Assembly: GCA_965644295.1 (NCBI GenBank)
Contig: CBFFRP010000371.1
Location: 124,001-188,000 of the forward strand
Source of the DNA: Paraphysomonas bandaiensis
Taxonomy: Eukaryota; Protista; Chrysophyceae
Direction of reading: 5' to 3'
Length of the DNA: 64,000 bases
Made by a program: the position numbers and the translations under genes. Positions 1 through 64,000 of this stretch are shown piece by piece (within the stretch, counting starts at the first letter, position 1; each line of letters starts with the position of its first letter). The notes below the pieces were generated by a model that was not told the DNA's origin, did no database searches, and was given only the letters and a program-made list of their open reading frames with translations.

Positions 1-436
1 GTAATGTAAAACATTAATATAATAATATGTTCCTTCATAACTGTGGTATTGATAATGATATAATTCAGAAATTCATATCTATATCTCCCCCTGTTACAAC
101 AGGTAACAGATACTTTACACTATACTTATAGTAATATATATATATATATAGTGGAGGAGTTGTTATGTACTAACTCACGTTTATTAGCTCGAAGATGTAA
201 TATGGGCTATAAGGTAGCTAAATATATATGGAATATACACTAGACTGAGTGATATGTCACAGGATGTATGTGATATTAAGACGACTTGTGCATTGAAGAT
301 ACTCAATCGGTGTAATGTTGATAATCCTATGGGGGTATCTGTTTCGAATGAACTTCATTCATCTGGCCGGGATCTCTACCCGCCAACTGGATACTCACAG
401 TGTGAGACTTATTAGTTCTGACTTCTCTACATTACG

Positions 437-1199
437 TTGGGGTTCATTAGGCTGGACTCATTGCTCTGCAGTTTACAAGCCGGATCTGTGACTGAAATAA
501 TCGGCGGATGTAACTCAGAAATATGCCAGGTAAGTCGGAACTTGATGTTTAAAGCTGTTTATAGTATTATGAAGCAGATTGGAACCTCGTTTGCTGTCAC
601 TTGTGCTGGAATTGGGCTTTCAGTGATGATAGTAGCGGTTGGGAAGGGGGCAGAGGTGGAGAAAAGGCTTCTAGCCACGGCCACACGTGATATCCTACAG
701 CAGGGGGAAGCAGAAAGGCGCGTATTTAATTAGACATACTGCGATGTATATGATAATCAATGCCAGGGCCCTTCGAAAAATATCTATTGAGCGCGTGCAC
801 TCGCCTTGGGATATTATATCCATATTGAGTTCTTCTGATTGTAGTGGAGCATTTGATGTCCTTGTCGTTGACGACGTGACATCGCTCTGGTCCCCACTTT
901 TATTCAGTCAAGCGGGATCAGTTGTCTCGTTAGAAGTCTTACTAGCACAAGTAGCTGGCGCTGTGCAGCAATTTTCCACAAATGGTTGCTCTGTCCTTCT
1001 TTTACATCCATGCCCTCAACTCCAACACAGTCGCGGTAGTCCTGGTCCAACACGCAAGATAGTCTCTCGAAACCTACCACTTTGGCACGTGTGGGCAGAT
1101 GTGGCGAGTATTTCCATCCTAGCGGAAAGAGAAGAGTGTACAGCTGATAATTCCGTCGATATATCTACTTCAGATGCATTTTCTTTTTCTGTTCTGTAA
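437..1199 (+). CDS. RecA/RAD51-paralogue-like protein (multi-exon, 5' end unresolved, Walker A degenerate)
   Basis: The ORFs give 'LGFIRLDSLL..LQAGSVTEIIG' (cf. TGxxxLDxLLxGxxxGxxTEIxG) and a Walker-B-like 'DVLVVDDV'. The GKT motif is absent. A probable intron starts at about 529 (gtaagt). Confidence 0.4.
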
Positions 1200-2353
1200 A
1201 AGTTACTGTCCTAACAGTACTATATGTATATATTTCAGGTTTAATTTGCAGCCGCTTGTGATAACGTTTGTTTTGTTATCTGTTTGAATTTTATATCGTG
1301 GTTGTATTATTCGTAGCAAGATTCTATTGCGCAGAATATTCGGTTTCCTGAGACACTTTCAAAGTTATCGCAGTTGCTATTGTCTCAGCAATCATTTGCT
1401 TTAGCTATTGTATAAATTTGGGAATATGATTTTAATTGCCGTTCTCGTTTACAGATGTCTTTCATTTTGAAACAATATCAACTCATATTGTTATCAGGGA
1501 ATACTTATTTCCTCCAACGCAGCAAGCCACAAGTATATATATATTACATTATCTGTATTGATTATTAACTGATTTAACCTTTGCAAGAAGATAAGGATAA
1601 AAGAGTACCAACTTTCAATAAGTACAGCAGCTTCGTACAAGGGATAAATACTATTAGCCGGAAATTTCCAACTCGAAAACGAGCTACTACTTACTAACAC
1701 AGACTTCCGATATCTTGCTTTAAGGGTATTGAATTAACACCAATATTGAATGAATAAGAATAGCGACAACAAGAAAACTTCAATGAAAGCTACAGCTAAT
1801 GTACAATGTACCCCGACTGCGAGATATTGAAATTCGTACATAAGTGTGATGATGAGTGTAAAAAAATTTCCCCGTGCTAATATGAGTGTTCTGTTGAACC
1901 CATTTCAGGTCGAACAAAAAACAAAATAGAGATAATATCTCTTAACAAAAGAAAGGAGAAGATATTTATGTTTAACTTCAAAGGACTAACGGTTACATAC
2001 TCTCTCTTCAATCTTTCTAATAATCCCTTGTCTAAATATCCTGCATAAGCACGATATTCTGGTTTGAAGTTCATATTATTATTCCCTAATCCAATTTACT
2101 GCTACGAAGTTTGATACATCGCATGTTATGGAAACTTAAGCAGTCATCTACTACAACACGTATTCCAACATATCAACCCAATTAACAAGAATTATTGATT
2201 TCATAATACAAATGATCACATAATGAAATAATATTAATCATATATATATTACACGTGACAAAACAGACACATAAAGCATCAATATAGTTTTCCATATGTT
2301 TGTAGAACTTAACAAACCGCATTCGGGGGAGCAGCAGCCTGACGGCTTGCTTG

Positions 2354-2916
2354 TCATGTCTTTACCATGCTGGCGAAATCTTGATATGACACCTTGCCGT
2401 CGTTGTCAGCATCGGCCGCAATCAGCATTGAATTTAGAAACTCATCACTACAATTTTCCCCAAGACTCGATAGCACGGCTTTCAAATCAGAAACTGATAT
2501 GAAGCCGGAGGATTTCGGGTCAAAAACTTTGAATGCTGCAGCAATGTCAGCATCTGACTCTGTCTTGGCAAGAGACATTGACATCATAGTCAAAAACTCT
2601 ATAAAATAGCATTAAGATATTATATTAATCCAGATAAAGTGAACTCACCAGGAAAATCTATGGTGCCATTCCCATCTGCATCTACTTCAGTAATCATATC
2701 TTCCAATTCTTTTTCAGATGGATCTTGTCCAAGTTGTCTCATCACTGTACCCAATTCTTTAGTACTTATTTCACCTACTCCAGCTTTATCTAAGATATAT
2801 ATATCCTTTTAATAATATAATTATATATTACTATAATAAAACACACCAAATAGAGTAAACGCCTCCTTATATTCCATAATTTGTTCCTCTGATAGAAATT
2901 TCCCATTATCTGACAT
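2354..2916 (-). CDS. Calmodulin-like four-EF-hand protein (3 exons)
   Basis: The spliced translation reads [70 protein letters not shown]...[13 protein letters not shown], with two GT-AG introns. Confidence 0.9.
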
Positions 2917-3561
2917 ATCTGATAAGGTTAACCAATAGATTGAATAGATTGAATAGATAATGAAGTAGTTATTAGTTGGATTTGATGTATTGATAGGTGA
3001 TTAACTGTCCTATTGAGCGATAGGCTACACTAGCATACATATACACACGAGTTTTATGTACACGAGACATGATTCTGGTCAGTATGATGGTGTATCGTCT
3101 ATGGTGTATTGTATCGTACAACTGTTCAAGAGTACAGATCTTATATACTGCTGTATACCATGCATGGTATACCCTACTACTGTATTCTGTATATAAAAAG
3201 ATATAGGAATTCCTATAGAAATACATACTATCCTACAGCATATATAGCAATAGTAATATGACAGAATACATAGAGTATACTCCTTATAATACATCCAAAA
3301 TATAACTTCAACACTTTTTTCTCTATCTGCTGCTGTTGAGTATAAATATCAATAACTTACCGTTGCTCTTTTCTCACAAAAAAAAAAACCAAGAAGAAGG
3401 CTAGAAATGACCAGTAAGTATATGTATATGTATGTACAGTATATATAGTCTCATATACATACATTCACATATGAAACACTCTCATTAATCAGATACTTAC
3501 ACTAAAAGGAACTCAACATATATATAAAACTCTAAAGAATACAAGGAACTTCAACAACAAT

Positions 3562-4276
3562 ATGGCTTGTGAGAATCTACCACCTCATATAGTTGCTAGA
3601 CTTCTAACAGAAATTCGTGATCTGGTATATGATTATCTTAACGGTTGTATTCTATTGGACTGATAGATTATTATAGGCTAGAAATCCTCCTGATGGAATA
3701 GAATATGTAGAGAATGATGATTGTGGGACGATAGGTGAGATACATGCTTATATTACAGGACCTGAAGAAACTCCATTTTATGGTGGGAAATTTCGTATGA
3801 AACTTGTATTATCTGAAGACTTTCCTGCTTCACCACCACGAGGATTCTTCTTAACAAAAATATATCATCCTAATATTGCAAATAATGGTACGTTAATTGA
3901 ATGTAATTTAATGTGATAATAATGATATATAGGTGATATATGTGTAAACACCTTGAAGAGAGATTGGACACCAGAAGTCACACTTAAACATGTCCTCCAA
4001 GTGATTCGATGTCTGCTTATTGTTCCGTTCCCTGAGTCATCTTTGAACGACGAAGCAGGAAAGTTGTTTATGGACAGCTATGATGAATTCGCCCGTCGTG
4101 CTCGTATCATGACACAAGTGCATGCGATCAGGGTAAGTCCTGTCGACAGCGAGGGATCGAAAAAGGTGTCTGCTGATGATTCATCTTCAACGCCCGCTGT
4201 ACGGGAAGAGGATCGACCAAATGGACAAAAAAGAAAGGCAAAGGATGCGAAAAAGAAGGCGATGAAACGGCTATAA
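3562..4276 (+). CDS. UBE2S: Ubiquitin-conjugating enzyme E2 S (3 exons)
   Basis: Contains [64 protein letters not shown], the catalytic Cys, and the basic KKKAMKRL tail typical of UBE2S. Confidence 0.9.
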
Positions 4277-4589
4277 ACCTTGTGATGTTTGTTCTCAGTG
4301 CTTTCGCAGTAATAGTCCGTTCAGGAAAAGACATCTGTCCTATTCATAGAATGATGTCGTTTTGTGACATTTGTAAGTACAACTACATTCCTGCTTTTCC
4401 TGGTTGCTGTGGTATGCTACACTTAATCATTTAGTAAGCAGAAAGAGTAATCTCTCGTTTTTCTCACGTATTGCCGTGTCAATTCTTTATGGAAACATTT
4501 CACTCATCGCATATTTTTATTACTATTAAAGTTCTTCCTCTCAACAACAACATTGGAAGTAAGCAGCGGTAGCTAGTGACTCCTAGGTA

Positions 4590-5075
4590 CCAAGTCGAGC
4601 TCTCGTGGTGACCTCTGCGCTGTCTAGAACACGCTGTGCAAAATCAGTTCTTTCACTTTTGTCGTGAGTGCTGTCGGATGTGAGCAAACTGGCATTCCTA
4701 AGCGTCTTTAGATCTTTCATCAAGATACCTGGGCGTAGACTTCCACCTTACAACCACTGATGTTGACTCCTTCACATGGTGCAAGACATACCTCCAATCC
4801 GCGAGCACGCACCTCTGCATTAAACAAGCCTCGAAAGTCGAAAGGATGTAAGTTAATGGTCATAGAGACACAGATCATCCCGGCGCTTCTCCACAAGGAG
4901 AGCAAAGACTCTTGTTGGCCCCTGTCTTGGTACAGGACTTTAGATTTCTCCTGTGCACTCTTCCGCCTAGGGCACGGCAATTATAGTTGCAATAATGAAA
5001 AATATCCCAACAATTATAATGGCATTACGTCCCAACAATTAAAACGGCATTACTATTAACGGTTAGCAGGCCCTG
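4590..5075 (-). mobile_element. Probable hAT transposon relic
   Basis: The minus strand begins CAGGGCCTG at 5075, like the other hAT ends in this window. The broken translation includes 'DFRGLFNAEV' and 'TDFAQRVLDS'. No second TIR was found. Confidence 0.35.
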
Positions 5076-5988
5076 GCGTATTTTCCCATGTTAGAGTGAT
5101 TTTCTTTCTGACTTGGTGAATACACTAAAACACATTATTATTATTTGTATTATTGTGCACTGATACAAGTATGACTAAATAACGAAATTGAATAGGTCCC
5201 ATCAATAATATTGCCCATCGAGTGCCATATACTTTTTACAAAGTATGGCAACGTTATCAATACCCACTGCAGTATGACTCTGGTCACTTTTGAGTTTCGA
5301 TATAATACTCTAGCAAAATTAGTGGACAACAATAAAATACATACTTATTGCATGATTATTTTGGAAATAACGTTTCCCGTACACATCCTTTACAATACAT
5401 TTCTGTTCGCTTTTGTCACACACCCGAAAGTATTGACTATTGGTCATTTTCACACAATAAAGGTCGTTAATAGCAGTGTATTGTAATCAAACTAGAAACG
5501 AGATAAAATCTTTTATTATATTTCTAACACAATTGTGTGTTGTCATGTAAAAAACACTGCTCAACTTCAGGATACTATACTTCAGTTTCACAGTTATAGC
5601 TATATTTCGTGGTATCTTTGACTACGTAGTACTGTTTTTCACATTATTGTATTTGACGTATTCTACAGTACTATCTTAGAGATCTTAGAGAAACATACGT
5701 ATTCCAACAGAGAGGAAGATATTAACTAATTTCTTTTAAACTGTGGCACACCAACTTCATATTAATTCATTTGTAGTGTGAAGTGTACTTGAAAGATAAT
5801 CAAAGTCTGTTTTCGCTATTGTTAATATCCAAACAATTTTCCTAAGACAAGGAAAACCACACATTTAAATACATTTCCATAACTTTCAAGAACTGCGACT
5901 TTGTTATTCAGAAGAACAAAGTCCAAATATAATTACGTTTTCGTATAAAAGTTGAACATCTACTGAGAAGGGGGTACTTCAACTGCAA

Positions 5989-8187
5989 TTATTTCTTATT
6001 GGTTGTGGTCCTTTTGTGCTTAGGTTTTGGTGTCTTTTTCGAAGAATGTTTACTTTTGGGACTGTGTTTGCTCTTTCCACTTCTTGAAGAAGCACGACGA
6101 GGAGGGCGCGTTGCATCAGAAGATGGCTCAGCATCTCGCAGTAAAGGAACTGGAGAATTCGACCGGGAATTAACGGGAGAAGGGGAGGCGGAACGTGAAG
6201 GTGGAGGAGACGCTGATGTATCACTGAAATCTTTATCTCTTAATGAGTCAGGTCGTCTTGTACGACCTGATGTTAGCGAAGTTTTGCGTCGAGACTGCGC
6301 ACCAATATCTGGATAATATTGAGCAAAGAAATAATAGATACACAAGTCATTACCTTCAGCAGACTGCTTGCGCCTGAGGTCATGCGAGGATGCAGGCCTC
6401 CTTGATGATGGTTTCGCCGTACCCATCTCTACATCTAACACGGTCACAGCCACGGTCTCGGGTTCAGGGTAGTGACCGCTTATACCGGCATGGTGAATAT
6501 TATTCGGATTGTTATACTTGGCTTCTTCGGTACGCCTGTATGATCGTACTATCAGAAACGCCGCGACAATCACCGCTAATAAAGAAAACGAAATCGTGAA
6601 GGCCAAAGCAGCATCACTCATGGTGGCACGCCCATCACTGCGGGCCACATATATCGTAGGTACTTGAGTGGGAGAAGTGGGTTCACTGGAAGGGAAAGAC
6701 GATGGACAAGAGCTAGGGGTCAGAGTAGGGGTGCCTATACGAATTAAATTACCATTAGGGTAAACCTGCACCTGGAGTGTATTACCTGAAGGAATGGTGG
6801 AAGGCGCAGAAGATGGAGATGATGTCACTCGCAAGTCCACGTTGAAATCTTCTATTGAATTCATAGTAATCACTCCTGAAGTTAAAGCCCCACTCACAGC
6901 ACTGGAATCTCCTCCCCTATCACTGTTACCCCACGTAACCACTTTACCATCAGCAGTAAGGGCTGCGAAAGCATCGTTAGTGGAAAAAATTTCCACAACA
7001 TCCAAAAGTTGGTCTGACACAAATGAAGAATCTCCTCCACCCTCCGTATCTCCCCAAGTCACTACACTTCCATCAGACTTTACAGCGGCAAAGGCAGCAG
7101 CGTTACTGTAGATTCTCTCAACTAAGGAAAGGCCCGAAACCGTCCCACAGTCCCCTCCAGCAAGTTCTGCACCCCAACAAACTACTCCCCCACTATCATT
7201 AACTGCAGCAAACGCAGAGTGCGTGGCATACAAATTAACAACTATCATACTTTCCAATGCCTCTGCTACTCCAGAGGAATCCCCTCCACTGCTTGGGTCA
7301 CCCCAGGTCATCACACGACCAGCAGTATTAAGTGCAGCAAAGGCTTTTAATGTGGACACTACAGTCTGAATGTATACCAGTTGTCCCGCAACTGCACTCG
7401 AGTCACCACCCCATTCTCCATAGCCCCATGAGGTTCCCTGACCACCATACTCCAGTTTCTCCACTGCAAGGAAGGAATAGTAGTTAGAGAAAACTGCAAG
7501 TATGTTGCTGAGTTGGCTAGCAACAGCGGAGGAATCGCCCCCCCATGCTGCAACACCCCAGGTCACTACAGACCCATCAGACTTCACAGCAGCAAAAGCA
7601 GATTCAGCACTATACACACCAACAACTCCGGACTGTAGCTGATCTGAAACTGCATACGAATCCCCACCGCGATCCACGTTACCCCATGTTACGACCCGTC
7701 CACCCTCAGTAAGTGCAGCAAATGAGTAGAAATTAGAGTAAATTTCATATACGTCATAGAGCTGTGAATCGACAGAGCTTGAATTCCCACCATTAATGGG
7801 CTCACCCCATGCAATGACGGTATTATTCGAGGTTAGTCCAGCAAATGCTGAATAGGTTGCTCTTATTTTGGTTAGAGGCAGACCGAACGTCACTGCACCA
7901 ATATCGGCGCCATTTTCATTACTACCCCATGCGACAACTGATCCATCTTCTTTAAGTGCACAGAACACAGTCAAAGTAGAGTATATACCAACAACACCAC
8001 TATTCAAATGACTGCTCACTTCACTTGAGTCCCCACCGAAGAATTGTTCTCCCCATGTAACCACACTCCCATCTGATTTAATTGCAGCAAACGCATATAT
8101 ATTGAAATCTGACTTTGCATATGCTATATAAGACTGTAGTGCGTATGTTATAACACACACCCATAAGTTAATCTGCCTGTTTAACAT
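5989..8187 (-). CDS. Type I membrane protein with RCC1-like (AFAALxxDGSVVTWG..GGDSS) repeats
   Basis: N-terminal hydrophobic signal, about 10 repeats of ~42 aa, a PT/S-rich stalk, one TM (ALAFTISFSLLAVIVAAFLIV) and a basic Ser/Arg-rich tail. Confidence 0.8.
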   Translation of the reverse strand: MLNRQINLWVCVITYALQSYIAYAKSDFNIYAFAAIKSDGSVVTWGEQFFGGDSSEVSSHLNSGVVGIYSTLTVFCALKEDGSVVAWGSNENGADIGAVTFGLPLTKIRATYSAFAGLTSNNTVIAWGEPINGGNSSSVDSQLYDVYEIYSNFYSFAALTEGGRVVTWGNVDRGGDSYAVSDQLQSGVVGVYSAESAFAAVKSDGSVVTWGVAAWGGDSSAVASQLSNILAVFSNYYSFLAVEKLEYGGQGTSWGYGEWGGDSSAVAGQLVYIQTVVSTLKAFAALNTAGRVMTWGDPSSGGDSSGVAEALESMIVVNLYATHSAFAAVNDSGGVVCWGAELAGGDCGTVSGLSLVERIYSNAAAFAAVKSDGSVVTWGDTEGGGDSSFVSDQLLDVVEIFSTNDAFAALTADGKVVTWGNSDRGGDSSAVSGALTSGVITMNSIEDFNVDLRVTSSPSSAPSTIPSGNTLQVQVYPNGNLIRIGTPTLTPSSCPSSFPSSEPTSPTQVPTIYVARSDGRATMSDAALAFTISFSLLAVIVAAFLIVRSYRRTEEAKYNNPNNIHHAGISGHYPEPETVAVTVLDVEMGTAKPSSRRPASSHDLRRKQSAEGNDLCIYYFFAQYYPDIGAQSRRKTSLTSGRTRRPDSLRDKDFSDTSASPPPSRSASPSPVNSRSNSPVPLLRDAEPSSDATRPPRRASSRSGKSKHSPKSKHSSKKTPKPKHKRTTTNKK

Positions 8188-8957
8188 CCTCACTAATAAA
8201 TCTAGAGGTTGAATAGCATATAACAGAGATAGTTATGGAATGAAAGGGATATGTGAATAGAGACTCAAGAGAGTGATAAGATTAGTGGAATGTCACTATA
8301 TATATATATGTCGATTATGTATATAAGGAGAGAATGTATCTGACTCTTCAACTGCTTGTATGTGATACTATCCATGAGCGATACGCCTTACCAACAACAG
8401 TAACTGTATCTGCCTGTATCTGACCGTATAGGTATGTATATATACAGTACACTCCAGCAGCTTTATATCGGGTTGTAATTGCACAATAATACATAAAAAA
8501 CATCGATTTATATATAAACTGATGATTTTAGGAAACTGAATGTTGGTTTTTTGACTTGTTTATATATATATATATGCATATATCAACTTTACAATCTTTT
8601 TCTAGTTCTGTACATTGCCACATACTGTCCGTATTTCTGTATCATCAAAACAATGATTTTATATTAATTTTAGGAAATATACATCCAAAATTCCTAAAAA
8701 CATAGAAATTTTTCCTAACAAAATTTTCCATAATATTGGTCAAAATTGACATCTTTATATAAGAAATTCTAGCAAATCAATTTCCAATTGATTGGATCAT
8801 ATCATTTATAAACGTTCTGAAAAGAATTAGTTGTCTGTGGCTGTTGATTGTGGAAATCTCGAAATAATTCATACACAAAGTGTTGTTTTTCATAGTATAG
8901 TTAGTAATATTACTATCTTAATTATTATCATATCAGTCGTGGTTGTACTGACTGATA

Positions 8958-10628
8958 ATGAAGATGATGGAAATAAGGGATGACAAAGAGACAACATCAA
9001 CTAATCTTCTTACTAAAGTTCAAGCTGCATCAGCTAATGCACGTGAAAGGGCCTCATATGATAAACCTAAAGTAAAATATCCCAGTGATGATAAATACTA
9101 TATATATATTATAACTGCAGTTGCAGCTATTAATAGTTGCAATCTTGGTTATGATCAATCTATAATTGCATCTGTTGGTCCTCTTTTACTTGATCAGACT
9201 CAGTTTAAAGTAAGTGAAGTGCAGCTTGAGGTGTTTATTGGTATCTTGGATTTCGCATCATTGCTCGGTGCAGCCACATCAAATATTGTCGCAGATAAAT
9301 ACGGAAGAAAAGGATGTTTGCGGTTTGCTGCTATTATATTTGCTGTCAGTGTTCTGGGTATGGCTATTTCTCAGGATTATGCCACTCTTCTCACTTTTCG
9401 TTTTTTGACTGGTATTGGTGTTGGTATCGGCCTGAGCATCGATCCAATGTATATTGGAGAGGTTGCACCAAGTGAAAAGAGAGGCAAGCTTATATCCTGT
9501 GCAGAATTGGCGATCAATATCGGAATATTACTGGGGTTTGCGTTTGGGGCAGCCCTCCACGGATTGGCAAAAGATTTAGGTTGGCGGATCATGCTCGCCC
9601 TCGGAGCCCTTATGCCAGTTATTCTACTTATTCTACTATTATACATGCCTGAGACACCTCGCTGGCTTGTACTCAATGGTCGGGAGGCCGAGGCTGAGCA
9701 AGTCCTTAAGGATGTCTACGACAACGGGGTAGATACTGCGGAAATGTTGGTCGGAATCAAAGAATCTATTGCGAGGGAGCAGGCGTTGAACGCCACTCAT
9801 GGAGGTTGGGAGGCCATATATCGCCCGACTCCCAGTATGCGTCGGTCATTGGTAGCTGGTTGTGGACAGGGTGTTCTTCAGCAGCTTTCGGGTATTGAAG
9901 TTATGATGAACTACTTCGTTTTTCTCTTTAGAAAAGCTGATATTCATGTGAATGCCTATATATACCTCGTGGTGTTTGGTTTTTTGAAACTCATTACTGT
10001 CGGAGCTGTTGCCCCATTGTTTGATTCTCCACATTTTGGTAGGAAAAAGATGCTTGTGATATCTGGTATTGGTGTGAGCATATCGATGTTTGTGTTCGCT
10101 GTCGTGTACTCTCCCACTTTCTCTGATGCTACCTGGAGAGGACCGATCCTTATAGCCACCATGTTTTTCTATGTGACTATATTTTCTGTTGGTTACGGCC
10201 CTGGGACATGGATTGTAATTGCAGAAGTGTTTCCTACTCACCTTCGTGCAAAGGGTGTGTCAGTGGCAACATTCTCCAATCGAGTTATGGCCACACTTGT
10301 ATCTGGTACTTTCCTTTCCTCCGCCCGTTACCTGTCATACTCGGGCGTGTTTGCTGTGCTTTTGTTATGTGGTATTGCCAGTATATTGTTTATCATATTT
10401 TTCATTCCAGAGACACAGGGTGTGTCTCTCGAAGACATGGCCCAAGCCTTCGGTGAGGCCAGTAACCATTCCTCGGCTGCTGCACAAAGTGTGTTGGAAG
10501 ATGGGGATGGGGATGGGGATGAGGAAAATAACAGCAATTCTACCCTACAGATTGAGGATTCGAAAGGCGATGATAAGAATATCACATCTCCACTGCACGG
10601 AAACTCTCAGGAAGGAGGCACCGCATAA
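8958..10628 (+). CDS. MFS sugar porter (polyol/inositol transporter-like)
   Basis: Motifs GYD, DKYGRK, E.AP..RG, PETPRWL, QQLSGI, GRK, EVFP...R and PETQG; 12-TM pattern; uninterrupted 556-aa ORF. Confidence 0.95.
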   Translation: MKMMEIRDDKETTSTNLLTKVQAASANARERASYDKPKVKYPSDDKYYIYIITAVAAINSCNLGYDQSIIASVGPLLLDQTQFKVSEVQLEVFIGILDFASLLGAATSNIVADKYGRKGCLRFAAIIFAVSVLGMAISQDYATLLTFRFLTGIGVGIGLSIDPMYIGEVAPSEKRGKLISCAELAINIGILLGFAFGAALHGLAKDLGWRIMLALGALMPVILLILLLYMPETPRWLVLNGREAEAEQVLKDVYDNGVDTAEMLVGIKESIAREQALNATHGGWEAIYRPTPSMRRSLVAGCGQGVLQQLSGIEVMMNYFVFLFRKADIHVNAYIYLVVFGFLKLITVGAVAPLFDSPHFGRKKMLVISGIGVSISMFVFAVVYSPTFSDATWRGPILIATMFFYVTIFSVGYGPGTWIVIAEVFPTHLRAKGVSVATFSNRVMATLVSGTFLSSARYLSYSGVFAVLLLCGIASILFIIFFIPETQGVSLEDMAQAFGEASNHSSAAAQSVLEDGDGDGDEENNSNSTLQIEDSKGDDKNITSPLHGNSQEGGTA

Positions 10629-11121
10629 GGAAGTTTACATAAACACGAAAAGTTTACGTATTGTGTTGTTTTGCAGAGCTACGCATTGTGTGTCGCTGCC
10701 AGTTTGAGTTAAAGAGGTTACGAGAATTTTGTAGTGGTCATATTAGTTCGCTGTGCTCTGTGTAGAGGAGCAGAAGTCATTAAATAAAACGACCGATCTT
10801 CGTAAAGTTAAATGTTTGGATGAACCTTTTTTCGATACGTACATCTTGATAACTAGTTTTAACATGGGGTATTAGTTACTAGAATACTGCTGTTAGTATA
10901 TTTTTTCTGCCATTAACAACTAAATGCAATGCTGTGGAGACGTTTATTGAAAGACAATTTGTTCTTTATCTCTCTGCGAGTGGCAGTGTTAGCTATAATT
11001 GCTCATCTAGATGGTCTACAATCTACAATCACAATGTATACTGTATACCGTGGCCGCGCATTGTGTTCCATACCTCAATTAAATATTGAATATAGAAATG
11101 TAGAGGTTATAATACTATTAA

Positions 11122-12322
11122 TTACTGGTAGAGTCTAATAAGTTCATCTGACACCGCAGCAGGAGTTAGCACACCGAGATCTGTGAATAGTAGAGTAATA
11201 TACTCAGCAGGGGTAAAGTCAATCACCGGCACATGAGCAGTTATAGGCGCACTCTGTTCCCCAACTGTAAAATCAAAGCATGTAGCTTTGGATCCAGTAT
11301 CACTCAGATCAGTAGCATCTTTCTGGGAAAGCGGGTACATACGGGAGAATTTGTATGACTCGACGGCGACATAGAATGGTTTCTTCATAGTTTTGGCTAT
11401 CATGGCTACTTGGAAAGTACCCGCCTGTAGACATAGTCGCTCACTGAAAATATATATACACAGAAGATATAATTCCAAAAACAAACAGTACTAACTTTAT
11501 TCACAATGCCTCCGTTTTCCATTACCCCCTCCGCGCCCACTATACATAGATCTGTCCCCTCCATGGCAATTCCTACAGCACAGTCGGCCACAAGAGATGT
11601 GGGGATTCCAGCAGCTGAATAAACTGCTGCTGCCTGATGCCTAAAAATATTGTATAAGACAAACATATCTCATAACTTTTACGTCAGAGCACTAGATTCC
11701 CTATTTTTGGTATGAACGTACCCATCCCCATTAGATCCAGCCTCGGTGACAATAATATTGAACTGAGTTTTTTCTGCTGCCTTAAGAAGTAGAGCCATCA
11801 CCACCCTTGAGTTGCCATGTGTCAACACAGTGTAGCCGTCTTGTATGAAAGAATGTCCTATATGGGAAATAGATGCACGACTGGATTCGGACATTCCTAA
11901 GTAATATTTTCAGTAATATTTCAAGGAAAATCAAAGTTTGTCGATACCTGCGAAACTCTCCCCCCTCCGAATGAGTTCATTTTTACACACCTCAAATTCC
12001 TGTTCACATGTTAACACTTAACGATGTTGTAATATTGTCAACATACAGTATACTCTAGAAAAGATCGAGTCACATATTTCATAAACAAGTCACAGCCAGA
12101 TCCCAGCGATATCTTCGTCTTTCCCATTAAATCCTCAGAACTACATTCTTTCAATTCTGATATAGCTGATCTAAGTTCTTGTTCCAGTTGCATCCATGTA
12201 GTTCCTTTACTTTTTTTAATAACTGACACTAATGTCTTCATTGCACATACAGGTACAGCTACATCTCGTTGTAAGAGATCTTTAAACTCAGATAAACAAT
12301 CGTTATGATCTAATTCAGTCAT
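11122..12322 (-). CDS. EIF2B1: Translation initiation factor eIF2B subunit alpha (5 exons)
   Basis: Contains [61 protein letters not shown] and [21 protein letters not shown], with canonical introns. Confidence 0.92.
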
Positions 12323-12895
12323 ATCTTTTTAAAAGAAATTATTAAAGTAATTGTTAATCAATTGCTTTGTTAATGTGTCTTAAGAACCATATGCATGTCA
12401 TATGACCTTAATTATAAGTACTGGAGTATTGAGTATTGGGATTAAAAAAATTTCGGTAAATATGTAAAAAATTCCTATATATGTAATTCTCTATATAATA
12501 TATGTAAAATAATTGCGTAATTTTTTTATTTGTAATTTTGTCTCTACTATATGAACTAAATATATGATCCATCCAAATAGCTTTACTGAAATATCACGTC
12601 TCTTCAAGATGCGATCTGATTGTCATATATTGCGACATGGATGTGAAGTGGATGTTATTGAATATATAGTGACTTCTCCATCCTATTCAATACATACAGA
12701 CATATCCATACCACTTGTACTTGTAGTATAGTATCATCTATACATACCACACTTATCTATATATATATACATACAATTCAAGAGGTCTTATATATCTTAC
12801 TAGTGTGAATTTATAGGAGGATTATATATAATTATTTATCACTTTCTAAGATATTTTGAATACACCTCATTCAATTCTTTACATAATTTCATATT

Positions 12896-15800
12896 ATGGA
12901 GTGTCGGTTTGTTCGTTTTCGATATGGACCAAGTGTACAAACTGTAGCTATTTATCCAGGTCTTCCTGCTGATGAATTTACTAAAATATTACGTACAGTA
13001 TTACCTGTAGTTGGTTCAATTGTTGGACTACAAGGAGAGGTCAGACATTCATATTATTCTTTATATCTTTAACTGTTTTACTTTCATAGAATGGAGCTGT
13101 TATTCCATTATCTCTTGCCTGTCATAATCCTAATGTATTAACAGGCTCTATGTATGTCTTACTCGTTGCTGATAACAGTACATCTTCTCTTGAATCTGGG
13201 GAAGTTGTATCGAGTGAACCTTCTGCACCACCGCTAACAGTGGAATCCGCAGAAGCTCCACAGAGGTGTGAGAATCTCGGTGGGCCAGCCCCCCCACTGC
13301 GCCCGTCAGAAGACCCCGTCTACGACGATGAACTCACAGGTACTATCAATATTGAATTTTTACGTCTGTATTGTGCTCCATTAATAATTGAATCAGCTGA
13401 AGATGCCCAACTCGCGGATAACACGATGGACGAACTCCTTCGTTTCATTGCGGGTTTGCGTGTAAAAAAGATAATAAAGAAGGCAGAGGCCGATGCTCTG
13501 GAAGAACTTCTTTTCAACAACAGGTAGCTTTACCTTGAATTTAGTTTTTTACATTATATATCTGCTTCTATAACTAATTCTTGCACTGACCCTTTTAGTT
13601 CTTTGGTGTTTGCTGCGTACTCCGTCGCCAAGAGCGCTGGTGACGCGCAGTACCTTGCTGAAGTATGCAAGGACATTGCTCACAGCATGATGACTTCTGC
13701 GGGTCAATCCGCATGTGCTGCCCAAGAAGACGTCCTTCAATGCTGCGATCAGCTTTACATCAACAGCAAAATCACTGAGAATCAGCTACTATACCTGCGT
13801 CACCTGGTGCTTATTCGTGATGAGGACGTCGCACAGCTCTATGACGACTTCCAGGAGTCTGGACAGGTGGAGAGCCTGCTCCGCAGTCTCTATCGCTTGG
13901 CCAACGTTCACCCAAGGTCTGTCATGGATGCAGACGGAGATTATGAGAAAGATGATAGCAGCGAAGAAGATTATGGTGATTTCGACTCTGAGTCATCTAG
14001 TGAGAGCTATCCGGATCGACAGCGCAAGTTGTCTCAACCGACGCAGGAGCAAATAGAGCCTCTGCAATCAATGACTCAACAATCTCGCCCCCAGGACTCG
14101 AAGCGTGGAGGAAAGCAAGAGGCAAGCGCTATGGTAACAACTCTCAATGGGGTGTTGTCATTGATGCTTAGAGCGGGAGACGTAACTCCTGTAGAGGCAA
14201 TGTTGCTGAACCACATGATTGCCTCAGATAACGAATACATAAACGCAGCATATGAACTCTTCCAAGCTGATGGTGATCTTAGTGAGCTTCAGGACACGAT
14301 GATGCGATGTGCGAAGCTGGAAATGCGAAGGCGTAATGACGAAGTCGATAGACAACAGAAGGCCCTCCAGCAAGCAAGTGATCGCAATGAACAAAGAAAG
14401 GCGATGCTCAGCAACAACCGCACTCAATCTCCTAGCACGGAGGAGGATGAGCAGGAACAGGAGGATGAACAGGAAAGTGATAGCGAAGACGAGGACTCTC
14501 CGTCAGGTTCGGAGCAACTAGACGTCTTACTAGGTGCTATGGGCATTAAGAACTCTTGGCAAGGCAGTGTTCCACCTCGTTTTGTACTCGCAGTGTTTGC
14601 AGCTGCGCAGAAGCGTCTTCTTGGAATTGGACAGGCGCGTGCACTGTGTGATCTCTATCAAGCCCAGTACGATCTTGTCCGTGCAGCGTGGGAGGTTTTC
14701 AATGTACAAGGGGATGTAGTGGACTTCACCGACACTCTGCGTCGTATAGTGAGGGACTTGAACTTTAAAGATGACGGAAATGTCGACCTAGCGGTTACTG
14801 ATGGGGACGAAGGAATTCAAAGCGGTGCAGCAGGGAGACAGGCGACTGTCATGCAAGCGGTTCGTGAAAGCGAGCAGCGTACTCAGGCTGCCAGGGATAA
14901 TAAAGCGGAGGCCCTACAGGCAGTTGCTGAGGCCAAGCGGGAGCTACTGAAACATTCTTTGGAAATTATGGTCAAGCAGGGTTTAGTGACCCCCACAGCG
15001 GCGTCAGGACTCTATGAACGCGCCCTACGAGGAGATCCCTTGACGGATGCGGCTATTGAAGGCTACGCTGGGGACCGTAATATCATGGAATTTTTAGATA
15101 CTCTTCAGATTTTAGCTAATAACACTCCAGAAGACCTCGACCGCATAATGAGGGATGCCATTAAGCTGGAAGCTGAAGCAGCGGCTGGTATCAATGGCCA
15201 GCAAGATGACAGTGAGAGTGGATCCGATAGGGAACGTGTGGAAGTGCTAGATGAACAGGAAGATGATGAGGATGGTGACGATGGCGACGACGGCGATTTA
15301 GACCGCGCTCAGATTGAACTTAGATCGTTTATTACCCGGCTTGTTAAAGATGGTGCAATTGATCGACACGTATACACTGTTCTGCTGAAGCTTATTATCT
15401 CCCGAGATGACCGAGTGATGGCCGCTCACGATGTGTACAGGTACACACGAATAGCTGTCTGGATTGTAGAAATGTAATGTATTGTGCTTTCTGTGCAGGG
15501 ATTTTGGAGATGAGGAGGACCTTATTGACTCTCTAGTTCGGGTGGCCCGCAAGGAGAACCTCAAACGTCAGGAGTCTGATGATAAAGGCATTGAAATGAG
15601 CTCTCTTGGATCTCGTGCTCCCACCACAAGTGGGAAGGCAACGACGAAGAGTCCTGGTATGGAGGTCGAAATGACCACAATGAACAAGCAGGATGGATCT
15701 GATGAAGAATCAGAAGAGGAAGAAAGTGGAGATGAGGGGCCGGGTCTATTTAATTCGGATGAACAGAAAAGCATCTTGCAAACCCTGGCCAAGTACGTTT

Positions 15801-16727
15801 ATATTGTATATAAGCTTGAGTGACATTGATTTTCGAAGTGTAGAATATAATTGTATGCCTCTATCTAATCTGTTTTGTAGTGCTGGTGTGCTCACTGCGG
15901 ATGCTTTGGACCAGCTGTGTGACATGGCGGACGACGGCGACCGCACACTTAAGCGTATCTTCCGCCAGTACGAGCAGACAAAGGATGTGTATCTTCTGAT
16001 TGAAAACCTGAAGCGTTCAGTTGAAGGATCAGACGAATCGGGCAGTGGCGACAGCAGCAACGGAGGGGATGATACAGATGATGGCAGTGATAATGATGAG
16101 AAACAAGCTCTCGACGAAGATGAGAGAGAAAGCATCGAGACAAGGTTTCTGGGCATCATACAGGGCATGAATTTGTCGCATCTGGAAACTGCCGCATTAA
16201 GATTGGCTATTGCTCGGGACGATGATTCCATACGATCTGCTTTAGAGGCTTTCCGTGCTAGTCGCAACGAAGAGGTTCTAATGGAGACCTTAAGAGAAGT
16301 GGCTCGTCGGACGATCAGTGATACCCTTACAGAGGCGGGGTATGATGGGGTTGAGGGTGATGAAGATGAAGTTCCTAATGGCCAGCGTCAGCGGAATGAT
16401 CGTGACGACGAGAGTGATGAGAACGAGGAGGGCGATGATGATGAGGGTGATGAGAACGATGAAGATAATGAGGACGATGAGCCCGCGGAGGAAGACCGTG
16501 GTCTCATGTCTACCCAGTCTGCGCGAGACTACATATTTCCTATCCTTTTGTCCGAACTTGTTAAAGAAAATGTCATGACTTCTGAGGATGGCGCGGTTCT
16601 GAAGACTCTCTTTGATAAAGGCGATGTCGTGGTAAACGCAGCTCTGGATGTGTATGATCTCGACAGCGACATGGCGGAGTTGGTAGACACTCTCCAGAGG
16701 GTAGTCACGGCCTCTAGGGGGCAGTAG
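12896..16727 (+). CDS. Large acidic uncharacterised protein with about 9 copies of a helical 'DxxVxAAx[ED]xYxxDxDxxExxDTL' repeat
   Basis: ATG at 12896 and exons joined by GT-AG introns across ORFs 13150, 13603, 15482 and 15693. The repeat motif and D/E-rich linkers are visible in the translations. Confidence 0.8.
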
Positions 16728-17210
16728 ACTAGCATTAGTGTTCCTTCGTTCTTCGCATGGAGTTTGAATGTATCATCATCATTTCATAGCGAATCTGTTA
16801 TTCACTGTTGCGTTCAAACTCTCCGAGAAACCTTGTCTTCAGTTCTAATACTACTGATTAATGCTTGTCGTGTAGTTTTAGCTTGTCGATCAACAACCAT
16901 GATAATAATATAGCATGTTTCTATTTTAGATATTCTTCGCATTATTATATTTATAGTGGACATATAATGATATAATGACTGGACCACAGATTCGTTTCCA
17001 CTCAAACATGGGAGCATACTCTAGCCATCCATTAATGAAAATGCAACCATTGTACACATGCATATTATGTTCAGAGAACGAAGAAGAGTGGAGTCCTGTC
17101 TATGAAATATCTCTTTTTCTATACTCTAACTTTGCTTTGACCTGATCTTTGCTGTGTGACTTCATCGTTCTGTAGTTATATGCGAGATGCGAGAACAATT
17201 TACAACTATA

Positions 17211-17341
17211 GTTATATTTTACCACGGGCAATAAGGAGGCTATATCGTCCCGCGCTCAAAATTTTGAAACGAGGGCGAAAAGCCCGAGTTTTAAAATTTA
17301 GACAAGGGACGATACTCCTTATCCCTAGGTTAAATTGTAGC
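17211..17341. repeat. About 130-bp imperfect palindrome (MITE/foldback-like)
   Basis: Nested inverted arms: ataaggag/ctccttat, tatcgtccc/gggacgata, aaattttgaaac/gttttaaaattt and gggc-gaaaa-gccc. Confidence 0.7.
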
Positions 17342-18183
17342 TTATCCTCATGACGTTGAAAAGTTAATATTACATGTATAACTATTTGTAGCATGCTTGC
17401 TGCTAACAGTAATAACACAAATGAGAACTCATATAGTTTCAAATCAATGATATGTATGCTGTAAGTGTGATGATAAATGTAAACTGTTGAAGGTGAGAGA
17501 GAGGCTTATTGTTGCCTTAATTAGCATCATCATCACATTTATATACAGCAGGCTTTACCTCTGCAAGTGCACCTGATCGAAAGATGTGTGTATGATATGA
17601 GACACAAAATATCCTGAGAAGCACGATATGGCTCCAACCCTGAAACAACTGGGTGCCACTGCTCCTAAACACTTATATAGCATCAGATATGGTACTTAAA
17701 CTATCCTGTAATATTCTTGTAGTTGTTTCGAATCCTGGATATGAAGACAGATCACTTGCACTGACCTCATTATGATCTTCTACAGCAGTCGAAGGATGGA
17801 ATATAACTTGGAGTTAGATTATCTGCTCTTGATATTTTGCTCATGATTGTGGTTTCTCTATAATTGTGTACTGTAATGATATCACGTACATATGACTGTC
17901 ATTATCATAATGAAGATAGAAGTGAGCTTCTGTTGAACCGAATATTGAAGTTGAATGTCTCTATTTGCCCGGTGCTGATATGAGCGCCCTGTTGAGTCGA
18001 AATCAGGTCAAAAAAAAGCTTTTTTTGAGACAAAATGGGGATAAGTATATAACTAAACTTGACTAGAGTTGAATCATTTATTACTTTGACTAGCTATTTA
18101 CACCAAAAATAGAAAATAGTATGACTAGGTCATTCCACCAATTTCACTAGGTTGAATATAATATTTCCCCAAGAAGTACAATA

Positions 18184-18415
18184 ATGAAATATATGGATGA
18201 TTGGGAACAGCAAGTTAAAAAAAAGTTGAAAGAAATGTTGCCTAATTCATTTGAACTAGTTCAGGATGGATGGACCTGAGAAGGCGTTTTCTGTTGGCCA
18301 GAACTGATGAAGAAGATGATGGTGTCGACTCACTGACAAGAAGACACCAAGAGCACCAAGAACAAAAGCGACTATGCTCGACGAATCCAACTAAGTACCG
18401 CTGCTTGAAGCATAT
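18184..18415 (+). mobile_element. Internally deleted hAT transposase relic
   Basis: 'KKLKEMLPNSFELVQDGWT' (the DxWT first-catalytic-Asp motif of hAT) is joined to 'SDYARRIQ..KYRCLKHI', the segment that precedes the hAT dimerisation domain. Confidence 0.55.
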
Positions 18416-18419
18416 TTAT

Positions 18420-18600
18420 TTCTGCCCACTCATATCCGAATGATTGTGAGGTAGAAGGGACACACATAATGTCGCTTGTGTTGACATCACTGGGCTCTGA
18501 CATATAAACAAGAATCCGGGATTGGGCTCACCTCAAGGGTAACCGGGGTGTTGAGCTACTTGCTGAAATCAAGCATCCAAGCTGTTCACCTTAAAGACTC
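18420..18600 (-). repeat. Unidentified dispersed degenerate coding repeat, copy A
   Basis: Shares gctgttcaccttaa, cacctcaagg..ccggggt and ttctgcccactcat with 21880-22110, 24517-24612 and 62900-63300. Confidence 0.75.
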
Positions 18601-19341
18601 TAGAATATAGTAGTCAAGCTATCAGGAATATCAAGAGCTCAGGGAGCTGCAGTAGTTCCATACTGTAAACTACAGTTAGCATCTCCATATATGATGATCT
18701 CATCAATGGGGACATCCACAATATACATACATACCTTACACTCTCACTGTAAACATAATCTTCTTCATTCTTGTAGATATACATACACTCATGCCTCCGG
18801 ATCATATGGACTATCCATGAGGCATCAGAGGTACAAAATACATACATAATTCGCAATAAAAACATATGGATTTATATGCAAAAGTCGGGATTTATATTGG
18901 ATTTTCTAGGATTTACGATTTTACGTCCAGAGTTTTTTTTTAAATCACGGACTCCCCTATACATCTTACAGTGGTATAAAAGTAGCATATTTCCTCTATA
19001 CAAAAACAACAATCAAAATTTTACGTGAATTTCATATGAACTAAAAACAAAACATCAAAAAAACATGATATCAAAATAGCACACAATTATCCTCATATCC
19101 GCTATCTAAACGGCTAGAAACAGTATACTAGTAGTTTATCCCAACTTTTATAAGATATTTAGACATCTCTAGTTGAAAAAACGTGGAAGTTTGTATATAA
19201 ACCACAAAATATGGACCAAACTTTTGTATCTCAATCCAGTCCATGTATGTCTTGTTCTTACATTGCAGTCATGGCTTACTGGCGTCCTTACAATATAAAG
19301 ATACTATAAGTTCAAATCTCTTATATATGACTTGTTTCAAT

Positions 19342-21371
19342 ATGAAAGGAATGAATGAAACAGAAAAGAAATCATCTTCTGAGAGTGTTTTAGGGATTTT
19401 AAAGGGGGTTGGAGAGTCTATAGCCGCCTATCGTCCCCCTTTGATTGAATGGTTGTCGGAATATTCAGTAAATGATTTATATAATGATATGAATGCGGGT
19501 GTTACAGTGTTTGTCTTGTCGGTGCCACAGGGAATGGCTTATGCATTGCTCACTGGTGTTCCTCCTGTGTATGGTCTCAACTGCGGTACAGTGCCATTGA
19601 TAGTGTATACTCTCTTAGGCAGTAGCCGGCAACTATCTTTAGGAGCTATGGCACTAACCTCTCTACTTTCTGCTGAAGTTGTTAGTGGTTTAGGATACGA
19701 ACCTGAATCAAATGACTATATCTATGCCACTCAGTCTCTTGCTTTATTGACTGGCATATGCTTAACACTGATGGGTGTTCTTCAAATGGGTAATTTAACT
19801 AAATTGTTATCCCCATCGGTCTTGAATGGTTTCATTACTGGTGGTGCAGCTGTTATACTTTTATCTCAGTTGAAGTATATTTTCGGATTGTCTGTTAATC
19901 GCGGTGGATATTCTCATGAAACCATATATCGCATATGCGTGAACTTACCGAAGTTGTCACCGTTAGCATTGGCAATCGGTATAGCTTGTGTTATAGTACT
20001 TTTGGGCACAAAGAAGTGGCGTCAGTGGTATAAGAATCAAGACAAATCGACACTCTCAGAGTGGCACAATAAATTGTATATGATATCGAACTCTCCGCAA
20101 TTATTTGTTGTTTTATTCACCACGGTTATTTCTTACGTAGTACATAAGTCGTCCTCGCTGAGTATTCCGATCGTGGGCCATGTGCCAGCTGGTTTAAAGA
20201 CCCCAATACTTGTAGGGTTGGATATTAGATTACTTCCTGGGGCTGTGGCTATCAGTCTTATATCATTTGCTGGTATGCATGCTATATTATGATGACTGTT
20301 CACTACAATGTGATTGCGCTGTATCTTCTAGCTAAAGTGTTATGTCTGCGATGGAGTGATTGACTAAATATGTTATGTTCTGCGCATACATTTTGTATTG
20401 TCTTATTCTTACTTGGTTCAGGCAATTGGGCTGTAGGTAAACAATTTGCCAAAGGCTATACAATATCAGCAGCAAGTGAGCTCTTTGCAACAGGCGCGGG
20501 AAATATAGCGTCATCTATTTTCAATGGTTTTATTGTATCTGGTGGGCTGTCAAGAACTGCTGTCAACGCTGAAGCAGGAGCAGTGACTCCGATGGCTGGG
20601 ACTATTAATGCGATATTCATGATTCTAACAATTCAGTTTTTGACACCACTGTTTCATTTTTTGCCAATGGCCACACTAGGGGCAATTATAATAGTCTCGG
20701 TCCTATCATTGATAGATATTGCTTCTATTAAAAAGGCGTATGATACGAAAAGCTATTCTGATTGTTTCATAATGTGTACCACTTCGTGTGTTGTATTTTT
20801 TCTTGATATTAACATCGGTTTAGTGGTGGGAATACTTCTATCGTTTTTGGTGTTTTTGTACTACAATATATATCCAGATGTAACTTCTGAACCGTTTTTG
20901 CATGATAAGGAAAAGAGCGCTGACATCGACGGCTACGGTAATTTCAATGCTGTAATTAAGACGACAGCACCTTTGTTTTTCGGAAACAGCGAGGTTGTGG
21001 TCGATTTAGCTTTGGACACGCTTCGGGGTATTCATTGTAGCAGTGATATTACTGGTGAAAGTACAGCAATAGTTTTTATGGATGCATCTTCTTGGGGTAG
21101 TCATATTGACATGCCCAGTGTAGAATCTATTCGAAAAATCGCTCAAGAGGCGGAGTCATACGACAAACCTAAACTGAAAATTGGATTCCTCAACCTGCAT
21201 GATAATTGTCTACAAACCCTAGTTAATCATGGAGTTGTTGGCAGTATAGATACGTGCTCCATTGGTTTTGAATTGGTAGTACGTGACTTGCATGCTTACG
21301 AAAATTCAATGCCGCCGCGCGCTCAATATGGAGAAGTTTCATTGGGAGAATGTAAGGAAAGCGCAATTTGA
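19342..21371 (+). CDS. SulP/SLC26 sulfate/anion transporter with STAS domain (2 exons)
   Basis: Contains D..AGVTV...VPQGMAYALL.GVPPVYGL, GSSRQLSLG, GF..G and GGLSRTAVN..AG, plus a STAS-like 'APLFFGN..IDMPSV'. The exact start is uncertain (the ORF is open from 19243). Confidence 0.93.
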
Positions 21372-21879
21372 AGCTATTGTGAGTATATTTCTATTAGAGA
21401 GATGCGTTTTTGTTACTGCTACAGTTTTATATTTTTTTTTTTGGAAAATTGAATAAAGTAAAGTACTAGTCTTAGCGTTAAATGAAAGATACATTTTGTT
21501 TTGTTTAATTTAAATGGAAAATATTGATTTTTATTACTCTATAATCCATTTGAAGAATAAGGCCTAATAGGAGTATAATAGCATGGCACACACACACACA
21601 CCGAATACCACACACATTAAATGATGAATTACGCTTATAGTAAGATAAATGTTGTGAATATTAGAATGTAAAATGATGAACACAGTAATGTAAGAAGTGA
21701 ATAATAATATATAACATACATAACTATCATATATAATTCAATAGTTAGAAGCATAACTGACAATGACGATCAAGTATCTTCAACAGATACTTCCATTACT
21801 AATTCACTTCATGATATATTGCACTGAACATAATATTTCGCTTATACAATTTTATATTAATCCTCAACAATGTCAAACT

Positions 21880-22110
21880 CGCACCTTAGATATTTCTCCG
21901 GGAAACTAACATCTATAGTTAGCAGATGATATTGTTCTACCCACTCATAGCCAAAAGCATGTGTAGTACAAGGCACACTAATATATGTGTCACTTGTGTA
22001 GACGTCTTTGGGCCTTGGCGAATAAACAGGCATCCGGGACTTTATAGCAATAGGCATGTAAGTGTTAAGGCTAAACAGAAATCTAACTAGTACTTAGTAC
22101 TTAATACTAT
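21880..22110 (-). repeat. Unidentified dispersed degenerate coding repeat, copy B
   Basis: The translation PVYSPRPKDVYTSD..VPCTTHAFGYEWVEQ..SFPEKYLR matches copies A and D. The stretch ataggcatgtaagtgtt..aaacagaaatcta is shared with 63240. Confidence 0.75.
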
Positions 22111-22186
22111 ACTATCCTACTATTTGTCGCTACGGAGGCTACTTGTCTGTCGCCGAAAGCACCAAGGTGCGACTACCTCCGTTTTA

Positions 22187-24438
22187 CAGGGCTGCGTTTC
22201 AATAAATTGATTTTCAATTAATTGACAACTATTCAAATCGCGATAAATTAAATTGGACATCATATATATTATCATAATTGCAATTGACTCCAGCTAGCTT
22301 CAAGTAATTGATAATAAAGACCTTTTTATGCTACTGTGAAAAGTTGTTTAAAAACTACTATAAATACATAGGATTATAGCACATAGTAATTCATTTAATT
22401 AATTAGCGATATATGAGCGATAAACTGGTACCAGAAGTCATTGCACGAGTATTTTTTGAGAAAGTAAATGATAATAACGAAGAGGTTGCAAAAAGAGGAT
22501 AAAAAGAAGATTATGACAGTGCGAGTCTAGCTCCGAATGACGACTCAGCGCAACGTTTGATTGATTGTAGCAGGCAACGGAAGAGAGCAAGACTTAACCA
22601 TCAAACACGTTTTACCGCAGCATGAAGCACTTGCATACCACAACCAATAAGGTTAAAGGGTTGTTCTCAGTAGAGCTAAGATTGTTATGACGGGTTTGCT
22701 CAAGAGCTTGATTCCTCAACATTTCAGTGCTACTAATGTTTTTACGCATGAATCGGCATCTCTGGAATGAAATAACAGTTGAGGTAGCTATATTGGCAGC
22801 TAGTGTTTTTTAGTACCAAATAATTGCAATAATTGAAATTGAGACAGCAAGTAATAAAAGTAAACAATATGCAAACGTGGGAAATTCTCAAAAATTTGGG
22901 AAATTGTTGTAGAATGACTCTGTTAAAGTGCTTGAATGCAATAGTATAGTGTTAATAATTATCTTTTTGTTAATATCTAGGACTTATATAGGACACACCA
23001 ACAGCACGTTTCCTTTTCCCAGTAACTGCGTTGTCTGCCCTAATACTACTATTATCAACCCACTGGTCTGCATGTGCAACAATTGAGTAGTTCCCAGCAG
23101 ACGACAATCTAGGCGCAGAACTCTTTCTAACTACTGCAATAATATTAGTCAATAATATATCAATACAAATGCAGAGAACTATTTATTATTAGCAGACCGC
23201 GTCAAAACCGTATACAAATGGAAACGCCCAAGGGTGCTACGAAGTCGAGGTAATACCAAAACCGGTGGTGAAATTATTGATGATGGTTGGAAAAGGGTAT
23301 AACTATGCACAATATGAAGTAACTATGAAGATATTAACAGTGTAAAAGTATTATTTATAATATTTTTTACTAAAATCTTCCATATTACTTCACTTTTACA
23401 GCTATAGTCACCGACTACACATATATATTACATACAGTTCAAAAAAGTATGAACTATATAACCATCTCACTATATACACCCATATACCATCTCACTCTAT
23501 ACACCACTACACCATCTCACTATACACCCAGATCGTCGAGCGCAGACAACCCGAGACTGGACCACCGCCCACTGCTCACAATCATACCCCCAGGAACATA
23601 TCATCGTCCTGCAAAAAACCCTCCCGCCCTCGACAACGACGCCGTCTCCGGCAACTCTACCTATGCCCGAGGCCCTAACAGTGCACTGAAACAGCGCAAC
23701 ATTCACATTCCAACTTCCCACCCACACACTCGGTACACTCAGGACCACCACAAAGCCCTGTGGAGTCTCATCCAAGGGGACCCCCTGATAACACGCGCCA
23801 GTGAGTCCTAGGACACACGATCATGGCGAAACTCACAATCAACATAAAGAACGGAAGTGGTCGCACCCTGGTGCTTGCGGCGACGCAAAAGCGTTAAATA
23901 GTAGGATAAGAGAGTTTGTGCTGATTAGTTATGGGTAGAGGTCTAAATAGTCTGTCTAGCATTCAACTAGCCACTACATTGGTACAGATTTTTAACGTCT
24001 ACTGCTAAATAACATGACTTTCAATATTTATTAGCACTCTAGTAACTAGCTAGTTTTAACAATGAATGCACGTCAAAACGTGGGAATTTTTACCCTCGTT
24101 TGCATATATTGTTTACTTTAAGCGCAATTATAATTTATTGGAAATTGCTCATTTTAAGCTAGATCACAGAGAGAATTTGTCGAAAGACTAGATAGATTTA
24201 TTAATATCGTTTACACGAAGTTGTGATAACCAACACTAACTCATTTTAATCCATGCATAATATCCTACATATGCGAACTATTTCAGTTTCTCAATATCAT
24301 CACAGCATTTGTACATCACTATATTTCACTGTATTCTCGTACATTGTCTTCAAGTGACATACTGAATATACTAGAATAAGATCCATATTCTAATATAGTT
24401 GACTACAACCTGCGTCAATTAATTGATACGCAGCCCTG
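22187..24438 (+). mobile_element. Non-autonomous hAT DNA transposon (2.25 kb) with TIRs and 8-bp TSD
   Basis: TIRs are cagggctgcgtttcaataaattga and revcomp cagggctgcgtatcaattaattga (22/24). Flanks are ccgtttta and ccgcttta (7/8, TSD). A degenerate hAT dimerisation domain 'RSMKHLHTTTNKVKGLFS.AKIVMT..KSL.P..LMFLRMNRHLWNE' lies at about 22610-22785. Confidence 0.88.
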
Positions 24439-24516
24439 CCGCTTTAACTCTATCACTCAAAGCAAACGCAGTGAGCAAGTAGAATGTTTATATACTGACT
24501 TCAGGATATTGGATTC

Positions 24517-24612
24517 CTTAAGGTGAACAGCTTGAATGTTTGACTTCAGCAGGCAGCCCAATACCCCGGGTGCCCTTGAGGCTTGAGGCGGGCCCATTCC
24601 AGATGTTTGAGG
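24517..24612 (+). repeat. Unidentified dispersed degenerate coding repeat, copy C (opposite orientation)
   Basis: cttaaggtgaacagcttgaatgtttgacttcagcaggcagccc..ccccggg..ccttgagg is the reverse complement of the motif in copies A and D. Confidence 0.75.
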
Positions 24613-25108
24613 TGAGTACCTTACACCTTACAGATGTAGCAAAAAACGAAATTACAGACCGCTCTGGAAACTTGTTGGGATTGGGAGCAGTAGTATATAG
24701 ATTTATACCTAAAATGGGCTATCTCGTTCTATGATATGGTCACTATATGTCGCAGGTATGACCATGCAAGGGTCAGTTCACATGAGTGTTATAGTCTCTT
24801 ATAGTACTGTCCTGATCGTCGTCTTTCTAACCAACATTAATAATTACTCACTTATAGCAAAATTCACCATTCCCGCTGATTTCGATGCTGTAAGTTCAAT
24901 CTACACACGAGACATAACTGTACATAACAAACTGGTTTCGCCATTTTTCGAGTAGTGCCACTTAGTTGATCAATAGCTGTACACACAAACTCCCTATTAT
25001 AAAAAGATTTTACTTAACCAAACCGTTTGGTGCATCTGCTCTACAATATACTTTTTCATATTTATCAAGAATTAAAAGTTCACTATACCCTTTGAAAGTA
25101 TTTACTTC

Positions 25109-25971
25109 CTACGTAGTGAGTATTCCATCTTCATCTAGACGCCGAATTATAGCCTCGCTCTCTTCCTCAACAGACATCACATTAGAGTGGATGTGAATCT
25201 CTGGCGATGGCGGTGCTTCATAAGGATCACTAATTCCTATTATATACAAGAAGTATATTCTTTAGTTAATGACAAATAAGGGTTATAAACACAATGAGAG
25301 TGAAAATTTACCTGTAAAGTTCGGAATTTCACCCGCTCTAGCTTTTTTATACAACCCTTTAGGATCTCTAGCCTCTGCTTCAGATAAAGGACAGTCCACA
25401 TATATCTCATAGAATGGAATATCTGCTTGTGTATGATGATCACGGACATTATTTCTATCACGGATATAAGGGCTCACAAAACTACAGAGTACTATCAAGC
25501 CAGCATCTGCAAATAACTTGGCAACTTCTCCTATACGACGTATATTCTCTTCTCTATCTTTCTCAGTAAATCCAAGATCACGATTAATACCAAGTCTGAT
25601 GTTATCACCATCTAAACGATAACATATCTTTCCTCTTTTAAATAATTCAGTTTCAAGATGTACTGCTAATGTACTCTTGCCACATCCTGATAATCCTGTG
25701 AACCATAGAGTAGCCCCTGTATATATACAGTACATATATTAAGATATATATATATGAATACAGGAGTAATACACATAACACATATCATATAGAGCCCTTC
25801 CACATGCATACATACATCATACATACATACATACATACATACATACATACACGTATATATATATATGGATATTATTATACCTTTATGGCCTAAGAGATGA
25901 TTCCTATCAGATCTCAATACCTCACCACCATGCCAAAACAAATTACTATTACTACTGCTATTGGTAGACAT
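25109..25971 (-). CDS. cysC: Adenylyl-sulfate (APS) kinase (3 exons)
   Basis: Contains [40 protein letters not shown] and [28 protein letters not shown]. The stop is at 25109-25111. Confidence 0.95.
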
Positions 25972-26025
25972 GATTGATACTTAAATACTCTCTGAGAAGT
26001 GATTCTTCAATACAACATGATCTCA

Positions 26026-26340
26026 TGATGTATGTATGTATGTATGTATGTATGTATGTATGTATGTATGTATGTATGTATGTATGTATGTATGTATGTA
26101 TGTATGTATGTATGTATGTATGTATGTATGTATGTATGTATGTATGTACGTATGTATGTATGTATGTATGTATGTATGTATGTATGTATGTATGTATGTA
26201 TGTATGTATGTATGTATGTATGTATGTATGTATGTATGTATGTATGTACGTATGTATGTATGTATGTATGTATGTATGTATGTATGTATGTATGTATGTA
26301 TGTATGTATGTATGTATGTATGTACGTATGTATATGTATG
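26026..26340. repeat. (TATG)n microsatellite, about 315 bp
   Basis: Seen directly, with TACG variants at 26147, 26247 and 26323. It explains the spurious MYVC/HTYI ORFs. Confidence 0.98.
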
Positions 26341-26542
26341 CTGTGCAATTTCACCAGAAAAAAACAATATAGTATGTCCTCCTAAACCCTAATTCCCTAT
26401 ATGTAGGAATTCCTAGTATGATGATACGAACGAAGATACCCATCCATTGTGCGTGTGTGTGTTACAACTACACATATCACCATATATAATGGTTTACATA
26501 GCAACACTTTTTATTATATTCATATACAATCAATTTGCCCCT

Positions 26543-28027
26543 ATGGGTCTTTGTTCATCTCTTCCCCAACTCTCTAATGATTCTCGTCCTTCTGGAATAT
26601 GTGTATTGGAAGTAATCCGTGCGGAGCATCTACCTAACATGGATGTAGGGTCCCTCACAGATCCTTATGTTAAACTCTGCTTCCTGGATAATTCAAATAA
26701 CACCAGTAAACTCAATGGTATCCGATTAAAATCTCTCACTCGAATGAATACACTTGATCCAGTGTTTCATTCATATCTTGCGTTTCCATTCATACCTTCA
26801 GATGATGATATCCTGTTAATCAAAGTGGGTGATGAAGATGTCAGCAATAGAGATGATAGAATTGGCTCGGCATCAGTACCATTTCGTACGATTAAGAATG
26901 CATCGGAACCACTCACTGTGGAGTTGGATATGTTGACTAAATTGAATAGTGAAGATGGGATGAAATCTAGCGTTACTCTACGTTTAGTTCATTGCGGTCC
27001 AACTCCTTTAGAAAATACACGCAAGGAGATATTTGTTATACGGCACGGCGAGTCTAAGTGGAATGTGGGTCAGGCAAGTGGTAATGTTAAGGGTATGGTT
27101 TCTCAGTATGATCATGAGCTGACATCTGTGGGTATCGCTCAAGCACAAGATTTCAACACGAGGTGGAAAGCTGCACGAGATTTGCATATTAAATCCAGTG
27201 AAAATGGCTCCAGTGCCACATCAACGCATGATACATGTAAACAAGAAGACACAAGCGATATAGTTTCAGATGACAGTAGATCGCCTGAGAAGACCACCTG
27301 TGAAGTGCCGGTCCATGATGCGAACGCAGAACATGATCTCGATTTCGAGTCATTCCTTTCTGCTGAACAAATATTCGCATCTCCACTTACACGTGCTACG
27401 CAAACTGCATTATTGACATGTGAAGGTCATCCCTTGATGGCTACTCAAGGTATCACTCTTCTACGCAACCTGAGAGAAATTAAAAATTTTGGATCCTTTG
27501 ATACTGTCGGCAAGTATTCCGGAACTGATATAGTGGACCACGTGAAGGATGTATTGGCAAAGGATATTGGGGAAGACCGAGCCAATGAATTAATGGTTGA
27601 TATCAATTACAATGACTCAGTCGGACCTTGGTGGACACCCCTTGAAGTAAAAGAGAGTAAAGAAGACATTCGACGGAGGTTTGAAGACCTGTGGTCGTTC
27701 TTGAGATTTGGAACTACGGCAAATACGATAATTCTTGTAGGCCATTCTCACTTCTTTCGTTATATGCTTCACACACATATGTCGGACGAGTTCCGCCAAC
27801 GCGATCCACAATGGACAGCGATACTTGACAAAGCCAAACTCGACAATGGCGCGTGTATGAAACTCTCTGTAGAGTGGGATGCGCAGCTTCCGCCAATGAC
27901 ACCACCGGTTATCCACAATGCACACCTCGTTTTCGGATCTCGTTTATCTGGAGAAAATGATGGATTCACGTCATCTGAATCTATTACAGTTGATATCAGT
28001 GCATCTGAATCGAACACATCGCAGTAG
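26543..28027 (+). CDS. C2 domain plus histidine phosphatase (phosphoglycerate-mutase family) fusion
   Basis: Starts MGLCSS. The C2 part reads 'AEHLPNMDVGSLTDPYVKL...TLDPVF..GDED...DDRIG'. The phosphatase part has IRHGES, SPLTRATQT, LRE and LVGHS. Confidence 0.88.
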   Translation: MGLCSSLPQLSNDSRPSGICVLEVIRAEHLPNMDVGSLTDPYVKLCFLDNSNNTSKLNGIRLKSLTRMNTLDPVFHSYLAFPFIPSDDDILLIKVGDEDVSNRDDRIGSASVPFRTIKNASEPLTVELDMLTKLNSEDGMKSSVTLRLVHCGPTPLENTRKEIFVIRHGESKWNVGQASGNVKGMVSQYDHELTSVGIAQAQDFNTRWKAARDLHIKSSENGSSATSTHDTCKQEDTSDIVSDDSRSPEKTTCEVPVHDANAEHDLDFESFLSAEQIFASPLTRATQTALLTCEGHPLMATQGITLLRNLREIKNFGSFDTVGKYSGTDIVDHVKDVLAKDIGEDRANELMVDINYNDSVGPWWTPLEVKESKEDIRRRFEDLWSFLRFGTTANTIILVGHSHFFRYMLHTHMSDEFRQRDPQWTAILDKAKLDNGACMKLSVEWDAQLPPMTPPVIHNAHLVFGSRLSGENDGFTSSESITVDISASESNTSQ

Positions 28028-29695
28028 TGTTAAATACTGAGCGATGTGGAGACCGTATTGCTATTGTGTTATGTGCGTTGTATACTAGCACGTGCTGTGG
28101 ATTGATTCCCGAAGTAAACACTTTTTAATAGCCTGTACGTAATGTGTTTGTACAACACGTTATATTGTTAAGTAAATTAATAGCTGACATGGTGATGAAT
28201 TTAAACATCGAAAGAAGAAGTTATACTGTTGACTAATGAAATGTCTGATAATCAGTAGATTATTTCGACGTCTCAATTAGTACAGTACTTGTAATACTAA
28301 AGAATACTAATTTGTGGGGCACTTCTGTTGATATACCGGTGAGCAATTTTACTACAACTGTATAAATTTTTACCGTTATTATTAGTAGTAGTATAATTAT
28401 TCTGAACTGTAAGTAAAATTGCTTGATCGATTACTAAATATAGATTACAACTAGTAGGTAAGTTAAAATTTATTTGGGTGAATATTTTAGTTATCAATCA
28501 GTGTAAAACCTAAATGAAGTAAATCTCAACTTCTTGGAACATTTATCCCTCTCATTTAGTAACCCACTTTCACCACCGATTAAATTAAAGCATCATGTTC
28601 TTCTTGTTGCTAGATAGGTTCATTTTTAAATTTATTCCCCGAAGTTACTAGGTCTTGAACTCATTGCATTACATCTAGTCCATCTAAAACCAAAGACTCT
28701 GGAGATTAGTGGTAACACCTCTACCATTAGGCTCTATAGATGCAGGTACAGAAATAAAAACACGACAAATATCATAGCCATCCACACCACCTTCCAGCAG
28801 TTCAACAATACACACTGAAACATAATTCTCCCACCCAGTCTTCAGCTATACATCGAATCGAAATCGAATACCCTTAGTTGGTTTCACATACATGCTCATT
28901 AAAATTTGAACGGTTTCTATATAGGAGAGTCCCGTTACATTAGAGAAGCATCTCTAGACCTGTTGTCCGATCACATCATTTATCACTATCATAATCAGAT
29001 TCACACCGTACAGCTACGTTCAAAGCATCTTCATTACTATTGAATTAGAATATACCTTGTATTGAACTCATACCCAGTCTATCAGATGATGAGAACATCA
29101 TTGTTTCACCTGATCTACGTATCCAGCACTGGGTCAGTGTTCCGACAACATTATATCGTTTATGACGTGGGATGTAGACTGACTCCTGACATTAATCATA
29201 TGATTAGTTGTAGTTTCATCCACTGTATATTTCATTAACGTCCATCGAATGAAATTCCATAGCAAACAAGCCCAATATTGAGACTTGTCCTGGACATTGA
29301 CTGGGTAGATACTGAGAGTGGATATTTCTAATGGATATTGTGGATATTCGGATAATAGTTTGTATTTTTCGAGAGTGGTGGCAGGATCACACTGACTGCA
29401 TGTCCTACAAATGTCCTGAAGTCAGGCCATAAGTGTATTCTGAGTATACAAAGGGTATTATCTATTATACAACTATACATCTACTACAGTGTATATAGTA
29501 AACAGCAGCCGTACACTGCTATGTGGAGTCGAGTCTGTACACCGCATACTTGATCTCATCCACCATCACTGTATGTACATACATATATATATATATATAT
29601 CGTGTAAACCTCTTCTCATTACTTCCACTAATTACATCCCCTTAATCAAAACCATAACATCACAAATCATTCAAATTCAAATTAACAAACATAAT

Positions 29696-32025
29696 ATGGT
29701 TAAAATTTTAATATGTGGTTCTGTAAATAGTGAATGGAAACTTTTTTATAATAAAATTACAACATTACAAAAATCATCCCATGGTCCATTTGATGTTGTA
29801 TTATGTATAGGAAATTTTTATAATAATTTTAATGAATTTGTTAATTCATTAAAAAATAATGAAATTGAATTCATTATACCAACATATATATGTGATAATT
29901 GTAATGGTATGACTGATAATGATCTACCTACTAATGCTCATTGGCTGCCTGCATGTGGTGTATCTACTATACAAGGATTATCTATTGTTACATTGCAACA
30001 TAACTATGATAAAGAACAATATCAACAGTTATATAATACAGTTAATCATATATCATGTGATCTTCTATTAACATCTGATTGGCCTGTGGGTATGGAGCAC
30101 GGACTACCAGACAGGTATATCTACTCTATAGATATCTATATACTAATATCATTAATGTTATATAATAATACAGTGAACTACAGGCATTACGTAATCTTGG
30201 ATATGATTCATCAGTATGCAGTTCATTTTCTTCAGATGTGTCGTCTCTAGCAGCATCTTTGTGCCCTCGTTACCACATGTGCTCCTCTTCATCCCTTCCA
30301 GTATTCTACCAGCGTATACCTTATAGTCAACAAGAACCAGATACACGGGCTTGGTTTACTAGATTTATATCTCTGTCTAAAGCTTCTTCCTCAAAGGATA
30401 AGACTGTGAAATGGGTTCATGCGCTTTCTGTCACCCCCTGCGCCACTGCACCACCACAGTCACTGATAGCTGACCTTTCTGTTCCCCACACCCCCTGCCC
30501 GTACAAACAGCACAGCCATCCTGAGTCTCTGGAAGAGCCTGGGCGAAAAAAAGCTCGCTTAGAGGATTCTACCGGTGGTACTTTTTTTTTTGGTGACATG
30601 GGAGTTTCACGCTCTGCTGATAATGGAGGACATCGCAAGCCTCCACCCACTGCGGACTGTCGTACACTATACATCGGGGGCCTGAGTGCTGGAGTACGTG
30701 AAAGAGATATTTCAGACGCATTGCCAGGGTCGAAAGTCGTACGACAGCCCCCTGGAAAAAATTTTGCATTTGTGGAATTCGAAAGCCATGCCAGTGCTGC
30801 AGGTATTTTGGAGCGAGCAGCGACAGCTGTAGGTGTGTCTGTGAGGAATAGACCTGTTACTGTGGGGTGGGCCAACAACGAAGGGCCTTCTTCAGTGTCA
30901 AACAGAGATAATGGAGAGCGAAGCGCACTTACGACCCCGCCGTCATCTGAATGCCGTACACTGTTCATTGGTGGACTTCCTCCTGCGGGAGGAGAGGATG
31001 ATGACCGTATTAAAAGTGAACTCCTGACTATGCTTAAAGGTTCTCAGGAGGTGCATAGAATCTCTGGGAAAACTTTTGCATTTGTTGAGTTTGATTCCCA
31101 CCATTCTGCCTCTGCAGTGGTTGAAGCTTTTTCTTCAGGGTCATTCAGTTTTACCGTATCTAGTGGCGGGAGGCGATGTGATCTGATTGTCGGATGGTCC
31201 AAGGGAGAGGGCCGTGGGGATGCACCAAGTGCGGACTGTTGGTTCTGTTTGGCATCCCCATCCGTGAAGGTTCACCTCGTTGTGAGTGTATCAAATCACA
31301 TGTATCTGTCCTTGCCAAGGGGCGGTGTTACAGACTTTCATGTGCTAGCCATACCTATTGAGTGTGTGAACTCGAGATTAAAGATTTCACCAGGTGCGGC
31401 GGAAAGCCTTTCAAGTTATAAAGTGAATAATTTGTGATATATAGGGGCGGCTGTGGACTTGGATCGCTATCAGATTGCACTAGAGAAGATGTTCGAATCA
31501 CTTGGCATGACATCTATCCGATATGAGAGAGCGTTGCGTACCCGTGGACGGGATCATATGCAAGTCCATATAGTTCCTATTATGAAACAGCACGCCCATC
31601 GAGCTATTCCTACATTCTTGCAAACTGCCAGCAAGTACAGTCTACAATTTCATGAGATAACGGTAAGAGTTAAGGCAGATAGGAATGTGAATTCACACTA
31701 TGATCAGGGAAATGTTGATCTGGCGGATGTGTTAAGTGGGAGTGGTGGAAATGCTTTGCAAGGGGGACCCTACGAAGAGTATTTCTACATAGAGCTTCCG
31801 ATTTCGGGGTCAGATGAGAAACGAAAATTTGTGTTTGTAAAAGACAGAAGCTTTATCCGCGACAAGTCAGCAAAATTTCCGATGCAGTTCGGGTCAGAGG
31901 TGTCTGCAGTAGCAATAGATAGGCCGGATAGGGCAAACTGGAAGAATTGCGCTCTCACTGAAGACCAGGAGAAAGAACTATGTGCAAACTTTCAAAGTGT
32001 ATTTGAGTCATTTGATTTCAATTAA
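29696..32025 (+). CDS. CWF19L1: CWF19-like protein 1 (Drn1/CWF19L1) with two RRMs
   Basis: An N-terminal pseudo-metallophosphoesterase (KILICGSV, GPFDVVLCIGNF, DLLLTSDWP, PRYH), two RRMs (LYIGGL..NFAFVEF) and a CwfJ region (CWFCLASP.V..HL, HMQVH, FPMQFG, RANWKNC). Confidence 0.9.
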
Positions 32026-33280
32026 AAGATTTAGTAACTATTAATTAGTACAGTGCGTGGTTCAACTACAAAATAAATTTTCTGTGTAAGGGTTTGTGAT
32101 TTTGCACTAAGAATAAGGAGAGTGCTTATGTGTTGGGCTTGATTAATCGATAAAAGTTGTTGTAGTGATCATGTCTACGCAAGTGAGTTGAAAACAGGAC
32201 ATGTATTATGCGAGTATCCCTACGAGTCACAATATGACGACTTTGTATCTTAGTAGTATTATATGAATAAATATAGTTCGGAATACAACCATCAATTACA
32301 TTAGAATTGCAAGAAATATAGATTCGAGGCGAGAGAAGAGAATAAGACTCGTGAACACTCGATACATGCGAGAGAGCAATACAACTACACCTACCTCCAG
32401 TTCTTTACTTGTTGCCGTGAATCACAAATACTATTCCTATGATAATTCTCACAAGGAAAATGATACGTAGACAGAGCTACGTGCTATGTCCAATATTCCC
32501 TCATCAAACTAATATGAGGCAGAATTGACGTCGAACTCAATCTGGTGCAACAACTCTCCCTTCTGCTCAGTACATCCTGGTATTCGCGTGTACATTTCTG
32601 GATGTCCTGCGAACTGAATCGGATGATGGCGATCCTTTAAGAATCACATTTCTCCAGAACCCTAACCATTCCACATCACCTCATCTATATCCTTTGATGT
32701 AGCCATATGGCTTCACAATCTGAATCTGTATTTTTATCTTTTTAATATTCAGTTTAACATCAATGAATTTTCTCATGAGTGTATTATTAATAAGGGTCTC
32801 ACGTACTCTCAATTCATTGGTCTCTTTCTGAGAAGTAGAAGATGAAGTCTTTACTCCATCGCATTCATGTCTTCAGCGTTGCAATAGCTGGCTATAACAT
32901 TAAGCGAGATGATACATTAACAAAGATACTACCCAACAACATGATCCATCCAACCTTATGTACATGTATGTATGTACAGTATGTAGGTGCTTGTAGGCAG
33001 AGCTGAAGTATGTAGAACAGTACCAAGTATGTACGAAGTGTACTGCTGTAGGTGGGTGTGTATATTCAAACAGGTCACGATGAAATCCTCTATTTTTGTT
33101 CTCTCAAAACTTATAATTTACTAATTTTCTCATGATTTCTAGCCGTCCATATACTCTCCATAGTCACTATATATGCATGTATCTAGAATAATATGAAGCA
33201 ATTGCACTTACTCTTAAGTGCTTCTATCGGCTACAAGGCCATACTATCAACATCAATCAACATCATTCAATAACATAATA

Positions 33281-35927
33281 ATGGCACATCATATTCGAAA
33301 GAATACTTTATCATATATCAAACTATCCAATGCTCCAGTTAACGGTAACTACCTTCTATAATCATATACAATTCTTAGTAACACACACATGTATATATAC
33401 AGCACTCTCATTATCTGTTCGTGATAGTTTATTAAGATGTATTGAAGAAGTTTATAAAGATAAACCTAATGGGCTTATTATATATGGAGATGGGAAACAT
33501 TTTTGTGCAGGTGCTGATATTAAGGAGCTTGCAAGAGGGAAGCATCTACAGGCTCCTCCTATGAAACAAGTAAGAAGATAGATCATATCATATAATAGAA
33601 TTTAATTTATTATAATAGATTGTTGCAGCACTTGATGAGTTTGATATACCAGTTGTAGCTCTCATGCAGGGAGCTACCCTTGGATGGGGGTTGGAGCTTG
33701 CATTGGCATGTCACTGGCGTGTTGCATCACCAACAGTGTCTTTAGGGTTCCCAGAGGTTAATTTGGGATTAATTGGAGGTAAGATATTATAGATGATATA
33801 GTGCATGACTGTTCCTATCGACTCTATTGATTGTGTATTTTGTTCTGAAAATATTATTGTGGGAACAGGTACAGGAGGGTCTCAACGCCTTCCTCGCCTC
33901 ATAGGACTAGAGAGGGCCTCCAGTATGCTCGTCAGTGGAAAGCATATAGGAGCCAAAGAGGCAGTGGATATTGGTCTTCTGGACTACATTACAACGGACA
34001 ATCTCGAGTGCAGTGATAGTGTAGAGACTGTTGCTCAGAGGTTTCTTTTCTCCGATACGGTTGCTGGCACATCTGTTGAATCTAGACGCTTGTCGCTGCG
34101 ACCACCTCCGGGTACTACATTCACAGCATTATCGAGTATTATATATATATTATGAAATAATAGTGTTATAGTTTTTTTACAATTACCTTATGCGTGAAGT
34201 TTTATGAGTATTCCTTGTAGCTGATATGTCTGCCGTGGAACTGGAAACCCGTACAAAGGCTGTCGTGTCCTCATCTCGCGGCCTACGTTCCCCTGTAGCT
34301 GCAGCCGAAGCAGTGCGAGCATCTACTCTCCCATTTGAGCAAGGTCTTCGAAAGGAGTGGGAACTCTTTGCTGCTTTGTCCGTAAGTCCTCAGACGGCAG
34401 CACTACAATATCAGCATTTCTCCGAACGAGCTATGTGGAGCAGCCCTACGTTACCCAATAGTACGACAGTGCCGCAAATAGACTCGGTTGGAGTAGTCGG
34501 GGGAGGAAGAGTGGGGATCGACATATCGTTATCTCTGGTTAAGGCTGGTATACCTGTAACTTTGGTTGAGACCAGCTACAGCAAATCACGGGCTGTCGTA
34601 GACACAATAATCGATTCTCTGAAAAAGTGCTCAGATGTCACCGGTTGTGAAGTGGATAAACTATGTTCACTTATCACTCCCGCGCAAGACATTGCTGCTC
34701 TGCAGAATGTTGATATTGTAATCGAGGCAATCCACGATGATCTTGCAGAGAAGAGGCAGGTATTCAGGCAGTTGGACGCAGTGTGTAAGCAGGACACTGT
34801 CCTGACGAGCACATCATCCTATTTCGATGTCGGTGATATAGGCAGCGCAACCACGAGGTCTCGATTTGTTGTGGGCACACGTGAGTATATCACGGATATA
34901 TTTCTGTATGTCATACCACATTTGCCCGCAAGTATATGTATCGCTTTGGAAAGTTATTATAACATACAGTTTTCTGTAGATTTTTTGGCTCCTACTAATG
35001 CAGCAGGGGTGCTGGAGATTGTGCGAGGAAAAGAAACCGCCCCAGAAGCGCTAGCAACATGTAAAATGTTGGCAAAGCGCCTTGGAAATATCCCGCTACA
35101 TATCTCATTTCCACCAGCTTTCGTGGGAGGTCGTATATTCGGAGCGGCGTACAGAGAGGCCCTAGTGATGATTGGGGAGGGGGCTACTCCAATTCAGATA
35201 GATGCCGCTCTTAAGAATGAAGTAGGTCTAGCTATGGGATTATTCGAAATTGCAGATATGATGGGAAATGATAGCCCATGGACAATGGGTGCATACGGTG
35301 GGGATGAGGAAAGTGATACACACAACACCCCCTTTGATATGCACGGTAAGATGTGTGAGAAAGGGTGGATAGGACAGAAATCTGGCAAGGGATGGTATAT
35401 TTACGATTCGAAGACTTCAAAAGAGCCCTCGCAAAATCCGGATCTTTCTGATCTTATTAGTCAGCTCAGAGCGGATATGGTAGGAAAGTTTTCATGTTAG
35501 TATACGCTGTTCTAATATGCGTACTTTACAGAGTAATGAGATTCGGGAAGTTACAACTAAAGAAATAGTCGAACGTTGCATGTTTTCTCTTGTCAATGAG
35601 GCGTTCAGAGTCCTGGATGAGGGAATCGTTGGGCCATCGCATATTGATCTCTTATTTGCTCGTGGGTTTGGGTTTCCACGCCACAAGGGTGGTCCTTTGT
35701 AAGTCGGTTTGATACATAGATACGATTTCAATGATATTTGTTTTAGATGGTGGGCAGAGCGAGAGATTGGTCTAACGAAATTATTTCAGAGTCTCCAGAG
35801 TTATTTTGATAAAAACCCCAAGAGACATTGGCTCAAACCCTCAAAGTTTTTGGGTGATGTAGTCGAATCCGGATCTAGTGTGAAGGAAGAGCTATATTTC
35901 AGGAATTTAAATAACAAAAAACGGTAG
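33281..35927 (+). CDS. Bifunctional enoyl-CoA hydratase / 3-hydroxyacyl-CoA dehydrogenase (EHHADH/FadB-like), multi-exon
   Basis: Contains NAPVNAL, FCAGADIKE, GLELALACHWR, PEVNLGLI, GGSQRLPRLIG, Rossmann GVVGGG, IEAI.DDL..K, GQKSGKGWY and GFGFP..KGGP. The 5' end may extend upstream. Confidence 0.9.
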
Positions 35928-36353
35928 AGGATACATATACTGTGTTATAAGGGAACTAGGAGTTAGAAGTTTCTTATAATGTAATAATACTAGATACTAG
36001 ATAAAATACAGTCAATGTTAAAGTATTGATTGCCCTGTGTTCCATGGAAATTCGATAACTAGATAACTAGAGACTTTCCTCCACTGTGTTGTCGCGGTAG
36101 CATCTGTTATAATTCTACGACGAATAGTACGCATAGAATACGTTTAAGACAAGGCTCGTAGTATTGCTTTAATTATCCTGGAAATCCCAAGATGTTTAGG
36201 AAGCATAATATCATGTATCCAAGGATTGGTGATCGTTAACATAGTCCTTTATATATCGAACACTACCAAACACTATGAAAAGTATTCACAACTAAAATCA
36301 GCTGCGCCATTCCAAAAAATCATACAATGTGAGTACACTTAATTTATCTCAGC

Positions 36354-37344
36354 TTACAGTAGTTTCTGGGTAACTGCCGCACCCACAAGGCCCGCTTCAC
36401 TAATAGTAAGCGACACATTGGAGATGTTCTGGGGAGGAAACCCTGCAGCCAAAACGTACGGTGTATCGGGCTCTCCATCTGAGCTGCGAATCATTGCTAC
36501 CATGTCGAGAACGGTATGAGTATGGTTCAGTCTGCATACATTATATCATCATACCAAGTAAAACTAATATACAAGGCCTGTACTCACTTTAGTTTCAACT
36601 TTTTGCCATTACTTAGCTTGACCTGCAAGACAGTTGTAGGGGAAGACGTATCAAGTGGAGGTGGTTGATGGGTTACTGCTCCAGGCACTATCACATATCC
36701 ACCCGACTCTGCTCCTGTATCACCAAGGGTCATTGCCTCGCCAGAGTAGGCCACATAAGGTGGAGGAGTCGGAGCACGATAATTTTCCCCCCTTTTATCC
36801 TCCAGACCAATGCGAACTTCTCCCCCTTTTGCCTCCGCTTGTAACTACACACACCAAGATATACCGATGAATACTGTAGCAATTTACAACTCCTCCTTAC
36901 CTCTCGTGGCACATAACCATCTGATAAGGTAGCTAGGAACTGTTTATTTTCCGGCAACTCTGCATCTCTAAACTCTCCATCATCTACCGTAAATCCATTC
37001 TTATACAGTGTAATCTTTCGCATATCACTTGAAGGTGTGACTTCAGATCCAATATCTTTTGTATCACCCATTGCATTGTTAACGATTCTCTGCATAGGAT
37101 CCTTTGGACCAGATGGAGCCACTACATTTAATCCACTTCCACCACTTTCAATACCACCGACATAATATTCATTTTTCTTATCTTTTTCTTCCTAATTAAT
37201 AATAAAATTATTAGTATATATATATATGTATGTATGTATATGTATATGTATGTATATGTAAGCATATGTGTATGTGTGTATGAGATTATCATGGAGGCAT
37301 ACCTCTTCTCTACGGAGTCTATCGAATGAGGAGATGTTACTCAT
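36354..37344 (-). CDS. NSFL1C: p47/Shp1-like SEP plus UBX domain p97 cofactor
   Basis: Contains EYYVGG..SGLNV, ITLYKNGFTVDDG..FL..L..GYVPRE (SEP) and a UBX-like 'TTVLQVKLSNGK..LNHTHTV...GFPP..EAGLVGAAVTQK'. It lacks the N-terminal UBA. Confidence 0.85.
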
Positions 37345-38087
37345 ATTATCAGATGATATATTAATATAATGAATTGTATGGAGAGTGTGTTCTGATTATT
37401 GTATGAGTTTCTTATAGAGTTGGAGGAATGGAATGTGAAGCTTCTATATGAATATATACCGTATCGGCATCGTTTATATATTTTTGAACAAAAATGCCTC
37501 ATATATTGAGACAGCAATTCTCTGTATTCCAGCCGTAGTTGTATTGCAGTAATTTAGAGAATATTTGCTTCAACTAATTCCCGAAAAATAAGATGGTGAC
37601 TGCCTATATGACGTACATCACACACACAGTACATATCCTATGCATTGACTATATGAGTATATACATACATCATACAGTGCATATCCTATGCATGGTCCTC
37701 TACAATACAGTACCATCTACACCATACTACTGTACTACTGTACTACTACGTACAAATATACAATACAACTGCACTGCTGTCATTGGACAATTCTCCTACC
37801 ACCGTATACCATGTATATACCGTATAGTGACAGTACTTCAGTACAACTACAGCTGTACATAATGATGCATCATATACCACATACAGCACACTACAATATA
37901 GATATACATCCATACAGTAGTACCATATACGGCACCAATAAACACTCACCTCTCACGCATTGCGCAACATACATACATACACACATATATATATACATCC
38001 ACACCATAACCCTCCATCCACAAGACACATATTATATACCACCCTAATCAACCTGTGTATATTACAGGACATTATAAATAGTTCATA

Positions 38088-39952
38088 ATGTTAGCACATT
38101 GTATCCGTTGGAACAAAACTCTATTCCCACGTTCACGTATTCTATCATTACGTTCATATCAATCATTTGATATTACATCAGAGAATATACGAACTGTAGA
38201 AGAAGAATTAAAATCCAGTTATAATGGTGTACAAATATTAACATCAGCAGGTGTTCGTGCTGTTGAATTATGCCGTCCTGATAAAGGAAATTATTTGGAT
38301 CTTATGGTTATTAATAATCTATTAACAAAACTGGAGAATTTAAAAGATAACTGGACTGCTAATGCTGTATTTGTTGGCTCAAGATCGATACATTATTTTT
38401 CATCTGGTATTCATGATGATGATATGTTTGCTGAAAGTCCAGAACTTTTTCAAAAGATTCAGTTACTTGCATCCAAAGTGGAGGACTTCCCTGATCATCT
38501 TCTTGCACTTTATGGAGGCTATATTACTGGTACCCCTTTTGCGATGTTACTTGGCTCTCACGTAAGTATTGTATTGTATTTTTTGCTACCATGCCTAACA
38601 TTTCTATTGGAATGTTGTGTAGTATCGTTTGGGCACACCCTCCCTTAGTCTAAACGTCACTGAACCATCCCGCGGCCAAATTCCAATGGGTGGTTTTGCA
38701 TTTAAATTTTGCACACTCTCACCTTATGGCAAAATCGTAAGTCGGTATTTGACATTCAGTGGTGCTGGCATTCATTCAGTAGAGCTGTATGAAATGGGTG
38801 TACTGACAACACTCACGGACCACAAACCGCACATTGGCATGCAGTTCGGAGACACCATTCCAAGAAAGTATGCGTAGTCATGACCAACTATTTGTTTCTG
38901 ATATATTGCTTTGTGTTGATGTAGCGACACTCAGGCTGTACAGCCTTTTCAGGGTGAGCCAGAGTATCTAAAGGGTCTTATAGATGACATGCATATTGGA
39001 TGTGACTTTGATGTTTCTAATCACGAAGCGTGGGACAAGTTTTTACTTGTACCTCTTCAGAAACCTGAACCGGACCCACTCCACCCCCATAATATTAAGT
39101 GTAAGTATAACGTAGTGTTGCATATTGAGCTCTCTGACTGTTCGTGTAGTTATATACGACGATGTGGAGCACTGCTTTTCTGTTGACACAGTTGAGGAGG
39201 TGTTGCAGAGGTTGGAGGGGATGGCAAATGATGGCAAACAATGGGCTGTCGAAACTCTACGCAACATATCTAAATGCGACCCTCTAGCTCTCAAGGTTTG
39301 TGACATAGAGCACATTGTATGCAGAGTGTTTGCACTAATTCGTCTTCAGGCCTTTTTACGACTGACCAAAGAGGCTGCGGCAGTGCGATCCGAAATTGAA
39401 AGTCTGGAGAAGTTCAATGAAGATCCTGCCCGTGTGAAAGAGCTTTTGAGAACCGCGTACCACGACAGTTTAAGCAAGGAGCTCAACATATCTGGGGTAT
39501 GATGTATACTTATTTTTTATACTTTATATAATGTGCCACACAGCACTTGGTTCGTCGACAAATGGAAGCTAAAGAGAAAATTGCCCAGGGCGCTCCAATG
39601 GAGGAAATAGGGTGGATAAACACAGAGGTGTAGTAGTAGTATGCTACACCTTCCAAATCTTACAGCTTACAGGTGAAGAAAAAATCTGACTTTGACCTTT
39701 CTTATTACGAAACTGAAGAAGAGGAGGCTGTCTCGAACCTAGAAGATAAAACGGTGAGCTAATACATTTCATGATGGTTTGATCTGAAGTCTGTACCAGC
39801 TCAAGGAGATCAAAGAGGAAGAAGCCAGGCAGCTTGCCGAAGCGAAGAAAGCGGAAGAAGAATACCAGCAAGCCATTGCCATCTTCAAGAAAAGGATAAG
39901 TGAAATCTCTGTGGAGAAGTTAGATGATGTGTTCTCTGGCAGCGAGGAGTAA
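38088..39952 (+). CDS. Divergent HIBCH-like crotonase-fold protein, probably mitochondrial
   Basis: A transit-peptide-like N-terminus, LCRPDKGNYL, FSSG, ALYGGYITG, 'EHCFS.DTVEEVLQRLE...WA..TL..I...PLALK' (an ECH_2-type C-terminus) and multiple introns. Confidence 0.7.
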
Positions 39953-40349
39953 TTCGATACGGAAATCGGTCTGGTTTAGACTTGTAATAATAATAGTCTA
40001 TTGTAATTATCTGTGCCATTCACAAGTTTGAAGTTAATATTCACAGCAGCAATTATCTGTAATTGAAGTTAATATTCTATAACCTTAATGAAGACAATAA
40101 TGTAGCCATTGACAAGAATGATGAGAAATTCTATTTCAGAGGAGTGTATTGTGTTATATTTAGATACTTCCTCTGAATTATATGTAGCTTCATTTATCAT
40201 TTACAATCCATATTTATTATCTATATTCAACAAATCCTTTAGCTTCACTTATATTGCAAGCCACCATCTTACTTCAATTGCATAATATATATTACAAACG
40301 GAATTGGGTATAATATCGATTAATACAGATAAAAACAGTCGAAAAAACG

Positions 40350-40600
40350 AAATTTGTAAGTTTCCTGGCCCTGTGCCTAAATATTAATTTAAGCAGGTTG
40401 TAGTCAATAATAATTGAAATTACTACTTTTTGTCTCACTCTAGTAGCTCACAACTACATAAGTTAGCGCCTATTGTAATTACAATGATCTTCACTGCGGC
40501 TTCATATTTTCAGTTGATGGATTATCAAATAATAGCGATAATTGAAATTGGGACAGCAAATAGTAATCGTAATGAATATTGATAAATATTCAATAAATCC
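40350..40600. mobile_element. hAT/MITE end relics
   Basis: gtttcctggccctg resembles the TIR at 62280-62293. gcaggttgtagtcaa and ataattgaaattgggacagcaa recur in the 22187-24438 element. Confidence 0.45.
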
Positions 40601-40789
40601 ATCAATTTGGTACTGACATATTATTATTGAATATTTCAACGACCTCGCTAGAGTATAAATGCTAACTATAAACGTATCCGTATACGAGGGGAGAAAATGC
40701 GTTACAATATTGAATATACTACTTATTATATCACGAAAAACTTTAAATACATATCCATGTGAGCGCTAATAATGGCAATTTAATATTAC

Positions 40790-41956
40790 TCACAAATCAT
40801 TTTCTATCGCCGATCTAAGGGAGTCTATCGCATGAGCAACTGCATTTGAATCATGCTCTGCATCCTCCGGTCTACATTTTTCCCACATCGGAAGGAGCTT
40901 TGAGTCCGGCACAGTGCGATAACAAAGCCTCACAACGTTTCCCGTGGTTGAGTTCTTGTAGTCACTATTCGATGGCCTTACACCTCGTAGAAATTCATTA
41001 GTGGTCTGTGCACGTCCAATGAGGAATATGTGGAAGGCCAGCAGAGACCCTACCAAAACAAACACTAGAAAAGTGAACACACAGATCAACGGAGCCACTG
41101 TGTCTCTGAGATAGGTCATAACAACATTTTCATGACTGATTCCCTCCGCCCAAAGAACTATAAGATAGGCCGATACCGCACAAGCAAAGGCAGAGGATAA
41201 CACTGTAAGAGTGATAAACACACAGAAGTATCCGTAGTTGCGGACTCCTATGCAAGTTCCAGTCCAGGGGCAGTGGTGGTCAAATACTTCTACACAGTTA
41301 TCGCAGTATCGACAATGTTTCGCACGAGGGGGGCGAACGATGCGACAAGTATGACAGTATTGAACTTTAGCTCGCGCATCTTCTGTCATAGATTCGAGCA
41401 GCTTTGATGGGGGGCGACGCGGAATTATTCCCGGCTCCGTGAAAGCTGTCAAAAGTAAGAACACAATATTGCCAGTACATAAAAATAGTCCAGCATAAAA
41501 TAAAATAGGCATATGAAGCATGGGCACAATAACACCCAAAAAAACGCCATACGTAAGAATCAGCAGTGTCAAGGACAAGAGGAGATGCTTGTTATGCACA
41601 CCCATCATAATTCTTCCATTGCAAAGAAACTTATTCTTTCCCTCCCATAGCTCATATCTGTATTTATCTTTAAATTGGAATGATTCACCCATTGAACTAT
41701 GTATTTGTTTCTTCTCATATGCTTTTGCCATTTTACTGTGTTTTTTAGGTACTAAATGAGAGAATTGAGTAACTGGTGTCCTGACTTTGGATCCATTAGA
41801 TGAGTGTTCAGAGTAGTCATCTTCAGATCCTCCACTACTATCAAGTGTTCGACCATATCCTTTTGATTTTGGTTTAGTAAAATTAGGTTCATCATCAACT
41901 GGTTCTAACATAACATCAGTAGAACGTGTACTAACATCTAAATAATCCATTGGCAT
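40790..41956 (-). CDS. DHHC palmitoyltransferase (Erf2/ZDHHC9-like)
   Basis: Contains GKNKFLCNGR, EPGIIPR, YCHTCRIVRPPRAKHCRYCDNCVEVFDHHCPWTGTCIGVRNY and QTTNE, with 4 TMs. Confidence 0.95.
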   Translation of the reverse strand: MPMDYLDVSTRSTDVMLEPVDDEPNFTKPKSKGYGRTLDSSGGSEDDYSEHSSNGSKVRTPVTQFSHLVPKKHSKMAKAYEKKQIHSSMGESFQFKDKYRYELWEGKNKFLCNGRIMMGVHNKHLLLSLTLLILTYGVFLGVIVPMLHMPILFYAGLFLCTGNIVFLLLTAFTEPGIIPRRPPSKLLESMTEDARAKVQYCHTCRIVRPPRAKHCRYCDNCVEVFDHHCPWTGTCIGVRNYGYFCVFITLTVLSSAFACAVSAYLIVLWAEGISHENVVMTYLRDTVAPLICVFTFLVFVLVGSLLAFHIFLIGRAQTTNEFLRGVRPSNSDYKNSTTGNVVRLCYRTVPDSKLLPMWEKCRPEDAEHDSNAVAHAIDSLRSAIENDL

Positions 41957-42687
41957 GATCTGATCGTGTAATTGCAAGTTATGATAGTAATAAAGAGATA
42001 GATTAGAATAGATTGTAATAATACATGCGATGCTTATATTGCATGCATGGTGTTATGCTATTGTAATAGAGTATACATAGATGGTCATATGATGCTACTT
42101 TAATAAAGTAATCACTGGCAACAACATACATACATACATACATGTACATACATACTCCATGTCTATGCCATATGCACATACATACACTACACTAAACACC
42201 ATAGATATACTGCTGTACATACAGCAGTACATACACTATACTACCCATATATTGTGTGTATTTTATTATTCCAGAAACCCAAATTTTCGACATCCATGGA
42301 TATGAAGGGGATAAGAACAGGAGGAAAAGTAGTCAAAGAAATCCAGGATTTTCATATCATTTTTATAATTTTTATCGTTTTGAATATGACGGGAAAACCA
42401 TGATAATGGACTTAAAAAGTCTGTTTGTATTTGCTGAAAAAGCTGGAAAAAGTCAGTCAAATGCCTAAAAATTACGACAGGAAAACCCCATATGTGAGTA
42501 TTTAGACACGTCAGTTCTGCAGAGTATTAAACACGTCACATAGTAACTATATATAATTAGATGGACTATTATTATATGGCTTATAAGAGGGAAAGACTCA
42601 ATGTAATGTCATAGAGAAGTTTACATGTGATATAGTATGAAATCTTAAAAGATTATACTGAATTATTAGTTTTCTTTGTATCTATTC

Positions 42688-43756
42688 ATGAGCACTATAG
42701 TTAAGGGATTTGTAAGATCAAGACAAGTATATACTCTATCTAGGAGTATGATGTCTATTTCAGTATCGGATTCAGTGAAAACGTTCAGTTTTGAGGTTCT
42801 GAATCTACGAGATTATATTGTTTCAAGAAAGGAACTTCTTTGCATTACTGGCGCTGGGATCAGCACAGCATCTGGTATTCCTGATTACAGAGGTGTCAAT
42901 GGAAGCTATCGACGTGGTCATAAGCCAATGACTCACTCCGAATTTGTATCCAGTGACCGTGCGAGGAAGCGCTACTGGGCGCGGTCTATGGCTGGCTATA
43001 ATTTCTTTTCTAATGCCAAGCCGAATATTGCACATTCCTCTTTGGCAGTCTTGGAGAGCAGAGGGTTGGTAAATGGTATTATATCACAAAATGTCGACAG
43101 TCTTCATGAGCAAGGTGGTAGCTCAGCTGTTCTCCATCTCCACGGCCGTATTGACGCAGTCAGGTGCCTATCTTGTAGTCATGTGTCTACTCGGGCGAGC
43201 TTACAGGATGACATGATTGCTCGTAATTCTCCTGAGCTTGTGGAACTGCTCACGTGTGGAGGACAGGGAGGCTATAGGGTGCGGGCTGATGGTGATATGG
43301 ATCTTGGAGATATTGACCTCTCACAGGTATCTACATCATGGAGCTCGTATAGTGACACTTACCTGTGGAATGAATTTTCAGTTCTTTGTACCAGAATGTA
43401 GTGAATGTGGGGGAGTGCTGAAGCCCGATGTGGTTTTTTTCGGAGACAGTGTACCAAAGGCGACGTCTGAAGGTGCAATGGAGCAGGTGGGATATAACTT
43501 GACGTTTCTGTTTAATGTATTTTGAGTTCACGATATTTCTGGCTAGGTCGAGTCGTCAGATGGACTATTGGTCATCGGTTCCTCGCTGGAAGTATACTCT
43601 GCCTTCCGCCTAGTGCGGGCAGCAATTAATCAGGGGAAACCTGTTGCAGTGGTTAACACAGGTGTCACACGTGTTGAGAGGGAAGGTATGCCTCTACATT
43701 TAAAGAGTGAGAAAGACTGTTGTACACTCCTCAATGATGTGGTGCTGTCTCTGTAG
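42688..43756 (+). CDS. SIRT4: Class II sirtuin (SIRT4-like), 3 exons
   Basis: Contains TGAGISTASGIPDYRG, RKRYWARS..G, QNVDSLH, LHG, CxxC...RADGD..CxxC, KPDVVFFGD and GSSLEVYS. Confidence 0.93.
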
Positions 43757-44656
43757 TTCCCGAATAGGTGATGGGAAAGATCAGTTCAATAGCATGTAGA
43801 TATTGCCTGTCTTTGCTGATGTAAATAATTAGAAGTGTATGTCTACTTATTTCGAAGTATGTATCTTTCACAGTGTCATATTATGTGTTAATTACTATTG
43901 ATTAAGGCGATATGTTTCTGGAACTGCTAGTAGTTTCGAACCCGTACTTTGTGTAGCGGATACAAGTGTAGTACTCTTATGAATATATCTGGTTCTAATA
44001 CCATTTCATATGCCGACGTAAGATATCGTCAATAACATGACACATTCAATTATTTTACATATACAAAGTATTTCTTTGAGTTGTTGAATAAAAATTAGTG
44101 TTTTGTATGTAGTAATGCTGGATACTTCATGATCCAGGATCTTAGATTCTTAGAGTGACACTTGCGTGAGGTGAAATGATAATTGCGCGAGTCATAGATT
44201 CAGTTACATTCAGCACTATTATCTATGAAACACTTGTACATAATGATTCTTTCTGATGCAATAACAACAGTTTGTACAAGTAATAGATACGAGAGATGTG
44301 TCCTTTCGTCCTTATTATGTGTATATTTCCACTGCAAAAAAGGACATCCTTTTACTATAAATTTATTCATGTTTCGATATAAGTTCAGGTTTTTCAAACA
44401 ATAAATTAGGATTTTCTGTTATACAGCATGATTTTGTGGTGGAATGTAGCATAATATACAGCAGAGTGTACATAAATATATGTATGAAATTACAGTATAT
44501 AAATATCAGTACATACAGCCATATGCAGCCATATGCAGCCATATGCAGCCATATATATAGTTGATGTCACGGTTGTTTCCTCCTAATAGTTACTTCAGTG
44601 ATAGTTAATAGTAAATCTATATGGATATACATTGATAAACAACACTCATTTATATC

Positions 44657-46035
44657 ATGCGTGGATTATTTCTATTACTACTTCTATATATCTTAAGATG
44701 GTCTATATGTCAAAGACAGCCGTATGATATAACTAACACACTCAGACCACATGAGAATGAATTCTTTGAATTATATTATTTACAATCATATCCAAGAGAA
44801 GAAGATTCATATGGAGTCTTTATACAGAGCTCTGGTATAGCCATACGTAGCACTCGTAGTCTTAAAGTGATCGTATTGGAGTATATACCAGTTAACTCCT
44901 CTGTGTGTATGCTTCCTATTACCAAACATACAAGCTATGTTCCAGAATTAGTCTGGGATAAGACTGCAATGATAGCTCTATCAAAGAATATTGATACCTC
45001 TTTTTGGCTGAAATCTGTGTTTTTGGCGAGGGTCAACAGTGTAGTTTATCGCCATTACTTGGATTGGGTTCGACAATACATTGAAGCACACCCTTTTTTT
45101 ATCCCCCAGACTGTGTGTCTCACCAATTCGGAATGTCTTTATCTTACACAGAACTGGGACACTTTTATAGCAGACAGGTGTATGGTGTATTGGGATGTGA
45201 TATTTCTTTGAGCTAATATATTTCCCAGTTTTATGCAGTTGTCTGAATTTGCTGTGAGTATAAATCCTCTAACTCCGCTTTTTCGGGAAGAGTTAGTATT
45301 CTCATTGTCACAAGAGCCGAAAGAGGTCATCTATAGTGATGATCTTTTGCCGTACTACACTTCACTGCTAAAGTGCATACAGGGTAAGTTAATGTTGTGG
45401 AACTTGTGTACTGGTGTCGCTATGCGTGATCTACGTGTTAGACACGCCTATGTGTGAATGTACCAAGTATGTACTATAATTTCATTGTATTTTCATATCC
45501 TACTTATTATTATATCACAGCGCATAGCAGTGTTACGTTTGGCATAGCAATGAGTCGTTGCGCGAATTCTTCTTCAGTTACCTATCTTCATATACAGGGC
45601 AGATCCTATCTACAATTAGTTTCTAGCTCCTCTTATTCTTCTGTGGTACCACTTGCCATGCCTCCACCACATGATCAACCTCTAGAGAAACGAGGAATGA
45701 ATGACTATATAATTGTTGGAGCTATAGGTGCATTAATTGCAGTAGGTGCACTGATAGCTCTGTACAAAGTGAGGGTTATACGAACGGGATGCTGTGGCCG
45801 TCGGGAGCAAGTGGAGAATGTCAACTTCAGTGACAATAGTGAAGATGAGGAAGAGGGTCATCATGATGGCGAGAATGTAGACTTGGATTATACATCTCAT
45901 GGGTTCGCCATGCCAGCGAATAATGGAATGAATGGAAGTACAATGTTGCACCGTGCTATTATGATGGCAGATAAAGGAAATTCTCAATACTCTCAGCTTA
46001 GAATAGATGATGAAGAGGAAGATGATATCTTATAG
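44657..46035 (+). CDS. Uncharacterised type I membrane protein (3 exons)
   Basis: Signal peptide MRGLFLLLLLYIL, one TM (YIIVGAIGALIAVGALIALY) and an acidic tail. GT-AG introns join ORFs 44657, 45233 and 45454. Confidence 0.7.
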
Positions 46036-46505
46036 TGTGACCAACCTGTGTAATCATGCGACACAGCTAGCCTAGTGTTAACTAATTCCACAAATATTTC
46101 AAGTCTCATTTTAGTATTCAGGAAGTCGATTATCTGAACGCATGCTAAATGGAGCTAAATAGTTCAGTAGTACCACGGCTCAATTAATATACGCAGTACG
46201 TAGTCGTCAAAGTACTCAATTACAAATAATAATAATAGAAAGGCAAAATCTACATTCGAATAATATGAAGGACTGCGTGATACGTAGCCGCTCTAGATAA
46301 TAATATAGCAATATAGATATAATAGGTTGCTCAGTTATTATGTCAGGCTATGAGTACAGTGAAAATTGTCACTACACCATGACGCTTGCTTCACCATAAG
46401 ATAAATGTCTTCCATAATTTCTAAGGAATACTAGTACAGATTCATAACAGATATATATATAAATACATAACATCGGTCATCAACTAACGCGACGGATAGG
46501 GGTCA

Positions 46506-47988
46506 CTAAGGAGTCTCTTCTGTGATATATCCGTCAGCAATCAGACTGTGGACGTATTCCTTCCACTGGGCTGGTGGGGTTACGTGTCTCATCAACGAAC
46601 GGTGTTCGTAAACAGATCCATACTTGCCAAAGTTAACCGCATGATCTGGGGACTGATGGGCAGTGGGCTTATATTCGAAATGCCGGGCGCCCTGTAGGGT
46701 GGCAATGCGGTTGTACATGAAGGAGGAGAACTCCCAGCTACTGAATTGGAGAAATGAAAACAAAGCATTAGTATAAGGCCACACAGAAGCCATTCTCCAA
46801 CGCTGAGCAATACCAATACTTTCTTTGTCGAGGTTCTCGACCATATGCCAGTTCCATGGCGGATTCAACAGCATATCCCCCTACAGTGAAACAGTTACAA
46901 TATATTCTGCGTGCAAAGTTGAGTGAACTTACCGGCTCAAGAGTATATTCGTATTTAGGGGCATACCGATATAGAGGGAAATGTTCATCGATTATAGCGT
47001 CAGAATTATTACCATGCATCACCATCCACGTCAGGAAACTCTTACTGTCTTTAAACAAACCATTCATCATGGGGTACATAAGGAAAGAATTTGAGGGATC
47101 TACGAACGTCCATTTCTTGCGTCCATGAATCATCATGAAGAGATTGTTGTAATTGGCACAGTGAAACAGAGCACCAGTGGTATCGAACACGCTCATGAAC
47201 ATCTGAGAGAAGAGGTAATTACGGGGCATGCTGGCTCGAGATGTTGCCGGAATTCCACTCATATGTTTGCTAAACCTCCACAACTCTAATTCATCTTCTA
47301 AAAATGGCTTTTTCTCGAATATATTGGCGTTGTTGTCGAGGTAACAAGGGTGCTCTGGGTCAGATCGACTGCTTACATACTCAGCTAAAGTCCAGTGACG
47401 TACAGTTCCGTCCATACACCGGGTGGAAGTGTTGAAGTCACCCACGCGCTCAGCGAGGTTATCAGGAGTCCAGGACATAGCAGGAATATCTAACACAGAT
47501 TTAAGGATAACAGGGCGCCCCATTTTCACATAGTCATTGAAAAAGGTGAGGCCATCAATCTCATCCATTCGGAAATTAGGAATCTCATATACATTATCAG
47601 CTCCTTTAGGCACCCCCCTCCTCTCGAAGTCGGCAAGTATATCTTTATGGATTTCAGCTAGTTCATTCTCAAAAAGAAAGTTGTCTTTCATCCAATATCG
47701 CATACAATAGATACCTTTCAGCTTAAGTGAATTCATATATCCCAGAGGAACATAGTCGGAGATTGGAACTGCACTCAATGGCTCATGCAATATTAAACCA
47801 AACCCATAGAGTCCATGTATTCCTTGAATCAGCTGAACGCCAGCCATAGCCATTAGAGATGGCATATGAAATCCATACAGCTGCAATGCAATGGCCAACA
47901 GTGCAACTCCCACAGCAAATTTCATTAAAAATCCAGAGAAGATACCCTTACGTTGACCCCGAGCCTGTGAACCACCTGATTTACTCAT
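46506..47988 (-). CDS. JmjC/cupin-like Fe(II)/2OG oxygenase-fold protein with N-terminal membrane anchor (2 exons)
   Basis: Contains RPVILK..WTP..L, 'FHCANYNNLFMMIHGRKKWTFV' and, across the intron, 'TLEPGDMLLNPPWNWHMVENL'. Confidence 0.88.
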
Positions 47989-48456
47989 GGTTGGTGTGCT
48001 TCCTATGCAAGGTTGGCACTTACACAAACACTATAAGTTTAAAGAAACCACTGAAGAGTAAGATTGTATTGAATCTGGTCGTGTCTGAGATGATTCGTAA
48101 GGATACGCTCGTCAGTTGATCATACAGCCATTCAATTTTACAAAAAAAACAACGTGGAGGAAATCAACGTGCAGAAATTTCGGCCAGAAAACATGAAATT
48201 ATTGTGTCTTTTTAAGATATGATAGTACCCTGTTGTAGGGGTTAGGGCTTCAATATGAGTGCGGTCAGTCCCATAGCATACAGCGATACTGCATGTACTC
48301 TATGTATGTATGTATGTATGTATGTCTGTTTACGTATGCCATCATACATATCGACAAGTGTATAGTTACAACAATTGCTGCTATTCAAAACACATCATCA
48401 AAATGCTGTGGATTGTATAATTCTCATAGAATAGAGTTACTGACATCATTTTGAAT

Positions 48457-49020
48457 ATGTTTTACACACAGATTGTAATTGTATTATCTTTTATTGGGTC
48501 CTCTATTGCGGCATTTAACTCCTCGTCATGTGTATGTACGACTGTGCCATGCCCTGTAGTAGGTCCCAATTATCTCACAGAGGGTGGAGGTGGACAGGGT
48601 ATTTATAACTATGTCGAGCATGCAGGATATCCTGTGGTATCTACAGCCAGTGCTAGTATTACCCCAAGTGACCTTGATAAAGGTACAGACACGACCTCTT
48701 GCACTCAGAGTTACTCCCGAATGCTAGATGACGATGGAGTGGAGGACTGTGATGCTGGTCACATCCTAGCCCACCGTCTAGGTGGATTAGGTAACCAGCC
48801 AATAAATATCTTCCCCCAAGACCTCTCAGTGAACAGAGGAAGCTACGCTCAATTTGAGGATGATATATATGATTGCATTGATGGTGGGGCATCGAGTGCC
48901 TTGCTGAGTTGGACATTTTACTACGAATCGTCGTCCCATACAAAACCTAACAAGGTGGACTATGCGGCCTCTTTCAATGGAGGCCCATGCACGTCTCTGA
49001 GTCAGACATTTTCGAACTGA
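48457..49020 (+). CDS. Secreted DNA/RNA non-specific endonuclease (His-Me finger)
   Basis: Signal peptide, a Cys-rich N-terminus and 'DAGHILAHRLGG...NIFPQ...NRG.Y..FE'. The gene is intronless. Confidence 0.85.
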   Translation: MFYTQIVIVLSFIGSSIAAFNSSSCVCTTVPCPVVGPNYLTEGGGGQGIYNYVEHAGYPVVSTASASITPSDLDKGTDTTSCTQSYSRMLDDDGVEDCDAGHILAHRLGGLGNQPINIFPQDLSVNRGSYAQFEDDIYDCIDGGASSALLSWTFYYESSSHTKPNKVDYAASFNGGPCTSLSQTFSN

Positions 49021-49670
49021 GTGGTGTAGTGCGTTTTGTATTGTTCCACTCCTCAAGAGGGCTACCGCAGCAGGCAATGTCGCCCTGGTGTATATAGAGA
49101 TTATTGTCTTGTTTTTTTATTACGTTAGTTATGTTTGGAATTCGATACATCACATCATACCCCTGGGGTGTACTGGTGTCATTACACCATAATAACAATG
49201 GCGTGTCTCCTTCGTATTAGTTTTTTTTTTTGCGGTTTATTGAGTTCGCAGCTTCAATTAGTTTAGTAAACACGGACACATTTTAATCAAGGACGTACTA
49301 GAAAGCTAGAAAGAGCTGGATGATTGACAGCTACATGAAGAATGAATCAGATGCAATTTTCCAGGCAGAGTCGCTCCGTATAGTACTTCTGTTTCTGTTA
49401 CAGCTTACGTTAACGACACACACAAATTTGTGTGTGTTAACGAAAGAAACCTTTCCTTTGTATATTTGTTAGAATAGCGTATCTTTATAATTGTTAAATA
49501 ACGCTACTTTCTATATCTGAGTACTTTACCTACTTTACCAGCCAAACACTCCTTATTCTTCGAGGAGTTCACAAAATACTCATGATATAAAATATATATG
49601 TATAGATTGTGTGCCAACAACATACCTAAGTTCTATGCAAACCATGTTAATGGTATGTTTTTGATTATTA

Positions 49671-50612
49671 TTATTCTCGAAGTACATTATCTGAACAAAC
49701 TTGAGAAAAACGTGTCAGCTGTTTTTTCAGTACTGCAAAATGCTGTAGTTTTTCCTGGTTGACTTCGTTCATGTATAGTGCTCGATTTATCTCTATTTGT
49801 ACACTCTGTATTCCTATATCAGGATTTCCAATACTCCGTACAATATCAGCGCCTTTATATGGATCATTAATACGACAGATATATCCTAGATCAGAAAAAT
49901 AGTTTTGTACCCAAACCGCGAACTCTAAACTACTTGTGGTGTTATCGCGATTTCCTATTACTATATCAGGGCGTCTGTGGCCTTTGTCTACGTTCATGGC
50001 GTTACCACGAGACTTCATTGAATGACAATTAAAATGCCACAGAGTGCCATAACGCTTGAATAAACATTGTACTGAAGACTCTAATGTGTCTCTATAAGGT
50101 TTGTAGTAATTTTCTATACGGCGTTTCACTTCCGCAGCAGATAGCTTATGTGGATACATATCCACTCCAGGTAGTGCAAATCTACGAATTAGTCCCATTC
50201 CACGTTTACAGTGGTCACTTATGCTAATAGTATCATTCCATTGATCTGCAATCATATCAACATCGATATCACTGACTGACCTATTTGGATCAATATATGC
50301 CCGAGGAAAAGATGCAGATACAAGTGTCGCGCCACTTGTATCTACAACATCATCAAGTAATTCATCAACATGTGCATCCCAACCACTCTTAACATCATGG
50401 ACAGATGCGATGGGTCTGAAATCTTCAGGATATCTAATGCCACTATGAGGGGAGTCAAAGATCACTGGTCTCATACTATCAGATGATGGTGAGCGAACAG
50501 ATACCCATGCCTGGTTAGCATTTGTTGAAAGTGATTTAGTAAGGTAATGGGCTCTATTATTCATAGCGACTGCATATAATCTCATTGAGTTATTAACTAG
50601 AATAGATTTCAT
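49671..50612 (-). CDS. hutG: N-formylglutamate amidohydrolase (bacterial type)
   Basis: Contains DSPHSG..YP, D.HVD.L, PRAYIDPNR, YYKPY, CHSM, RPDIVIG, NDPYKG and QIEINRALYMNE. It is intronless with an N-terminal extension. Confidence 0.9.
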   Translation of the reverse strand: MKSILVNNSMRLYAVAMNNRAHYLTKSLSTNANQAWVSVRSPSSDSMRPVIFDSPHSGIRYPEDFRPIASVHDVKSGWDAHVDELLDDVVDTSGATLVSASFPRAYIDPNRSVSDIDVDMIADQWNDTISISDHCKRGMGLIRRFALPGVDMYPHKLSAAEVKRRIENYYKPYRDTLESSVQCLFKRYGTLWHFNCHSMKSRGNAMNVDKGHRRPDIVIGNRDNTTSSLEFAVWVQNYFSDLGYICRINDPYKGADIVRSIGNPDIGIQSVQIEINRALYMNEVNQEKLQHFAVLKKQLTRFSQVCSDNVLRE

Positions 50613-51321
50613 ATGGTAATATTCAAGATATCCTAATTGACGCTTAGATTGCTATTATCTACTGGCCTGCAGTTCATTTTGGATAGATAAAACGGTATTA
50701 CGACTATATATGTGCACAGATGATGTTTGTGTATGCTATTGGGCATATAGCACGTACTAACCATATGGTGGTGAAATTGTACACAAGGTGTACAGCAGTA
50801 CTATGAGTATCATCATATGCAGCAGCAGCGTACGTTTGGTATATGTACGGTATACATTGCAGTATAGGCGATATATATTTATATAAGTTTTCGGGATTAA
50901 ATTGAAGCAGAAATCCTCTATTATACTTCAATACAACTACAGCTGAAATGCATATAATTGTTGTCTCAATATATGAGGCATCTTTGAACAAAAATATACA
51001 GAGGATGCCGATACGATAATAATTTGTACATGATTTTTGTACACTTCTATGGTTCAGGTACAGTGCAATCGCGTTATGGTGGACGAAATATGGATGCTCT
51101 CGTTATAGTGGACAAATTTAGGCTTGGTACGGGGATTTTTGCATAAAATCTCCCATTTTATGCATATAAGTTCATTGGTATACAGCAGTCAGTGCACTGC
51201 TGCACCTTAAACACTTCTAGACTTCGTCTTCACTTCACTTCACTTCACTCTCATCATGTGTGAGATGTCGTATAGGAGCCTTATGTATGAGTATGCGTGT
51301 AGGTGTTAGTTGCTGATAAAC

Positions 51322-54300
51322 ATGCAGTCCATTATACTAACCACAGGGATCCTACTCCTTATCTCCACACAATCCACGCTTTCTTCTCCAGTACCTGTAG
51401 AGGAGATTGATGCCCTATGGGCCCTGTATAATGACACTCATGGAGATGAGTGGTTGTGGAGAAATGAGTCATATGGAGCTCGATGGCATTTTAATACAAT
51501 CCTCACTGAAATCAACCCCTGTAACGACAATCACACTGTCTGGCAGGGCATTCAGTGCTCGAATCCGCCCGAGAACTGCACCGATGATAGTAACACGACC
51601 TGCCATATAGTTGAGTTGTATTTAGATGACTATGAATTAGCGGGCAGTCTTCCATATGAGATTGGAAACTTATCCCAACTCACGTATTTGAGGTTAGTAA
51701 ATAACTTCGAACTAGTTGGGACATTGCCGCACAGTATCATGAAATTACAGCTTCTCGAAACTCTAGATCTTGAAACCTCAAAATTGTCAGGTGCCATACC
51801 GTCATTGGTATTTGAACTGCCAAATTTAAAGCAGCTCCGTTTAGTGGAAGGGATTTTTAGTGCCATTGAAGACTCCGATTTATGTTCTGGTACTAAACTC
51901 ACGCATTTGGATTTGTCATATAATCATATATATGGAACAATCCCGGAGTGTATATTGCGATTGTCTAATCTGGATTATATTTCATTTCGGTCAAACCGTT
52001 TATCTGGACCCTGTGATATTGGCGACTGGGGGAGAATGCAAACCCTCAACTACAGGGGAAACTATTTAAATTGTACCTTTCCCACAAATGTTTTGCTGTT
52101 GCACGACTTAACTTATTTAGACTTATCCGTGAATTCCATTCATGGTACATTACCTCCGAACATTGGATCTCTTTCGAGGCTTGAATTTTTGGCCTTGGAA
52201 GAAGTTGGTATCCGTGGGTCACTACCGCTCTCTCTTGGGAATCTTGTTGAAGTAAGTGAGCTCAGGCTTACGAATAATGCACTTACGGGAAATTTGTTTT
52301 CATTGAGAAATCTATCGCAAATTCAGAATCTAGAATTAGATGGTAATTTATTCACAGGACATATTCCAGATTCAATTTACGAGTTCAACCACTTGTGCAG
52401 ACTTTATCTGTCCACTAATTTGCTCTCTGGTACAGTATCCTCCATGATATCCAACCTGAAATTAGTAGAAAGGCTTTATTTTTATGACAATGCATTAACT
52501 GGAAAGCTTCCTGATGGTCTTTCCATGCTCACATCATTGGAGTATATGGACATTTCTGATAACTATTTCACCAATAGTCTTCCGGTCGATTTCGGAATGA
52601 TGACTGCGTTAAAGAGTGTGAGTCTGAGCTCGAATTTCTTTTCTTCCTCGCTTCCGTCTTCTATAGGAAACTTAACCAACTTGGTATCCTTATATGGGGA
52701 CCAAAACTGGCTAACAGGATCTCTTCCAGAATCTATATATAATCTTGTACCATTGGCTAAAATGATGTTCAACATAAACTACCTAAGTGGGTCATTGTGC
52801 GGTGATATTGGCCGCCTTACCCGTGTGAATTACGTTGACCTCACTGATAATGCAATAACCGGACCTATACCATCATCAATAGCGAATATGTCCTCACTAC
52901 GGTATTTTGTTCTCCGCAACAACCGCATCACATCCACCCTTCCACTTTCACTGACGACCATGACATTCTTACAAAATTTAGAATTAACATCGAATATGAT
53001 ATCAGGTCCGCTACCAGCATATATTGGCGTGTCCCTTAGGTACTTGTATGTTGGTGATAATTACTTGACGGGAAGCATACCTTCTTCTCTATTTCCTGAC
53101 ATGTCGTCGTTGATCCATTTACAGCTCACTGATAACTACTTGACATCTACTATTCCGACATCTATTAGTTCATTGTCCAATCTCATATACCTTTATCTCG
53201 GGGGCAATAAGTTCACGGGGAAATTAGAGGAGGGTATTACTGAGTTGTATCGTTTGCAAGATGTCGTTCTGGATACGAACTCTCTTTCAGGTTCTGTGCC
53301 TGCGTCTCTTTCACAACTTACTCTCCTAAATTTTCTTCAGTTGCACCATAATAATTTTGAAGGGACGTTGCCATCATCGCTGAGTAACCTTCAGCAGTTG
53401 CGTGTGCTTCAAGTAAACAACAATGAGATTTCAGGACATGTGTCCCACATATTTGACTCACCTCTCTTCAAAAACCTTGTGAATGTAGATATGAGTACGA
53501 ATCGATTTAGCGGAATGGTGCCGCAGGATCTGTTCATGATTCCCAGTATTCAGACGATTGCATTGAGTTCGAATTGTTTTGAAGGAACACTTCCTTTATC
53601 AATGTGTAATGCATCTCAACTCAGTGTGATTTCAATGGATGGATTGCGAGCTGCGCGCGATTGTCCTCGAACTTTTAGACTTCCTTTTTCAGGAGCTCTA
53701 ATATCACTTTCCACACACACTGCTGGTACTCTTCCCAGTTGTCTCTGGGAACTCCCCAATCTGAAAGTGCTCCATGTGGCCGCGAATTTGCTCACTGGAA
53801 ATCTTAAAGTAGATCGTATTACTCCAACACTGTTGAATGTGAGTCTTGCTCATAATCACTTGGAAGGAACTATTCCCGATGCAGTTGATAAACATTACTT
53901 TCAAACACTCGATCTATCTAACAACAAGATCACTGGAGTTGCCAGTAACAGATATTATCCTGATGTTGTCAAAAATGATTCAGATTCGGTTTTTATGACG
54001 AAACTGACCTTAATAGTGAACCGATTGTCTGGAGGTGTACCGCGAGGACTATCTTACGCCAGGAGGATAAATATACTCACTGGAAATTTGTTTGGGTGTG
54101 ACGATTTACCCTCGCATGACCCCCATAGGAGTGAGTACAACTGTGGCTCAATAGAAATGGATGAGTCGCTATATGTTCTTCTTGCTGCTGTGGTGGCGAT
54201 AGCTGTAATCGGCGGAACTCCGTACCTATTTTGGTTACGGCGTCGCGGAGAAGCCTCTGGTATCAGTGATTCTGATATACTAGAAGCAGACAAGGATAAT

Positions 54301-56084
54301 AATATATCCCTCCCTGCTCTGTACCGCCTTGTACAATTATCTCTCTCTCAGGCTAAACTATTACCGTGGGACGTAATGCCCTATTTAAAAGCCTTTTTGT
54401 GTATGCTTGACGCATTTCAGTACTACACAATTCTTATTGCCAGTTGCGGTGTAGTTTTTTGTCTTCCTCTATATGTACTCAAGATAATTGCGGATGAGAG
54501 CGAGGGAGTTGGAATTGTAACGCATACTCACACGTACCGATGGATACTAACTGCAGGATTTATCACTGGTCCGATTCCAGCTACCATGCTTCTCGTTGCT
54601 TGGTCTGTAGGTGCCACTATATTGGTTTTAGGGCTGCGTCAATCTGTGTGTAATTCCCAACGCAAAGTGAAAATTGAGCACACGTCGAGTAGTTACGAAA
54701 ATGAATTAAATAGTTCTACCGTGGTTCGGTCACGGTATAACTACCCGCGAGTTGCTGCCTTAGTCATATTTAATACAATCATCGTGGGCACTGTTAATGC
54801 TCTGTACGTGTATTCCTCTACTATATATATCACGTCCGCGATACGACTTACAATTCAGTTCGCTTTGGCCATATTTAAGGTATAAACTATCTATCCTCTA
54901 TTGTTATTATTCTAATGTGTATGTTGAAGCTCTTCTGGAACTTTGCAATAGTTCCCTCCATTGTTCTTCCGTTTATCGACAGTCCCCGGCAGCGTGCACG
55001 ACTAAAAGTACTTATTCTTTTGATGAACAGTATAATTGCCCCCCTTTTTGTACTAGCAGTCTCAGGTCCATCGTGCTTTCGTGATTTGTTTTTTCTGCCT
55101 CCGACATTGTCATCATCATACAGTTATGAAGAGTGTGTAGCCTTCTCGTTGTCATCTGTTACAGTTTGTGACGAGTTTGAAACTGTGGTATCTACCACTG
55201 ACCCGTTCCATCCTCCTTTCAATTACAACAATCTCTGCACCTCAAATGTCATCACTGCGTATGTTCCGGTTTACATATATACTTACTCTTTCCTTCTACT
55301 TCTTCCATGCGTACTACTTGTAATATATAAATATGCTCGCTGGAGTGATTTGCCTGTGTGGATAGTCAAGTATACTCCTATGATTCTCTGGCCATTTCGA
55401 CTATCATCCTCAGGAGAGTATGTACACACTTCAGATTGTGAAGACCATATGTTAGAGGCACATTTGACAAAGTTGAAGTTATTAACGAGTCATTTCCTAC
55501 GAAGTGATATGGTAGTATCGTCTTTCGCTCACCACCTTGCAGTTCTATTGTCATTTGGGTTACTAAGCCCTGTCCTAACTATTGAAATTGCAGCTGCATT
55601 GTGCTTATCGACATTCCAGTGGCGATTTTTCATTGGAAGATTTCTGCTTCATCGCTCTCATTCTCATGGTGTCAGTGTATCAGCAGGTGACAGAGAAGCA
55701 CCACACCATATTGCCAATCCACTACATGATCGTTCCGTTATTCTCAGGGATGAGAGTCTGAAAAAACTGAATTTTGCTGTCGAAGAGGCTGCGAGTTCGT
55801 TTGTTAGTTGTGTCGGACCTGTGATGTGTGTTACGTCGATGTTTATATGTTCGCTCTGTTGGGATATTGTCAGTGATAGACGTGGTTGGCAGGTTGGAAT
55901 TTATGTACCTGTGTTTAGCTTTGGAACACTTGCAATTCTATTTACGCTAGTTTATCTTCGTTTCAAACCGACTACAGCATTTCTAGATTTCACTACGGGC
56001 GATGGTAAAACTGATGGAGTTTTTGAACTGGAGCTTCGACAAAGCAATTGGAATCAACAAGATGTGAGTAATCCGATCCTGTAA
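51322..56084 (+). CDS. Large LRR receptor-like protein with multi-pass (about 10 TM) C-terminal domain, no kinase (2 exons)
   Basis: Signal peptide, a plant-type LRR N-cap (ALWALY..T.G..W...PC..WQGIQC), roughly 30 LxxLxLxxNxLxGxIP repeats, then repeated hydrophobic segments. There is an intron at about 54880-54929. Confidence 0.9.
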
Positions 56085-56257
56085 AAATCTTAACAAAATA
56101 GATATTCTTTTTCACCTTCACTGTAATGAAATTATTACTTTTATTAATTATTTCAGTTGAGTGATACAATATCTGGATATTATTATTAGTAATTAATTAT
56201 TTCTGGATATATATGCAGTTTATACGTTTATACATATTGTCACGTATAAATGGCGTA

Positions 56258-56390
56258 CATGTTGATGAAACTTTACTTTCAAACCTTCGATTTACCTAAC
56301 AACAAGATCACTGGAATTGCCAGTAGCGGCTATTATCCGGATGTTTCTTATGACAAATACCTGACATTAATAGTCAATCGATTATCTGGA
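56258..56390 (+). pseudogene. Decayed LRR-TM paralogue, left fragment
   Basis: Similar to about 53882-54030 (YFQTFDLPNNKITGIAS..YYPDV..LTLIVNRLSG). Confidence 0.85.
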
Positions 56391-56539
56391 CTCCAGATAA
56401 TACATGTAGTATGTACTTCCAATACATGTGAAAAATAAGATTTAAGGTTAGTCTTGATATTTAGTAAGGATATACTTGGTATTATTAGAGATAAAGATTG
56501 AACGATAAGGCCTAATAGTATAATAGCAAGACACATTTG

Positions 56540-56832
56540 TGTTGAGATCTGAAGATTCTATATACTTGCAATTGAGTGCAGTATTATGTGAGATGCAAGG
56601 ATCGAAAGATATATATGTAATTAGTACATTATATTATGTAGTATGAAACTGAAGTAGAAGTGGATGACTATACAGGATACGATCACTGAGTGGGTGGTTT
56701 GTACACTATAGTAGTAAATGAATGGTGTTGAACACATCGAACACAACTTAGGTTCTTTATCATGTAATGTTTATAATTTCATCTTATCAGTTGAGAATAG
56801 TAAACCTTAGCAAATAATGTCAACTTCTGTTA
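56540..56832 (+). repeat. 5' LTR (293 bp, TG...TA)
   Basis: Identical by eye to 61540-61832. Confidence 0.95.
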
Positions 56833-59800
56833 TGGTAGCGAATGCTAGTTGTAGGGATGGGGAAGATGACAAGAAGCTACGGTTTGACAAGAACCAAGCA
56901 GACTATTCAGCGAGAAAAATCAAGATGCATCTAATGAAGAAAAACCGAAACCATCTTGGCTTGGAGGACCCGCCAGCCGGAGGAAGGAATTTAGAGTCAT
57001 GGAGAGAGCGTAATGATACCTGTGTTAGTACTATTTGGGAGGCTTGCGAGCATGACCCTGATGTGTTGGAGGTAGCCAATCAATATTTGGAGGGGAAGGC
57101 AATTTTACCTGCTGATGATCCTGCTAAGGAGGTGTTATCCAGTGAGCTCCTTCAGACACTGGTTGATAGGTTCAGAGGCGAGATTGGGACTGTATTGGAG
57201 AAGACTACGGCAGAATACCATTCGTTCAAAATAAGGCCGGGGGAAAAGGTGTCTGTTGGGGTAGATCGACTGAACGGTATAATCCAGAAGCTCATAAAAT
57301 TGGGACAACCGCAGACAGAGGCAAGTAAATTAGCAAAGATAAAAGCAGCGCTGCAGATAGAGGAATTACATGATTTATGGATGTCGGTAGCGATGATGCC
57401 TAAAGCAACAACTACATTTGATTCGGTGAAAGAGGCTTGTGAAGAGTATGACGAGGCTATGACGCAGCTGAAGAAACTAAAGGGAGACAAATCTGAAGAG
57501 ATCAATTTTACGGCGTCGAAGGAGCCAGTGGTTTGTTCATTTTGTCGGAAGAAGGGACACGTAGCAGCGAATTGTTATGCTAAGGAACGACAAAGAAAAA
57601 TGGATAAGTTCAAAAGAAAAGGGAAGACAAAGGAAAAGGCTTCGAAGAGTGTGCAGCAGCCAGGATCAAAGGATTATACTGGTTGTCATATCTGTGGAGA
57701 TTTTAGTCATAAAGCCCGACAGTGCAAGTCGAAAAAACGGAAGAACATAAAAAACCCGGATAATGAGAATCCTCGAAAATCGAACAGGAAATTCGAGACA
57801 GAATGGAAGAAATACGTCAACGACGGAGAGTCGTCGGATGATGAAGCGAATATGTTTGGAGAAGAGGTTTTGCTATCGGTGGATACGTCGGAAGAACCTC
57901 GTGTATATCTGGACAGTTGTGCAAGTAAAAGACTGTTTATAGTAAAGGATAAAATTGCACTGGAGTCATTTACTCCTGAGTTTGGGGCAATCCAACTAAC
58001 TAGAAAGGGTTCTCAATTGGAGACACAGGGGGCTGGTACATTCGGGGAATGGAGAGACATCAGAGTTAGTGAAGAAGCGGTGAAGAACATTGTGTCAGGA
58101 GGAATGCTGAGATCAATGGGATACGGATTACAACTGCTTCGAAAGCCTAAAATCGTGGAATTGGACTCTGGAAACGAGGTGTTGACTGGAGAGTACGATG
58201 AGCATGGAGGAATGCCGTATGTGGACTTGATGGAGGTGTTAAATCTGCCAAATGTGTCTATGTGCAATCAGATGGAGGAGGTAAATTTGTCGGATAATAC
58301 AGGACAAGATGCGTTGGATCGCTTACATGAGCGTACTGGACATGTCTCGAAATCGAAGTTATTAGAAGCTCACCGACACATGTTATTCAGAGGATCAGGA
58401 CTACAACGACATCACCTTTCGAAGGCAAAGGAGAAGAGTTGCAAGAAACCCCTGTGTAAATGGTGTGCCAAGGCGAAGATAACCAGGCATTCGTTCAAAT
58501 CACGGGACAACGAAGAGCTAAGCGCAGTCAGGTTTCTGGAACGAGTGACAGCGGACATCTCAGTCTACCTGAATTGTGAATCCAGACAAGGGTATAAGTA
58601 CGTGCTCCTATTCACGGACTTAGCAACAAAGATGATATGGGAATATGGATTGAGGACTCGAAGCGGAGAGGAGGTGTTCAAATGTCTACGACACTTGTGC
58701 GAGGTCCACTTAGTGAAGTACGAGGGGTGGAACCGTATAGTGGAGTATCATGCCGATGGAGGATCCGAACTTATTAGTCAGCAGATAAGAGAGTATCTGT
58801 TGCAGCGATATGGGACTCGGGTGTCACATACAACACGAGACACGCCAGAGCTCAACGCGGTGTCTGAGAGGAAATTCCGAACAATTGGGGAGATGACACT
58901 GACGATGTTGACGGCATCTGGACTTCCAAAGTCGTTCTGGTTTGATGCTTATCAAACTGCATGTTACATTGTGCGACGAATGCCAACTCGGACGTGGCAA
59001 GGATGGATGTCTCCATATGAGTGTGTCCCAGGGGGAGCGTTCCCAGCCTATCGTGGCTACGGAAATGGGGGTGCAAAGCATATGTGCTAACACCCAAGGC
59101 CGACAGGAGGAAGGACTGGGAGGACAAAGCAATGACAGGTTATTTCATAGGGTATCCAGCTGATCGAAAAGGATACAAGGTGCTAGTGGGGGACACCGTA
59201 GTACACTCTGTACATGTATTATTTGATGAATCGGTACCTGAGAGGTCTCAGGATTATTATAGAGAGCTGGAGGAGGCTCAAGTGGCTATAGATCCCGAGG
59301 CTCGTCAACCGGGTGAGTTTGAGTATCTTATCGGAAAGCACCATGAGGATGGTGGTCTGCTATACAAGACTAACAGAGTGGTGATAAGGAAGGGACTTAT
59401 TGTGGGATACCGGTCGTTGGTTACTGGTAACCAGGTTCAAGTGGAGGATAAAACTCCTATTCATATTGCTGACATCAAGAAGATGACAGAGGATCTTGCG
59501 CAGAGGGTGGTTAGGGCCAGAGTTACTGACAACCGTGACGGCGGTATCAGCGGAGTGGTGCCACAGCAGTCGGAAAGTGGGCAGGTGCAGCCCCAGGCTG
59601 ACTCAGCATTACCTTCGGGGGAAGGGGCCCCTGCCGAGAATCATCCGCACGGCAAACGCGCAAGAACTCCAAGGACGGTAACGAATGTGTCGGTGTTAGG
59701 ACAAATCCATCATTTGAGTGATGAGAGTGATGTGAGTGACCTTTTACAGGAGGCAGACTCAGTGTGGATGTCAGCGGAAGAGTCGACAGTGCCTCAGACA

Positions 59801-61414
59801 CATCGTGAGTCCTTGGAGAGTGCCGAGCACAGGGAGTGGAGACGAGCTCGCCGTGTAGAGCGAGAGGGTTTGGCGAAGCGAGATACCATGGAGGTGACTC
59901 GTATACCGGACGGAGTCGTCCCACTGCACTCCAAGTACGTCTATGGAAAGAAGTACGATAAGGAGGGAGAGGTCCGCCGATATAAGGCTCGTCTTGTAGC
60001 AATCGGTTGTGGACAGCAGTCGAGTGGTTGGGCGAACCATTTCGCACCCGTTGTTAAGGGGGTAACAGTGCGACTGTTAATCGCCATAGCTTTCGTGATG
60101 AACATGGTAATTCATCAACTGGATGTGTCTAACGCATTTCTATATGCAGATATAGAGGGGGATGTATATATGAAGGCAACTCCGGACTTTCAGCTGCCTG
60201 AGGGGTACTGCTTTAAGTTGAAGAAGTCGTTATACGGGCTTCGGAGTTCCCCGCGGTCGTGGTGGAAAACATTGGATAAATTCATACGATCTATGCATTT
60301 TAAACCATGTGTATTAGACCCGTGTTTGTATTATCAGTATAAGGGCGATGAATTGATATTATTAACGATATATGTGGATGATATCCTAGTGTTAGGTCGT
60401 GATGTCAACATAGTGAAGGATATTAAAGCTCAACTGTGTGCCCGGTTTGATATGAAGGATATGGGCGAGATGGAACATTTTCTGAATGTTCGAGTCACAA
60501 GAACGCCAGAGTATATTCGTCTTGACCAATCAGTATATGCGGCTAAGATCTTAGAAAAGTTTGAAAAGTATCTTGGGTCACCGCGAAAGGTACGGAAGAG
60601 TCCTCTACCGGCGGAAGCAATGGATCTAGTGGCAAAAGGGGCGCGGCATGAGCATACCGAGGAGGAACAGCTTATAGTAGATAACTTCCCATATCGGCCG
60701 CTGATAGGTGCATTACTATATCTATCGATGAACACGAGGCCGGATATAGCCTATGCAGTGGGAGTACTGTCTCGGTTCAGTAATAAGGTGAATATTGAAG
60801 TATGCAAGCTATTAACACATGTATGGCAATATATTCGTGGTTCTATTGACAAAGGGATTCAATATGGGAGTAGACGGTTCGACTTCCATATGTTTACTGA
60901 CGCGGATTGGGCGGGAGATCAGCTCTCCAGGAAGTCCACGTCGGGGTACGTTGGGTTTGCAGCGGGAGGGCCTATAGTCTGGCAGTCCAAACTGCAGACG
61001 ACAGTGGCAACGTCAAGCATGCAGTCTGAGTATCAGTGTATTTACTCGGGTCTCCAAGAAGTGCTATGGGTTCGGGGGGTGACGGGTGAGATTAAGTTGA
61101 GGCTCATCAAACCCACACCATTCTTCATCGACAGTCAGAGTGCCCAGGATTTGGCCGAAAACCCAGTGTTTCACAAGAAGTCGAAGCACATTGAGATTAA
61201 GTATCACATGGTGAGAGAGCACGTGGATCCCAATCAGTTCAATACGATTAAGTTAGTGCATGTGCATACATCGCAACAAGCAGCAGATATTTATACAAAG
61301 TCATTGGTTGGTTTATCATATATGGAGCAGAGAAAGAGAAATCTTGGAGAGAAAGTTAAGAGTTCCACTGAAGTGATCAATGAGGGACCAAGGGATAAAA
61401 GAAGGCGCAAGTAG
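56817..61414 (+). CDS. Copia gag-pol polyprotein with one frameshift at about 59031-59035
   Basis: Two CCHC knuckles, protease YLDSCAS, HHCC (LHERTGH..CKWC), integrase D-D-E, RT YKARLV/LDVSNAF/LYGL/YVDD and RNase H DADWAG..DSQSA..ADIYTK. Confidence 0.93.
56833..56842 (+). promoter_or_regulatory. Primer-binding site, tRNA-iMet-like
   Basis: TGGTAGCG abuts the LTR end, like the Ty1 PBS TGGTAGCGCC. Confidence 0.7.
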
Positions 61415-61530
61415 GTACTGAGTTTTTTAGACAGAGGTTTAGACTTAGAGATGAGTCTATTTTACTGTCAAGAATTTTTTTATCTCAGGCATTCAATAGC
61501 TGGGAGGCGTCATAAGTACAACACTCAATT

Positions 61531-61539
61531 GAGGGGGAG
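61531..61539 (+). promoter_or_regulatory. Polypurine tract
   Basis: GAGGGGGAG immediately precedes the 3' LTR. Confidence 0.9.
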
Positions 61540-61832
61540 TGTTGAGATCTGAAGATTCTATATACTTGCAATTGAGTGCAGTATTATGTGAGATGCAAGG
61601 ATCGAAAGATATATATGTAATTAGTACATTATATTATGTAGTATGAAACTGAAGTAGAAGTGGATGACTATACAGGATACGATCACTGAGTGGGTGGTTT
61701 GTACACTATAGTAGTAAATGAATGGTGTTGAACACATCGAACACAACTTAGGTTCTTTATCATGTAATGTTTATAATTTCATCTTATCAGTTGAGAATAG
61801 TAAACCTTAGCAAATAATGTCAACTTCTGTTA
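61540..61832 (+). repeat. 3' LTR (293 bp)
   Basis: Identical to the 5' LTR and followed by the TSD ATTTG. Confidence 0.95.
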
Positions 61833-61837
61833 ATTTG

Positions 61838-62293
61838 AGCAGAGCGTTAGCACCACACAGGTGCAGGGATATACATGAATCAATGACTCCTAATAGTGAA
61901 CGCCGCTCAGCGCAGCTAAACTTATCATTTCAGTGTTGCGCAAAAGTATGCATCCTTCTACACTTAATATGCTGTTGTTTCTGAAAGCTAATCGACAGTT
62001 GTGGCCGGATGCAAGCATATTTCAAATAATTTTGGATGAATATGGTGATGTTGACGTCAGCGATGATGGATCAGAGGATGAGGACGAGGTGGATTTTTAT
62101 TAGCTATAAGCAGTTGTTACTTACTAATACTAAAAATTGAATCTACGGATGTGTTTACTTACTGCTTAGTCATACTAATATATTGCAATATATTGTAATT
62201 GTGTTGTTGAGCCTGCTTAAAATCTCCATCAACAATAGTATTGATAGAACGCTAACTTACAATAGTATTGCAATATATTGTTTCCTAGCCCTG
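61838..62293 (+). mobile_element. Right part of a hAT element (probable host of the copia; left remnant about 56402-56539)
   Basis: Encodes 'AAKLIISVLRKSMHPSTLNMLLFLKANRQLWP' (hAT dimerisation domain). The right TIR ...gtttcctagccctg is followed by atctggag, which matches the left flank atctgga. Confidence 0.85.
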
Positions 62294-62396
62294 ATCTGGA
62301 GGTGTACCGCAAGGGCTATTTTACGCCAGGAGGATGAACATACAGCCTTTCTAGATTTCGCTACGGTCGATGGTAAAACTGGTGGGGTTTTTGAAA
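62294..62396 (+). pseudogene. Decayed LRR-TM paralogue, right fragment (internally deleted)
   Basis: Continues the match to about 54026-54075, then jumps to match about 55972-56027. Confidence 0.85.
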
Positions 62397-62899
62397 GATC
62401 GATAGTCACTATACGCAGTACGCACTGGCGTTAGCTCTACAGGAAATCGATGATCATGAATCGGATCTAAGTCGTCCATCGACGGAATTCAATAAAATTA
62501 GTGTTTCAAAGTCTGGCACACCATTGTTTCCAACCAGAGCTGACGCAGCACGGCATATTCAAAGTAGCGATAGATCGCTGCAGAAGAACTGAGTTTAGCC
62601 CTTCAAGGAAGTGATAATGTTTAAGAATGGCGTTGCTGTGTTACCAGATGGGTCAAGGGTTTCCGAGCACGACTGATTGCTGGATGGTTTATTGAATGGA
62701 ATTTCGCTAAGGAAATTGATGGTGTAGGAGATTTAGATTCCGCCTGGGTTGACGGTAAGAGTTATTTTAAGCAATTTTAATCAGCAAGTTGTTGTGAGGA
62801 ATCCAATCCTTTAAAAATCATGAAAACTAGAAGTAATTGCTATAGAGATTGTTTTTCACTTTAACTGTAATGAAATTGTACGCAGTATAATCCCTCAAC

Positions 62900-63300
62900 A
62901 AAGTCGGACTCGCACCTTTTCGTGGTGTTCTGGGGGATAAGTACCGGATATATTTCTCCGGTAAACTAAGGCGAGCCGCATATATATAGTCAGAAAATAT
63001 TGTTGTTCTGCCCACTCATATAGCCTAATGCATGTTGTGTGGTACAAGGGGCACTAGTGAGTTACTTACAAGTTGTGTACTGTGTATAGACAACATTGGG
63101 CCTTGACAAATTAACAGGCATCTGGGTATGGCCCCACCTCAAGGTCATCCGGGGTATGAGGCTGCCTACTGAAGCCAAACATCCGGGCTGTTCACCTTAA
63201 GGCCACAAAGGGAATGTATATAATCTGATTATTTAGCAATATAGGCATGTAAGTGTTTAAACTATAAACAGAAATCTATCTAATACTTTAATACTAATAT
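62900..63300 (-). repeat. Unidentified dispersed degenerate coding repeat, copy D
   Basis: The longest copy; it contains the segments shared with A, B and C (LKVNS.., EWAEQ, LPEKYIR). Confidence 0.75.
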
Positions 63301-63872
63301 CCACCAATAGTGTCTGTTCATTCATATATACACTAATTGAGTTATTAAGCCGTGAGCTCTATTACAACAACATGACTTCAGAAGTTGTATTAAGATTCAC
63401 ATGCTATTTACTAGTAGCTGAAGGCTCATTCATGTATTTTCTAGTATTATTGTCTAAATAAGTATGGAATTGTTTTACAAATTACAGCCTGGCCTAAACG
63501 AACTGAACTTTCATATTATTTCACTCTCATAATACCATCACGCACCATTAATCTGCAATTCAAGCCGTGAAAAGTGTCAATGATCTTTTTCAAAGGTCAC
63601 AACCACACAAGGAGTGAAAATATTTCAATAGCATCCACGATGTCCTATACTAATGAATACACCCTCACGTATCCCTTTGATGTACAATGCAGAGTGAAGT
63701 GGTACACAGAATTACGAAAAACGTTTTAATTCGGGAAATTTCTATAATTGGGAGTTCTCTGTACCATGTATAATATCGCTCTCCCTGTCGACGTAAACGA
63801 GCCTGCTGGTGCAATCAATGTTCACAAATATGACAACTGTATATTATTACCCTTTCTTATCATTTCAATAGA

Positions 63873-63900
63873 TTAGGGTTAGGGTTAGGGTTAGGGTTAG
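63873..63900 (+). repeat. Interstitial telomeric-type repeat (TTAGGG)4TTAG
   Basis: Seen directly. Confidence 0.9.
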
Positions 63901-64000
63901 TCAGCGGGTGAAAAGTTAGCAACAGAGCATGTCCGTCAAGTGTAAATTTGTGAATGAGGTGAATTCAACATATGTCTATGACATTATTAGCCAGGAATTT

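Follow-up and report, generated by a model that had tools for sequence, protein, structure and literature searches.

Proteins of the OSCA/TMEM63, TMEM16 and TMC superfamily have central roles in osmosensing, mechanosensation, hearing and lipid scrambling, and their pore or groove is lined largely by TM3-TM7. To our knowledge, the gating of every known member of the fold relies on membrane tension, on Ca2+ or on separate tether proteins. Leucine-rich repeats (LRRs) and a multi-pass signalling or channel module are found in one chain in the LGR-type LRR-GPCRs, in polycystin-1 and in LRRC8/VRAC: the LGRs carry a 7-TM GPCR module, polycystin-1 combines a TRP-like module with few LRRs, and LRRC8 has a 4-TM pannexin-like pore with cytosolic LRRs on its C-terminal side. 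As far as we know, the OSCA/TMEM16 fold is used by none of the three. Our literature search turned up no account of LRRs fused to an OSCA/TMEM16-type fold; the LRR expansion treated in the Tetrahymena paper PMC6564038 is a different one.

Gene model and LRR ectodomain

The window, that is, the whole 64,000-nucleotide stretch of Paraphysomonas bandaiensis DNA that was analysed, contains at positions 51322-56084 a two-exon gene encoding 1570 aa; this and all the features described below are on the + strand. Exon 1 (51322-54879) accounts for 1186 aa and exon 2 (54930-56084) for 384 aa plus the stop, and the open reading frames 51310-54885 and 54915-56084 are joined by a 50-nt GT..AG intron (54880-54929), read from the sequence, which lies inside TM4 and whose read-through leads to a stop at 54883-54885. 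In the homologue P0016, residue 1202 corresponds to residue 1186 of exon 1 and residue 1205 to residue 3 of exon 2; in alignment A2, the exon ends occupy the neighbouring columns 611 and 612, and the intron-free paralogues read continuously across the site of the junction. Against homologues, the predicted splice junction is thus seamless. Furthermore, tandem copy 2 retains the intron, with 3 of its 50 positions changed, a rate above that of the flanking exons. We thus establish here the gene model of 51322-56084 and the order of its domains, and the coordinates given by the first-pass annotation of this DNA proved correct.

The protein begins at the first ATG of the ORF 51310-54885 with a hydrophobic, signal-peptide-like N terminus (aa 1 to about 22; 51322..51387), followed by a Cys-containing region resembling an LRRNT N-cap. 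A regular-expression scan of exon 1 returned 32 matches, about 30 of which are LRRs spaced about 24 residues apart, and the only Pfam families detected on this exon were LRR families (LRR_8, LRR_1, LRR_14 and LRR_4, with E from 1e-25 to 1e-40). Thus, tandem 24-residue LRRs lie behind a putative signal peptide, the arrangement of a plant-type receptor ectodomain, as the first-pass annotation had noticed when it described a signal peptide and some 30 plant-type repeats. In fact, the best PDB sequence matches of the ectodomain are the ectodomains of plant receptors, GSO1 (6e-102) and FLS2 (1e-95), with ERL2 also among the best.

On the basis of Pfam and of the repeat spacing, the N-cap and about 26 of the plant-type LRRs make up a variable part (aa about 23-740; 51388..53541), while column-by-column conservation in 55 members of the family delimits a conserved membrane-proximal module (aa about 741-950; 53542..54171). 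The latter takes in the final LRRs, an island of non-LRR sequence that has conserved Cys and, next to the membrane, a CGS motif, the D/C/S columns ahead of TM0 being nearly invariant. Across the same 55 members the number of N-terminal, distal LRRs varies and the membrane-proximal module stays constant, which is the pattern expected for a coupling module placed under a variable sensor.

The membrane module and its predicted fold

Hydropathy distinguishes about 10 segments in the membrane part, in line with the roughly 10 hydrophobic segments reported earlier, and the structure models resolve 11 helices, namely TM0 and a 10-TM core. Since the two exons of the window protein were searched and folded separately, AlphaFold2 models, obtained without templates, cover exon 2 of the window protein and the full membrane domain of an intron-free paralogue (L017:5216-7120), which shares about 30% identity with the window protein and served as its stand-in; helix positions were mapped from the paralogue model onto the window protein through alignment A2.

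By this mapping, TM0 (aa 951-974; 54172..54243) is an extra helix with its N terminus predicted outside, which links the ectodomain to the core. A cytosolic helix, TM1-TM3 and the first half of TM4 follow (aa 986-1186; 54277..54879), a region that keeps all the residues conserved in the family (T1067, Y1072, W1074, G1083, N1151, Y1162, Q1179 and F1185). The rest of TM4, together with TM5 (aa 1187-1231; 54930..55064), where the pLDDT of the exon-2 model is 92-97, contains the nearly invariant N1219 and P1224. The TM5-TM6 loop (55065..55235), predicted to be extracellular, carries C1235, C1255 and C1266 and is modelled as a beta-hairpin with strands E63-74 and E78-89 in the numbering of the exon-2 model; it is the only site of Cys enrichment, and a fourth Cys (C1289) opens TM6, the four columns being 97-100% conserved. 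The Cys-containing loop described in the first-pass annotation therefore exists, and so does the helix that it quoted, which belongs to the TM7-TM8 hairpin (aa 1378-1434; 55503..55673), with F1395, R1423 and an invariant Gly and Pro (G1396 and P1400). Between the two lies TM6 (aa 1289-1321; 55236..55334), in which C1289, S1291 and P1299 are conserved. TM9 and TM10 (aa 1476-1549; 55797..56018), with D1498 and D1502 conserved near the predicted outer end of TM9, lead to a short cytosolic tail of low pLDDT and the stop (56019..56084). The tail is devoid of an effector domain: Pfam detected nothing in the membrane part and tail, a kinase included, and the lack of a kinase or other cytoplasmic effector noted earlier is borne out.

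The density of K and R is 0.109 in the loops predicted inside and 0.044 in those predicted outside; this count, together with the putative signal peptide and the LRR ectodomain, argues for a topology with the N terminus outside. Conserved polar residues occur in TM3 (N1151), TM4 (Q1179), TM5 (N1219) and TM6 (S1291), and, with the Gly-Pro at the TM7-TM8 turn, they may be an indirect pointer to a permeation pathway.

VIA-align superimposed the predicted bundle on OSCA/TMEM63, TMEM16 and TMC structures, with nothing else above background. The two models, built from different first sequences and both with high pLDDT and pTM, gave the same exclusive list of matches, with a wide gap to unrelated chains, and the predicted ten-helix core shows the characteristic packing of the solved members. 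The top scores belonged to OSCA/TMEM63 chains, which alone matched TM0: their alignments start at model residue 4, paired with chain residues 2-46, and those of TMEM16 chains only at model residue about 64-76. Language-model features pointed in a similar direction: among the 30 top Atlas clusters for exon 2 of the window gene, 26 were Anoctamin (scores up to 0.91), as were 10 of the 10 best family-bearing matches for the paralogue. Foldseek alone gave weak scores (E about 1e-2, TM 0.3-0.4), so that the assignment depended on VIA-align, and the ESM Atlas shape search returned only noise (TM<0.3). Thus, the models support the earlier reading of the membrane part as TMC/OSCA/TMEM16-like, with no GPCR or other fold competing; a GPCR-type LRR receptor was rejected, since no 7-TM match was obtained.

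Sequence profiles did not recover this relationship. The membrane domain had no match to Anoctamin, RSN1_TM, PHM7_cyt (PF14703), RSN1_7TM or TMC in Pfam (clan CL0416) at E<=10, and an hmmsearch of the PDB with it found nothing. Across the genome, the Anoctamin and RSN1_7TM HMMs missed every locus of the LRR-membrane family, the at least 12 canonical loci recognised by the Anoctamin HMM all lying outside it, and we therefore rejected a canonical anoctamin or OSCA gene. The hhalign probability was about 1% or less against both OSCA and anoctamin, a negative that is weak evidence because the templates were shallow (a 5-sequence OSCA alignment of the genome's own OSCA genes and three homologues, and single anoctamin and OSCA ORFs). 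The likeness of motifs judged by eye in the first-pass annotation was accordingly not significant, although the best local pairing, itself non-significant, placed the family TM7 motif on the TM7 helix of OSCA.

A large unnamed family and its proposed function

An exhaustive HMMER search retrieved 3085 homologous cluster representatives at E<=1e-3, whose labels went no further than "hypothetical protein" or "Leucine-rich repeat (LRR) protein". A word-indexed protein search gave no matches with the exon-1 membrane part and a single 296-aa fragment with a 79-sequence profile. Six full-length homologues have the identical LRR-plus-membrane-domain layout, and among 119 homologues those with a long N-terminal region are LRR rich, except for one fragment without a start, with tails of 0-146 aa past the membrane domain. 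The same genome contains about 15 loci of the family. Between the window copy and tandem copy 2, dN/dS is 0.09 in the membrane exon and 0.42 in the LRRs. Purifying selection on the membrane exon is thus strong; the 3085 representatives and the value of 0.09 indicate that the family is more than chance. We therefore describe a large unnamed family with an LRR-plus-membrane layout, and, as it has no Pfam model, its definition alone would re-annotate thousands of proteins.

We consider it rather probable that the gene encodes a cell-surface receptor in which an LRR ectodomain, a stalk, TM0 and a core of the OSCA/TMEM63/TMEM16/TMC fold gate an ion flux, a judgement that extends to the whole explanation, including the transport and gating that we infer by analogy for the window protein. 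The membrane module would form a permeation pathway along TM3-TM7, like its structural relatives, and the permeant would most likely be cations, by the precedent of OSCA/TMEM63. The LRRs may bind a ligand or take force, an event that the conserved stalk and TM0 would relay to open the pathway, so that signalling would proceed directly through ion flux, bypassing a kinase.

Some members of the superfamily are scramblases, and the protein may instead be a lipid scramblase, or a dual channel-scramblase, whose LRRs control lipid exposure or mixing, for example in prey contact, mating or membrane repair. This appears unlikely, since it is the OSCA/TMEM63 chains that score highest and that are the sole matches to TM0, and since the acidic Ca2+-binding residues that activate TMEM16 scramblases are missing throughout the family. 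The membrane part could also transport nothing and act as a multi-pass anchor, or as a platform for binding partners, in an LRR protein that serves adhesion or recognition and leaves any signalling to other proteins. The occurrence among the structural matches of Ist2, which has the TMEM16 fold and is known chiefly for tethering membranes, speaks for such a role, as do the short cytosolic loops and tails and the fact that neither a gating ligand nor a regulatory site was identified. However, one helix would suffice for anchoring, and the low dN/dS of the membrane exon and the family-wide retention of polar and helix-breaking residues in TM3-TM7 make the anchor distinctly unlikely.

It is also possible to hypothesize that AlphaFold2 merely reproduced a known helical arrangement, or that the tandem array is decaying and this copy in it no longer functions. 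Homology was indeed unconfirmed by any sequence-profile method, and two neighbouring copies are rearranged, one by an inversion and one by a deletion. On the other hand, an artefact would hardly yield one exclusive match list from two separate, template-free models of high pLDDT and pTM; as for decay, the window copy has an open frame and every family-conserved residue, is under purifying selection and has numerous homologues of the same layout. We thus regard artefact or decay as very improbable.

Returning to the receptor that gates an ion flux, we propose, more tentatively and with somewhat less than even confidence, that it represents a class of receptor-channels that has so far gone unrecognised and is widespread in marine protists, with an OSCA/TMEM63-type pore gated directly by its own extracellular LRR solenoid. 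If this were true, a branch with a large ligand-binding ectodomain of its own would mean that an input from outside the cell can drive this fold, and protists could pass from surface recognition to ion flux with no kinase in between; a role would also be explained for many genes of marine algae and flagellates that are called "LRR receptor-like" but lack a kinase.

Comparison with known systems

The ectodomain belongs to the LRR class of the plant receptors GSO1, FLS2, ERL, MIK2 and BRI1 (E from 6e-102 to 1e-50), with which it shares a putative signal peptide, a Cys-containing N-cap and a non-LRR island near the membrane. Different from plant RLKs and RLPs, which have a kinase or a short tail behind a single TM, the window protein has 11 predicted helices and no kinase, and it was therefore rejected as an LRR-RLK or RLP.

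With OSCA/TMEM63 the window protein has in common the extra N-terminal TM0 with its N terminus predicted outside. However, OSCA starts at TM0, whereas here an LRR ectodomain of roughly 930 residues is placed ahead of it; TM2 and TM3 are joined by a short loop, of 13 residues in the paralogue model and about 20-40 in the window protein, in place of the large cytosolic domain (PHM7_cyt) of OSCA/TMEM63; and the predicted disulfide-rich beta-hairpin between TM5 and TM6 is a feature that OSCA/TMEM63 lack.

TMEM16/anoctamin proteins, including nhTMEM16, afTMEM16 and Ist2, have a structured cytosolic N-terminal domain and no counterpart of TM0, in contrast to the predicted outside N terminus of the window protein. 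Their Ca2+ site is absent from the family, which has no conserved acidic residues in TM6-TM8: in 78 sequences the D/E column frequency peaks at 0.06 in TM6, 0.38 in TM7 (at the helix end) and 0.23 in TM8, the equivalence of these helices to those of TMEM16 being taken from the fold alignment rather than from residue-level superposition. Lacking this site as well as the cytosolic domain of OSCA, the proteins form a separate family.

The Pfam TMC domain has no match in the window protein. Whereas TMC1/2 rely on separate proteins as a tether, the window protein carries its ectodomain in the same chain. If gating were by ligand, it would be the first ligand-gated member of the fold; if the solenoid instead served as an integral tether or spring, attached to prey, a mate, a scale or matrix, the protein would be a single-chain analogue of the TMC tip-link apparatus.

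Gene model, tandem copies and selection

The first-pass annotation had placed a receptor gene at 51322 to 56084, and two long open frames found there on the plus strand (51310 to 54885 and 54915 to 56084), together with a GT..AG intron, confirm a real gene in this interval. Exon 1 (51322 to 54879, plus strand) encodes 1186 amino acids and exon 2 (54930 to 56084, plus strand) encodes 384 amino acids plus the stop, giving a predicted product of 1570 amino acids, while the 50-nt intron between them (54880 to 54929, plus strand; predicted from sequence) runs into a stop at 54883 to 54885 if read through. As judged by alignment, the predicted splice junction is seamless with respect to the homologues. 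In particular, exon-1 residue 1186 and exon-2 residue 3 correspond to residues 1202 and 1205 of P0016, a 1625-aa homologue from another sample, the two exons meet at neighboring columns 611 and 612 of the family alignment, and in paralogues lacking the intron the frame continues straight across this position. The P0016 contig (5370 nt) is a single uninterrupted 1625-aa frame on which no poly-A was found, and it is compatible with a transcript without being proof of one.

Two tandem paralogues lie downstream. Copy 2 (C371:191500-199500, about 4 to 11 kb past the window end) matches gene nucleotides 1465 to 4763 forward at 98.8%, and its first 1462 nt are inverted (95.1% match), so that its promoter and N-terminal LRRs are flipped; it retains the intron, with 3 of 50 positions changed. 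Copy 3 (C371:206500-214500, minus strand) is 96 to 97% identical, diverges from the window copy at the extreme 3' end and is shorter by about 560 nt in the LRR region, equivalent to about 187 aa and about 8 LRRs, which suggests a change in repeat number through unequal recombination. Given the inversion in copy 2 and the missing stretch in copy 3, the window copy is the intact one of the three. Relative to copy 2, dN/dS is 0.09 in membrane exon 2 and 0.27 in the membrane-encoding portion of exon 1, compared with 0.42 in the LRRs.

Two short paralogue remnants occur at 56268 to 56390 and 62342 to 62428, one matching gene residues 857 to 904 at 62% (protein) and the other exon-2 residues 349 to 374, in the C-terminal tail, at 59%. 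The approximately 6 kb between them holds a copia-type retrotransposon frame (56817 to 59090), and the pair has the appearance of a family member that an insertion broke up.

Ectodomain and membrane module

For database searches and structure models, exons 1 and 2 of the window protein were taken separately, and for the complete membrane domain a paralogue without the intron (L017:5216-7120; identity to the window protein about 30%) was used instead. The signal peptide, the approximately 30 plant-type LRRs and the lack of a kinase read by eye from the sequence were all borne out: a hydrophobic, signal-peptide-like N terminus and a Cys-containing cap precede about 30 repeats spaced by about 24 residues (32 regex matches, 2 of which are not LRRs), and all Pfam matches were to LRR families, the lowest E being 1e-40, with none to a kinase domain. 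The protein thus has an LRR ectodomain and no cytosolic effector. Its best matches among solved structures are the plant peptide-receptor ectodomains GSO1 (6e-102) and FLS2 (1e-95), followed by ERL2, MIK2, PEPR1, TDR and BRI1. Across 55 family members the number of distal LRRs varies, whereas the membrane-proximal 200 residues are conserved column by column. These residues include the final LRRs and a non-LRR island, together with several conserved Cys and, directly before the membrane, a CGS motif. The island and its Cys set (53542 to 54171, residues about 741 to 950) may constitute a coupling or stalk module.

Hydropathy indicated about 10 segments in the membrane part, which had no match in Pfam, in a PDB hmmsearch or in a word-indexed protein search. 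The AlphaFold2 model of the paralogue membrane domain, built from a 79-sequence alignment with no templates (pLDDT 86.3, pTM 0.86), retrieved from the PDB by Foldseek, with weak scores, almost only TMEM16F, nhTMEM16, afTMEM16, TMEM16K, Ist2, OSCA3.1 and TMC-1/2. The alignment of OSCA and TMEM63 chains begins at residue 4 of the model (chain residues 2 to 46) and that of TMEM16 chains only at about model residue 64 to 76, and the first helix is therefore the predicted counterpart of TM0. In OSCA/TMEM63, TM0 places the N terminus outside the cell, which is just the arrangement that an N-terminal ectodomain requires. Furthermore, of the 30 ESM-Atlas clusters nearest to exon 2, 26 belong to Anoctamin, with scores of up to 0.91 (200 of 256 features); the remaining four, which are unnamed, are probably the LRR-membrane family itself, and the paralogue gave the same picture. 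This separate, sequence-based lead agrees with the fold match. Thus, the TMC/OSCA/TMEM16-like fold suspected at first reading gained support, and modeling indicates an 11-helix, OSCA/TMEM63-like module.

Mapped from the paralogue model, the helices of the window protein are TM0 (residues 951 to 974), a cytosolic helix (986 to 1016), TM1 (1020 to 1057), TM2 (1084 to 1116), TM3 (1138 to 1167), TM4 (1172 to 1197, split by the intron), TM5 (1205 to 1231), a beta-hairpin loop (1232 to 1288), TM6 (1289 to 1321), TM7 (1378 to 1398), TM8 (1400 to 1434), TM9 (1476 to 1504) and TM10 (1511 to 1549). The density of K+R is 0.109 in predicted inside loops versus 0.044 in outside loops, and Cys are concentrated in the TM5-TM6 loop, predicted outside. 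The window protein retains nearly every residue with at least 75% family conservation, including four nearly invariant Cys (1235, 1255, 1266 and 1289), N1151 (TM3), Q1179 (TM4), N1219 and P1224 (TM5), S1291 and P1299 (TM6), F1395-G1396 and P1400 at the TM7-TM8 turn, R1423, D1498 and D1502.

A large family

The genome (62.6 Mb, with the window at C371:124001-188000) has about 15 loci with the same membrane domain, two of which are the tandem copies, located downstream at 18 and 28 kb. Searched with a profile built from eight paralogous membrane domains, a set of 1.84 billion cluster representatives yielded 3085 matching proteins at E<=1e-3, of which 1126 reach E<=1e-30. All six full-length matches scanned combine LRRs with the membrane domain, with no other Pfam domain. 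In 119 matches the beginning of the membrane domain is present; wherever a long N-terminal region precedes it, this region is LRR rich, with one exception (in a fragment without its start), and the C-terminal tails of these matches span 0 to 146 aa. This layout thus characterizes a large unnamed family, whose members, where named at source, are called "hypothetical protein" or "Leucine-rich repeat (LRR) protein."

The new family (roughly 15 loci) shares this genome with at least 12 canonical anoctamin and about 8 OSCA/RSN1_7TM loci, and therefore all three branches of the fold coexist in one protist. A family member and a canonical anoctamin gene lie about 5 kb apart on opposite strands (C17:98084-99568, plus, and C17:104941-106311, minus), a closeness that may be coincidence.

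Proposed function and relation to known families

By analogy with its structural relatives, the membrane module would provide a cation-permeable pathway along TM3-TM7, and it is possible to hypothesize that this pathway is under the control of the ectodomain, which would bind a ligand or serve as a tether, with the conserved stalk and TM0 as the connection. The module could instead be a scramblase, but a lipid- rather than cation-permeable TM3-TM7 pathway is, by the same analogy, less likely. A passive anchor is also less likely, and against it speak the conserved polar positions on TM3-TM6 and the invariant Gly-Pro at the TM7-TM8 turn; the helices that carry them are, at the level of helix correspondence, largely the pore- or groove-lining helices of the superfamily. 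An artefact of the fold or gene reading is unlikely for a gene that its sequence marks as real and constrained.

We favor the controlled cation pathway in a module that differs from its known relatives. Across the genome, the Anoctamin HMM recovered at least 12 canonical loci and the OSCA membrane HMM (RSN1_7TM) about 8, and neither recovered any locus of the family. As for the motif resemblance first noticed by eye, the best local hhalign pairing does match the TM7 motif of the family to TM7 of OSCA, but it is not significant (P 0.19, shallow OSCA alignment), nor were comparisons with single ORFs. The seven catalogued families of the Anoctamin superfamily all have domains of the Pfam clan CL0416, and an LRR fusion is nowhere mentioned (Medrano-Soto et al., PMC5868767); in the literature on this superfamily and LRR fusions, we found no description of an LRR plus OSCA-like layout. 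No conserved acidic residues were found on TM6-TM8 in the family, and thus, different from TMEM16, the Ca2+ site is missing; different from OSCA, the TM2-TM3 loop is short, so that the OSCA cytosolic domain is absent. The proteins form a new family inside a known superfamily, and their architecture is likewise new to it.
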